In this document: in pieces, positions 1-64,000 of the stretch | How the letters are laid out: each line of letters begins with the position of its first letter | Position numbering within the stretch: position 1 is the stretch's first letter | DNA from: Felis catus | Taxonomy: Eukaryota | NCBI RefSeq assembly: GCF_018350175.1 | Contig: NC_058377.1 | Coordinates: forward strand, 112,158,001-112,222,000 | Length of the DNA: 64,000 nucleotides | Reading direction: 5' to 3' | Notes under the pieces: generated by a model | Database searches by the model: none | Seen by the model: the letters and a program-made list of their open reading frames with translations, nothing else | Told to the model about the DNA's origin: nothing | Translations under genes and position numbers: made by a program

Positions 1-1402
1 CAATCTCCCCAGCCCCGTGGACTGCTCACACAGGAGCTGGGTTGACCACGGCCACGGGGCAACTTTGGGGTCTTGCGTGCACACTGTCTCCCGCACCAGC
101 TGGGGTCAGGAAATGTGGGGGAGGGGCACTTGGTCTCCAGTTGCCTCCAGTTTTCTCTGCTGTTCAAAGCCAGGTGGGTCTCCACCCTCCAGGACTCCCT
201 GTCTCCTGTGCCCGTGCTGGCCACAAGGTTTGTGACTCCTGTCTTTTCACACGGTCCAGGGTGGCTGCTGGAGGCGCCCCCTTGACAAGGGACCTTCTCG
301 GCCAGCTCTGTTAGGGCAGTGAAGTCCCGGGAGCCCACGCCGGGGTGCCTCATTCAGGATGGTGTGGCAGACAGAGGGGTCGTCCCTGGGGCAGCAGGGT
401 GTTGGCCTTGGGTTGAAGGGGACTTCAGGGAGACATGGAATCCCAGGAAAATTTCTGGGCAGTCCTGGGGGTGGCGGGTGGAGGCCGGGGAGGAGGAGCA
501 GGTGCTCTGACTTGATGCTCTAGGACCCACGGTCGTGCCCCCAGATACCGACTGATGGATTCTGAGACCCACCTCCCGACTTCAGCGTTCAGAATACCGC
601 GTTGTGCCTCCGCGCCAGCGCCTAGGCTCCCGTGATGGGGTCCACGCCGCGCTCCCCCAGACCCCCAGAAGGAGTTTTGAGTTTATTGTGCTTCTTTCTA
701 TCATTGGGATCGTTGTCTCCAGCAGTCAGGTGAGAAACACCCCAAAATATGGATGCTGCTGAAGGAGGAGCCCGCATCGTTCTGGGGCTCTGTTGTTGGG
801 GCTCTCGTGGCGCGTGTGTCTCTGCTGTTCACGGCACCGCAAACCGTCCCCCACCCCGTGCCAGTCGGCTCCCGGGTCCCCGCAAGCTTAAGGACGGCTA
901 TCCCGCAGGCAGACAGCGTGAGAGCCAGGGGCTTTCTGTGAGCTCGAGGACGCTGCCCCTGCCCCCAAGGCCCAGGCAGCTAGCAGTCAGGGGACCAGCC
1001 CCTCGCCCCGCGTCGGGGCCCCGCCGGCCTGCACCCCGGCTGCCTGCTGCGTGTGGCCGTGGACCGGACGCAACTTCGAGGCTGCCGGCGGGTAGGGCGG
1101 GCCCAGCCGTGACAGCCTGAGGGTCCCACGGGCCTCATGGTCATGACGATGAGGACACAGCTCTGGGGGAGACGCACAACACGTCGGGGGTGAGAGAGGA
1201 ACCACACTGGGAAAAGCAAAGCAGACGGGACAGACTGAGACAGGACGCGGTCTGGAGCTGGGCCCCTCCGTAGGCCCCGGCACAGGGAGGAGACAGCGCA
1301 AGAGTACGGCGGTGTAGACGCCACGCCGACAGCCACAGAGGGGGTCTCTTCCATGGGGTATGCGGGCAGGGGCTGGGAACAGACACTGGGCTGGCCCCTT
1401 AC

Positions 1403-1423
1403 CCTTCTTCTTCCGGATGGAGG
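1403..1423 (-). CDS. SHANK2: SHANK2 21-nt microexon (A-S-I-R-K-K-K), probably alternative/neuronal
   Basis: Minus strand ccctttctgtttgcaag|CCTCCATCCGGAAGAAGAAGG|gtaagg; matches recalled SHANK2 ASVRKKK and SHANK3 ASIRRRK; CTCAC branch point 1445-1449; phase 1/1. Confidence 0.92.
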
Positions 1424-2569
1424 CTTGCAAACAGAAAGGGGAGGGTGAGTCCACGACGGCAGCGCTCCCCCGGGGCCTGGCTAGGGGGCCCGGAAACCTA
1501 ACGCTGACCGGAAGCTCACGCGGGCCACACGCGGAAGGGTGGGGTGTCTAGACGGCTGGGTTTATGGCTCTCCCAGGAACCCGGTGATGGGGTGACCTTC
1601 CCCTTCCAACATGACCGGCTGCTAAACCTGCTTCCTGGCCACGGGTGAGACACTGTCCCCGCAGCACTGTGCCAAAGCGGCACGGCGTGACAAGGGGAAC
1701 ACGGAGTCCCCGCACGGAGGAGAGACGGGGGAGAGACGCCAAGGCCCGGGGGAGGGGCCGGGGTAGCACGTGCTGCCCAGTTTTAAAGGATGTGCAGCAA
1801 TTCTGTGGTCATCCCCACCGGGTGCCACGCCAGGTGCGCGGGGACAGTCAGGGCTCTCCTGGAGAGCCTTGTTCGGACGGACAGGACGTGGCTGGGAGAA
1901 AAGGGGCTCCGGGAGGGTCCAGAAGGTCTCCCCGGGAGGCTGGGGTCAGGTGGGAGTGACGTCAAGTTAAACGCCGACGGGGGGGAGCTCAGACTCCCCC
2001 CACTGAGCCAGCTGTGCCTGATGGGCGGGTCCTGGGCTCAGGGCCGGTTTCCGCGCTGCACGGGGCGCCCAGACGCTGGCCCTTCATCACCCGGCCAGCC
2101 CCTCTCCACGCTCTCCGCAGAGCAAGCACATCGGCCCTCTCGCCACTTCTGTGTGGAAGAGCCAGCCTCCTACCAAGCGTGTCCCTGGGCCCCGTGGGTG
2201 ACGCCCCAGCACGACATTTAGCCAGCATCCGGATGGCCCGCGCCGGCTCTAGAATCTTCCCTCTCAGTAGCCGGCACTGCCCTGGACCCGGGGCCCTTGC
2301 TGCTCTGAACACCCTTCCCTGTCTCTCTGATAGGGCCAGTGGCTCGAGCTCTCCTGTGCCTTTCAGACCTTTTAGAAGATTCTAGGAGCCCCCTACCCCT
2401 GGTGCGCACCCTTCCAGGCCTGCTGGCCCCACCACCATCTACACCAAACCCCAGGGATGGAGCTTTCTGGTCTGCGTCCAGCACGTGGGGGTGGTGAGGT
2501 GGATTTGGGGGGTGGGGTGCGCCCGAGACAGCAGGGGAGCTGTTTGGGGGACACCGTGGGGCGGCTTAC

Positions 2570-2578
2570 CTTTATCCA
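2570..2578 (-). CDS. SHANK2: SHANK2 9-nt microexon (V-D-K), probably alternative/neuronal
   Basis: Minus strand ctctcactag|TGGATAAAG|gtaagc; gives ELEEL-VDK as in recalled SHANK2; CTAAC branch point at 2614-2618, U-rich tract, strong donor; phase 1/1. Confidence 0.9.
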
Positions 2579-2858
2579 CTAGTGAGAGGCCCAAAAATTC
2601 AAAACAAAACAATGTTAGACGAGCCGAAGACAGCAAAAGGCGAGACTAGCAACCACCCCCGAAGCCAGCAGGACTCCCACGGACATGCCAGCGTGGGAGC
2701 CACCCGCACGCAGGGCTGCTGATGCCGTTCCAGGGGTTCAGGGGCAGGGGACGGGACGAGCAAGCGGGCACAGGGCCATGCGCGGGCTGAGGCAGCGCGG
2801 ACGCGTCCCGGGGGTGGCGGCAGCGGGGGGCCGGGCGGGCCAGACGGGCGACTCTTAC

Positions 2859-2939
2859 CGAGTTCCTCCAGCTCCGAGGTCATGGACTTGGAGCGCAGGG
2901 TGAGGGCCGTGGTCGGGGCGCGCTTGGGAGGCGGGGGGG
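2859..2939 (-). CDS. SHANK2: SHANK2 coding exon (81 nt), post-PDZ linker
   Basis: With G from the previous exon reads APPPPKRAPTTALTLRSKSMTSELEEL+G; acceptor cctgcccctcaag|, donor G|gtaaga at 2858; frame continuous with exon 3525-3660. Confidence 0.96.
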
Positions 2940-3524
2940 CTTGAGGGGCAGGCGGGAGAGACACGGGTGTGAGAGCCTGGCCCTGATGTGCCCCTGCCCC
3001 CACCCGGCTTCCAGAACAACCTGGGGGCCGGCGGCCCCGAGCCTCCAAGGTGGGGAAGCAGCCGTGTCACCCGCTGAGCTTCCGCTCGGGCCGCGAGGGG
3101 TTGGGACCGGGACAGGCCCTGTGTGGGGGGCCCCTGCGCTCTGTACTGAGCCCCCCAGGCACACCTGGCACTTGGCACCCCTGCCCTCCCCGAGGGAGCA
3201 GAAACGCGCGGAGGGGAGCCGGTCCGGCCCTCTTTCTGCCGCGTGCCCGTGGGTGACTAACGGACCTGGTGGTTCCGGCAGCCTTGTAGCCCCTAGCTGG
3301 CCGCCCCCCACCCCCCACCCCGTCACAGCGAGGACCCAGGCCTCACACGTGTGCCTGTGTCCCCCGGACCCAGGGCTGCTGAGCACAGCCTTGCCTGAGG
3401 CCGAGCTCCCGAGTCCTCTCTTCACCTCCCTGTCTGGCTTCTTTTCCTCCTCTCGGGGGGCCGCCCCCACCCCCCCCCGGCGGGAGATGTGGGGGGCGGT
3501 GCAGGGGCGGGGCGGGGCGGGCAC

Positions 3525-3660
3525 CTTTCTTCCTGGCGGTGTCGTCCGGGTCGAGATTCCTGGTCACCGTGACCACCTTGAGGACGAGGTGGTTCCCTCC
3601 CTGGCGGATCATGTTCACCACCTGCCGGTGGCCGACCTTCACGACGTTCTCCTTGTTCAC
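3525..3660 (-). CDS. SHANK2: SHANK2 coding exon (136 nt), C-terminal half of PDZ domain
   Basis: Translates VNKENVVKVGHRQVVNMIRQGGNHLVLKVVTVTRNLDPDDTARKK+G, matching recalled SHANK2 (not SHANK1 GGNTLMVKVVMV or SHANK3 GHKQVVALIRQ). Acceptor tctcccgcag| at 3661-3670, donor AAG|gtgccc at 3524; phase 0 in, phase 1 out. Confidence 0.97.
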
Positions 3661-5592
3661 CTGCGGGAGACAGGGGCTGTGGGTGAGGGGCCCACGCGGG
3701 AGGAAGGGAACAGTGCCCCCTGCCCCCCGTCCCCCGCCCGGTCAGCAGACGGACAGAGGGAAACGGTGGCTTCTGGAACCACAAGTGCTCTGGGGGGGCC
3801 AGGGGGTGCTCTGTGGTGGCCGCAGGCCAGCTAACCGTGGCCTGGTGGTGGAGGGGGTGCCTGTCACTCTGTGCAGGGCCGTTTCCAGCTGCCAGGCGGC
3901 CGGGGCTGATTCTCACTGAACCCGGGAGGAATTTCTTGGCCACCAGTGACGCGCGAACAGCCAGACAGATTTCCAGGGTCCCGGGCTGTGGCCCTACAGC
4001 TTTCCATTGTCACACTTAAGAGGAAACACTAATTGCTTTTCACAGATTTGGGGAACACACATCCACTGAAATGGCTCATTTCCTCCAGGTGCTCCCTCCC
4101 TCCTCCGCTCCTGCCCAGGACGCTGCAAAAGGCACAGAAACTTGGCAGACGAGGTGCCAAGGGCCACAGGTCCGCCGCCCTGCCCATCCAGTGACACCGG
4201 AGGATGCCTCCACCGCGGCCACTTGGGTGTTCGCCGAGCTCCTGGCCCCCGCCTCCCCCTTCACATCTGTCTGTCCCCACGGCATCGGCAGGCAGAACCG
4301 GGGCTGGGCCTTGAACTCTGACACCGAGGGCACTCTGCACCTCCTGGAGTTTGGGGGGTTCTCGGGCGTAGGGGCTCCACGTCTCTGGCCCGGCGTTGCC
4401 CCTCACGCTCACTGAACTGGACCCCTCTGGGAGGGGCGTGGGCACCTGCCATCCCCACAGCTCCCAGGGTGAGCACCGGGCACCGAGGGGCAAGGGAGTG
4501 AACCCGAGATTGCCCTGTGTGCCGTCCTCCAAGAAAGAAAAGCCCCCTCCCCCCACTGCAAAGAACAGGTGGGAAGCCCCTGAGGCCCTGCCCATCCCTG
4601 CCATCGCTGTCCCCGTTTTGTGGTACTTTCTCCTGCTGGGGATTCCCTAAAAACCCATCAAGGGCAAGGGAGCCTCGAACAGAGAAGTTAACAGGCCTGA
4701 TGACTCCTCACACCTGGGCACTGGGGTCCCCACACCGACGACAGGTACACTTCTCCTGGCCTCGGAGGGCCAGACAGGGGAACTCGTGTTCGGTGAGACA
4801 CGCGGCAGCGGCCCCGCGGTCTCCGCGGCCCCGAGAAAGACACGGACGCAAGCCCCGGGACCGCAGCTGACGCCCCTCCTCTCCCTCTCTCCTCGCCACA
4901 CACCAGAGAAGTGACTTGTGCACTCATTCCCTCGTTCACCACTTTGCTCAGGGCACCCACAAAAAGGTGGTGAGGGGTGATCCTGGTGGGCAGCCCGTCC
5001 CTGCCTCCGGAGTGGACGCTCTTGTGGGGGGCTGGCCACACGTGAGTCGGTGAACAGGTGTAACCCCAGGTGTGCTGAGTGTCACCTGAGAAAACAGGCC
5101 CAGGGAACAGGAGGCAGGGTCCTGGGCCAGGTGGGGCTGGGGGCCCGGGCACAGGCTGGGGAGCCCCGCTGCAGGACGATGGGTGCTGGCAGCGCCCCGG
5201 GCCCCACCTCAAACGGCCCATCTTAAATTCCCATCCTGCTTTGCAAAGTAAATACGTTTGGATAGAGTCCTTCTCCCAAAGCAAGAAACGTATCAAGGTC
5301 GGAGCAGCGGGCTGCGTGGCTCCGGGCTTTTGTGAATCAGCCACCGGTGTGCGGGTGAGCGCTCGGCCAGCAAGGGCACAGGGGTGCCACGTGGCTTGTG
5401 CTGTGATGCCTGTAAGCGTCCTCCTGCAAGAAGAGCGGGCAAAGGCGCGAGGCAACAGGTTCAGCTTGGAACCCGCAGACCAGGACTAAAGGCAGGACGG
5501 GCCCCTCGGCTGCATTCTCCTTCCCAGCATGGGGGGCACGGAAGAGAGGAAGAGGACGAGCAAAGCCGCACTTCGGGGTTTCCCAGCCTTCA

Positions 5593-5769
5593 GGGGTGCC
5601 TGTGGCTCAGCGGGTTAAGTGTCCGACTCGTGATTTCAGACCAGGTCATGACCTCATGGTTTGCTACCTCGAGCCTCACGTCAGGCTCTGGGCTCTGTGC
5701 TGACAGCAGGGAGCCTGCTTGGGATTCTCTCTCTGCCTCCCTCTCTCTCTCAAGATGAATAAACATTTT
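5593..5769 (+). mobile_element. Can-SINE (felid SINEC type)
   Basis: GGGGTGCCTGTGGCTCAG tRNA-derived head, (CT)n, AATAAA tail. Confidence 0.93.
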
Positions 5770-5789
5770 AGAATTCCCCAGCCTTTAAT

Positions 5790-6003
5790 GTATTTTTTTT
5801 TAATGTTTATTTTCGAGAGAGAGAGAGAGAGAGAGAACGAGAGAGACAGTGCATGAGTAGGGGAGGAGCAGAGAGAGGAAGGCACAGAATCCAAAGCAGG
5901 CTGTCAGCACAGAGCCTGACACCGGGTTCTAACCCACGAACTGAAAGACCATGACCTGAGCTGAGGCTGGATGCTTAACTGACTGAGCCACCCAGGTGCC
6001 CCC
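5790..6003 (-). mobile_element. Can-SINE, tail-to-tail with 5593-5769
   Basis: polyT/(GA)n...ctgagccacccaggtgccccc; TSD tagaatt(c/t)cccagcctttaa at 5769-5788 and 6005-6024. Confidence 0.95.
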
Positions 6004-6221
6004 ATAGAATTTCCCAGCCTTTAAACAAACTCAAAATTCAGTTTAACCCACAGTGGGACATCACAATCAGCTACCGGCTGTACGACAGGTGTTCTGGGCT
6101 GCTTGTGTGGGGACAGGAGCCTCAGAGGCTGAGTGGGTGAAATGCTGCCTGATTCCTCAGATGTCCAGCTTGGCGTCTTGAACTTCCACGGGGTTCCCGT
6201 GTCCCTCAGAACACCTGGGCC

Positions 6222-6256
6222 TGCAATTCTGGCGTGCTGCCGCCAGGGGGCGGTGT
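6222..6256 (+). promoter_or_regulatory. Predicted CTCF site with upstream motif
   Basis: Core CCGCCAGGGGGCGG at 6240-6253 plus TGCAATTC at 6222-6229 at the usual spacing of the ZF9-11 upstream motif. Confidence 0.7.
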
Positions 6257-6774
6257 GGGCCTCGAGCGCCTGCCACATTTACGGAAGGTTAACCCCAATG
6301 CTGAGCCTCCTGGGATGACTGCCTTGCAGAAGAAAGACACGGGTGACGAGCCATGGATCCAGTTAACTGCAGGGCAGAGTAACATGCCCCTCCAGGCATC
6401 GTCCTTCCATGCAGACGTGGAACCATCTAAGGAGGGAGCAAACCACGGCTACATCCTGGCAGAGGGCAAGAACCCAGGGCTAGCATCCACCAGGGTTCAG
6501 AGAGCTTCTGTGAAGAACAGGAAGTCAAGCTGCCTTTGCACACTTTCGTACTCTCCTCAATCATTCTCTTCTTCCACATGAATTGTCACTCAGAACACAA
6601 AACTCACACTTGCACGCGCTTTAAAGAGACGGCGTTGTGTAGGGCCGGTTACAAAACCCAGAGGACGTCACCCAGGCCCCACCTGTCACTCCCAAAGCCT
6701 TCAGCTCACTCTTTCTAATTTATCCCTGAGTCTCTGAACATGCTTATGTGGTTGCTACTTGATGTTTCCATTCT

Positions 6775-6997
6775 ATTTTATTCATTTATTTAAAAAAAAT
6801 GTTAAATGTCTATTTTTGAGAGAAAGAGAGCACGAGCGGGGAAGGTGCAGAGAGAGAGGGAGACACAGAATCTGAGGCAGGCTCCAGGCTCTGAGCTGTC
6901 AGCACAGAGCCCTACACGTAGCTCGAACTCATGAATCATAAGATCATGACCTGGGCCGAAGTTGGACGTTTAGCCAAGTGAGCCACCCAGGCGCCCC
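6775..6997 (-). mobile_element. Can-SINE
   Basis: gagacacagaatctgaggcaggctccaggctctgagctgtcagcacagagcc...gagccacccaggcgcccc. Confidence 0.94.
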
Positions 6998-7057
6998 AGT
7001 GTTTACATTGTAGATGTGGTCTGCTGACACACTGATGTGGAAAATGATGGCTTATCC

Positions 7058-7254
7058 CAGGGTTTCTGAACAGTGGCACAGTTGCAAATGTGGACCAATT
7101 AATTCTTTGTTGTGGGTGTACATGATAGGATGTGGGGCAGTATCCCTGGATGCCAGCAACATCCCCTTCCTCCTAAATGTGGCACCTGCAGATGTCTCTA
7201 GACATTGCCAAATGTCCACTGGGAGGTCAGAGTCGCCCTCAGTTGACAACCACG
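7058..7254 (-). mobile_element. MER20 hAT-Charlie DNA transposon
   Basis: cagggtttct...aattctttgttgtggg...atgtctctagacattgccaaatgtcc...agttgacaaccac is collinear with the reverse complement of recalled MER20. Confidence 0.85.
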
Positions 7255-9875
7255 AATTCAGGTCTTGTCTTTCATCCCCCAGGACTTCAACCTCAGTTTA
7301 CAGTTGTATCATAATTCCGACTAGATCAACACTCAGGGTTTACATCACGACTGTGTAATATCTATTCATAGCTAAACCATGTAGTATATTATGATGACTT
7401 TGTCTTCCCATACATTATGTCTTCCCCAGGGTAAAATCATCTTCTGTTGTTTGTTTATTGGTTTAATTTCCCATGTACTTAACAGTAATTCCAATCCAAA
7501 CACTTCCTAATTATGTAAATCTCTTTGCAAAATCTTCAAATATGTGGGGGATTTTGTTCAGTTTATGCTGAAGAAATTGCTCCTGAAGACTTCAGCTCTT
7601 TTCTGCACAACGTGGGTTTGGTGTTTTCTACGCCTGTGTCCCATTACCTCTGTCCCCTGGATTCCTTCCGATTCATTCTTGTGTTGGGTCGCCCAAATCC
7701 CAGACCCCCTGGATATATTTTTGGCTGTTGCTTGGTATAAAGCCTCATTTTTGGTAAGGGACATTCTCGAGTTGCTTTCCAATAAAAGGAGTTTGGGAGA
7801 TTTTTTTTTTTTTTTTTGATACATTGCTTACTTGAAAATGACTTTAACTGCACCCTTAACTGGGTGTTTGGGTACAAAATTTGAGGTTGGAGGGTAAGGT
7901 AAAGTAAATATCCTAAGACCAACTCCTCTGCAGGGAACGTGTACAAAGTCTCGGCAAAACAACTCCCCCACCCCCAAACCCAAACAAACAAAAGCAGTTC
8001 CCTGAAAGCTCTGGAGTGTGAACTAAGGTAAGCGGATTTTGGATGGGAGTGGAAAGTCAGAAGTGCTGTGCCATGGACAGAGTGTGATGCGGGTCACTCA
8101 AAGCCCTGATGGAAAACTTCAGCCTTTCTGGCTTAAAAAGTCAGAGGACAGAACCTTGGGGGGTGGCCACAGCTGCCAAAGTGAGGGGGGCGTCCCAGAA
8201 AAGAGAGAGTCAGGGAATGGCAGCTCCATGTTCCGTGTGTAAACTGTTCCCAAATATCCGATAGGGGGTATGAAACTGTGCCTGCACTGGGTTGACTCAA
8301 CGCAGCTTGCAGATAAGGCTAATATGCCTGACCTGACGTTTGAGCTACTCCTACTGCCTCCCAGATATTTGTAGTTGGAGACTAGCCACGGTAATTACCA
8401 GCAAAAATGCAAACATCAACGTTCATCCAAGGAATCTAATGGAATCCAGACCGTCACAGCATAGTATTTACAATATTCAGGATACAATGAACATTTACTT
8501 AACGAACCCAGACATGACTAAGATGTTGGAATTCTCAGGCAAGGACTTTGAAGCAGCTATCACAACAATACTCAACTAGGTAAAGGAAAATATACTCACA
8601 ACGCATGAAAGGTACGAAATATCATCAAAGAAATTTTTAAAAAGGTAAAAAAAATGAAAATGTTAAAACTAAAAAATACAATGTCGTAAGTTAAAAAAGG
8701 CACTGGGTGGGCTCAATAGCGAAATAGATATGGCAGAGCAAAGAGTGAAGTTGAAGAAACATCTGAAGAATTTATCCAATATGAAGAAGATGGAGAAAGG
8801 ATTTTCAAAAGTGAACAGAATCTTAAGGACTTGAGGGACAATGTCAAAAGGTCTACTATTTTGAGTCCCAGAAGGGAGAAAATTGGAATCCCAGAAGAGA
8901 GAGAGAAAATGGGTCAGGAAAAATAATTTAAAAAATGATGGCTGAAAACTTCCTCAGTCAGGTGAAGGACATAAATTTACAGATTTAAGAAACTCCGTGA
9001 ATCCCAAACGGGATAAATATAAAGAAAATCTCCCCTGGGCACATTATAGCCAATCTGCTGAAAGTCCAAGGTAAAAGGAGGAAATCTCAAAGTGGCCAGA
9101 GAATAATGATACATTGCTTATGGAAGAACAATGATTTCAATGACTGTGGACTTCACATCAGAAACTCTGGAGGCAAGACTGTGGAACACTTTTACACTGT
9201 GAAGCCTAGAATTCTATACCCAGTGAAAATAGCTTCAAAGAACGAAGGCAAAATAAAACATTTATAGATAAATGAAAACCATGAGAATCTGTTGCCAGCG
9301 AATCTGCACTACAAAAAACAAAAACAAAAGCAAAACGTTAAAGGAAGTTCTTCAAGCTGGAGGGGATACAGATACTAGATCTTAGAGGCATGAGGATATC
9401 AGATATGGTAAGTACCTAGGTAAAATAGAAAATATTATTTTTCCTCATTTAAAAAATAGATATGACTGTTTGAGGCAGAAGAATATTGTTTTGTGGGGTT
9501 TACAATGTAAGTAAATGTGACACCTGTAGAGTACATGAAGGCAGGAGTGAGGTAGACACACCTACGTGGTTGCAGAGCCATTATATTTCCTGTGAATTGT
9601 GCAGTATGGATTATAAGTGGGCTGAAAAGTTAAGGATATACACTGTAATCCTAGAGCCCAGCACTAAAAAGAATGTAAAGTACAGCAAAAAGCCAATACA
9701 TTAAAATGGAGTTCTAAAAATAGTCAAATAATCCAAGAAAAGCAGAAAAGGGAGAACAGAGGAAAACAGAAAAGAGAAACAGAAACAACTAAACTGGTGG
9801 ACCTACATTGAAAAGCACCAATAATTACATTAAATGTTAATGGGATAAAACTCCAGTTAAAAGGCAGATACTATA

Positions 9876-10061
9876 GGGGCTCCTGAGTGGCTCCCTTTGC
9901 TTAAGCACCTGACTCTTGATCTCAGCTCAGGTCATGATCTCTGGGTTTGTGAGTTTGAGCCTTGTGTTGAGCTCTGCACCGACAGTGCAAAGCCTGCTTG
10001 GGATTTTCTCTCTACCTCCCTGTCTCTGCTCCTCTCTCAAAATAAATAAACTTAAAAAAAA
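9876..10061 (+). mobile_element. Can-SINE (first of tandem pair)
   Basis: ggggctcctgagtggctc head, ctctctcaaaataaataaacttaaaa tail. Confidence 0.92.
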
Positions 10062-10063
10062 GT

Positions 10064-10270
10064 GGGGCACCTGGTGGCTCAGTTGGTTAAGCACCCAACT
10101 CTTGCTCTTGGCTCAGGTTATGATCTCACAGTTTGTGAGTTTGAGCCCTGCATCAGGCTCTGTGTTGATAGCGTGGAGCCTGCTTGGGATTCTCTTTCTC
10201 CTTTGCTCTCTGCCCCTTCCCTCTCTCTCTCTCTCTCTCTCTCTCAAAAATAAATGAATAAACTTAAAGA
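10064..10270 (+). mobile_element. Can-SINE (second of tandem pair)
   Basis: ggggcacctggtggctcagttggttaagc head; the pair is flanked by 17-nt TSD aaaaggcaga(t/c)actata at 9859-9875 and 10271-10287. Confidence 0.93.
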
Positions 10271-10395
10271 AAAAGGCAGACACTATAAAAATAGATTGTG
10301 GAGAAAGACCTAATCTGCAGGTTAGAGAGCAAACAAATGGAAGAAGGTTTCCCGTGGGTTGAGCACTATATCAACATCAGACAAAAGAGACTTCA

Positions 10396-10750
10396 ACCAC
10401 TCTGAATAACAGTTTGGCAGTCCCTCAAAAAGTTACACACAGAGCTTTGAGATGGCCCAGAAACTCCAGTCCCAGGTGTATTCCCAAGAGAACTGAAGAC
10501 ATGCTCGCACAAATACCTGCACCCAAAATTTCATGGTGGCATTACTCCTAGCAGCAGAGAGAAGCGGCTGGAGGGTGGAGAAAGACTGTTGATGGGTGTG
10601 AGATCTCTTTCTGTGACAAAATGTTCTAAAATTAGACTGTGCTCATGGTTGCAAATTTCTGTGAATATACTAAAATCCACCAGATTGGGTGCCTTAAATG
10701 GTTGAATTTTATGGACATGAATTATATCTCAATAAAGCTGTATTAAAAAA
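10396..10750 (+). mobile_element. L1M (L1MB/MC-like) 3'-end fragment inserted into the older L1
   Basis: cagtttggcag...gtgaatatactaaaa...aattatatctcaataaagctg + A tail; flanked by aaaa(g/t)agacttca. Confidence 0.8.
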
Positions 10751-10760
10751 ATAGACTTCA

Positions 10761-10875
10761 GGGGCGCCTGGCTGGCTCAGTTGGTAGCGTGTGTGACTCT
10801 TGATCTCAGGCTTGTAAGTTCGAGCCCCACGTTGGGTATAGAGGTTACTTAAAAATAAAATCTTTAAAAAAATAA
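10761..10875 (+). mobile_element. Short Can-SINE lacking the (CT)n segment
   Basis: ggggcgcctggctggctcagttggtag...gttcgagccccacgttgggtatagag...aaaataaaatcttt; TSD aaaatagacttca. Confidence 0.9.
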
Positions 10876-11265
10876 AAAATAGACTTCAGGAAAAGAATAT
10901 TACCAGAAATAAAGAGGGATAGTTCAGAATGCTACAGGAGATTATTCATAAAGAGGACGTAATAGTCATAAACACTTATGCACCTGCTCACAGGGCCTCG
11001 ATATACTGAAGCAAAATTTGACAGGACAAAAGAGAGAAATGGGCAATTCTACAAATACAGCAGGACACTGAATACCCCTTTCTCAAATTGATAGGACAGT
11101 TGGGCAAGAAAATCAACAGAGACTTAGATGATCTGAACAATCATCTTGACCTGATATTTATGGATCAGTAACTACAGAACACACATTCCCTTTGGGCGTG
11201 TGTGGAACACTCACCAAACTGGAGGAGGTACAGGGCCATACAATTCAAGTTTGGAAATAATTTTC

Positions 11266-11455
11266 TTTTTCTTTTTTTTTTTTCTTTTTCAGTTTATTTA
11301 TTTGAAAGAGAGAGAGAGTGGGGGAAGGGCAGAGAGACAGAATCCCAAGCACTGTCAGCACAGACCCTAATGTGGGGCTTGAATCCACGAACAGTGAGAC
11401 CATGACCTGGGCCGAAGTCGGATGCTTAACTGACTGAGCCACTGCCTGGTGCCCC
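11266..11455 (-). mobile_element. Can-SINE
   Basis: Perfect 18-nt TSD agtttggaaataattttc at 11248-11265 and 11457-11474. Confidence 0.94.
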
Positions 11456-12458
11456 TAGTTTGGAAATAATTTTCCTTCAGGAATTTGAAGGCTCTCATTC
11501 ATTTACTCCGGTGACCAGGTTTGTTCTGGAGGGATCTGTGACCACTTGTGTTCGTGGAACGTGAGTCCCCTCCCTGTGGCCCCCGCCCACAGGGTGGGGA
11601 GCCCTGCAGGATGGCCTCTTTGCCCCAGGCTGACCAAGATGTGTTGACGCACCATGGTGTGGCTCTGTCCTCACCTCTCAAGTAGGGCCCTCTTCACCGG
11701 GACATTCTTGCCCTTTAAGTGTGGAACGCTTCCTTCAACCATTTCTTGGCCATTCTCTTTCTTTCCGTTTCTCTTCAAGGCAACCTTGTTTCTTCTGGAC
11801 TGGTCCTCCAACTCAGTTGTCTTTCTTCTTCCATTTACCATGTCTTCTCTTTCTTAGAGACTCCCGTCTGTTTTATCTTGTAATCCAGCTGTCAGAATTT
11901 TCATATCTGCTCGAGTAGTTTTAAATTCGAGAGCTCTGATTTTGTCTTACGAATGTTACTTTTAAAAAGAGTATTTTTGTTCTAACATCGAGGATGCAGT
12001 ATCTCCTTTTATCTCACCGAGCACATTAATAATAACTTTTCAAAATCCTAGTCGCCCTGTGTGATCTGTGTCCTCCATTTTCTCCATAGTATGTTTGTTT
12101 TGGGCTCTGTGTTTCTTACAAATTCTTTTTCTTTCATAGAAAGCAGAAAAATAATTTTTTCCAGAAGGTGGCAGAAATAAGAAAGTCATCATGAAAATAC
12201 AGTTCAGTGTAATTCTGCTGGGACGATACTCCCTGGGAACACCGTCCTCCTCCTGACTGCGCCCTTGGAGAATCACGGACTCGTGACAGTTTTTAAACAC
12301 TTCACCGATTCCCATGTTGTGAGCAGGCTGGAGTCTTCTCTAAATGACCAGGTTCCGAGAGGACAGCAACGTCTTTCTCAGAACAGTGCCTTCTGTCTCA
12401 GAAGGTGTGTAAACATTTTATGGAGTCAGTTAAGGAGGCACAAAATGCATCAAAATGT

Positions 12459-12483
12459 AAAAAAAAAAAAAAAAAAAAAAAAA
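12459..12483. repeat. A25 homopolymer
   Basis: 25 consecutive A. Confidence 0.95.
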
Positions 12484-13467
12484 TGACAGGAATGAATACC
12501 GCTTTGTAGAATAAGATATTCAAAAGCGGAGTGAATGTTTAAGGCACCTCATGGCCAACCGAGGCGAGTCAAGGAAGGTGGTCTGGGTTTGGAGGGGACT
12601 TTGCATCTACAAGAATGTGGCCTCAATGACTCCGTGCTGGGGAGCGGGTCTTTCTCCTCAAGGCCAGTGACACCTGAGGTCCCAGGTGGCTTCATCTTTC
12701 AACTGTGGGTCCAAAGAGGGGTTGAGGTGGGCCAGAACTGCAATCGGCCAAAAGAGGGGAGCAAAGTGAACGGGTCACCAGCAGGGTGATGATGACTCCC
12801 CAGTCGGGCCTCTCAGGGCACCAAGAGGCTGGTGAGGCCCCAGAACACGCTCGTTGTGACTAGAGACCCCGTGAGAGCATTCTACACCCCGGTTGCTGCT
12901 GGAGCTGCCGGTCCCCGCCCGGCTGCCTCACCTGTGAGAGTCATTCTTTCATCAGGTGCACAGTGCTTCTTGGCAGGCAGCACATATTTACGAGTGGCCC
13001 CTAAAGAGCTGATTTCTGTCCCAGCCAGTTATTCTGTGAACACTGACAAGTGTATATGGAGGGACAAGGCACAGAAGAGCCCACACAATATTGAAAGAGA
13101 AGAACAGAGTTGGAGGACTGACAGCACCCGACTTGAAGACTTAACTATTGAACCACAGCAATTAAGGACTGGTGAACGAGTAGACAGACCCGCTGAACAC
13201 GAGAGCACCTGGAAACTGCCCCCCCCCCAAGAATAGTCACCTGATCTGTGATGAGGGAGCAATGGACAAGAGACAGACTTTTCTGTGTCCCACTGGAACA
13301 ACAAGACATCCAGCTGCAAGAAGATGAATCTAGACCCAGACCTTACACCCTTTCACAAAAAATGAACCCTAATGGGTCATCGACCTGAATGTGAGACAAA
13401 AAAACTGTGAAACTCCTAGAAGATAATCCAGGAGAGTATCTGTGTGACCTGCATCTGGTGAGGACTC

Positions 13468-13692
13468 TTTTAAAAAGTGTATTTATTTATTTTGAGAGAG
13501 AGAGAGAGAGAGAACGTGTGTGCACAAAATCAGGGGAGGGGCAGAGAGAGAGGGAAAGAGAGACTCCCAAGCAGGCTGTGTACTGTCAGTGCAGAGCCTG
13601 ATGCAGGTCTTGAACTCACAAACCATGAGATTGTGTCCTGAGCTGAAATGAAAAGCCAGACGCTTAACCAACTGGGCCATCCAGCTGCCCCC
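13468..13692 (-). mobile_element. Can-SINE
   Basis: tttatttattttgagagaga...cgcttaaccaactgggccatccagctgcccc. Confidence 0.93.
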
Positions 13693-14404
13693 TGGTGACA
13701 ACTCCTTATCACATCAAAAGCACCAACCACGAAAGAAAAAAGTGGTAAGGAGGACTTCACTAAAAGACACTGTCTGTAAAAAGACACTGTCAAGAGAATA
13801 AGAAGCCATATACTGGGAGAAATTCTTTGCAAACCTTCATATTTACCCCAGATAAGCGGAAAGCCTGTGTCCATACAAAAACCCGCACGCAAATGTTTAT
13901 AGCGGCTTTACCCACAATTGCCAAAACCTGGACACAACCAAGCTGTCCTTCAGCAGGTAGATGGATTAACAAGCTATGGGACATCCAGGCAAAGAAATAT
14001 TATTCAATGTGGCTCTCAAGCCACAAAAAGGACATAAAGGGACCTTCAATGCATCTTACTAAGTGAAAGAAACCAATCTGGAAAGGCTACATACTGTGTG
14101 ATACCAACTGCGGGAAATGCTGGAAAAGTCCAAACTATGGAGACAGTAAAGATCAGGGGCTGCCAGAGGACAGGGGGAAGGGAGGGATGAACAGAAGGGG
14201 CGCGGACAGGGGAGTTTGAGGGCAGTGAACTTGTCATTCTGTGTGGTGGACACATGTCGTTTGTCTAAACCCATAGGACATACAAAGCACAGTGAACCCT
14301 AACGTCTACTGTGGACTTTACTTAATAATAACATATCCACACTGGTTCATTAATTGTAACAAATGCACACCACACTAGAACAAGATGCTAAAAGTAGGGG
14401 AAAC

Positions 14405-14600
14405 GGGGCACCTGGGTGGCTCAGTTGTTTAAGCGTCCAACTCTTGGTTTCAGCTCAGGCCACGATCTCAGTTTCATGAGTTTGAGCCCCGCATCGGGCT
14501 CTGTGCTGGCGACGTGGAGCCTGCTTGGGATTGTCTCTCTTTCCCTCCCCTGGCTCACACTATCTCTGTCTTTCTTAAAAATAAATAACTAATCTTAAAA
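14405..14600 (+). mobile_element. Can-SINE
   Basis: ggggcacctgggtggctcag head; TSD aaaagtag(g/a)ggaaa at 14390 and 14601. Confidence 0.94.
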
Positions 14601-15282
14601 AAAAGTAGAGGAAATGAGTGAGTGGGGAGGGGTGAGGGAGTGTTCGGAACTCTCTGTACTTTTCGTTCTATTCTTTTCTGTAAGTTAAAACTACCAACAA
14701 GTAAAGCCCACTCATTGAAAAAGAAGCTCATTACTACAGTTTTTATTATGGAAAAAGTCCCTCAAATGTGCAAAAGCAGAGAGGCGGTTGCACCGAACCC
14801 CATGCACCCCTGCCCTCCGCACATTCTTGTGAATTCCAGCCTTCTATCACCTCTCCGGAAGGCAGTTCAGCAGGCTTTTTATTGAAAGACCCAGCCCCGT
14901 GGTAAAAACATAGTCACAATACCATGATCACACCGGAAAGGCAACCCGGATTGCTCAGGTCATCACAACCATCCGCTATCGTGGCTGAGGCTGGGTCTTG
15001 CCTGCGTCCAAGTGCACAGCCGGCTTACCGGAGTCATGACAGCTACGTGTCGCACCTGGTCGGCCCGCCTCTTGTCTTGTTTAATCTGGAGGTTGGAAGC
15101 TGGACCATGTTCAGGTTTGATTGGGGCAGGTGGACGGGTCAGGTGGTGCCATACTACCCCCCACCTCAGGGGCCCCTGAACTTCTGCTTGTGTTTTGAGG
15201 GACGTTAAGATTTGGTGGGGGGGTGGGGGTGCGGTTCAGGAATGGTCAGCCGGATCCATCCCGTTAGCTTGTCATGTCACTG

Positions 15283-15481
15283 TTTTTTTAAGTTTACTTA
15301 TTTCTTTTGAGAGAAAGAGAGAGGCAGAGAGGGTGCACACAAGTGGGGGAAGGGCAGAGAGAGAGGGAGAGAGGATCGCAAGCAGGCTTGAGACTTGAGA
15401 CGCAAGGCTTGAACCCCAAACCGTGAGATCGTCACCTGAGTTGAAATCGGAGGCTTAACCACCTGAGCCACCCAGGTGCCC
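15283..15481 (-). mobile_element. Can-SINE
   Basis: polyT, (GA)n, ...cttaaccacctgagccacccaggtgccc. Confidence 0.9.
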
Positions 15482-15792
15482 TGTCACATCCCATTTTTAC
15501 CAGCCCCTGATGGCCGCTGCCTGGATTCTGTACCTCCAGGGGTGGTGAAATGGTGATTTCCTACTTCTGTGGTTCCTTCTCCAGTTACCAGTTGGACTAA
15601 TTTGTAAAGAGAAACTTGCCCTTATCAATCGTCACACTGCCCTGAGCTACTGTGTAAGAAAGGCAAGAGAAGCGCTCGCTTCTTTCTTTTGACTTTTACC
15701 AGCTTTCAGATTAATGAATTGGTTCCTTCAAAAGTGACCCGTTCTGCAAGATGCATCATCATGAAATCAGGGGTGTTTGAAAACCATTAAAA

Positions 15793-16004
15793 TTTTTTTT
15801 AATGTTTATTTATTTTTGAGAAAGAGTGAGACAAGCATGAGCAGGGGAGCGGCAGAGAGAGAGAGGGAGACACAGAATTCAAAGCAGGCTCCAGGCTCGG
15901 AGCCATCAGCACAGAGCCTGGCGCGGGGCTCGAACCCACGAACCGCGAGATCGTGACCTGAGCTGAATTTGGACGCTTAACAGACTGAGCCACCCAGGTG
16001 CCCC
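15793..16004 (-). mobile_element. Can-SINE (SINEC_Fc-like)
   Basis: Near-consensus body; flanked by aaaaccatt at 15780 and 16005. Confidence 0.95.
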
Positions 16005-16018
16005 AAAACCATTTTTAA

Positions 16019-16202
16019 GAAGTTTTTATTTATTTATTTTGAGAGAGAGAGAGAGAGCACAAGCTCTCCAGGAGAGGGGCAGAGAGAGAGGGAGAGAGAG
16101 AATCCCACCTGATGCAGGGCTCGAACTCCCGAACTGCGAGATCATGACCTGAGCTGAAACCAAGAGTTGGACCTTTAACCGACGGAGCCACCCAGGTGCC
16201 AC
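16019..16202 (-). mobile_element. Can-SINE
   Basis: Flanked by aaaaccattttt at 16005 and 16204. Confidence 0.92.
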
Positions 16203-16310
16203 AAAAACCATTTTTGATATATCTGAATCCACTGCAATTAAACAAGCTTTTTGTCTGTTTTGATACAAGCTTTGTTTTTAAACAAGCTTTTATTGGAGAA
16301 CAATTTCAAA

Positions 16311-16524
16311 TTTTTTTTTTTCAACGTTTATTTATTTTTGGGACAGAGAGAGACAGAGCATGAACGGGGGAGGGGCAGAGAGAGAGGGAGACACAGAATC
16401 GGAAACAGGCTCCAGGCTCCGAGCCATCAGCCCAGAGCCTGACGCGGGGCTCGAACTCCCGGACCGCGAGATCGTGACCTGGCTGAAGTTGGACGCTTAA
16501 CCGACTGCGCCACCCAGGCGCCCC
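16311..16524 (-). mobile_element. Young SINEC_Fc-type Can-SINE
   Basis: CpG-intact body (ccgactgcgccacccaggcgcccc; ggaccgcgagatcgtg); perfect TSD gagaacaatttca at 16296-16308 and 16525-16537. Confidence 0.96.
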
Positions 16525-16537
16525 GAGAACAATTTCA

Positions 16538-17500
16538 GATGTGCACAGGACTCGTGAGGAAGGTAGCACAGAGAGCATCCCTGGTCCCCACACCCAGCTT
16601 CCCCTCTTCTGTACGTCCTACATCAGTGTGGCGCACCTGTCACGATTAGTGAACCGATATTCACATGTTGTCACTAACTGAAGCCCACGTCCTACTCAGA
16701 TCTCCTTGATTGTTACCCAGTGTCCCTTCTCTGTCCAGGGCCCCATCCAGGCCACCACATGACTGTCAGTAGTGTTTCCTTAGATTCCTCTTGGCTGTGA
16801 CCGTTCTGATGACTTTGGCAGTTCTGAGTACCTGTCAGGTATTTTCTAGACTCTCTTTTTAAAAAAATTTTTTTTAATGCTTATTGTTGAGAGTGAGAGA
16901 GAGAGACAAAAAGCACGAGTGGGGGAGGGGCAGAGAGAGGGAGACAGACTCGGAAGCAGGCTCCAGGCTCCGAGCTGTCAGCACAGAGTCTGACGCGGGG
17001 CTCGAACCCACAGACTGCAAAATTGTGACCTGAGCCGAAGTCGGACGCTCAACCGACGGAGCCACCCGGGCAGCCCTTGTAGACCATCTCTTAACCACGA
17101 TTTTCCCTCTCACGGTCAGATGGGGTTGTGGGTTTGGGAGAAGGACCACAGGGTGAGAGTCCTTCTCATCCCCATCACGTCGGGACACGTGCCCCCCCCG
17201 TGACTCGTCCCTGCGATGCTGACCTTGGTCACCTGGCTGAAGTGAGCGTCAGATCCCTGCCATACAGTTGTTCTTTCTTGTTCCCACGCTGTCCCCAACC
17301 GAAGAAAGCCACTGTGCAGCCGCACCTCGGGCGGCTTACGGCCCATCTCACTGAGACCAGTGTGGCCTCATAAATTGTAGGGATTCTGGGTTCTTCTGCA
17401 GGGGAGATTTGTCTCTTCTCCTCTTGTGTTTATGTGTTCAACGGCGTGTTCACATCAGTAGGACTCCCAGATATCACCTGTGTTGTACTTTGGGTTATCA
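16538..17500 (-). mobile_element. Old L1 (L1MC/MD-like) 3'UTR fragment
   Basis: cacccagcttcccc...ccatccaggccaccac...ctcttggctgtgac...gaccttggtcacctggctgaagtg, typical of old L1 3' ends. Confidence 0.7.
16856..17076 (-). mobile_element. Can-SINE
   Basis: gaagcaggctccaggctccgagctgtcagcacagag...cgctcaaccgacggagccaccc. Confidence 0.94.
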
Positions 17501-19660
17501 CCCCAGACTCTGTTAGGTAGTTACGCACTCTGGTGCTCAAGGTTGGCCCCGCTTTGGCCCCGGGGCTGTGTCCTGTGTCCCTGGGCCCTGCCTCCACGCT
17601 CTGTATCTTACTTCCTCCCTGGCCCCAGCCGCGGCTCGGGGCCACCCTTCCTGGTCCGCCCTACTGGCCCCTCACCCGCTCTGTGCAGCGTCTTCACGGG
17701 ACCTGCACACCTTTCCTGCCCGCTGGCGAGACGCGGTGTTCCGGGCTCTTGGTGAATCTGTGCCGACAACTTCAACTGAACGTTAGAACGGCAGGTGTGT
17801 TAGGCCTTTGGCTTCCCATTTTCGTCTCTTTGTTAAAAATCGGGGCTCCTCGCGGCCAGCGTGCAGGTGATGGTTTCTTTGCTCGCCCTGTCTGCGAGCG
17901 TGTCATCCACGAATCCGTCAGCGATCGTTCGAAGCAGCGGCGCAGCGAGGGTCCCAGCAGCGGTCTAGTTGCCGAGCACGAGCAGGGCTGAAGATGTGCT
18001 TCCTCCCCTTGGCAGCCACGTGCAAGGTGCCGCTCGAAGTGATTCCTCTGTTAATGCATTGCTTTCATCGGCAGGTTATGGCGCTGATATTGTCTTGCTC
18101 TTGATTTCTCAAAGGTTGGTTTGTGTCTTACAAGGAAGTGCAGTTTTAACCCGATTTCCTATTCTAATCTATAAGACAAATCGTGTCAGGATTCTTTTCT
18201 TTCTCTTCCTCACCCAGCCCCCGAGGCAGCAGGAAATCGAAAACAATGGCGCGTGGGTCATCCTTCTGTTGAAAAGAAGAAACGAGCACATACCCGCGTG
18301 GATGTCTGTATGCGTGCGTATGCCTGTGCATACGTGTGCGCGTGTCTGTGTGCACGTGTGCCCGTGCGGGTGTGTGGTCCCCACCTTCCTTGCACAGACG
18401 GTAGCCTGCTGGTCACACTTCTCTCAGCCTTGCCTTTCTTACGAAACGACGCATCCTGGAGGCAGCGCAGGGCAGCACGCGGAGGGGTCCCCCCTCCTGA
18501 CAACACCCCACGGCCCTCCGGTGTGCGGCCGTGCGCGGTATCCCAGCCTGTCCCCGGGACACCCGCACGGGGCCCGGCCACAGTGCGGTTGGGGCAGCCC
18601 GGGACTTCCTCCCGCCCGGGGCCCCACCCCACACCCCCTCGGGGAAGCCCGCGTGTGGTGCCGGCGGGCGGCGAGCAGAGGGCTCCCACGTGTCCGCCAG
18701 CCGTGGGCGCACCAGCCGGCGTGGGCTCGGAGCGTGGCCGCTTTCTTGCTGCACCCACCGCCCCGTCTGTGAGGCCCGTGCAGGCGCCGTGCGGCACGTT
18801 TCTGTGTTCACGCGGGGCGGCTGGCCTCTCCCGTCAGCAGGCATCACGGTGCTGGGACCTGTCGCACGGATGCAGATTCCCGACCCCGAACAACAGCGCT
18901 CACTAAATACTTGGGAATGCGGAAAAACGCTGAGCGGGGGCGGAATCCGAGACCTGGGTTCGGGTCCCAGCTCCCTGTCTCCCAAGCGAGCGAGGGACCT
19001 GGACCGGGCCTTTGAGTCTCACGGGCCCCGTCCGACGCGCCGGGAGAATAAACCCCAAGCCGGCGTCCAGCGATCCCACAGCCGAGGAGGAGGATGGGTG
19101 TGTGACATCCGTGTTGGCCAAACTGGAGGCTCTGCTCCGGTAGGGAGGGGGCCGCTGCACCCCCAGCCCCCTCCCGCCCCAGCCCTTCTCCCAGTCAAGG
19201 TTGGGCCTGCGAGCCGGCCCCTCTGACTTTCTGGTTTGAACCGGCTCGGTCTCGCGCTTTGTCGCTGACCCGCCGACGGTCGGTCCCGTGGGGTCGGGCG
19301 TCCGGCCCTTCCTGCTCCAGCTGGGGCCGATCTGGCACGGACTGGGGGCTCTGGGGACTCTCAGCCCATCACCTTGTCACTCTCCTGGCGAACACCTGCC
19401 ATTTCCGTTCAAAGCAGCGCACAGACGCCCCATGGGCGCTGCCCGAGTGTCACCCGGCCTTGCTGGGAAGCCAGGACGACCGTCCATGCCAGCATCCCCC
19501 TTCCCCCGTCTCCCAGAGCTGCCCTTGCCCCCCATTGCGCTGGCTCCACACGGCCCCACGTGAGGTCTGAGGGGCCGGAGGCCCAGGCGACCCACTTGGA
19601 ACCACGGAGGGGGGGCGGCCGTGCCTGCGGTGGGACTCATGAAGCAAGATCAAGAGGGAG

Positions 19661-19930
19661 CCCACGGGGAGCACCCCCGACGTGTCCCCCACGGGGAGCA
19701 CCCCCGACGAGTCCCCCACGGGGAGCACCCCCGACGAGTCCCCCACGGGGAGCACCCCCGACGAGTCCCCCACGGGGAGCACCCCCGACGAGTCCCCCAT
19801 GGGGAGCACCTCCGACGAATCCCCACGGGGAGCACCTCCGACATGTCCCCCATGGGGAGCACCTCCGACGTGTCCCCCACGGGGAGCACCTATGACGAGT
19901 CCCCACGGGGAGCACCTCCAATGTGTCCCC
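19661..19930. repeat. 27-bp GC-rich minisatellite, 10 copies
   Basis: Unit cccccacggggagcacccccgacgagt; ggggagcacc recurs at 19666, 19693, 19720, 19747, 19774, 19801, 19827, 19854, 19881, 19907. Confidence 0.97.
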
Positions 19931-22900
19931 GTGCTGAGGACCTGAACGCCCACGCCATCGGATCTATGGCCCACAGCACTGGCGCGTGGCCTGGCCCCGG
20001 GGCCGTGAGTCTTGGCTCTGGGGAAACACGTGGCAGAGACCCTGGCCAGCCCGACTCCCCACAGGATGCCTGCCCGGGGTCCTGGGCTGACGACGCGATG
20101 GTGCCCACGTCTGACGCGTGGGAAGCATGTGCGCCACACGCCCCTTTATGTAAAGGGAGGGTCAAGCCCTCCCAGTCCCCGGCCTGCCTCCCTCCCCAGA
20201 AGGCAGGCTTCCAGGGCCCGGCATCCGGGACACGTCGGAAGGTCCCTGCCCACGTGAAGACCAGGGCTGCCCTCACCCCCCCGCCGGTCCCCCACCGCGC
20301 AGGCTCGCGGGCACGCACGAGAGCAGGGGCCGTGCTTGCCGGGCCTTCTGCGACGTGGACGTGACACGCACCGTCTCCGAGTGTGTTTCCAGCACGTCTC
20401 AAGGCCTCCGTGGGGCCGCCCGCTCTAAGCGGGGACTGCCGACGGCCGCTCCCAGACGGCAGCACCAGCTGGCCTCGTGGTCCAGGGGACCCAACGGTGC
20501 TGAAAGTGTCCGTGGCGGAGAGGGGCGCTGTTCAGAGCCGCTGGCCAGCCCCCCCCGGGAGGGTCACGGGGTAGACCTACCTAGGGTTGTGGAGCAGACC
20601 TAGGCCGCTTCTGGAGAGCCACCTTGTGGACAGCCACCCTGCGGTGGCCCCCAGGGCTTGAGGCCAGGGCGGTGGACGACCCACCAACGTTCACCCAGCT
20701 GGTGGCCACCGCCGCCCGTCAGACAGCTGGGTCAGCCCCGCACGGCGGCCCCTCAGGCAGCGCTGGAACCGATCGCAGACACGGCCGGCCGCCCGGAGGC
20801 ACCGGGACAGCCTGGCCCCTTCCGCGGGCCCCAAGCCGGCAGCCCTCTTTTTGCCTCCACTTTCCGCGGGGAGCATAGGACGCGCTGACACAGGAGAAGA
20901 TGGCGTTTGGGGAAGCAGAGGAGCCGGCGACCAGGGGCCAAAGCAAACAGGCTCCCAGGCCGAGGTGGGGCTCGCCTCCACTCCCCAGCACCCCGGGGTC
21001 CAGGTTGAGGCAGGGGGTATACCACCTAGGGACCCCATCCTCCCAGCTCCCCCCCCCCCCCCACCAGGGCTCCTTGTCCCCCCTGACAGAGCCTCTTCCT
21101 CATCTCGAGGCCTGGGTCCCTCTCAGGAAGGGGCCTCAGCTGCCCTGGTTCCCGTGTCCAACGGGTCTCTGTCTGTCCGAGCGGGGGGGCATGACGAAAT
21201 CAGTGTCCACGCCCTGAGCCTCGGTACCTGGCGGCCCCTGGACGGGGCCCTGGGGGGAGGAGGAAGCAGGAGGAGGTTTTCCGCCTCAGGAAGATGCCCC
21301 CAGGTGCTGGCTGCGGTCCCTGGGGAGACAGACCCTCAGACAGCAGTGGGTGGGCTCCTGTCCCTGGGAGGACCTCCCCTGGGGGGGGGGGCGGGGCAGG
21401 GCACCAGGCCTGGGGTGACACAGTCCTCAAATTGCAGGAGCTGGGGTCAAGGGGGTGGAGCCTGCCTTCACTTGGATGGAGGGGGAGGAGTCGGTGGCTA
21501 ATTTTTGTGGGGTGAGTGGATGGGGACAGACGGGGACCCTGAGGTAAGCCTGTAGGTAGGCTGTCCCAGGGTTTCTGGAGGGTAATTAGCAGTCGGGGGG
21601 CCGGGCCGGGGCTCAGCTGTGGGCTGGCTTGGGGACAGTGTGGGGTGGTCTCGGATGGGGCAGGCAGATGACCGATGGGAGTGTGACAGGCCCCACTCAC
21701 CACAGCCCCCGGGAGGCTCCCTGGGCATCTGGCCCCCTCCCCAAGGAAGCCCCCCCCCCCATAACAGAAAGACCCCTGCCCTCCTCCCTCCCTCCAGAAC
21801 AGCCTTGGTGATGGGGACCTGTCCCTTCGTCATGCCGTCTGTGGGGGCCCGTCTGTACCCCGGCTCACCTTTCTGCACCTGCTGGTTCCGCCCTGCCCCC
21901 TAGAAGCGCCCCGACCCTTCCCAGGGATGTGCCGGCCACCGAGTCTCCTCGCTGCGGACAAGACGCCCCCAGCGCCTCTCTGCAGGATGTTGTTCTGGAC
22001 CCTTCCTCCGACATGGCCTCGCCCTCTGCAGCCTCGGTCTGGGAGGGCCCCACGCGAGGTCAAGGGCCACTGAGGCCCCACCCCTGACACAGGCCCTGCC
22101 TTTCCGGGACCACATTCTCCAGGGAGTCCTGGGCTCAGGGTGCGGACACTGATGTGTCCAGGACCCCTGGACGTAAGCCCCCCTGGAGAGGGTGTCGGTG
22201 ACCGGCCCGAGGGCAGACTCCGGCTGCCCCCTCCCTCCGGGGCAGAGCCCGGACCGCTTTCTGGAACAGCCCCCGTGGGCCTGGGGAACGCGTGGGCTCA
22301 GGTGGGCCGGATTCAGGCTGGGGAATCCTAAAGTGGTTGACTTCCCGGTGTGTTTAAAATAGTCATTTTGCTCTTAACTCAGAAGGGCAACCACCGAAAA
22401 AGGGTTCCAGCAGCTTCGCCCGCAGCACTAATGTGTGTAATTAAAGTCGGCCTGGGCTCGCGAGGGGGCATCTCGGCGCTGCAGACCCTGCCCGGCACTG
22501 AAAGGAGCGGGGGCCCCTCGGCCAGGACTCCGCGGCCCCCTGCGGCCCCGCTGCCATTCAGGCCACCTCACCAGGGACGGGCAGCCCCGTTCTGGGCACT
22601 CGGTGACTCAGACACGGAGATCGTGGGGGAGGGGGGCCCGGGGACACATCGGTGAGCCCCGGCACGGTGTGGACGCGCGGGGCCCTCCCGCCGGAGGCCA
22701 GGCTGCCCAGGGAACCAGCCCCTGCTGCGGGGGGCACCCGGGGACAGTGGCTGTGCCAAGGTCAGGGGCTGCGGGGGCAACGCCAGGCGGCGGTCCTGGG
22801 GTGCCGTCCTGCTCCGCCCGAGCGCGGACCTCGTCAGAGCCCCACCTCTGAGCCTCAGGCTCGTCTACGAAGTGGGAAAGCCGTGGAAGGTCAGGTTTCA

Positions 22901-23664
22901 GCCTCGCACTGGACACGTTGCAAAGAAACGGACCAGAAACGCACATGGTGACTGTCACCTCTTAGCTGGACAGTAAGGTGCAGGTGGGGGGGGCACACAG
23001 AGACGGTGACGGGACACTGTTGTGCTGTCCCTGTGTGGAAAGCGGCCCCCCTAAGCAGAGGGTCCCAGAGGCAGCACAGCTGCCCCCAGAGCCCGTCTCG
23101 AAGCGGGTCCCCCCGCCCCGGGCGCTGGACGGAAGGGGGAGCTCGGCCGGGCGGCCAGGGGTGCGGAGGGGGGGCTCCCGCGTCCGCGGGCAGTGCAGCC
23201 TCCGGGGCCCCTTAGGGTGGGCGTCCCGGCTGGGACCCACCGCCCGGGCTGGCCACCGCGTCATGGACCCCGCCACCTGCTCTTGTCTGCTGCCCCCAGA
23301 GCCAGGCCCGGACCCCACGGGGCAGCCGTGGTGCCAACCCAAACAGCTCGTGGCCCTGGGTGGCCCGATGGGAGCAGGGTGGCTGGGAGGGCAGCCTCCT
23401 GGGGTCACATCAGCGTGCAGACCACACGATGACACCGGCTGCCTAGGGGAGACCGTGAGGAAGCGGGCGCGTTCTCCCATGGCCCATCCTCCCCACCGGA
23501 GCCACCGTGAGTGGGAGACACGGACCCCGTTTGGCCGCCCTTCCCCTGCGGCTCCCTGCCGGGGTCCGGTCCCACGCCACCCACCTGCCCTCCGGGCACC
23601 CTCTGCCTCGGCCGTGCTGGCATCTCCCTGCTCCCACGAGCTGGTTTTGCGGTTTATGTGTACT

Positions 23665-24025
23665 TTCGACAAAATTGAGGTGCAATTCATACAATGAAAT
23701 TACATTGTGCCTTTTCAAATGCACAGTCAGTGGCATTTAACACCTCTCAGTGCTGTGCTGCCACCACCTCCATCTGGTTCCAGAACATTCTTGCTGCCCC
23801 AAAGGAAGCCCGTACCTACCGGCTGCCACTCCGTGTCCCCCTCCCCCCAGCCCCCCCAGCCCTGGCACCCACCCGTCTACTTCCTGTCTCTGGATTTGCC
23901 TGTTCCGGGTGATGAAATCATGCAACACGTGATCTCTGTGTCTGGCTCCTTTCGCTCAGCATCATCTTTTCGAGGCTCGTCCACGTCGTGGCCAGGGTCA
24001 GTGCCTGGCTCCTCTTTGAGGGTGA
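23665..24025 (-). mobile_element. L1MB-like 3'-end fragment
   Basis: attgaggtgcaattcataca...ttccagaacattctt...cagccctggcacccacccgtctacttcctgtctctggatttgcctgttc. Confidence 0.8.
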
Positions 24026-24689
24026 GGACCGCTCCCCGGCGTGGGTTCCCGTGGGCGTCCCAGGGCAGGGTGGCTCGGCCGCCCCGGACTCAGGCCGGGC
24101 TCCGGCTCTTTGGGGAGTTGAGATCAGAGCCGGCGCTGGCCAGGCACCGAGTCAGGAGGGGCAGAAGCTCACGGAGTCCACGCTGCACTGGGAGGCAGGT
24201 CCTGTCACCGACCCCCTTGGGCAGGACTCAGCCCAGCGTCTGGCCCTGGGGCCCAGGTTCTTGCTCCAGACCCAGCCGGATGAGAGAAGGACCGTGTCCT
24301 GGGGCTGCTGGTGGGGGGGGCGGTGTTCTGAATTTGTGACAAGTACTCTAGCATGTCGTGTCCCCCCACACCCATGTAAGTTGGGGGACACGTAGCTGAT
24401 GCCCCGACCGCTCCCCAGAGCTCAGGCCAAGTCCAGCGAGATGGGGGCTGGGGGCCCGAGCTGCTCTGAGCACATGGGGCCGGGCTGCCAGGGTCACACC
24501 TGCCCAAAGGGGTGCCCGGCCCGCGGGGCCGGGGAACAGGGCGACACGCAAATGCGCACCTGCCCGGAACAGCCCTCCCGCCCACACCGGACAGGGCAGG
24601 GCTGACGCTGCAGGGAAGATCGGCCTCCCGGCACAGAAGGCAGGTGCACAGGGCGACGCTCACCGCCGGAGGAAGTTCCTACAGACACA

Positions 24690-24905
24690 CTTCCTCCCTC
24701 CCTCCCATTATCAGTCCGTGGTTCATCCATCCTTCTGTCCGTCCTCCACTGGTTGACCTGTCCATCCACCCACACGACCCGTTATCCATCCGTCCACCTG
24801 TCCATCCCAACTCCCCGCCTGTCCACCGACCCCCAACTCTCATCCATCCATCTATCTGCCTGTCTGCCCATCTGTCTGTCTGTCTGTCCACCCAGCCTTT
24901 CGTCC
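24690..24905. repeat. Degenerate (TCCA)/(TCTG) simple repeat
   Basis: ccatccatcc...tctgtctgtctgtcc low-complexity tract. Confidence 0.85.
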
Positions 24906-26129
24906 ACTGGTCTGACGTCTGTTAGGGTCAAGCATTGTGAGGGTCACGTAGTTCAGCACGAGGGCAGCCAACGTGGAGAGCCTGGGCCAGCAGTGCCCAC
25001 AGGGAGCAGGGCCCAGCCCTTGGGAGTCTACGGAGAAGGCGGGGGGGGGCAGGCCCCCTGAGCGCCAGGGTGCGGATACTGGCTGGGGACCCAGGGACAG
25101 GGGCGTGGCCCCGCACAACCGAGATGGGCTGGGTGGGGCCTGCACCCCACTCTGTGTGCACGCACACACACGCTCCCCCCGCCCGGGCCACGGGCACACG
25201 CCTGGCACCCCCAGGTCCAGGCTCTTAGACGTCACCACAACTGCCCTCCCAGGGTTGGTCCCCTGGGCTGGATCCCAGCCATGCCGGTCAGAGGACAGCA
25301 GCCCAGGAGCCCCTTGTGGTCCTCCCCCCCCACCCCCTGCCTCCCTGCAGAGATGTCCCCACGTGGCCGGAAGCCGGGGGGCTGGGCCAGCTGTAAATGA
25401 CAGGGTGCGGCTGGGCCTGTCATGCTTCTTTTTTTGTTAAAGTTCAAGTCTGTTGGACTGTGCTGAGCATGAGGCTCGGTCTAAAATAAACCCGGAGGTG
25501 CGTCAGTGTGTGGGCTGGCTCTGCGGGCTGGAGGCCGGCTCCGCGGCGGGCGGGGGGTGGGGGCCGGGGGCCACCTGCTGCTGTGTGGCCCCGGGACCGT
25601 CACCTCCTGGGAGCCCGAGGGCAGAGAAGCGGGCCCCGGGCTCGGAGGCCGTGTCTGGAGGGCTTGGGGACCCGCTGCCTGGCGTCGGGTGGCCACCCTC
25701 AGTTTTCCCCACGAGCGCTGGGAGTCAGGCATCCCCGATGTGGCTCCGACTTCTTGTGCCAGGGAACTGTCGGTGGGGGGGGAGCGGTGGGGGGGGGAAC
25801 TGTGGGGGCAGAACAAAGCAGAGGAGTGTTCTCCCCCCGGGAGACACACGCAGTGTTTCCGGAGCGCCTTCGAGTGTCGAGTGGTAGGTTCTGCACTGAA
25901 GCCCAGGCAGAAGGGGGGCTCCCCAGGGAGGCCGGGGGTGGGGGCTGCAGCCCAGCGAGAAGAGGGGCTCCCCAGGGAGGCTGCGGATGGGGAGGGGGCT
26001 GCAGCAGGCTGCTCATTGTCTTCTCCGCGTCTTCCCCACCGGCTCCCAGGCCCGGGGCTTCCAGCTTCTGGTTTGAAGATATCTGTCCCCCAGGGGCCTA
26101 GAGTGGCAGGACGGCCAGGACCCTGGCTG

Positions 26130-26560
26130 GTAGCTGGCCTCCCGTTCTCCCGTCCCACCGCAATCCTGATGCCGTTTAGCGCAGCAACACCCCCAGGTTC
26201 TAAAATGAATAATTTCCTGGCTTCTCTTGAAACCGCGGGGGGATGCATAGTATGGTCCTAGCCAATGGGACGCAGGTGCAGATCTGCTGGGAATTTCCAG
26301 GAAAGTTTGGCTTCTCTAATATAGGTGCCAATCTGCCACTTCCTTTGGCCTTCTTGCCTGGAATGTGGATGCTAACAGCTGGAACGCCAGCAGCCGTCTT
26401 GTGACAGCGAGGTGATGGCCAAGAGAATTTAAGCTCTCGTGTCCTTGACCTGTGGAATCAATGCCTTCAACTCTCCACCTTCCGATTTAAAGACCGAATA
26501 ACCTCCAAGTTGTCTCAAAGCTGCTGTTTACTTTGGTGGTCTTTACTCCCTAACTGATAA
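26130..26560. mobile_element. ERVL-class LTR remnant (LTR33/LTR16-like)
   Basis: ttcctggcttctcttg...tagccaatggga...cttgcctggaatgtggatgct...cagcagccgtcttgtgac; subfamily uncertain. Confidence 0.6.
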
Positions 26561-27291
26561 ACTTGGGAAAGGGTCGTCCAACTCAGAGGTTCCAGGTTCC
26601 CATGCCCGTGGGTGCTGCTCTGTTGTAACATTATGCCCACAGCTCTCGTGAGAAGTCAGAAGGATCGATCAGTGACAGACCCCGGCTCTTTGGGAAGGCT
26701 GGGTCCTCCTCTCCTCTCCTTAGCTGAGAGAAAAAACCCTGCCCTCCGGGACAGGACCGACCGCTCTCCACACCTCTCTCCTGAGGGCCCCGTGTGGGCA
26801 CAGTTCCCTTCTCCGCGGCCCCCAGCATGTGGCTGGCCCCGGGCACGTCACGCCGAACACATCTGCTGAGTGGGTGCCGGCTGGCCCAGGGGGTCCCGCT
26901 TGCAGCTTGGTACAGGGGACACGCACCTAAGAGGTGCGTCCGGGCGGCCTGGGGACAGGGGAGGGGAGGAAGACACAGAGGGCGGGAGGAGGGTGGCCGG
27001 GCAGCGGGGCCGAGGCACTGGTGAGTCGTGTGCTGGGGAAAGCCGGAGACGGAGGGAGGGTGCAGGGAGGGCTGTGGGAGGCTGCTGGCCAGACCGGGAC
27101 GGTTCCGGGGCAGAGAGACGGCAGAGTGGGCGAGGAGGGGCCCCAGGAGGGAGAGGGGAGCTAGGATGATTGCAGTCGTCCAGGGTCCAGGGGAGGAAAG
27201 TGGTGCCGCTCCTGAGCCCGGATCTCTCCTCCCCCAGCCGGCAGAGTGCGCCCCCCCCGTTCCCTGAGCGCCCCTCCCTCCACGGGAGCCC

Positions 27292-27754
27292 CTGCGGGGG
27301 TCTGGTCTCCCGCCGAAAGCCGTGTCCGTGCCCGAACCCTAGACACCTGTGAATGTGACCGTATTTGGAAGGATGGTCTTTGCAGATGTAACTAAGATAA
27401 GGATCTCAAGATGTGAAGACCCTGGATTTAGGGCGGGCCTGGGGTCCCAAGACAGGTGCCCTTGAGACAGCGGAGGGGAGAACGCACGGAGCGGGGGGAC
27501 CACGTGAAGGCGGAGGCAGAGACCAGAGGGACGCGGCCAACAACCAGGAACGCAGGCCTGGAGCCCCGGACGAGGAGGGTAGGAGCCTCAGGGTGGGGGG
27601 TGGGGGGGCGCGGCCCTGCTCACACCCTGATTTCAGCCCCGTGATAACTGCGTTGGGACTTGCGGCTTCCAGAACCACGGGAGAATAAATTCGTGTCGTT
27701 CCAAGCCCCCTGGCTCGTGGTGCTTTGCGGCGGCCACCCCGGAACACGCACACA
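27292..27754 (+). mobile_element. MaLR LTR (MLT1C-like)
   Basis: acctgtgaatgtgaccgtatttggaa...gtctttgcagatgtaactaag...ttccagaaccacgggagaataaattc. Confidence 0.85.
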
Positions 27755-28431
27755 CTTCTGCTGCTGATGCTGCGTGGCCGGCCTTGCCTCCGTCCCCAGG
27801 GGCGCCTTGGTGGCAGGGACTGGGTGGGTGCAGGGCTGGGCGGCCGTCCTCGGCCCTGCGCCCAGGAGCCACTGCTCGGGGCACCCAGGTCGGTCACCTG
27901 CCCGGCCGGACCGTGCATTTACAGGTAGATGGGGGGGCTCCGGGACCCCCTGACAGGGTGTCCAAAAATTGGACTGTGTGAAACCCAGCCCCCACTCAGC
28001 CACCTGGTCCTGGTCCAGCATCAGGAGAGCAGGGTCCACGAATGTGGGAGACTGGGGGGGGGTGCACCACCCACACACGGCCCACCGGCCCCACGGGGCC
28101 CCTGGGTACGTGCACCCTCCAGACGTCCTCTATTCCTTCCCTGGGCGGCTCGGTGGCTACCTGAGCCTTCGTCCCGAGGGGCTGGGCCCAGGACGCCAAG
28201 GGGAGCAAAGCTGCCCACCCGGGCCCCTTCTGGATGGCACGTGGGGCCTCTATGCCAGGCTCAGGATGGGGCAAAGGGAGAGTGGCTTCTGGGGGAGCCG
28301 TCCTGGCCCTGAGCCGATGCTAAGGAGGTGGCTCCCTGCTGTCCTCTAAGATGATCAGTGCCCTGGCCTTGGTCAGTGCTGAGTCGGGACAGAAAGAGGA
28401 AGCTGGGGGACTTTCCTTTCCGTTAAAAACA

Positions 28432-28626
28432 TTTTAAGTTTATTTATTTTGGGAGAGAGAGACAGAGGGAGGCAGGGGAGGGACAGAGAGACAGGGAGTG
28501 AGAATCCCAAATGAGCCCTGTGCTGTCAGCACAGAGCCCAACGTGGGGCTTGATCTCACGAACTGCGAGGCCACGACCAAAATCAAGAGTTGGACGCTTA
28601 ACTGACTGAGCCACCCAGGCGCCCCC
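28432..28626 (-). mobile_element. Can-SINE
   Basis: tttatttattttgggagagaga...cgcttaactgactgagccacccaggcgcccc. Confidence 0.94.
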
Positions 28627-29030
28627 GCGGTGACATTTCTAGAGCAAGAAACAAACGGGGAAGCGGGAAGCCAGGTCACTTGTGTTCCGGGGACGACGGA
28701 GGGGCCCCTTGGGGATGAGACCAGATGGCCCCGAGTCAGAGCAAGCCCCCTGGGCACAGCCAGCCTCCAGGGAAAAGCCCAACTCGGGAGCAGAAAGGCA
28801 GAGCTCACGACGGGGACACGAGTGGCCACGTGTCGGAGCGTGGGGACCACCCTGGGCGCCGGCTCAGGGCCCCCCGCCCCCCGCAGAGAATCACTGGTCC
28901 ATCGGTCCAGAAGAGCCCGTCGGCGAGGAGGTTCCCGAGCCGGCCAGCTGGTGCCACAAAAGCCCTGAGCTGGCAGGACAGGCCCGTCTCGTCCTCGGGG
29001 CCCGTGCCCCTTGTTCTACACCCAGTGCTG

Positions 29031-29084
29031 ACGGTGTGGCTCATGGCGTGGCTCACGGCGTGGCTCACGGCGTGGCTCACGGCG
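29031..29084. repeat. 12-bp tandem repeat (acggcgtggctc) x~4.5
   Basis: acggtgtggctc atggcgtggctc acggcgtggctc acggcgtggctc acggcg. Confidence 0.93.
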
Positions 29085-29189
29085 AGGACAGCGCCACCCA
29101 GGGCAGCCCTGAGGGCTCGGAGCACAGAAGGTGGGACCACAGCGCCCCCCGGAGCCCTGACCCCGTAGGCCGGTTTCCCGTGGGGGGAT

Positions 29190-29613
29190 CCGGGCTTCCC
29201 GCGGCCACCGTCACGAAACACACAGAAACGTGCCGTCTCAGTCTGCAGGCCGGGCGTCCCAGATCAAGGTGCCGGCAGAGCTGGCTCCTGCTGGGGGCCG
29301 AGGCGGAGTCTGTCCCGGGCCCTCCCCCCGCTTCTGGCGGTTTGCTGACCATCTGCGGGGCCCCTCCCCCCATCTCTGCTCCCACGTTCACACGGTGTCT
29401 CCCTGCCTGCCCGCCTGCCTGGGTCCAAGCTCCCTTTTTTACAGGAACATCGGTCACCGGACCGAGGCTGCCCCCCCACCCCCACCCCGGGAAGACCCCA
29501 TCTTAACCACTCACATCTGTGGAGACCCTAATTCCAAATAAGGTCACATTCTGAGGCCCGGAGGGGTTAGGACTTCGATGTACGAATTTGGGGGGACGTA
29601 ATTCAGCTCACAA
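29190..29613 (-). mobile_element. MaLR LTR (MLT1C-like)
   Basis: agatcaaggtgccggcag...ttccaaataaggtcacattctgagg...ggttaggacttc...gaatttggggggac. Confidence 0.82.
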
Positions 29614-30004
29614 GAGTGAGGAGGCAGACAGGCTCGTCTTCCAGGCCTCCCTGCGAGGGCAGGCCGGTCTCGTCCGTCTTGGCGAGACGAGAGTGAGGCC
29701 AGCCAGGGGGTCCCCGGGGAGGAACGGAGTCGGGGCCCATCCTGCCGCTTCCAGACCAAGCACCGCACCCTCTTCTGCGAGGTCAGGGCGAGAAGGACGA
29801 TGCCGATCCGAACGCCCCGTTACAGGGCCGCGGTGCGCCCACGTGAGAACCCGGGCGAGGTGCCCACCGCGATGTCCGACGTGCGTCCGACGGCCGGGAG
29901 CCGTGGCCTCGTGATTGGTACCGAGAGGAAAAGCCAACACGGCAGAGACCTCCAGACGTTCTCGGTCACCCCTTCGGAGGAACCTCGGGGCCGGCCCGGT
30001 GATC

Positions 30005-30395
30005 TTTTATTTTGAGTGGCGGCAAAAGGTGTGTAACACGGAATGGACCGCTTTAGCCACGTTCGGATGCGTCGCTCTGTGGCGTTACGTATGTCCACGT
30101 GGCGGTGAGACAGAAATCCAGGGTGGTCCATCTTCCCAGACTGAAGCCCCGTGAATGTCAGCGCACACGCCCTCCCCCCGCCGCGGCGCCCACCGTCCTG
30201 CTCTCCGTCCACGCGTGTGACTCCCGTCGGGCCCTCGCGGAAGTGGGAGGGTGCGGGACGCGTCCCTGCGTGTCTGGCCCGTGTCCCTCAGCGTCCTGCC
30301 TTCGGGTCCGTCCTGCTGCAGCAGGTGTGAGCATCCCCTTCCTTTTAAGGGCCGAGTACTATTCCACCGTGTGGACGGACTGCATTTTGTTCAGT
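30005..30395 (-). mobile_element. L1MB-like 3'-end fragment, strongly GC-shifted
   Basis: Still collinear with the recalled L1MB 3' end (catcttcccagactgaa; ccttccttttaagggccgagtactattccaccgtgtg) despite many AT-to-GC changes. Confidence 0.75.
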
Positions 30396-30798
30396 GCCCG
30401 CCCGCCCTCCATCGGGGTTCCTCTTCATCCGAGGGCATCTCTCTCTCCACTCAGCCGGACCGCAGCCTCCGCGTCTCCTGCTCCATTGGCCGAGGGCAAA
30501 GGGCATGATTGACACCCTCTAGTCCCAGACCGACTTCGTAAGAAACAAAACCTCTTCCTTGGCTTCGTAAGAAACAAAACCCAAAAGTGGGCGGGTGGGA
30601 GGCTGCGGAGGTCGGTCTGGCAGCTCCACAGGGCGCCCTCCTGACCCGGCCAGCTCTGCGCTCCAGGGGGCAGGTGGTGGGCCCAGGTCAGTTGACGCCC
30701 GGTTCTGCAGGGCGCGGCGGGCTAGGCCCGAGAGGCGCCCCGGGCTGGCGGGCGCTGACGGCCGGAGCGAGGCTCTGGGACTGGTTTGTAGTCCCAGG

Positions 30799-30952
30799 CA
30801 GTGGTTTTCGGTGGGGTGATCGTACCTTCACCCCAGAGCCATTGAGCAAGGTCTGGAGGCATTTTGGTTGTCACAGCTGGACCGACCTCCCACGGTGCGC
30901 CCGGAGCCCCACAAGGGGGGACGGTCTGGCCCCAGCCGTCACTGTGCTGAGG
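30799..30952 (+). mobile_element. MER20 fragment (degenerate)
   Basis: cagtggttttcg...gcaaggtctggaggcattttggttgtcacagctgg. Confidence 0.7.
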
Positions 30953-31171
30953 GCGGCCTCGGCGGGAGGGACCGGCAGTGAGGACAGGCTGTCGTGCACC
31001 CTGCCGATGGTGCCTAGAAGGGATTTACCGCCCAGGATCCATCCAGCTCCTCCGCGCAAGGGCCACTGAGTCCCTGGGTGCATCACAGCGGCCTGCCGGG
31101 CGATTCTGAGCGCCGACCGTATGCCTCATCCGAGGGGAGAGGCGGGGACGGGGAGATGACGAACCCGCTAG

Positions 31172-31577
31172 GCAGGGAGTTGAACGGTGGTCTGCTAAAG
31201 GGTATGTCCGCGTCCTAAGCCCTGTGACCTGCGGCTGTGACCTTATCTGGAAATGGGGTCTTCGCAGATGCGGTAACGTTCAAGATCTCACGATGAGCTC
31301 GTCCTGGATGACCTGGGGGGGCCCTATTCACCTGACAGGTAGGAGAAGACACACAGGGAGGAGCCGTGTGAGGACACACGAGCCTTCGGGGGTCAGAGGG
31401 AGCGAGGCCGGGTCCTGCTGCAGAGCCTCTGGAGGGGGCTGGGCCCCTCTGGTGGGGTGTGAACCTTGATCTCACAGTCGGCCTGGCTCCAGAGCTGGGA
31501 GGGAAGAAGCTCCTGTTGTCTGAAGCCCCCAGCTGAGGGCCCCGCGTGGCAGCAAGCAGCTCCGGGAGGCTGGTGCA
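31172..31577 (+). mobile_element. MaLR LTR (MLT1C/D-like)
   Basis: tatgtccgcgtcctaa...tgtgaccttatctggaaatggggtcttcgcagatg...tcctgttgtctgaagcc. Confidence 0.75.
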
Positions 31578-32203
31578 GTCGGCACTCAGCCCTGCCTCCG
31601 GGGCCTCGGTCCCGCAGGGCTCCTGACCCTCACGGCTCCGTCAGCGTGCGGACAGCGCTCTGGGTGCCAGGGGAGCCGAGACGCTGACCGGGCTTCCCCG
31701 GGAGCGCCCGAGGATGGCCGGCCAATCCATTCCGGTAACGGGTGCCAGGCTGGCGGATGGGACTGGGGGGTGATGGGGGCTGGCGGGCGACCAGAACCCA
31801 TGACCGTCCCAGCGGGGTGCTGGCTGGCCGACTATTAGTTCAGAGGGCACCCTGTTTGGGAAAGACACCAGAGAGCCACGTGCCCAATTTGGTGTCGCCG
31901 GAAGGTGACTGGCCAACGAGTGTCTGTTTGGCCAGACAGCTCCCTGAAAGGGCAAGAAACAAGGCCGTCGGGAGATCTGGCCTTGCCACCCACCCCTCTG
32001 CACCTCTTCCAGGCGTGGGGTGCCCAGGTTCAAACCCCTGCTCCCCACGGCCAGCAGAGAGGCCGTGATACAGTCCCACGCCTCGGTGTCCTCATCTGTA
32101 ACACGGGGCCCCCCGCTCAGAACTGCGTGACGGTAAAAGGGTCCCCGAAGGTGGGCTTCTCACTTGCGGGACCTTCCTGTGCCAACCGGTAACGACTGCC
32201 GTT

Positions 32204-32450
32204 TGTTATGGTCTGAACGTTCGTGACCCCCTCCTCCAAATTCTGATGTTCCAGCCTGCCCCCCAGTGGGATGGTATTCGGGGGTGGGGCCTTTGGGAGG
32301 TAGGGAGGGTCAGGTGAGGTCATGGGGGAGCGGTCCCCGCCTGACGGGACTGGCGCCCTTGCACGAAGAGACACCGGAGAGCTGGCTCTCTCTGGGCCAC
32401 ACGGGCGCACAGCCAGAGGCGGCCGTCTGTGAGCCAGGAGGGGCCCTCGG
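32204..32450 (+). mobile_element. MaLR LTR (MLT1A-like) 5' part
   Basis: tgttatggtctgaacgt...gatggtattcggggg...ggggcctttgggagg...ggccgtctgtgagccagga. Confidence 0.8.
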
Positions 32451-33199
32451 CAGAGCAAGGGCAGGGGGGAGCCACTGGGTCAGGGCGGTCCTGGGACCGG
32501 GAGCAGGGCCACTACTCTGCAGTGACTTGGCTGTTGCTGTCAATGGGAAACAAAAGCAGGTAGGAAGCCCGGCCATCCGCCCCCATGACCTGGAGTCCTG
32601 TCTCACCGCCACGGGGAAGGGCCATGTCGACCTGCCCTTAGCTCATCGGGCAACAAAGGAGTGAATGTGTCAGGGGCCACCCCAAGACCCTGCCCGGATT
32701 CTGAGTCAAGAAGGGACCCCGCAAGGTGCAAGGTGAGGGGAGCTTGTGGTGCCCCCACGGGCGAGGCTCCGGCTTGGGCTCCACTGTCCACGTCCCCGTC
32801 CAGGAGCCCTTTGGGGACGGCGACCTTCAGAGCCAATGGACGCCAAAGTCAGGGGCACCGCAGGGGTGGTGGGGCCAGCCTGAGTGCACGCCCCTGGACC
32901 GTACTGGTTCTCGGTGGGTGACCACGGCCCCTGCACGGCGGCCACATCTCTTTCCGCCCGAGACGTGGATGGACGCGGCTTCCGCAGCTGCTGAGCGCAC
33001 TGTCTGAGCCACTGGTCTGGCTGGTCTAGGTCCGCCCGGCGTGGCCAGTCAGCTTCTGTAGGTGCGCGTCTCCTCCTCACGAGCTGGCGAGCCCGCTGCC
33101 CGGCCCCCACTTGTGCGTCGGGTGGTCCGGCCTCCACTTGCCCGCGGCCTCCGCTCGCTGCCCCTCTCCTCTGAGGGCATCTACCTTAAGCTCACCGCA

Positions 33200-33355
33200 G
33201 GAGCCGGAGTCCGACCTCTGTGCCTCCGTTTCCCCACCTGAGCACAGCCTAGCGACTGGGTTGACTTCTCAGGGCTGTCGGTGTGATTAGATGGGGTCGC
33301 GCTTGTACCCCGTTAGCACGGTGCCTGGCACGTGACAGGTGCTCAATAAACAGTG
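33200..33355 (+). mobile_element. MIR fragment
   Basis: ctctgtgcctccgtttccccacctg...ttagcacggtgcctggcacgtgacaggtgctcaataaa. Confidence 0.75.
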
Positions 33356-33366
33356 AGCATTTCTTG

Positions 33367-33370
<4 letters not shown>

Positions 33371-33418
<48 letters not shown>
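33371..33418. repeat. (GT)24 microsatellite
   Basis: 48-nt perfect dinucleotide run. Confidence 0.98.
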
Positions 33419-33419
<1 letters not shown>

Positions 33420-33421
<2 letters not shown>

Positions 33422-34073
33422 ACAGCAAATATGTCATTCCAACACCGATTCTCCGGTCTCCCACGCCAGCTGGGGGTCCCACAGTCCGTTCTGGTCGGCG
33501 CGGACCCATGCGGCGGGGGCTCGGTCCTGCGTGACGGCTCCTCTCCGTTTGTGCCATCCAAGTCCAGGCCACGCGTACTTTGACCCACCCTGCCCGGCTA
33601 TGAACCGGGGGTTCCCACGATCTCCTTTTCCAGTTGGGTAATTTGCTAGGACATCTCACCAAACTCAGGAAAGTGCTTTCCTTATGCTAATCGGTCTATT
33701 ATCAAGGGTACGGCTCCAGAGCTGCCCGACGGAAGAGACGCGAGGGGCGGAGTAGGGGGGCGCCGGATCTCCTCGCGCCTCTGCGGGTCCTCCAGCCCCA
33801 GTCTCTCCCGGCCCCGCTGTCCGGGTCACTGGACTCCCTTCCTCCTCGCCAGCTCCCGCTGGGGGGTGGGTACGGGGGCGGGGCTGACAGCTCTGACCCT
33901 CTCATCGTAAGATCCCTTCTTACTCCGGTGGCCACCCATCCTGAAGCTGTCTTGGGTCCCCCACGAGCCATCTCACTGGCGAACAAGAGACAGTAAGTTC
34001 CAAGGGGTTTAGGGACTCAGGGCCAGGAGCTGATGCTTATTAACAGCCTATTTATTTGTACTTATCATGCCAC
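33420..34073. mobile_element. MER21-like LTR
   Basis: gggggttcccacgatctcc...taatttgctaggacatctcaccaaactcaggaaagtgcttt...tattatcaagggtac, resembling recalled MER21. Confidence 0.7.
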
Positions 34074-35249
34074 GGCTCTCGGCTGCCCCGACGCCCTGCT
34101 CGCTGCGGCCTTTCCTCTAGCACGAGCCCCTCCCTGCACTCCTTCGGGGGGCCGTGCGGACCTTGCGGGCCCAGGACCTCGGCCGTGGGCTTGCTGCCTT
34201 GCTTGTGCGCGGTGTGCACGCTCCCACCCGCCCTGGGCTTCTCCCCGCGCCCTCTAGCTGCCGACCTTCTGGGCGGAATCCTGCCCCTGCCCGTTCTACG
34301 CCCACCACTGGCACGTGGGCCTGGCTGGAGCGGGTGTCTGAGAATTACCCTTACTTCTCAGGCTTCAGGGAGGGCCGGAGCCACTTGGAACAGAAAAATA
34401 ACTCCCAGTTTGCAGAACCGACTTGAAAGACTGAGTGCTTGTTCTAGGCAGCTGGTTTCTGAGCGCGGATTCCTCTGCGGCAGGGGTCCTGGGTCCCCGT
34501 GATGCTGGAAGCCCACGATCACATGCAGATAGTTCAGAAGCTGCGGTCAAGTCCCTGGAAACCCAGGTCCGAGCTCCGTGGCGGCAGAGTGAAGACAAAT
34601 TCATTATCAGCTCAGGCCAGAGCTGGAAATGCCGATGCCTCCTGCCAGGGTCCCCCCTGCAGCATGGCCGGCGGGAGCCTCCTCGGGGCCCGGTCCCGGG
34701 AGCCACGTGTGTGCCATCCCTGGTCAGATGTTCCTGGACCCCCCGTCCTCTCGGGCGACCCTCCCTCCAGCGGAAGGCGGGGGGGTGCCCTCACCACTCG
34801 GGCTTCCCGTCTGAAATCGCTGCTCCGGATTGTCACATAAAACGACAATCTTCCTGAACAGAGCCTTAGACGCAGATAGGGACACACAACCATTTCTAGC
34901 AATCGGTTGCCAAACCTCCCTTCCCGCTGGGACCACCCCTCATTCCAGGTCTGTGTGGGGAGGGTTCTGCTTCCAGGACCCCCGGCCTGTGTCCTGCCTC
35001 CTTCCTTCCGCCCACTTCCCTGGCCTTGCTGCCGAACCCCCCTCTCACGACAGCATTTGGTGGGGCCGGGGGGTGGGGTGGCTGGGCACCAGGAGGCTGT
35101 CCTTGGGTCCTGCTTTGGAAGCCCACTCTGCAATGCCCGTTTACACATGTGTCCCTGTCCCTGAGGGAGGGCACCGAGTCTCAGGCAGGTCGTCGAGGGC
35201 TCGGGGTGTGGTCTGCAGGGGAGGCTTGTGTGTGCTGGGATCAGGGGTC

Positions 35250-35680
35250 ACTGTGGGTTGAACGGTGCTCCCCCAAAAGGATGTGTCCACATTCTAACTC
35301 CGGGAACCTGTGAATGTGACCTTATTTGGAAACAGGGTCTCTGCAGACGCGATTCAGTTAAGCTGGGGTCATCAGGAAAAGCCCTAATCCAATGACATGT
35401 CTCTTCTAAAACGGGGGAGATCTGGAGCCCCCTCCAGGGGAGGGGCCGTGTGAAGACAGAGGCGGAGCCAGGAGGGACGCGGCCACCAGCCCAGGGGCGC
35501 CTGGAGCTCCAGAAACTGAAGGCGGCAGGAAGGACCCTCCCCTCGCACCTTCAAGGGAGCACAGCCCTGCCCACGCCTTGATTTTGGACTTCCGGCCTCC
35601 AGGCTGTGGGAGAACAAATTTCTGTGTTAGCCACACGGTGGGTGGCGCTTGAGGCGGCCGCCCCAGGAAGCAAACCCCAG
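35250..35680 (+). mobile_element. MaLR LTR (MLT1C-like)
   Basis: tgtgggttgaacggtg...acctgtgaatgtgaccttatttggaaacagggtctctgcaga...ccttgattttggacttccggcctccag. Confidence 0.87.
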
Positions 35681-38600
35681 GTGCATCCGTGCACCAAGAG
35701 ACGGCCCGACGTGCTAACACCCACACCTGCCCGCAGGGGTCGGGGGCCACGGTCTGGCTTACGGAACTTCTCGGCCCAGACTTCAGACCAGCGAGCCCTC
35801 AAGGGCCCCGACGCGGTCTCGGGCCTCGACACACAGGTGGGGCAGGCACGGCGGCTCTGGGGGGAGTGGCCGGGGAACGCCGGAGCCCCACTCCTCACTG
35901 CTACTTTCTTCGGCTTCTCCCACCAAGCCCGCCATCGTGCGCACCCCTTCATGGGTACAGCCTAACACTGGGGACCTGACGGCCCAGGACGGCACCCCAG
36001 CGGGGATGCGTCTGCAGACACAGGAGCCCCGATCCACCCCTCAGCCACCTCCTGATGGCGCCTGCAGATTATATCCGTGAGACCGTACCGGCCGTCTGCC
36101 CACCGAGACCCCGGAACACAGGTCCACAAAATCGCAAATAGGAAGATACAAGAGTATCATCTGTCCCCAGCGGCATTCACGCCGTCACTCGCCCGAGTGG
36201 AGGCTCACGCGACGGGCAGCCACGGGTGGAAATGCTGGCTGTGTTTAGAGGAAGGACCCAGCAAGGCGTAGAGAAACGGGCACCAGTGACCGGAAAGGCA
36301 GCGTTTGCCAAAGGCTAAGGATCCCCCCGTCCCTCCCGCCTGTGGTGGCCACGAGCCGCTGCGCGGAGCCACCTGCTCTGGCCCACCCTCCCTGCGTGAG
36401 AGGGTCTCGGGCCTTCCTTGGTCAAAATGGCACGGGGTGGGGGTTCTAGGAGGGGCTGGTGTGTTCCCAGAAGCACCACTAGGAGGGGCCGTGTGGCCTG
36501 GCTGCGGGGTCGGGGGGGCGGGGCTGGGCTGGCTGCTCCATCGCCCCTCCCCGAGAGGGACCCCAGCCCAGCAGCGGGGTCCCTGTGCGGCTGTCCAGGG
36601 CCCAGCGTGGCTGCGGGACGGCGCTGAGCATTTGAGGAGGCCTTGCTGGTATCGCAGAGACCCCGTGGCCCCGGAGAATCCCGGGGAAAGAGGCCCCACA
36701 AGGAAGACTGGCTCCGGGGAGCCTCGGGGCAAGCCTAGCAGGTGCAGAAAAGCACACCTCCTTCTGTCCTGGGCACCTGGGTCGACTCAGGCGCTCGGCC
36801 TGAGCCCTGGAGGGGCTACAAACGGGAGTCCCGGCACCTGTGCCCCCATGACCCACCCCCATCGGTCAGGGACGTCGTAGGCAGGACCTGGCAGGGTGGG
36901 GGTGCCCGGGAACATCTGCGGACAGTGAAGGAGAGAGGGATCAGCCACTCAGTGCCATAAGCACATGCGTGTGGACACCAGTCCGTGCGCCACAGGACCC
37001 TGGGAAGGGTGATGCGGTCTGGGAGGGTCCCAGAGGGCCTGGGGTGGGTGGAGGAGAGGCCTCGAAAGCCAGCTCCCCTTCCTGCCCCCACCCTCCCAGA
37101 CCTCGGTCTCCGAGGACATTCACTGTGTCTCCAAATGCCTCGCTTCCCGGGGGGGCTCAGCCCTCCCCTCCCGAGGCCGCCTGCCTCTGCCTTCGTTGAT
37201 GTTCTCAAGTGCACGGACCCCACATCCCCACTCGGCTCCCTAAGCGGAGTCTGGTTCACACCCACTCATATGGTCATCCTCAGCCTCTCCCACCCCCACC
37301 GGATGGCCAGGCCAACCCTGAAGAACGCAGGTCGGCGGCGGGAGGTTGGCATGGCCTCCTGTTTTAAATTTGTGGACGCCATTCCCGAAGACTCATAATC
37401 CACCCGGCTATTGTACCTGACTTTGGTCTGAAACATCTGGGTGATAGGATAGTAATCGTGTCTCCACAGCGTAACTCTCCCCACCTTTATCATTTGGGTA
37501 CCAAGGACCCTGGTTTTGGCCCCGTTGCTTGGGTTCCATATATGTTATTATTTTTTTTTACACTGACTCGGGGTCTTCCGTACTCAATACCCTCTCCAAA
37601 GCCCAGCAGGAATAGAGCCTCGGTTTTATGACCATGCAATAAAGTGAACCCGTGCCATCGAAGTGGAGACGTGGACCCTTCCCTCCCAGCATCACCTGTG
37701 AGCCACAGGGGCACGTGGCCCCTACTGGGGACACGTCACCTTCTCTCTTCCACCCGACCCCTGGCGTGTCGGAACTCTGAATTCTCCCGCTAAAAGCATG
37801 AACACATAGGAACACTGGCCTGGGGCCCCCGAGTCGGTGCTGCCTGGAGGCTAGGGGCCGGCGGGGCGACCCTGAGGGACCCCCCCCCCCCTCACCACAC
37901 TCATGCTGTGCACCTTCCCAGCCTAAGACACGGAGGGGAACTGAGGGTGCGTGGGCTTCTTCCCTCCCAGGGTCTGCGCGCTTTCCTGGGGACAGCATGC
38001 AAACCCGAAGAGCACCGAGATACTCCCACCCACGTGGCTTCTGAGCTCACAGGTAGCCACTAGAAGCCCAATGAAAGGGAGACTGCAGGGGGTCCTTGAG
38101 GAGGCGGGCCTTGACTTTGGTTTTGAAGGATAACATGACCAGGATATGTGAGGGTGGGAGGGCAAAGACGGGGCAGTGACGGGGACACTGAGGGCCTTTC
38201 AAGGGCACGGGCTTTCTGGCCGGGAAAGACGCACAGACAAGGGGGCAGTGAGCTGGCACTTCCAGGGAGGAAGGGATCCAGTAGAACCCGCTGGGAGCTT
38301 CTCTGGCCCGGGCCAGGCCGCAGGAGGTCTGCCCTGGGTTCTGGCCCAGGGGAGCCCCGAGAAGGCATCACGGATCGGCCGGTCTCCCAGCTGAGAGCAC
38401 GTGTGGGCCCCTCCTGGAGGGAGCGTGGGTTGAGGCTCAGGCTTTAACACCAAGCTTGGGAGATTTATAGCTCCATTTAGCTCATACATGTCCCACATCA
38501 CGACGAGTAATTTACTGAGTGCTTTAACTCAAAGCCAACAACTGAAAAATTAATCCCCAAAGCAAACGATTAACTCTCAAAGGGGATGGGATGCCTCATT

Positions 38601-38910
38601 TCTGCGGCACCGGCCCCCAGGCTCTCATCCGGAAGGCTCTTGCTACTTTCCACCCGGTCCCACGTGGGGAGAGGCTGAGCTTGGGCAGACAGTGGGTCAC
38701 CTTGGGCTCATCCTGGGTGTTAATTAAACCTGTGGCCCAAAGGTCCTCTCCTGGAGGAGTGCCCAGAGAACGGACGCCCCGTAATGTAATACGCGCAGGG
38801 CCAGCCCAGTCCAGCGGGAATGCAGCGTTTCTCTAACACATGAGGGTGTTCGTGCAGACGGTGAGCTGGGGTCTATCTGACCTCTCCTTGGACTCAGTTC
38901 CAACAATCTC

Positions 38911-39296
38911 TGTGTGAGTTCGCTCTGGCAGCATAACACCGTCCCATAGTCGGGGCTCGCACCACAGGACGCTTTGTCTCCCGGTCCTGGAGGCCGGAGC
39001 CCGAGGTCCAGGCGTGGGCGGGGCCGGGTCCTCCTGAGGCCTCCCTCCTTGTGTGTGGACGGCCGTCCTCTCCCAGTGGCCCCACGGGGTCGTCACTCCG
39101 TGCATGTCTGAGTTCTAATCCCCTCTTCTTACAAGGACCCCGTGCATTCTGGATCGGACCCTCCCCTAGTGACCTCACTTTACCTGAATCACCTCCTCCG
39201 AGGCCCCGTCTCCAGATGGCCTCAGATCACGTTCTGAGCTGGTAGGGGTCAAGACTCCAACATATGAATTCTGGGGACCCAACTCAGCCCATGGCA
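38911..39296 (-). mobile_element. MaLR LTR (MLT1B-like)
   Basis: ctcttcttacaaggac...gacctcactttacctgaatcacctc...tcaagactccaacatatgaattctgggga. Confidence 0.85.
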
Positions 39297-40436
39297 GTCT
39301 TCAACAATACGTTCCCTTCCCAGCTGCTGGCCCAGACTCCTCTCCTGACTCGTTGTTGGCGGAGGTCCTGCCCACGGGACGGGTGGCGAGGGGCAGGGAG
39401 CCAGGGTCAGCACCCCAGGTGCTCCAGTCCCTCTACAAATGACTTTGTAATCTTTGACAAGACCCCTATCTGGGGAAGCGAGAGGGTTGACCCGGGCTCT
39501 CAAAGGTCCCCTTTACCTCCACACTCTTGGGTTTCAAGTGATTAGATGGGCTACGTGGGGTTCAAAGTCAGGATGTGTGATGTATCCCTACGTTCCTTCA
39601 GCCGGCTTCCAGAACCAACGCCCCTAACGAATGAGAGCTCAGTCCCACGGGAAGTTCCTTCTCTTCCGGGCAAAGTCCCGAGAAATGGCAGCTGGCTTCC
39701 AGGGGGCGATTCAGGGTCCTGGGCGCTGCCCTTTTCAACATGGAGCTTACGGGTTTGGGCTCATCTACATCCAGGCGCAGGGTGGATGGAGGGTGCGGAG
39801 GTGGCTCGTGGGGGTTTAGAACAGGCCACCCTCCCATTCCGTGGCCAGAGCTCAGGCACACGCACGAGCCTGAGTGCAGGGCACGGGCACCGGGGCCACG
39901 GCGTCGAGCTGCGTGCCGTACAAGAGGCTGCGAGCCCGTGTGTGGTAGGGAAGTCGTAGCTTGAGTCAAGGGAAGGACAGCCCGAAACAGCGCGGGTGGC
40001 CATTGAGAGGTTGCCCACTGGCTGCAGGAAGTGCCCGGTGTGCGTGACAGCCGCAAAATGACCGCTCTGGGGCGGAGGCAGATGACAGCGGTGGCCCGTG
40101 CTTGTGTGCCAGGAACTCCCGGGTCCACAGGCGCCTCCCCACAGGTGCACGAGGAGGAGAAAACGCCAAGTCTCCATCCCCCCGTGATGTCCTCCTGATT
40201 AGACACCCACCTCCCCGACCTGCCAGCCGCTTCTGGGCATCTCACACTCTTCCCGGGAGCTCGTCCCCGGCGGCATCCGGAGGGAGTCCTCCCCACACGG
40301 GCTCCAAGGTCATGGTAACCACTGTGCGGATCCGCAGAAGGTTCTGGAGCCCCTTCCCTTCCGTACTCTCTGGGTGACGGGTTCCCTGAGACTCCCACTC
40401 TCGGCTGTAAGACCTTCGGCTGTTAGTGCCCGATCG

Positions 40437-41010
40437 GACTTTATTCTGAGACTTTCTATTTTGGAACACTTTTAGGTTTACAGACAGAAAAATTGAGCAG
40501 ATACTACGGCAAATTCCCACACATCCCTTCCCTCCTATTATTCACACCTTGCGCTGACTGGTGTGTTACGTTTGCCACAGGTGATGAGCCAATCCTGATT
40601 ATGTTCTCACGAACTGAAGCCCACAGGGCTCACGCTTCACGTACTTTCTACAGGTTTTGCCACGTATCCGACATCACAGTGGCACACAATAGTTTCACTG
40701 CCCTAAACCCCCCCCGTGCTCCACCTGTCCAGCCCTCTCCCCCCGCCACCCCCGCCCTGACAACCACGGATCTTTTCACCGTCTCCACGGTTTTGCCCTT
40801 TCCAGAATGTCATAGAGTTGGGATCCTCGCTCCTTCGCAGAGCGGTATGCATTTGTGGGTTCCTCTTACGTGGCTCTTTCTGTGGCTTGTGGGCTCATTT
40901 CCTTTTATAGCCGCATAATATTGAATTGAATGGATGGACCACAGTTTGTTCGAGGGTGCTTCCACGTTTTGGCAATGATGAATAAAGCCGCTATAGACAC
41001 GCATGTGGAA
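40437..41010 (-). mobile_element. L1MC-like 3' fragment
   Basis: ttttaggtttacaga...aatagtttcactgccctaaa...ttttgcctttccagaatgtcatagagttgg...atgaataaagccgctat. Confidence 0.85.
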
Positions 41011-42059
41011 CCTGATCATGTTTTTGCAAAGCCACGACCATAAACATCTTGGCACCTGCTGCTATGACTCATAAGGACCTAACAGCTTCCATATCTCAAG
41101 GGCTCATTACATTACCAGGCATCACACCAAAAGCTTTACTCATCACTCTCCGTTTACCGAGTGCCTCCTGCAGGCAGGTCTGTCCCTGGGGCTGGGGACA
41201 GAGCCACCGACTGGTCTCAGGCTTGTGTGAATTACAGACAAAAAGCACGCAAACACACTATCCTATAGTAGTAAGTCTCCAGGTAAGGGTTAAACCCAGG
41301 CCCGTCCACCCTGAAGTCCCTGCTGCTAAGCCTCAAAGGAGAGGCTGAGAGCCTAGGGGCTCCACGTGGATACTTCTGGAAGGATGTTCCATGGTGGAGC
41401 AGAGACAAAGGAGCCCGGGGTCCAGTTAGCAGCCCTGGCTTCGAGGCCGGACGTGGTGCCAGGAGGCCCCTCAAGCTCTACACAGAGAGGCCAGGCCAGT
41501 AGCACTGAGGGTGAGGGCAGGCTCACGGTTTTCACGCTCACGCCCCCGAGACCCCGCGCTTGGCCACCCCGCTCTCATAGCCCCTAAAGACAAGCAGAAG
41601 GCCCCACTCGGCCTGGCTCTCCTGGAGCAGAGGCCCCCCCGGTGCTGAGATCCCCAGTGACTCCGAGGGGGCCGAGCCAGACGAGGGGGCCGAGTCCCGG
41701 TCTGAGTCACTGCTACTATTTGAACGTTTTCCCCCTTCAAAATGACAGTCTTGGCGAATATCTTAAATGCCAGTGGAGAATAAATGCCACCAGAAAGTCT
41801 GACTATCCTTCGTCTTTTAAGCAAAGAAACCGAAATGCCACCTGGAACAAGGCGAAAGCGGGAGGGGAACCCTGGGTCCACTCCCTCTGGCACTCACTGT
41901 GGGGGCGCGGCTGTCCGCCAAGTGTAGACTCCTCACCGCACACCTGGGCTGGCGGCTCGGTGCCGCGGGCTCCCCCTGTGAGCCGGCCTCAGGCTCGCCC
42001 TGTACACTGGCCCAGCCCCGCACAGTGGGTGCCTGTCACCGCCACAGAGATGCTGGCTG

Positions 42060-42320
42060 GGCCGGCGTTCAGGGCTCAGCCTCGAGCTGGACGGCCTGGG
42101 TGCAAATCCCAGCCCTCCACCTTCAGCTGCGCAACCTTAACCAAATGACTCACCCTCCCTGTGCCTTGGGCGCCTCATCTGTAACGGGTGGACGTCTCAG
42201 TGCCCCCCTCGAGGGATGCGAGGTGGCTCCATGAGAACATTCCAGAAAGAATGTAACCCACGGCTTTGACCCCTGGAGACCTCTGAAGATCTGCTGAGAG
42301 AGAGGCTCTGTGCCAGGCAC
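42060..42320 (+). mobile_element. MIR fragment
   Basis: cctgggtgcaaatcccagc...accttaaccaaatgactcaccctccctgtgcctt...cctcatctgtaa. Confidence 0.7.
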
Positions 42321-42544
42321 GGGGCAACCGAGCCAAATGGGACACGGCTCGTCTACCACTGTCCTGAGAAAGAGCTGAACAGGGAGACGCAAAATCAACA
42401 AGGAGGCACCTGGTTTCGTGGACGTGAGAAGAAACAGTGACACAGACACACAACCCCTCCGGCAAACTTGGCCTCCTCGGTGCGTCTGTCCCTCTCGTGT
42501 TTTTCCCTTAAATTTAAAGGGCTCTATCTTTTAAATCAGTTTAA

Positions 42545-42751
42545 GTTCATTCATTTATTTTGAGAGCGAGAGAGACAGAGAGCAGGCAGGGGAGGGGCAG
42601 AGAGACAGGGAGAGAGAGAACCCCTAGCAGGCTCTGCACCGCCAGCTCTGAGCCTGACGTGGGGCTCGGACTTACACACCACTGCGAGACCACGACCTGA
42701 GCCGAGACCGAGAGTTGGGACGCTTAACCGACCGAGCCACCCAGGCGCTCC
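42545..42751 (-). mobile_element. Can-SINE
   Basis: cgcttaaccgaccgagccacccaggcgctcc; flanks aatcagt(c)ttaagttca. Confidence 0.93.
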
Positions 42752-43339
42752 TTCCAATCAGTCTTAAGTTCACAGGAAAGGTGAGCACAAAGTAAGAGCT
42801 CCCGCACACGGCACCTTTTTCTTACGCCGAGAGTGATGCGTTCGGCCGCTGCTCTGCTTGTGGCTCTTTTCGCTTAAAGCCATTTGCTTGGCAGTCGTCG
42901 CCTAGCAGGACCCCAGCGCCGCCTCGTCTTTGCAACCGCTCCACTGCACAGCCCTGCGTGGCCACTCTGTGTCTTATTGGACTAATGCCCTCCTGGGGCT
43001 GCGTGGGTGGTTTCCATGAGCTTCCACCTGGGCCAGCAGAACTGGAGGGGACAGTCCCGGAAGTGCAGAGGCGGGAGCAAAGGGTACTGGCATTTAGTGC
43101 CTTAGTAGGAAGTGATGAGTTTCCTCTGGAAAAGACGTGCCAGCTCAATGTCTCCCCAAAATGGAAGAGAGCGCCCCTTGCCCACCCCACTGCTGCCCAG
43201 ACAACAGACAGGTGTGACAGAGAAAGAGCCTTGAGGCAGAATGGCCGTCCTTGGGCCACTCCCACGCCGGGGTTGCCCACCAAGTGGACTGGAACGGACA
43301 GCATCCTCGTGGAGACCACTGCCCCCACTCCCTTGTAAT

Positions 43340-43737
43340 TCTGCGTAACAGCAACAGACCGCCATGAGCGGAAAAATCTAAATACCTTTACAATATCTTA
43401 AAAAAGTATGAAAAAGTTAGGGACAAATCTGGCAAAAGACTGGGGAGACCTGTACACGGGAAACCTCAAAACACTGTTGGGAGACGCAGACAAGCCAATG
43501 CAATGGAGAGATTCCCTGTGGCTTTGCAGCAGATGCTCCGTGATGGCTGGGTCCAGCGGTCCACGCTCCTCGGTGGACGGGCTCAGCGTGATCCCGGCAG
43601 GCTCTTTATAGAAGATGACGAGCTGACTGCTAAATTCATATGGAGATGCAAGCTCCCTTGGATAGCCAAAAGGTATTTTGTAAACATTTTGTGTATTTAT
43701 TTATTTTAGAGAGAGAGCATGTGTGAAAGGGGGAGGG

Positions 43738-43777
<40 letters not shown>

Positions 43778-44290
43778 CTTTGATTTTTTTACAGTTTATT
43801 TATTCGGAGAGAACACGAGTGGGGGAGAGGGAGAGAGAATCCCAAGCTGCCAAGCTGTCTCTGGGTTGTCAGTGTAGAGCCTGATGCGGGGCTCGAACTC
43901 ACAAACCATGAGGTTGTGACCTGAGCTGAACCAAGAGTCAGACGCTTAACTGGTTGAGCCACCCGAGGGCCCTGAGAGAAAGAATCTTAAGCAGGCTCGA
44001 TGCTACACGTGGAGCCTGATGGGGGGCTCGATCCCACAACCGCGGGATCATGACCTGAGCTGAAATCAAGAGCTGGGTGTTCAACCAACTGAGCCATCCA
44101 GGAGCCCCCAAAAAGTTTTTGAGAAAGAAGAACAAAACTGGAGGACTGACCCGATCTATTTCAAGACTTATTATGAAGACACAGTAATCAAGACAGTCGA
44201 TGATGAAACAGAAGAGAGCGCGCAGAACCAGACCTGCGTGCATATGCGAACTGGTTTCTGACAGAGCACAAAGGGAATCTGCTGGAGAAG
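43340..44290 (+). mobile_element. Old L1 ORF2 fragment, interrupted by nested SINEs
   Basis: ttagggacaaatctggcaaaagac...ctaaattcatatggagatgcaa...aagaagaacaaaactggaggactgac. Confidence 0.8.
43685..44109 (-). mobile_element. Can-SINE (outer, split at 43780/43974) containing a second Can-SINE at 43781-43973
   Basis: Outer tail and (GA)n at 43685-43780, complete inner SINE, outer head at 43974-44109; junction duplication gagagagagaggatctt / gagagaaagaatctt. Confidence 0.88.
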
Positions 44291-45186
44291 GAATTGGTAG
44301 CGATGTCCTGGCTCTCATTTCTGCTATAGGAGGTTGTGCCCGCCACACCCCCCTTTTATTCCCGGAGAAGCTTGGCTAGAAGTTTATCAATGTTACTGCT
44401 GTTTTCAAAGAACCGGCTTTAGGTGTCATTATATCCCCTATTATTGTTCTATTTTCTATTTCATCGATTGCTGTGATCTTCACTATTTCCCTTTTTCTCC
44501 TTATTTGGGTTTAATTTGCTCTTTTTCTTCTAGCTTCTGAGTGGAAGCTGAGGTCATTGATTTGAGCACTTTCTTTTCTAATGGAGGCATTCAGTCCTAT
44601 AAATTTCCCTTAAGGACTACTTTTGTGGTGCCCTACACACGTTGGTGGGTTGTGTTTTCATTTTCATTCAACTCAAATACTACCTAATTTCCCATTTGAT
44701 TCTTACTTTGACCCATGAATTATTTAGAGCAGCATTATTTAGTTTATAAGCATTTGGGGGGTTTTCCTGAGATCTTTCTCTTATCGGTTCCTGATACAAT
44801 TCTACTAGGGAACAAATTTGTATGACTTGAATACTTTTGAGTTTATTGACACCTGTTTTACGACACAGAATATGGTTTATCTCGAGGACTGTTCCAAGTG
44901 CTTTCGAAAAGAAAGCACAGAGCTCTACAGATGTCAATTAGGCCAAATTGGTTGAGAGCGTTGTTCCAATTTCCTACATCCTTACTGATTTTCTGTGTAC
45001 TTGCTCTATTGGCTATTGAAATAGCTGATTATAATTGAGGATCTATTTCTCTTTACAGGTCTACCAATTTTTGCCTCATGTATTTTGAAGCTCTGTTATG
45101 AGATGCGTACGTTTATGGTTCTTATGTCCTTCTACAGAATGGACTCTTCTATCATTATGAAATTACATTCTTAAACTCTGCTAACA

Positions 45187-45339
45187 TTTTTTTTTTTGAG
45201 GTGGGGTGCTGAGGGAGTTGCCAACCTCAGGTCCAAAAAGCCTTCACAGTTAAGGCACTTACTTATAGGAAGCAAGCACCTTCCCAACCTCATTTTTTAC
45301 ATGTGCACTTGTCTATCCTTTCAGTAATCAAAGGGGGAA
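45187..45339 (-). other. 3' extension (142 nt) and A11 tail of the U12 retrocopy
   Basis: Non-L1 sequence between the U12 3' end and T11 (45187-45197); whole insert flanked by TSD tctg(c/t)taacat at 45177-45187 and 45490-45500. Confidence 0.85.
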
Positions 45340-45489
45340 CAGGCAGAATGGGACTTCCAGGCATCCTGCAAAGCAGGCAGGTCACCTTAGGGATGACCTT
45401 TACCCACTCAAAAATTCGTCTCACATCAGCAGTGAGGATTTAGGTGTCACCCCAAATCATTGTGTTCCTTACTCATAAGTTTAAGGTAT
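45340..45489 (-). pseudogene. RNU12: U12 minor-spliceosomal snRNA retropseudogene (full-length 150 nt)
   Basis: Reverse complement ATACCTTAAACTTATGAGTAAGGAACACAATGATTTGGGGTGACACCTAAATCCTCACTGCTGATGTGAGACGAATTTTTGAGTGGGTAAAGGTC...CTGCCTG aligns ungapped to recalled human U12 (about 127/150 by hand count, many CpG-decay changes); Sm site AATTTTTG intact. Confidence 0.93.
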
Positions 45490-48289
45490 TCTGTTAACAT
45501 CCTTTATTATGAAACCTACTTTGATGCTAATATGCCTACTAAAGTTTTCTTTTGGCTTTCTTTTCTTTTGGTATAGCCTTACCACACTCTTGCTTTTTAA
45601 CATACCTGTGTCTTAATAGTTAAGGTGTGCCCCTTGGAGGCGTCCTGCTTGTCTTCTAACCTGACAATTCTGCCTTTTAACTGGGGTGTGTTTGCACCAT
45701 TTACGTTTAATGTGATTATTGATATGGTTACGTTTAACTTCAATCTTCTGTTTTTTATTTGCTCTATATGTATTTTGTCTCCCTTTCTCTCCCTCTTTTC
45801 CTACCTTCTTTTGGGCTGAATATTTTTATGATTCCATTTTATCTCCTGTGTCACCTTATTAGCTATAATTTTTTGTTTGGTTACTTTAGCAGTTGCCCTA
45901 CATATTACCTTTCCCTGTGTCATAAGCCCCAAACTACATTGTTATTATTTCTGTTTAAAGCCAATGACTTTTATTTCTTAAAAAATTTTTTTAAGCCAAT
46001 GACTTTTAAAGGGATTTAAATAGTAAGCACATTTCTTTACATAGTCTTGCTGTTGCCATTTCTGGTGCCTTCCTTCCTCTGAGTATTTCCATCCAGTGTC
46101 ACTCTCCTTGTACCTGAAGGAAGTCCTTCGTTCGATGTTTCTCAAAGTGCAGCCCGCCAGTGATGAAGCCTTTTAGCTTTTGCGTTTTTTAGAAGTCTTT
46201 GTTTTACCTTTGTTTTTGAAGTAGCTCTGTTTTCCTCCTCCGTTAGTACTTTCAAGACGTATCTCTGTGACTTCTCACTTGCACTGTTTCTAATGCTGGA
46301 TCTGCTGTCATTCTTGTCTTTGTTCTTTGTAGGGGATGCATCTTTCCCCACTCTGCTGGCTTTTTAAAGATTTTTATCTTTGTCACTGGTTTTGAGCAAT
46401 TGGAAAACTATGTGTGTTGGTGGACTTTTTTCCCCAGGGGGTCTTGAGTTTGCTCAATCTGTGAGTTCACAGTTCACTTGCAGTTTTGAAACATTTTTAT
46501 CATTATTTAAATATTTTTTCTGTCTTTCTCCCCACATGAGCACCTCCACTCCAGGAACTTATACTGACATGAAGCTGACCCATAGTGCACTGATGCTCTA
46601 TTGTTTTATTTCCTTAAAAATGATGGTTCCTTTTTCTCTCTGTGTCGCCCTTGGGACGGTTTCTAGCATTACTTCTTTGCGTTCACTGTCCTTTCCTTCT
46701 GCAATGTCTGATCTGCCATTAATCCCATGCTGTGTATTTTTCATTTCAGACATTGTAGTTTTCAACTCTGGAAGTTTAAATTGAGTTTTAAAATTAAAAA
46801 AAAATTTGTGGGGAAATACAACATAAAATTTGCCATCTTAATCATTTTTAAGTGTACAGTCCAGAGAATTTTAATTTTTTCCCCTGTCACTATTATCCTA
46901 TGGAATATAGTTATGATTCTTTAATATCCTTCTCTGCTAATTCTAACTACTATGTCAATCCCTGGTCAGCTTTGACTAATTGATTTTTCTCCTATGGGTT
47001 GTGTTTTCTGCTTCTTTGCACACCTGGGAATTTCTGAGTGGATGCCACACACTGCAAATTCCACTTTGCTGGGGTGCTGAGTATTTTTGTGTTCTTATAA
47101 ATATTCCTGAGTTTTGTTTTGCGTGCAGCTAAGTGACCTGGAAAGGGTCTGATGTTTCAGGTCTTGGTTTCAAGATTTGTTAGGTGAGAACAGAGACATG
47201 ATTAGTTTAGGGCTGATTACTCTCCAGTGTGAAGGCAGGACCCTCCTGAGTACCTTCCCAATGCTGCATGAATTTTCTGCTTTTTTTTCTTCTTCCAGTT
47301 TGGTGGGTAGGAAGAGGCCCTGCCTCTTTATCTTGCGTGAGCTCCAGACACCGTTCTCGAACCCTTTGGGTGATGCTTTCTCTGGCTTTTCACCAATGAG
47401 TGTGCTGGTTGGAGCTTTGCTGACTCCCTCCGTGCAGCTACTTCCTCTTTGGCACTCTGTTCTGCAAACGATGGCTGCCGTGGGCCCCTGGGCTCTCAGC
47501 CCCACCTCTACCTGAGTATCCTTCCAGCCTGCGCCGGGCTTCTCGCTCCTGGACACTCAGCGCGGGACGCCGGGGCAGTCATAGGGCTTGTCTTGTGTGT
47601 TTGCATCTTTCACGGTCAAAACAAGGCCTCGTTTCACACATTTTGTCTGAGTTTTGGTCGTTTCCTGTGGAAGGCAAGTCCAGGCTCTGTTTTCCCATCA
47701 CGGCCATGAACAGAAGGAGGCATTTTTTTAAATATAATTTTAAGTTTCTTTTTTTGTGGAAAATCTCAAACATAAACAAAAGTAATGAGAAGTACCACAA
47801 TAAGCCCTATGACCCCTCCTGAAATTTCCACCATCATCCATTTTGGGGCACTACTCTTACTGAGACAATCTCAAACTTCCCTGCTTTTAATCCACACTAC
47901 CTTGCTTCTCACGGGTGCTGACCCCAAATGGGAGTGGAGACGCAACGGTGTCCCAGGACAGTGACTATTCACTCAGGTGCCCGGGAGGGGGGGTGGCCCC
48001 CACGGCCTGAATGCCAAGACTCTCAGACTCACGCTGAAGTGTGTAATCACGCCTGACAAAGACACAGGTGGTCACCGATCTTGGAAAAGGAAGAAATGAC
48101 TGGCACTCCCGAGAGACTGGGCCTCCTTTCCCACCCACCCCTCCAGCACCAGCGTTCACGGACAGCACGCACCTGGCGAGACACGAGCTCACACGGTGCT
48201 CCGAGATCACATGTGCACCACTGACAAGTAATTCATTTACTCTTCATCATAACTAAGCAATCCCTTCCCTATTTCCTGTTCAGAGACCT

Positions 48290-48610
48290 TTGGATGCATC
48301 AGTCTGAATAATTGAACAGAAAGCCTCCAGCTTCTGAAGCTTTTGAAGTCCCTCCTTAATCACCTGGACAGAAACATGCCTCTCTACTCTGCCCCACATC
48401 TGCCGAACACGATCAAAGAAACCCCACGTGGTGGTGCTTGGTTCCTTGGTTGGCCAGATGTACCATTTTCCTTCCTTGATGGTAGGATGCTTCTGGAACT
48501 TTCTCGGTAGCTGCTGAGTACCACTACCATCATCAAGGAGTGCTGCCCTCCCACCCCGCATCAAACACTCTTGGCTGTAACTGATGAAAATGGTCCACAG
48601 CATCATCTTT
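48290..48610 (-). mobile_element. Possible ancient non-L1 LINE reverse-transcriptase remnant (RTE/L4-like)
   Basis: Frameshifted motifs in RT order: IFISYS / RVFDA, LPRKF, KEGLQ, FLFNY (cf. FIDYxKAFD...GxPxKF...GxRQG...LFN). Confidence 0.35.
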
Positions 48611-48621
48611 TATTGGGCTGC

Positions 48622-48938
48622 TGTCATGGGTCGGATGGTGTGTCCCCACCCTGCCCCCTGCCCCACTGAAACCAAGTTGAAGCCCTACCCTCAGCACCTC
48701 TGCACCTGACTGTATTTGGGGGAGGGCCCACCCTAACAGCCTCACATGTCCCCACGAGAAGAGGAAACAGAGTCTAGAAAGACAGCAGGGGTGCCCACAC
48801 GAAGGGGGGTCATTTGCAAGCCAGGGAGAGACGCCTTGGAGGAAACCAGCCCTTCCAGCCTCCAGGACTCTGAGCAAACGACTCTGTTGCTGAAGCCACG
48901 TGGTCTGTGGTGCTTCGCTACGGCAGCCTGAGCCGACA
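48622..48938 (+). mobile_element. MaLR LTR (MLT1B-like, internally deleted)
   Basis: gttgaagccctaccc...gactgtatttgg...tgcaagccagggagag...tgaagccacgtggtctgtggtgcttcgctacggcagcc. Confidence 0.8.
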
Positions 48939-51319
48939 GGACGGGTGCTAAGCCCCGTGTCCTCCGTGGGGATGGCAGGGAGGCTCCAGATACTCCAAAT
49001 GAACCAGAGTATTCACACCAAAACACTGTGACACGGAGACAGGCCACCAAAGAGTGGGCGGTGAGTCGAGACTAGCGGCGAGCTGGGTCCAGGTAGTCAG
49101 TTTCTGGGGAACTGAAGGCTGGGGGCCCATGCACGGAGGGCTGTGAGGCCAGGGGCAGGAGGCTAGAGGATGACACCCATCCCGGCTGGCATGGTTTCTT
49201 CTCAGGGATCCGAGGAGAACTCCCACCAGGAGGAATCTAGAAATCAGCTTCCTCCGCAGCTGCTGCTTTTTCCACCTTACCGGGAGGCATGCATCTGGGG
49301 AGGCTCGAGGGGGGATCCTTCCGGAGGAGAAGCTGTCTCCAGCCCCAGGGCGGATCCTACTCCCTCTTTGAAAATCCCCTGGCCCTGAGCTTCGGGAGAG
49401 GAGTCAGGAAAAGGCAGTGCCATGAAAGACACACAGAGAACCGAACTGCCTTCCCTCTCCCTTGTGTCCCCGAAAGCTCCTTGCGGGGAACTCCTCAGCT
49501 TAATAACTCAGAAAAAACCACTAAAGGCGATCCTGAGGAAGGCGCTTAATGGGTTCTCGGGGGCGGCTGGAATCCAGAGCTCCGTGGAGTCGGGGAGCTT
49601 CTCATTACGGGGAGAACCTCGGGCTGGAGAGAAAGCGTGTGAATCGCCCCAAAGCCAGCGCACCGTGGAGCATGGCCACTGCTCCCTCTGGAGGGTGACC
49701 CGGCCGGCGCCTCCCCCTGGCCTGTCCCCTTCTGCAGGGAAGCAGCGGGGTAAGGGCAGCACGGAGCCCGCCAGGTGTGGCCTCTGAGACCCGTTCCTGC
49801 AGCCGCCCCACCGGAGAGCCCCGCCCCCCTCCTCCCCGTGGGGACGCGGCCCCCGCCACCTCACCCCAGCTGGTGACCTGTGACAGCGAGCCACCGCCGG
49901 CAATGGCTGCTCGGACGCCCCGGGCCCCCAGGGGGCCCGCCCTCTGGCTCGGGGGGCAGCGCTCGCCAGGTCCCCCCTCCCGTGCCGTGGGGCGGCTGGT
50001 GGGCTGACCTGCAGAGAGACCCCCAGCAGGGAAGGCAGGACCCCCGTGTCCTGTGCGGCGTGTCTCCCCCGGTCCGACCGCCGGCCTCTCCGCCTACGCT
50101 GCCCGCCGAGGGCAGGGCTTCTCTGCTCACGTGGCCCCCACGGAGCTTCCGGTTTCCCGAACCACGAGGACACGCCCTCTCCAGGCAGGGGTTGCGCCCA
50201 CGTGGCCCAGCCCTGGCCAGTCGGAGCTTCCCGTTCCCCAGGCCACAGTGATTGGTTTAAGAAAGGTCATGTGACCCAAGCCAGGCCAATCAGGACCCAG
50301 CCTGGGTTTTCCCGCCGGGTCTCGGGCGCAGGTGGTCCCCGGTCATCGGAGCCGGAGGGTGTGCGAGGGTGCGGGTGGGTGTGAGGGCCGCAGGTGGGCG
50401 GGTACGACCTGCCGCGCCGGGAAAGGGGGCCCGTGAACGAGGGGGGGAAGTGGAGACCCGCGCCCCGGGACCCCTGCATCCAGCCTGCATCTGGGGACCC
50501 ACCCCTAAGTGTGCGATCACCGGCGCGGCGCGTGACCCGCTACTTAAACTCGGCTGTCGGGTGGGCCCTGACGGCCGCCGCTGCCTCACTGTTTTCTGAC
50601 CTATAAAAGTGGCAGCGTCCTGTGGCTCCCCTGAATGCTGAGGGGGACTTCTGTCACCGGCCTTGAAAAGGCCTGCATGAAAACGGATTCCGTGGGTAGC
50701 TGTGCTGAGCCGCAGCGCCCCTGGCCCTTTGAAGCCCTTCCCTCTTTTAGATCTGGCGGGGTTTGCGAGGGGCTCAGCGCTCCTGTCCTTGACAAGGACT
50801 TAACAAACATTATTTTATTCCTAATGGCAGAACTTTGGGCCCCAGCACCACCCCAGGTGGCCCTGACCCCAGGAAGGGTGCTGCCTGGCTTCCTTTAGGA
50901 GCTGTGGTCAAGGACACGCCAGGTCTGCTTCTGGGGACCGGGACCGCTGTTCCACCACCACGCTCCCCATGGAGGCTTTACCCTGAAAGGGGCCCCGAGC
51001 AGCCTGCACCTGCGTGTCTCTGAGCTCTGCTGGAAGCCTTCAGACTGTGCGGCCTCCATCCGGGTCACTACAGCCGGCCCGCCGCTCAAGACGGAGCATT
51101 GCAGGGCCTCCCTCAGCCGAAGGGCCGGAGGGCACCGGGAGACACCCCAGAAACCAGTGCTCCGTGCTCAATCGCCTCCAGGACCTCAAATGTAGTTACC
51201 CTTTCGGAGCTATCAGGAGGTGGGGGTGGGGGGGACCAAGAGAGGGGAGGACAAGAAACGCCTCCCCCACCCGGTGTGTTCCCCGCAACGCTCTAGTTCT
51301 GGCTTCTCGGACTAAGATG

Positions 51320-52322
51320 TGCTGGCGGCCAATAAGCACATGGATAGATACTCAACATCCTGAGTCATAAGAGAGACGCAGATTAGAGCCCCAAGGACAC
51401 ATCACTGTGCACCTGTGGGACCGATGACAGTGGAAAGCTGGACCACACCGCCGGGGGAATGCCAACCGGTGCAGCCGCTTTGGAAGACCCGTTTGCAGTT
51501 TCTTAAAAAGTTACACATTTAGGGGCGCCTGGGTGGCTCCGTTGGTTGAGCGTCCGGCTCCGGCTCAGGTCATGATCTCACAGTTTGTGGGTTTGAGCCC
51601 CGCATCGGGATCTGTGCTGAGAGCACAGAGCCTGGAGCCCGCTTCGAGTTCTGTGTCTCTCCCTCTTTCTCTGCCCCTCCCCTGCCCATGCTCACACTGT
51701 CTCTGTCTCTGTCCCTGTCTCTCTCTCAAAAATAAACTTAAAAGTTACACATTTCTTTCTACCATGTGACCCAGCCATTCCCCTTCTGAGTATTTATCCA
51801 AGAGAAACAAACACATACGTCCACACAGAGACTTGAGTGCAAACAATTTGCAGCGCGTTTCTGCAGCACCCGGAAGTGGGTTCCGTGCAATGCCCACCAG
51901 CGGGCGACTGGTTAAGCAAACTGTGGCCCAGCCAAGCCATGGAGCGTCACTCGTAAATACAGAGGAACGATCCGTATCCGCAAATCTCAAAGCAATGACT
52001 CTGAGTCAAAGGAACCAAACCAAAAAAAAAAAAAAGAGCCCAGACGGTATGATTCCCCGTTTATGTAAAGCTCCTGAAAATGCAAACTACAGGAGTAGCA
52101 GGAAGCTGAGGAATGGTTGCTAAGGAAACGGGGGTGGGGAGAGCAGAAGGTGGGGGTCACGGGAACTCAGGAAGCCTTCGGGGCGATGGATGCGTCATCT
52201 TGAACCTGGTGATGGTTTCACAAGGGGACACGTGCGTCAAAACGTATAGTATTGTACAACTTAACTGTGTAAAGTTTACTGTATGTCGATTATACCTCAG
52301 TCAAGTTGTTTGAAACAAAAAA
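51320..52322 (+). mobile_element. Old L1M 3' portion with SINE insertion
   Basis: ccaataagcacatgg...accatgtgacccagccattcccc...tatttatccaagagaaa...ttatacctcagtcaagttg. Confidence 0.82.
51522..51739 (+). mobile_element. Can-SINE
   Basis: ggggcgcctgggtggctc head; perfect TSD aaaagttacacattt at 51506-51520 and 51740-51754. Confidence 0.96.
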
Positions 52323-55300
52323 GACATCATTACGCCACATCACAGACGCCACCGGAAGGGACGCCCCACGTGGGGGCCAAGTGGCTCCGGGATGAAGACA
52401 GTCTGAGTGAGTGGGACTGGGACGCGAGAACGCCTCTCAGCGCCCCTTCCAGTATGGACTGGATCCAGGTTCAAAGTTCTGGGAGACAGTGTCCGGATCC
52501 ACGTCCCCTGCAGGCTCCCCCTGCTCCTTGGGGCAGGGCGGGAAACCGAGCATTGCCGCTCCCGCCCTACGCCCCACACGGCAGTTCAAGAAAGACCGTT
52601 CTGCGTTCTGTCTCAGCGTCTGCAAAGTGCTTCTAACCCCGGGGGATTTGGGGGCACTGGGGGCTCGCTGACGGCACTGCCCACCCCGTGGGGAGGAGGC
52701 TGACATCTCAGCCTAGGCCACTCCGTGCCTAGGCTGACATCTCAGGGCATCCCCGTTAGAGCCCTGTCTCTGCATCCTGCCTGGGTCTGACCCCGCGACC
52801 CCAGGCTCTCTCTCGCCGCCCACAAAACCACATTTCTGGGCCCAAAGCTCCACCCTATCTTGTGCCTCTACTCCCAGCCAGGATTTCCAAATTTTGGCAA
52901 GTCTGGTCTCCTTGGGCCCCCACCGGCCCCCACCACCTTGGCACTGATGGCGAACTCAGGCCCTCTGGAGCCCATGACCCCACAGCCCATAGTGCTTATG
53001 GGGGCGCCCTACCCAATCCCACTCGACCCTGCCTCGGTTTACCCCAGCTGACCAGTCTCCCCCATACGTTTTGTCTGGGGCTTTTCTGTGGGGGCTTCTG
53101 TACTGGTCCCAGGCCATTCTGGCCTTGTAGGAATGCCTCGGCCCTCCACACGCATCCTGCCAGGGAGCTGATGTCCTAGGCCGTCAAATCCTAGCTCCCC
53201 ACACTGGGAGGCACACAAGGGGTGTGGGGGTCTTTGGAGGCAGGAGAACAGGCTGACTTGATGCAACTTTGGCTCTTGGCCCCTGGCTCCTTCCATGCTC
53301 ACATGTTTACACTCCGGCGGGACTTCTGCCCGTCGTTCCTCTGCTCACGGTTGTGGAGGGCCTGGCTTGAAGGGTCTCTGTGCCCTTCCCTGACTCGTTA
53401 GCAGACCCGGTCCCCCCACCCCGGGCGGGGAGCGCGGGGCCTCTGATGCCGAGTTTTATCACGTGAGGACATGTTACGGTATACAAATAAACAGATGCAC
53501 GCATGGGGGGCGGGTTCGAGGTCGAGGAAGGGCAGAGATTCTGGGGCTGCACAGCATTCCCTGCCATGTGCTCTGGGGTGCTCAGCGGGTGGCTGGGTGA
53601 TGGGCAGAGAGGTCCGGGGACGCGGCTGGGGAGAGCAAAGGAACTCTGAGTTCCCGCGGGCTCCTGGGAGCTGGGCCTGACATCTGTATCTGTGCACCGA
53701 CAGCAAGTGCCCGAGGCTTTGCTGCACGCAGCCTGGCCTGTGTCAGCGCCTGGTGACTGTGGACCGAATCAGCAGAGCACCGGGCCGCTGAGAGCCAGCG
53801 AGGGACACTGCGCTCCCCCAGCTCGTGAATGCAGATGTGTGGCCAAGCGTCCCGGGGGGGCGGGTTCTGGAAAACGCACCTGAGGAGCGGTGAGCCTGAG
53901 CCGTTCACGCCCACCAAGAGCCGGTCTGCCCCTCAGCACCCCTGGAGCCCTTTGCTGGTCTAAGTGCTGCACGGTGACTTCTGGCGAGTCCAGTGCCGAG
54001 CCCGGCCCACCTGGGAAGACGGTGGCCTGCGGGAGAAGCGGTGGCCTAGGAGCCAAGCACCCGCACTCCCAGCCCTAGCTTTTCCCTCAGCAGCAGCTTG
54101 AGCAAGGGGCCAAGACCTCCAATAGCCTCAGTTTCCCCAGTGATGCGACGGGGATGCCCAGGGCTGCTGCGAGGCTCTGTGGTGCTCCCTGACAACGCCT
54201 TTGTGAGCCACGGTCCCTGTAGGCCTTGCTTTCCTGCCAGTCACCCCGGGACACAGCCCGTGGGCCCCACATCCCCAGTGAAGGCCGGCCCCTCGAGCAA
54301 ACAACGATGGTCCCAAGATACCCTGCGGGAATGGTGGGAGCCCGAGGACGCTGGGCCTGCACCTCTCATGCAGAGGCCTCGGCCCCAAGCCCCGCCTCCC
54401 TCCTTCCTTCCCAGGGGCAAGTGTGAGCAGTGAGTGTCCCCCCTGCCCACCCCTGTCCCCATACCGCATCGCCAAGGACCCTCTTCCTTCAGACTGGGAA
54501 ACCGAGGCACTGATGTGACCCTGCAGGGCCCAGAAGCCTCCAAGACACTCAAAATCCCTGCCCTGCCAGTCAGGAGAGTGAGGCTGTTGGTACTGTCCTG
54601 GTCCCCAAAGCTCCGGGCTCGGGTGGAGAAGGTTCCAGCATATCAAGGAACACGGGAAGGAGGAATCTAAACGTGCTGAGTGAGGGCACCTTGGTGGCCT
54701 GTGTTGCTGGCAGAATAGTCCTGCCCGCTGGTCTTCAGGGGGAGACCACGGTGGCCAGCTGCCTACCTGCCTGCCCATGGCAGGCTGGGAGTCCCCGGGG
54801 CTGGCTCAGAGCCCAGGGAAGCACTTCTGGGGCTTGCGGGGAGGGGGGGGTTGTCACACAGTCTCCCAGAGCCTCAGATTCACCATAAACGGGGGCCAAA
54901 GGCATACAGGCTGTTTTTCAGAATACAGCCAGGTAAAGGCGTGGGGCAGCTGTGCTCAGAGCACAGACACGGACGGATGCGGCAGCCGCTACCCCGACAC
55001 CCAGGACATCCACAGGGCAGCAGACCCTGGCCCCTGGGTTCCTGCCTGTCGGATGGAACGGCACCCAGCATGCAGAAAACAGAGGCCACAGCTCCTCTCC
55101 CTGTTGCGATCCCCCTGCAGCCCAGCTGGTCCCCTGCCCTGGCCGCTCGCGGCCTCCAAGGGGCCCTGACCAATGCCCACAGCGTGTGGCGGCAGCCTGC
55201 GAGGACAGTGATGAGGCTCCGGGGCCCAGCTCCCCTCGGCGACCTGCCCGTGTCCACGAGCCACTAGATCATCACCTCTCTGCTCCGGAACATTCCACCT

Positions 55301-55945
55301 CCCAGAGTGCTCTCTTCACAAACCACACCCCAGAGCTCTTTGGTGGCCACCCAAGATGCAGCTGGGGCCACCGCACGGCCTGTGTCACCAGGGTGCTGTC
55401 CCTGCCCCCGGCAAAGACCCAGACCAGGAGGAGAGATGCCGGGCACATCTTTCCTCAACCATCGGGGCTGAGCCTCGAGCTGTGCCTGGCCCGCGGGCAG
55501 GTGCAGGGCAGACAGTCACATGCCAGGTGCCCGTCAGTGGCGGTTGAAAGAAAGCACACGCTGTTAGTGTATTGGAGCCCCGAGCTCCAGCTGGGCTCAC
55601 GATTCTTCCCGCGGGTCCAGTTGTAACCACACTGGAGCGTCCAGGCTGGGGGCAGGGACGGGGGAGGGCTGGAGGGGATGCCCTAGGACATAAATGGATG
55701 AGGTCATTAGGACAGTGAATGTACTCGGGGTGCTGTGGGGAAGGCCACGTGGAGGGGGGTTCAGGACCGGCCCCTCCAGGTGGAAGCAGAGCGAGCAGGT
55801 GAGAAGGTCCGGTCTGGGAATCTGATGACAAGAAGTCAGAGGGGGTCAGCTGCTGGGGTTTTACTGCAACAGGTGCGCCTGCCAGGGCTGTGGAGGGGGG
55901 TGGGTGTCAAGGCCAGGACGTGACCTGAACGGTGCCCAGCACCCA

Positions 55946-56345
55946 GTTATGAGCTGAGTTGTGTTCCTGGAAAGTCACATGTTGAAACCTGACCCCCAGC
56001 ACCTCACAAGGGCTCTGTATTTGCAGATGGGGGCTTTGAAAAAACAGTTCAATTACAATGGGGCTACTGGGGTGGGCTCTGATCCCAGGGTGACCAGGGT
56101 CCTTCAAAGAAGACGGGGTCAGGACACAGACACGCACGGAGGGACGGCCCCGTGAGGACACAGGGAGAGGATGGCCGTCCGCACACAAGGAGAGAGGCCT
56201 CGGGAGGCCCCGGCCCCGCCCACGCCCGGACCTCGGGTCCCCAGCCTCCGGGACCGGGAGAGGATAAATGTGTAAGCCCCCCAGGCTGTGACACCTTGTC
56301 ATCCTGCAGCCTGACTTTGCAGACGGCAGCCCGAGCAAACACACA
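55946..56345 (+). mobile_element. MaLR LTR (MLT1B-like)
   Basis: gttatgagctgagttgtg...catgttgaaacctgacccccagcacctca...ctgtatttgcagatggg...ggcagcccgagcaaac. Confidence 0.85.
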
Positions 56346-58506
56346 CACGGTGAGTACGGCATCATGTCAGGTCTTCGATGACACCCGGGGGCCTGGATGC
56401 GCACAGGTGCATGGCACCTGGCCAGGGTGGGATTCGGGCCTGGGCAGGCTGACGCCCCAGGACTCCCTGCTCACCCCACGGGCTCTGCCTCCCTCCGCCT
56501 GCTCATTCTTCTCAGAATTACAAACAGGCTGCAGAAAGCAGGACTCCTGCCTCCCCAAGGAAGCAGGAATCCGTACTGCTTTTGAACTTGTATTCTCGCG
56601 CACGTGAAGCGGTTTTCAGGAAGGACACCCCCCTGCTCCCCTGAGGATGGTGAGGTCATTGGCACAGAACGTGAGATGTCAGGTAGGACACCTCTATCCT
56701 CTTTGGCAGTGAACGGGGGACTCGCCCAGCCCGGACTACGTCGTCCCCGGGCCCCCCGGACTCTCCCAGACTCTGGAGACCAAACAGGGGCAGGGTGGAC
56801 GGCCATGCGTCCACAGTGAAGGTGACAGAGGGAGATGTGGGGCGGCCATTACCGGAGGGCCCAGGAAGGGTCGGGGCTGGAGCCTTCATTTCGCACACCA
56901 TCACTCATCAGCCACACACAAGGGGCAGCCTTGTGCTTGCAGGCAAGTGAGGGGGTCACAAACTTTTACGCGACACGGGGCAATCACAGGAACCAGCGGG
57001 AGGATCCTGGTGCAGCTCAGAGGTAACTAAGCTTTCTTCTTAGATGGAAACGTCTGTTCTTTCCATGAGAACATCCCTCATTGGTGATGGTTTAGATCCT
57101 TGGGAAGCCGTGGTGATTCTCAGCCCTTTGCTTGCCTTGACACAGGATGGGTGACTCTCCTATCTGCCCTTGAGTGCAGGTGAGTGTGAGCCTGAAGGCA
57201 GGCGAGGGTGAACGTGAACGCGGGCGAGCGTTTACCTGAATACCCTCACTTGTCAAGTTAGATTCTTTTCAAACCTGCGCGCCCACCCGATTCCTGGTGT
57301 GTGAGGACCTGGGGGTCTGGACGTCACCCCAGCCCAGCACGCCTGCTCTGTGCTGGCCGTGCTGGACCCCTCACAGCTGTCGAGAGCATCATGCCCAGCA
57401 AGAGAACTCATTGTGTGTGACTGAGCGTCTAAGTGACAAGCGCGGGTCCACTAGGAAAAGCAAAGGTAGGGCTTCTTGCCAAATGGACGGGATGCTCCTG
57501 GGGCGGGGTCTCTGGGATGGGGCGGGCGCTGGGGCCCGGCCTCAGGGTGGCCCCCACCAGAGCCTGTGGCTGCCAGCATGGGCCTGGAGGGGACGGAAGG
57601 GCGGGGCCCAGTGCCTTTGTGTGTCCAAGGCTGGGGCCAGGGTGTAAAGGCCTCTTAGCTAAAGGAGGCCCAGACAGACCCGGGCCCGTGTGCAGCGACA
57701 GGAAACCGCCCCCGAGCAGGGGCCTGGAGGGAGGAGGCCTGTTTGCACGGAGCACCTACGGTGTGCGGCCTCAGTACTGGGCCTGGGGCTGTAAACTCAA
57801 ACGTGACTGGCCCTGCTCACGGCCTGGAGACTGGCCAGCCGTCGGTACGGACACACTTCTACTGCTGGGCTGCTGAGCTGTGCGTCAGCCCGGGCCAGGC
57901 CTTAAAATAGTGCTGTGTGGCCACGACCAGAGATGGTCCTGTGAGGTGGGCAATGTCTTGGGGAGCCCTCGTGTCCTATGGGCGAAGGCTCACACCTGGG
58001 CACCTGGCTCTCTCGGTGAAAATTTAACAAGCCCCAGACCGTGCCAGGCAGAGGGGACCCCAAGGTTGTCTGCAAAGGTCAGAGGACTTCAAAGGGCAAC
58101 ATGGTTCCCCGTCGGCCCAGCCTGCCCCCTGCCCCAGGACCCTCTGACATCAACCTGCATCCTACACATTTTCCATGAGCCTCCCTGGGCCGGCGTTGTG
58201 CCCAAGCCGGGACATGTTGAAGAAGGACACGGACCACCATGCTGCCACAGGAAACAGCCACGTGCACTTGGTGGTAAATGCTGGGGGAGGGGGAGGGGCA
58301 CAGAACACAGAGCGGAGAAGCCTGTCCCGGAAAGAGGGGTGGGGGGGGGGACCTCAGCACTGGGGAAGGAGGAGAAGGGCACACCAGACAGAGGGACAGC
58401 ATGGGCAAATGCCCGGTGTGGTGGGTGGGAGCTAGAGCCAAGGGGAGGGTGGACGCTGGGTTTCTGCGGGAGGCATTTGGGGACAGGAGAGCAATCCTTG
58501 GGGAAA

Positions 58507-58660
58507 CCTACTGTGTGCCAGCTGTGCTGATGGTTCCCTCCACACATCACCTCTCCTGAGACCCAGCAACCCTGACGTGAAGGTTTCCCAGGGCCCTGAG
58601 GCTCAGAGAGGCGAAATGCCTCATTGAGGTTTGACTCGGTTGCTGGGAGAGCTCAGGCCC
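58507..58660 (-). mobile_element. MIR fragment
   Basis: cctactgtgtgccag...cagcaaccctg...ctgaggctcagagaggcgaaatg. Confidence 0.6.
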
Positions 58661-58721
58661 CGGCAGCATCTCCAGGGTCGGTGCTGGATCCCAGGACCAC
58701 AGGTACCCCCAGATCCTGCCC

Positions 58722-59141
58722 TCTGCAGGTCAGTACAAGGAGGCCCCAAAGACATCCACATCCTGATCCCTGGTGCCCGTGACTGTGTGACTTACAGGCC
58801 AGGTGTGACTGAGTAAAGGGTGCCGATGGCCAGTGATCCTAGATGATCCAGGGGGGCTCACTGTGACCACAGAGTCCTTTCTCTCAAAAGGAGAGAGTCA
58901 GAGTCGGAGAGGGAGGCATGATGCTGGAAGTAGGGGCTGGGGCCACAAGCCAGGGCGCCTCTAGAAGGTGAGGGCCAGGAATGGAGCTTTCAGGAGGAAC
59001 ACAGCCCTGCTGATGCCTTGATTTTAGCCCCTTGAGCCCCGTTCTGGACCTGTAACTTCCAGAACTCCAAGGTAACACATGTGTGTTGTTTGAAGCCGCT
59101 ACATATGTGGTCCTCTGTCACAGCAGCCACAGAAACTCATC
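58722..59141 (+). mobile_element. MaLR LTR (MLT1D-like)
   Basis: ccccaaagacatccacatcctgatccctgg...aggaacacagccctgctgatgccttgattttagccc...tgttgtttgaagcc...cagcagccacagaaact. Confidence 0.85.
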
Positions 59142-60329
59142 TGCTGGCAGAGCTGAGTTGACAACAGCCCAGAGAAGAGCCAGCTGTGGAGGTCACGGCT
59201 GAGGTCTTCGCAGACCAGCTCCTCCCCTTCTGGCTGTTCATAAATAGCAGGTTAATAAACAAGGCCGACGGGGACGAGGCTTCCCTTTGTGCTTGGATAC
59301 CCCTCAACACAAGGGGGTACAAGGCAGCCTGCACCCCGAAAAGGGCCGGAAGCCCACGAAGCCACCAGCAGGCCCTCTCCGAGTCCCCCCTGAGTTTCAC
59401 AGACCTCGTGGCCTCCAGAACACTCACCCACATACACTGTCCACCTGCAAAGTAAAATTAACCCACTCCTGTGCCGCACAAGCCAATAGGGGCTCCTAAT
59501 GGGAGAGGAGGGAGCCCCAGTTCTGCCAGGACCAAGGACAGTTCCTTGGCGGTAGGAACAAAAGTCACTTACTCCCCCACCCTTCAGGCTGTCTGCACCA
59601 GTGGCCGATGGAGAGCTAGAGAGAGCCTGGGACTCCGCCAGGCCTGGCTGGGATGGGCAGGAACACTGAGGCCCATAGGCCTGGCTCACGTGCTGTTTTT
59701 ATGGGGATGGGAGGCTGCAGGCCTGGGCTGCCCATGGCGGCCAGGATGGGTCCAGGGGCAGTCTGCTGGTTTCCTGTGCCCCTCTGTGAACCCTGGGGGG
59801 GGGGGCTCCTTGTCACAGAGCCCACCATATCTAGGGGACCCTCAAAACTCCAGCTTTTCTCAGCCATTCAACATGCACCTGTTGCATTAGGCCATCTCAG
59901 TGATGTAAGTGGGGACAGAATTGGGGACGACAGAACATGCTCAACCAGAGGCAAAAGGTGCCACAGGGTCAGCAGGCCTGTGATGCTTCCTTCCCACAGA
60001 GGAGTCATCCACGAGGACCTGGTTGGGGGGTACACAGTGGGGAAATCAATTCTCTTCTTTTGGACGGCATGGGAAGAGAAGCTTCTGTGGCCGCTGAAAT
60101 AAAGCCACAAACATGGTTGTTTATTCCAGTAAGTGAGGAAAAGCCTGTTGTCTTCCTCAAAGAGGTCACCTTTCTATCCGAAGAACTCTGCATTACATTA
60201 GGGTTGCTTGGGCTTTATTTTTAGTGTCATTTCTAATTCCAACCGATACCATAACCCCAATGTAGTTTTTCCACTAATTGAGGGCAAACTTGACCAGTGC
60301 CCAGGGCAGCACGCAGGGTATAAAGGCAG

Positions 60330-60500
60330 AAGGAACCAGCTTCAATTCCTGCCCTCCCATCTCTCAGCTGTGTGACCCTGGGAAGGACCACTTGACCTCT
60401 CTGGGCGTCCATTCAATCTCTAGTACAGAGATGGTTTTTGTAGAGATGGTCCTAAAACCATCTCTCAGGCTAAGGTGGAAGAGGCTGGAATGTCTGCCCC
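60330..60500 (+). mobile_element. MIR fragment
   Basis: ttcaattcctgccctccc...cagctgtgtgaccctgggaag...cttgacctctctggg. Confidence 0.65.
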
Positions 60501-62224
60501 AGATGCCCACAAAGGTCAGCCCTGCCTCTCCCTGGGAGCAGCCAGTCAGGGAGTGGGGAGAGCTCCCTGGCCAGGCCTGGCCTTTCCTGCCAGCCAGAGA
60601 GCTAACTGGGGAGGGCTCAGAGCACAGAGCGGATGGAGACGGGATGTGGGGTCAAGTGTGGCCCATGCCTGCTTTGTGAGACACCCAGAGAACCTGAACA
60701 GAACCAAGGAGATACCACGGGAGGGGTCTGTGTGATGGGAATTGGCCTGGGGGAGGGGGCAGCAGGGAGGAGCACGTCCGTTGCCAAGGGGCGTTGTCAA
60801 CATCCTGTCCCTCCAAGCCCCTTAACTCCATTAGCGCTGATGGAGCATGGTGGAGCCCGCCAAGTCCGGCCCCAGATCCAATTAGCTTAGAACATATGTC
60901 TGAACATGACGAGGCGAGTCCGCTGAAACTGTGTCTGCTCAGAATGCTCAGCACAGGGGACCCGCTCAGTAACTCATCCTCCTCGCCTTGGGTTCCCATG
61001 TGCTCTGTATGGAAGCAGAGGATAACATACACACGATACGGCGACTCACTTTGGTCTGAGGTGCAGGGCGGTCGGAGGCTGGGCAGCTGTCTCCCCAAGT
61101 TCCCGGTTAATCAAGGGTGGCTTCTGGGTGGCACCGGTCCCCGTGGACACCCAGCCTGGTGTCAGATGCAGTGTGGCACCTAAGGGGGCTTTGCTTACAG
61201 CCGCCACTGTGTGCGGATCTCAGCGCCAGCTGGGGAGCTTTGGAGAAACGTGGAACCCGGGGTCCTCTCCCCAGACAGGCTGACTGGGTGGGTCTGGGCG
61301 GGGTGAGTGGGGTCTGCGTGTGGAATAAGCAGGGGGTGCCTCCGGAACCATTTACAGAGCTCGCTCACAAGAGAGCCTTTCTCTTCCCGTCCTCACGGCA
61401 GCCTTGTGAGGCTCAGGATACTGCCACATTGATGGGGGACACTGAACACCAAGAAATGGCCGGACAGCCAGTCACGGCCGGTGCTGGGTGTGAACTGAGC
61501 AGCTGGCTGACAGGGACAGAGTGGGAGATTCAGGGTGAGTCCGAATTGTGCCTGGTCCTGGGGGAGGGGTGTGTGGAAGCCGATGAGACCCGTGAAGGAG
61601 GCTCCAGGGAGGAGGGGATCCCCAGGTGGACTCCAGGTGGCCCGAGGGTTAGCAGAGATGTGGAGGTTGGAGGGCTGGAGGATGAGCCCCTGAGCCCCAC
61701 TGCCACGACCCCGGGGATGAGCATCAAAGCCTGAGGCTTGAGTTGGGTGTTGGGTGTACTGCATGTTGTATGGGAGGCATGGTGAGTGCCACCTCACAGC
61801 CCCTCCATGCTGGACAGCCATTCCCTCCCCAGCTTGGGAAAGCACGGCATGCTTTGTACTCTGGCAGCCTGACTGACCCATGAGTGGGCACCCGGTCCAG
61901 GGGCAGCGCATCTATTGGCTGGCCAGCAGCTGATGCCAAGGGCATTGCCCAATAGGCTGGGAGGGTTGGTGAAACCAGACAGACTGGCTGCTTCTAGAAT
62001 CAGAAAATTAGGAGCCAGTGATAATAGGACCAACTGGCAGAGAGGAGCTGAGATAGCATTAGGGAGGGACAGGGCCAGTAGCCAGTCTGTAGAGCTGCCT
62101 AGAGTCCTCGTAGCTCTGATTCCCAGGCCACACTGTCCTACAATAATCCCCAACCCCAACTGTCATTAAAAAAATTGGCCAGAAATTGTCTTTGTTCTTT
62201 GTTCCTAATAAGTGAAGGCTTGCC

Positions 62225-63174
62225 TTTATCCATCTATCCCTTCATCCCTCCACCCACCCACACACCCATCTATCTGTCCAATCATTTACCGACCCATCCG
62301 TCGATCCCTGTATCTTTCCATCCATGGATGCATCCACCCATTGGAGCATCCACCCATCCATCCATCAATCCATCCATCCACGCACATGCCCATCCGTCCA
62401 TCTATCCCTCCCTCCCTCCTTCCCTCCCTCCCTCCATCCATCCACCTATCCACATGCTCATCTGTCCGTCTGTCTGTCCATCCATCTGTCCACTCATCCA
62501 TCCACCTATCCATCCATCTACCCACATGCCCATCCATCCATCCATCCACCCATCCATCCACATGCCCACCCATCCGTCTGTCCATCTGTCCATCCATCTG
62601 TCCGTCTGTCCATCTGTCCACCGTCCATCTGTCTGTCCGTCCATCCATCCACCTATCCATCCATCCACCCACATGCCCATCTGTCCGCCCATCCATCCAT
62701 TCACCATCCATCCATCAGTCTGTCCATCCATCCACCATCATCCGTCCACCTATCCATCCATCTACCCACATGCCCATCCATCCACCCATCCATCCACCCA
62801 TCCACATGCCCACCCGTCCGTCTGTCTGTCTGTCCATCTGTCCATCCATCTGTCTGTCCATCCGTCCATCTGTCCACCGTCCATCTGTCTGTTTGTCCGT
62901 CCATCCACCTATCCATCCATCCATCCATCCATCCATCCATCCACCATCATCCGTCCACCTATCCATCCATCTACCCACATGCCCATCCATCCATCCATCC
63001 ATCCATCCATCCATCCATCCACCCATCCACATGCCCACCCATCCGTCTGTCTGTCCATCCATCTGTCTGTCCATCCGTCCATCTGTCCACTGTCCATCTG
63101 TCTGTTTGTCCGTCCATCCACCTATCCATCCATCCATCCACCCACATGCCCATCTGTCCATCCATTCCATCCAT
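62225..63174. repeat. Complex (TCCA)n/(TCTG)n repeat with higher-order units
   Basis: About 950 nt of ccat/ctgt tetramers; block ccaccatcatccgtccacctatccatccatctacccacatgccc recurs at 62732 and 62941. Confidence 0.96.
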
Positions 63175-63334
63175 NNNNNNNNNNNNNNNNNNNNNNNNNN
63201 NNNNNNNNNNNNNNNNNNNNNNNNNNNNNNNNNNNNNNNNNNNNNNNNNNNNNNNNNNNNNNNNNNNNNNNNNNNNNNNNNNNNNNNNNNNNNNNNNNNN
63301 NNNNNNNNNNNNNNNNNNNNNNNNNNNNNNNNNN
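63175..63334. other. Assembly gap (160 N)
   Basis: Run of N at the end of the TCCA repeat. Confidence 0.99.
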
Positions 63335-64000
63335 GCCATTCATTTATCCATCTAACAGCGATTTCAACTTTTGAGTGAGCATCTCCCCTGGGGAGACAGG
63401 AGGGAACAAGACAGATTTTACCCTGGCACCATGGACTCCCAGCCTGTGGAAACAATGACTGACGAAGTCACCCCAACGTGGTGAAGGATTGGGGGATTGT
63501 ACACGTGCCTGCCCTGGGGGGTAATGCAGTGGGGGCTATTCTAATCGAGAGGGGGGGGTGGTCAGGGAGGACTCCTCTGAGCACATGACTATCAGGCCTG
63601 GCCAGTGTCCAAGCCAGCCAGGAAGGGCAGGACCCCAAAAGCAAGAAAGCTAAGAGGTGGTGGTGAGGCTCACCTTCAGTGTGAGCCTCTGGGCATATTT
63701 GAAAGCCAGGATACTACAAACTTTGCCTCTTAGATCCCTGCAGGTCTGGGGTTCCAAGTGGATGTAAGGAGGTGCCTGGGGCTGGGGGACCCCACTGGGA
63801 GGCCACTGTGTTGATCTATTGTTGTTGCTTCTCTTCAGGCAGAGCTGGAACCAACGGCACACGTGGTCCTGGGCTCAGCTGGCTACTCAGAGCTGGGCAG
63901 TGTGGGCACACACGTCTCCACGGGGATCTTGGTGGCTAATTCTGAGGCAGCATCTGTGTGGCTGACCAAGCAGCATGTGGAGGGGACATGCCTCTCTCAG

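Follow-up and report, generated by a model that had tools for sequence, protein, structure and literature searches.

The window, the 64-kb stretch of cat DNA analysed here, holds a single Rfam match, a decayed copy of the U12 snRNA on the minus strand that covers positions 1-151 of the U12 model, its full length, at 114 bits (gathering score 53, E value 5e-22). Read along that strand, the insert runs from one TSD through the U12 copy and a 142-nt extension to an A11 tail and the second TSD, all of it inside an old L1 (Table 1). Against L001, the functional U12 gene of the same genome, the copy aligns ungapped at 86% identity, with changes at 10/128 non-CpG positions and at 11/22 CpG positions, 10 of these 11 being of the decay type. 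The initial annotation of this DNA had identified a U12 copy aligned ungapped from nucleotide 1 at about 85%, marked by CpG decay, with its branch-pairing and Sm motifs intact and with 142 nt beyond the mature 3' end, and all of these observations hold. The two motifs, GAGTAAGGA, which we take to be the one that pairs with the branch site, and AATTTTTG, presumably the Sm site, are unchanged. Stem-loop III contains nonstandard pairs in the Rfam alignment, and its predicted fold is also different. Upstream of the copy lie the TSD and the host L1, with no snRNA promoter. Because of the damage to stem-loop III, the CpG changes, and the missing promoter, the window copy is dead, promoterless, and inert.

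Table 1. Features of the U12 insert and of its host L1, in window positions
Feature	Position	Strand	Remarks
Host old L1, upstream part	45501..45649	-	Contiguous with the downstream part in paralogs; 105/159 to the majority left of the junction
TSD, 5' copy	45490..45500	.	Possibly to 45505 (16 nt); single copy in paralogous L1s
U12 snRNA copy, full-length from nucleotide 1, decayed	45340..45489	-	Rfam RF00007; upstream is host L1, no promoter
Putative branch-site-pairing motif, intact	45466..45474	-	From the Rfam alignment and comparison with the functional gene
Putative Sm site, intact	45409..45416	-	From the Rfam alignment and comparison with the functional gene
3' extension of 142 nt, read-through into the source gene's downstream flank	45198..45339	-	Common to 9 other copies
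3'-box-like element	45312..45329	-	+11 to +28; loose fit, kept in place in the functional gene
Homolog of the sister copies' AATAAA (+40 to +45)	45293..45298	-	AAAAAA in the window copy
A11 tail	45187..45197	-	Not encoded there in longer sister copies; one base common with the TSD
TSD, 3' copy	45177..45187	.	1 mismatch to the 5' copy
Host old L1, downstream part, broken frames	44850..45176	-	Orientation as insert; 40 scored matches, paralogs 66-80%; presumably the ORF2 endonuclease region, by its motifs

The two TSD copies are the only such plus-strand matches in the 64 kb. Both the 11-nt TSD and the A11 tail had been described before and are present, with the refinement that a TSD of 16 nt is also a possible reading, in which the 3' copy merges with the tail and fewer than 11 A may truly belong to the latter. 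What we take to be the L1 endonuclease consensus does not fit the boundary of the 11-nt TSD and fits loosely only with the 16-nt TSD. For the host element, 24 paralogous L1s were fetched, 6 were dropped because their match began far from the junction, and the majority of the remaining 18 is identical to the host at 260/349 positions. All 18 are old L1s that span the junction with one TSD copy, 17 of them without a gap there. The insert thus breaks an older L1 that has the same orientation; the interruption of an old L1 had been noted in the initial annotation.

The extension shows no significant fold (z -1.25). The 3' box claimed for it is borne out by position and by conservation with the functional gene, and its fit to the consensus, as we assume the latter, is loose: both spacers are 1 base over and GATT stands in place of GTTT. 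In 9 copies, 8 invariant columns lie within +12 to +28.

The family of U12 copies and its live gene

Besides L001, the genome contains at least 13 nonfunctional U12 copies, a lower bound (11 came from a first genome search, followed by L027 and then by the degenerate L037), and 10 of the 13 carry the same extension. The extended copy in the window is thus one of 10 and not a rare accident. These 10 extensions are 73-91% identical to their leave-one-out majority; for the window copy the figure is 102/140. Two of the copies, L008 and L012, lie on one contig, and we count them as one insertion because they share the same position in the same L1 context, a deletion, and an end. In the same genome, 0/3 U11 copies are extended. 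U4atac has 1 copy there.

Copies begin at nucleotide 1 in 12 of the 13 cases, the last being the 5'-degenerate L037, and none of the 12 copies tested is similar to L001 upstream of this point. Together these observations argue that each copy derives from a promoter-driven RNA. Most copies have a recognisable TSD, which is degenerate in L003, L004, and L010.

L001 is the one U12 of 157.6 bits in the genome, has all its CpGs intact, and is the only U12 gene bearing a promoter. It lies head to head with a coding start, which from its peptide we take to be that of POLDIP3; a PDB search with the 20-residue start of this neighbouring gene gave no match. In the assembly, the promoter and the downstream flank of L001 match once each, with no second copy of either.

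Repeated genome searches for the extension returned no locus free of U12, and every match was attached to a U12 copy. The majority sequence of the copies agrees with the flank of L001 at 27/31 positions from +1 to +33 and at 36/50 from +121 to +177, segment limits that were set by eye after the data had been seen. Between these segments, at +34 to +120, the alignment is not significant (208/2000 shuffles were as good), and the divergence is far above that of most U12 bodies at non-CpG sites (8-14%). The global score over the whole stretch beyond +33 was matched by 0/2000 shuffles and 0/2000 genomic fragments, and L003 continues to match the live flank to +257 (0/500 shuffles as good). Given this colinear match, we conclude that the extension is the homolog of the downstream flank of RNU12 and that change has been greater in the live flank than in the copies. 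The suggested BLAST of 45198-45339 against the RNU12 flank is blank in its plain form because +34 to +120 has drifted so far, and taken alone this check would mislead; it is the global alignment that recovers the colinearity. With the Rfam match in place and the extension at no locus free of U12, the earlier view that the extension keeps the ancestral RNU12 downstream flank is supported. An inverted middle of the live flank was considered as a cause of the divergence and fails to explain it. Exact-pattern scans of metagenome contigs for U12 loci of other mammals yielded 0 stretches, and sequencing runs came only from the source organism and its close relatives, with no distant species among them.

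The features of the insert also separate it from other classes of snRNA copy. Group I (DNA duplication) does not suit it, as only the 3' flank is common with the parent and a tail and TSD are present; nor does Group IV (chimera), as the extension occurs only on U12 copies and is colinear with the RNU12 flank. What is found is the pattern of Group II poly(A) snRNA pseudogenes: a TSD at a target that is otherwise contiguous, no parental 5' flank, and an A11 that is unencoded, there being no A run at this place in the longer copies or in the live flank.

A chimera would arise if the L1 reverse transcriptase had switched templates from some other polyadenylated RNA to mature U12. Such joins are common for U6 in the available portions of PMC4476161, and the failure of direct BLAST to connect the extension to the live flank would agree with one. 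On this account, however, nine independent insertions would need the same partner joined at the same base, and the first 33 nt match the live flank. As no source free of U12 was found in the genome, we regard a chimera as barely conceivable.

Another possible source is a second U12 gene, now lost or unassembled, that arose as a DNA duplicate, had a promoter of its own and a weak 3' box, and fed the copies. At +34 to +120 the live flank is far further from the copies than the copies are from each other, as such a paralog would predict, and poor 3' cleavage would explain why 10/13 copies are extended; the available text of PMC13573567 describes human U1 variant genes that are poorly cleaved. Set against this are the assembly, which is without a second promoter or flank, the absence of any majority non-CpG difference between the U12 body of the copies and L001, and the living haplotypes described below, in which local change is rapid and the polarity points toward the copies. 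We consider a lost paralog unlikely, and prefer L001 itself as the source.

Divergence gives an approximate age for the family. The non-CpG distance to L001 is JC 0.083 for the window copy, 0.065-0.137 in 11 of 12 copies, and 0.216 in L027, computed without L037 and from 128 sites, so that the error is wide. With the carnivore neutral rates that we assume, the copies would be roughly 40-70 million years old, near the base of Carnivora. SINEs have inserted within the extensions of L003 and L012, which agrees with an old origin.

Ends of the copied RNAs

The copies share their start and differ in where the tail begins. In L006, L027, and L009 it begins at +1, +6, and +9, before the 3' box, and these look like copies of normally cut precursors. 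Four tails start at +59, +59, +61, and about +61 (L007, L011, L010, and L037, respectively), two at about +97 (L005) and +99 (L004), that of the window copy at about +140 to +142, that of L008/L012 at about +175, and that of the longest copy, L003, at about +257 in the numbering of the live gene.

This stagger bears on whether the family could have propagated itself as a U12-derived SINE from one master retrocopy. The common tail sequence and the similar ages (JC 0.065-0.137 in 11/12) are what such a family would show. A master copy would not give ends that vary from +1 to about +257 behind starts fixed at +1, and the copies, only 13 of which were found, have no diagnostic changes in common. 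U12 has no internal promoter. A SINE family is very improbable on these grounds, and independent copying of RNA from L001 remains our preferred reading.

The majority extension contains AATAAA at +40 to +45, which is exact in 4 of the 10 extended copies. Four of the 9 independent extended copies end within 5 nt of each other, at +59 to +62, 14-17 nt past this hexamer. With L012 (the duplicate of L008) and the three short-tailed copies left out, such a cluster has a p value of 0.006 if ends are uniform over a 190-nt range and 0.034 over a 100-nt range, at a small n. In the longer copies, the clustered ends are followed by the U/GU-rich TGCTTGTTTCC. At a canonical poly(A) site, AATAAA lies 10-30 nt before the ends and a U/GU-rich element lies after them. 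The +40 element resembles such a site, at which CPSF may have acted, and its arrangement suggests that the AATAAA of the source flank likely worked as a poly(A) signal for the four sister copies. A lack of AATAAA in the source alleles of the read-through copies was tried as an explanation and is too weak (the hexamer is intact in 3/4 copies ending there and in 1/5 independent read-through copies).

The initial annotation saw no AATAAA before the tail, which is correct for the window copy, whose extension has neither AATAAA nor any of 11 variant hexamers; it overlooked the fossil AATAAA at +40 in the sister copies. The end of the window copy fits stochastic termination followed by oligoadenylation of the precursor. 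It might instead stem from cleavage and polyadenylation of the canonical kind, in RNA from the same source, at a downstream signal now lost to decay. The clustered ends of the four sister copies lend this some weight, as do the two copies that end about 3 nt apart (+97 to +99), some 20 nt past an AGTAAA in L004, and 27% of the letters of the window extension have been lost, enough to erase a hexamer. Yet the last 40 nt before the tail of the window copy hold no hexamer, none is visible at the homologous place in three longer copies, and no other copy ends near +140. We give this alternative a modest chance, less than that of a stochastic end. It would change a single step and leave the remainder of the best explanation intact.

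That explanation, which we hold to be quite probable, is that L1 pasted the window copy from a germ-line RNU12 transcript that was uncut at the 3' box, with the live locus as its source. In the series of events that we infer, Pol II would start at +1 of RNU12 and Integrator would fail to cut, and some of the uncut RNAs would be cleaved by CPSF and polyadenylated at the AATAAA (+40), which would give the four copies ending at +59 to +62. Other RNAs, the one behind the window copy included, would bypass Integrator in the same way, run on, end stochastically, and be oligoadenylated by the nuclear surveillance machinery. The L1 ORF2p would then prime on the A tail and copy the RNA in full by TPRT. 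After insertion, the copies would decay neutrally; the live flank, from about +35 to +190, would change much faster, lose its AATAAA, and gain a T run. The initial annotation had already proposed that L1 captured an uncut, adenylated pre-U12, and the proposal is supported by the colinear flank and by the outcome of the checks on the Rfam match and on other loci.

Change in the live downstream flank

In the live flank of L001, the first AATAAA appears only at +175, and a T10 run lies near +154. In all 3 raw-read runs (17, 67, and 104 reads), this flank is covered by RNA reads from a single strand, likely the U12 sense strand; the reads do not include the U12 body and need not be joined to U12. 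No clustered RNA ends were seen in the flank among the reads of these 3 runs. A 39-nt partial match at L001:1779-1817 recurs in three runs; its loose ends are unrelated, and it was disregarded.

Raw single-cell RNA reads of the source organism over +1 to +600 also reveal polymorphism. There are 10 variable sites in +1 to +200, all of them between +83 and +165, versus 5 in +201 to +600, of which 1 varies at 20% or more; the excess in the first 200 nt has p values of 0.01 and 1e-4, for limits chosen once the data had been seen. One more flank site is fixed in the reads against the reference. One contig from run X20 links seven substitutions and a deletion, and in contig X18 the stretch from +36 to +187 carries 13 substitutions plus a deletion of 11 nt, with 0 changes in a contig of 195 nt that lies further down.

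For a comparison with the copies, the variable sites were masked before alignment. Of 7 sites that mark the second haplotype, the majority of the copies agrees with that haplotype at 4 and with the reference at 0; the other 3 agree with neither. At 8 further variable sites, the majority has the reference letter at 3 and the alternative letter at 1; another 3 agree with neither letter, and 1 falls in a gap. Read most simply, the live flank changes fast and continues to depart from the state that the copies have kept. Introgression could account for the second haplotype, or it could belong to an unassembled paralog.

Since the live flank has changed faster, the copies preserve an older state of it, and on this basis we tentatively put forward a wider proposal, to which we assign somewhat less than an even chance. 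In the ancestral carnivore RNU12, a poly(A) site 60 nt beyond the mature end may have been functional, so that germ-line transcripts escaping Integrator would have been polyadenylated like mRNA and become preferred L1 cargo. The termination zone would then have mutated fast, lost the site, and switched to ending at a T run. If so, the downstream flanks of snRNA genes would be mutation hot zones that can be read from retrocopies.

Relation to known snRNA copies and precursors

Taken singly, the window copy is ordinary, a variant of the known poly(A) snRNA processed pseudogenes; it is the family that forms a fossil map of RNA ends, and together the copies likely record how U12 transcripts ended tens of millions of years ago. 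The family indicates which forms of U12 were picked by LINE-1 in the germ line, mostly uncut precursors (10/13), and the difference from U11 (0/3 extended) is relevant to how L1 recruits cellular RNAs, and where. The family further provides a dated ancestral sequence of an snRNA termination zone. Two questions become testable from it: whether poly(A) signals back up Integrator at RNU12, and whether mutation is faster in the read-through zones of snRNA genes than in the DNA next to them.

Our literature search, with older snRNA-pseudogene papers and supplements outside its scope, returned no series of read-through snRNA precursor retrocopies and, within the same limits, neither a fossil poly(A) site behind U12 nor a use of retrocopies to polarise a fast-changing flank. 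The available portions of PMC7968993, PMC9757054, PMC5967550, and bioRxiv 2025.02.02.635956 contain nothing on extended U12 copies, and those of PMC7692494 and PMC4476161 do not describe one snRNA gene whose copies end in a staggered series. This hints, weakly, that such a series is absent from the literature.

The closest known relatives are the Group II poly(A) snRNA pseudogenes (Doucet et al. 2015, PMC4476161), which likewise consist of a full-length snRNA copy bearing an A-rich tail plus a TSD. In the available text of that study, direct recruitment by L1 ORF2p of snRNAs that are already adenylated, surveillance substrates included, is proposed. The pseudogenes it describes are mature or 3'-truncated snRNAs followed by a tail, whereas the extended cat copies pass the 3' box and include 60-260 nt of the flank beyond it; in its human table, 3 U12 sequences were analysed and none falls in the poly(A) class. 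Retrocopies of microRNA precursors (PMC7692494, as far as its available text goes) and of pre-tRNAs (cited in the same portions of PMC4476161) likewise reveal the ends of parent transcripts copied by L1 or of parent RNAs, respectively, in other classes of RNA.

The RNA behind the window copy belongs to a class known from living cells. In the available portions of Davidson et al. (2020, PMC7610016), human cells contain RNU12 precursors that are full-length and uncut and whose 3' ends are stochastic; the method that recovered them enriches for oligoadenylated ends. The precursors are Integrator independent and targeted by the exosome, and at some snRNA genes CPSF73 provides a back-up. Those are living human RNAs, seen mainly after loss of DIS3, and their ends often lie at T runs. 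The cat copies, in contrast, are germ-line DNA fossils with a cluster of ends after AATAAA and no T run at the end of the window copy.

For the changing flank, the nearest parallel is the set of hypermutable Pol II snRNA genes (bioRxiv 10.64898/2026.10.12.758683), which likewise show raised germ-line variation at transcribed snRNA loci. In the available text of that preprint, the excess lies in gene bodies and not in flanks and is strongest in primates, with RNU12 unnamed in the main text and no felid named. Here, the signal lies instead in the first 190 nt of the downstream flank, in the cat-family lineage.

Extended U12 copies and their later history

Two of the U12 copies, at L008 and L012, represent a single insertion that was later duplicated together with its flanks, and the SINE inside the extension of the L012 copy was gained after that duplication. 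Two SINEs also sit within the extension of the L003 copy and another lies directly upstream of this copy, whose TSD is degenerate. In the window copy, the right arm of a hairpin within the extension is unlike the sequence of the sister copies, and reads as if the left arm had been copied over it by a local template switch.

Features of the extended U12 copies and of a U4atac copy
Feature	Coordinates	Description
Hairpin	window 45252-45282	13-bp arms including G-U pairs; within the window copy's extension
U12 copy	L008:1501-1820	same contig and L1 context as L012, 330 kb between them
U12 copy	L012:1501-2060	see L008
U12 copy	L003:1501-2390	longest copy; extension reaches ~+257
U12 copy	L037:1390-1540	degenerate, 5'-incomplete; recovered through its extension only
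U4atac copy	L070:1501-1650

Copies at the edge of detection

The Rfam search of the genome did not detect the L037 copy, and further degenerate U12 copies of this kind are probably present. The ~20 bases right after the U4atac copy are similar to the live U4atac flank, a resemblance that makes a short read-through U4atac copy possible.

The flank of the live RNU12 gene

Local variation is very high downstream of RNU12, from +36 to +187 past the mature 3' end (L001:1686-1837). Within this stretch, ~9 substitutions in 83 nt separate two haplotypes in the reads of organism A, and the 400 nt beyond it are almost without variation in these reads. Relative to X18, a read contig with a variant flank, 4 of the 6 shared reference-side changes are A/T to G/C. 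Along the flank, coverage by RNA reads of one strand is deepest at +300 to +600 (L001:1951-2250), past all of the 3' end points of the extended copies.
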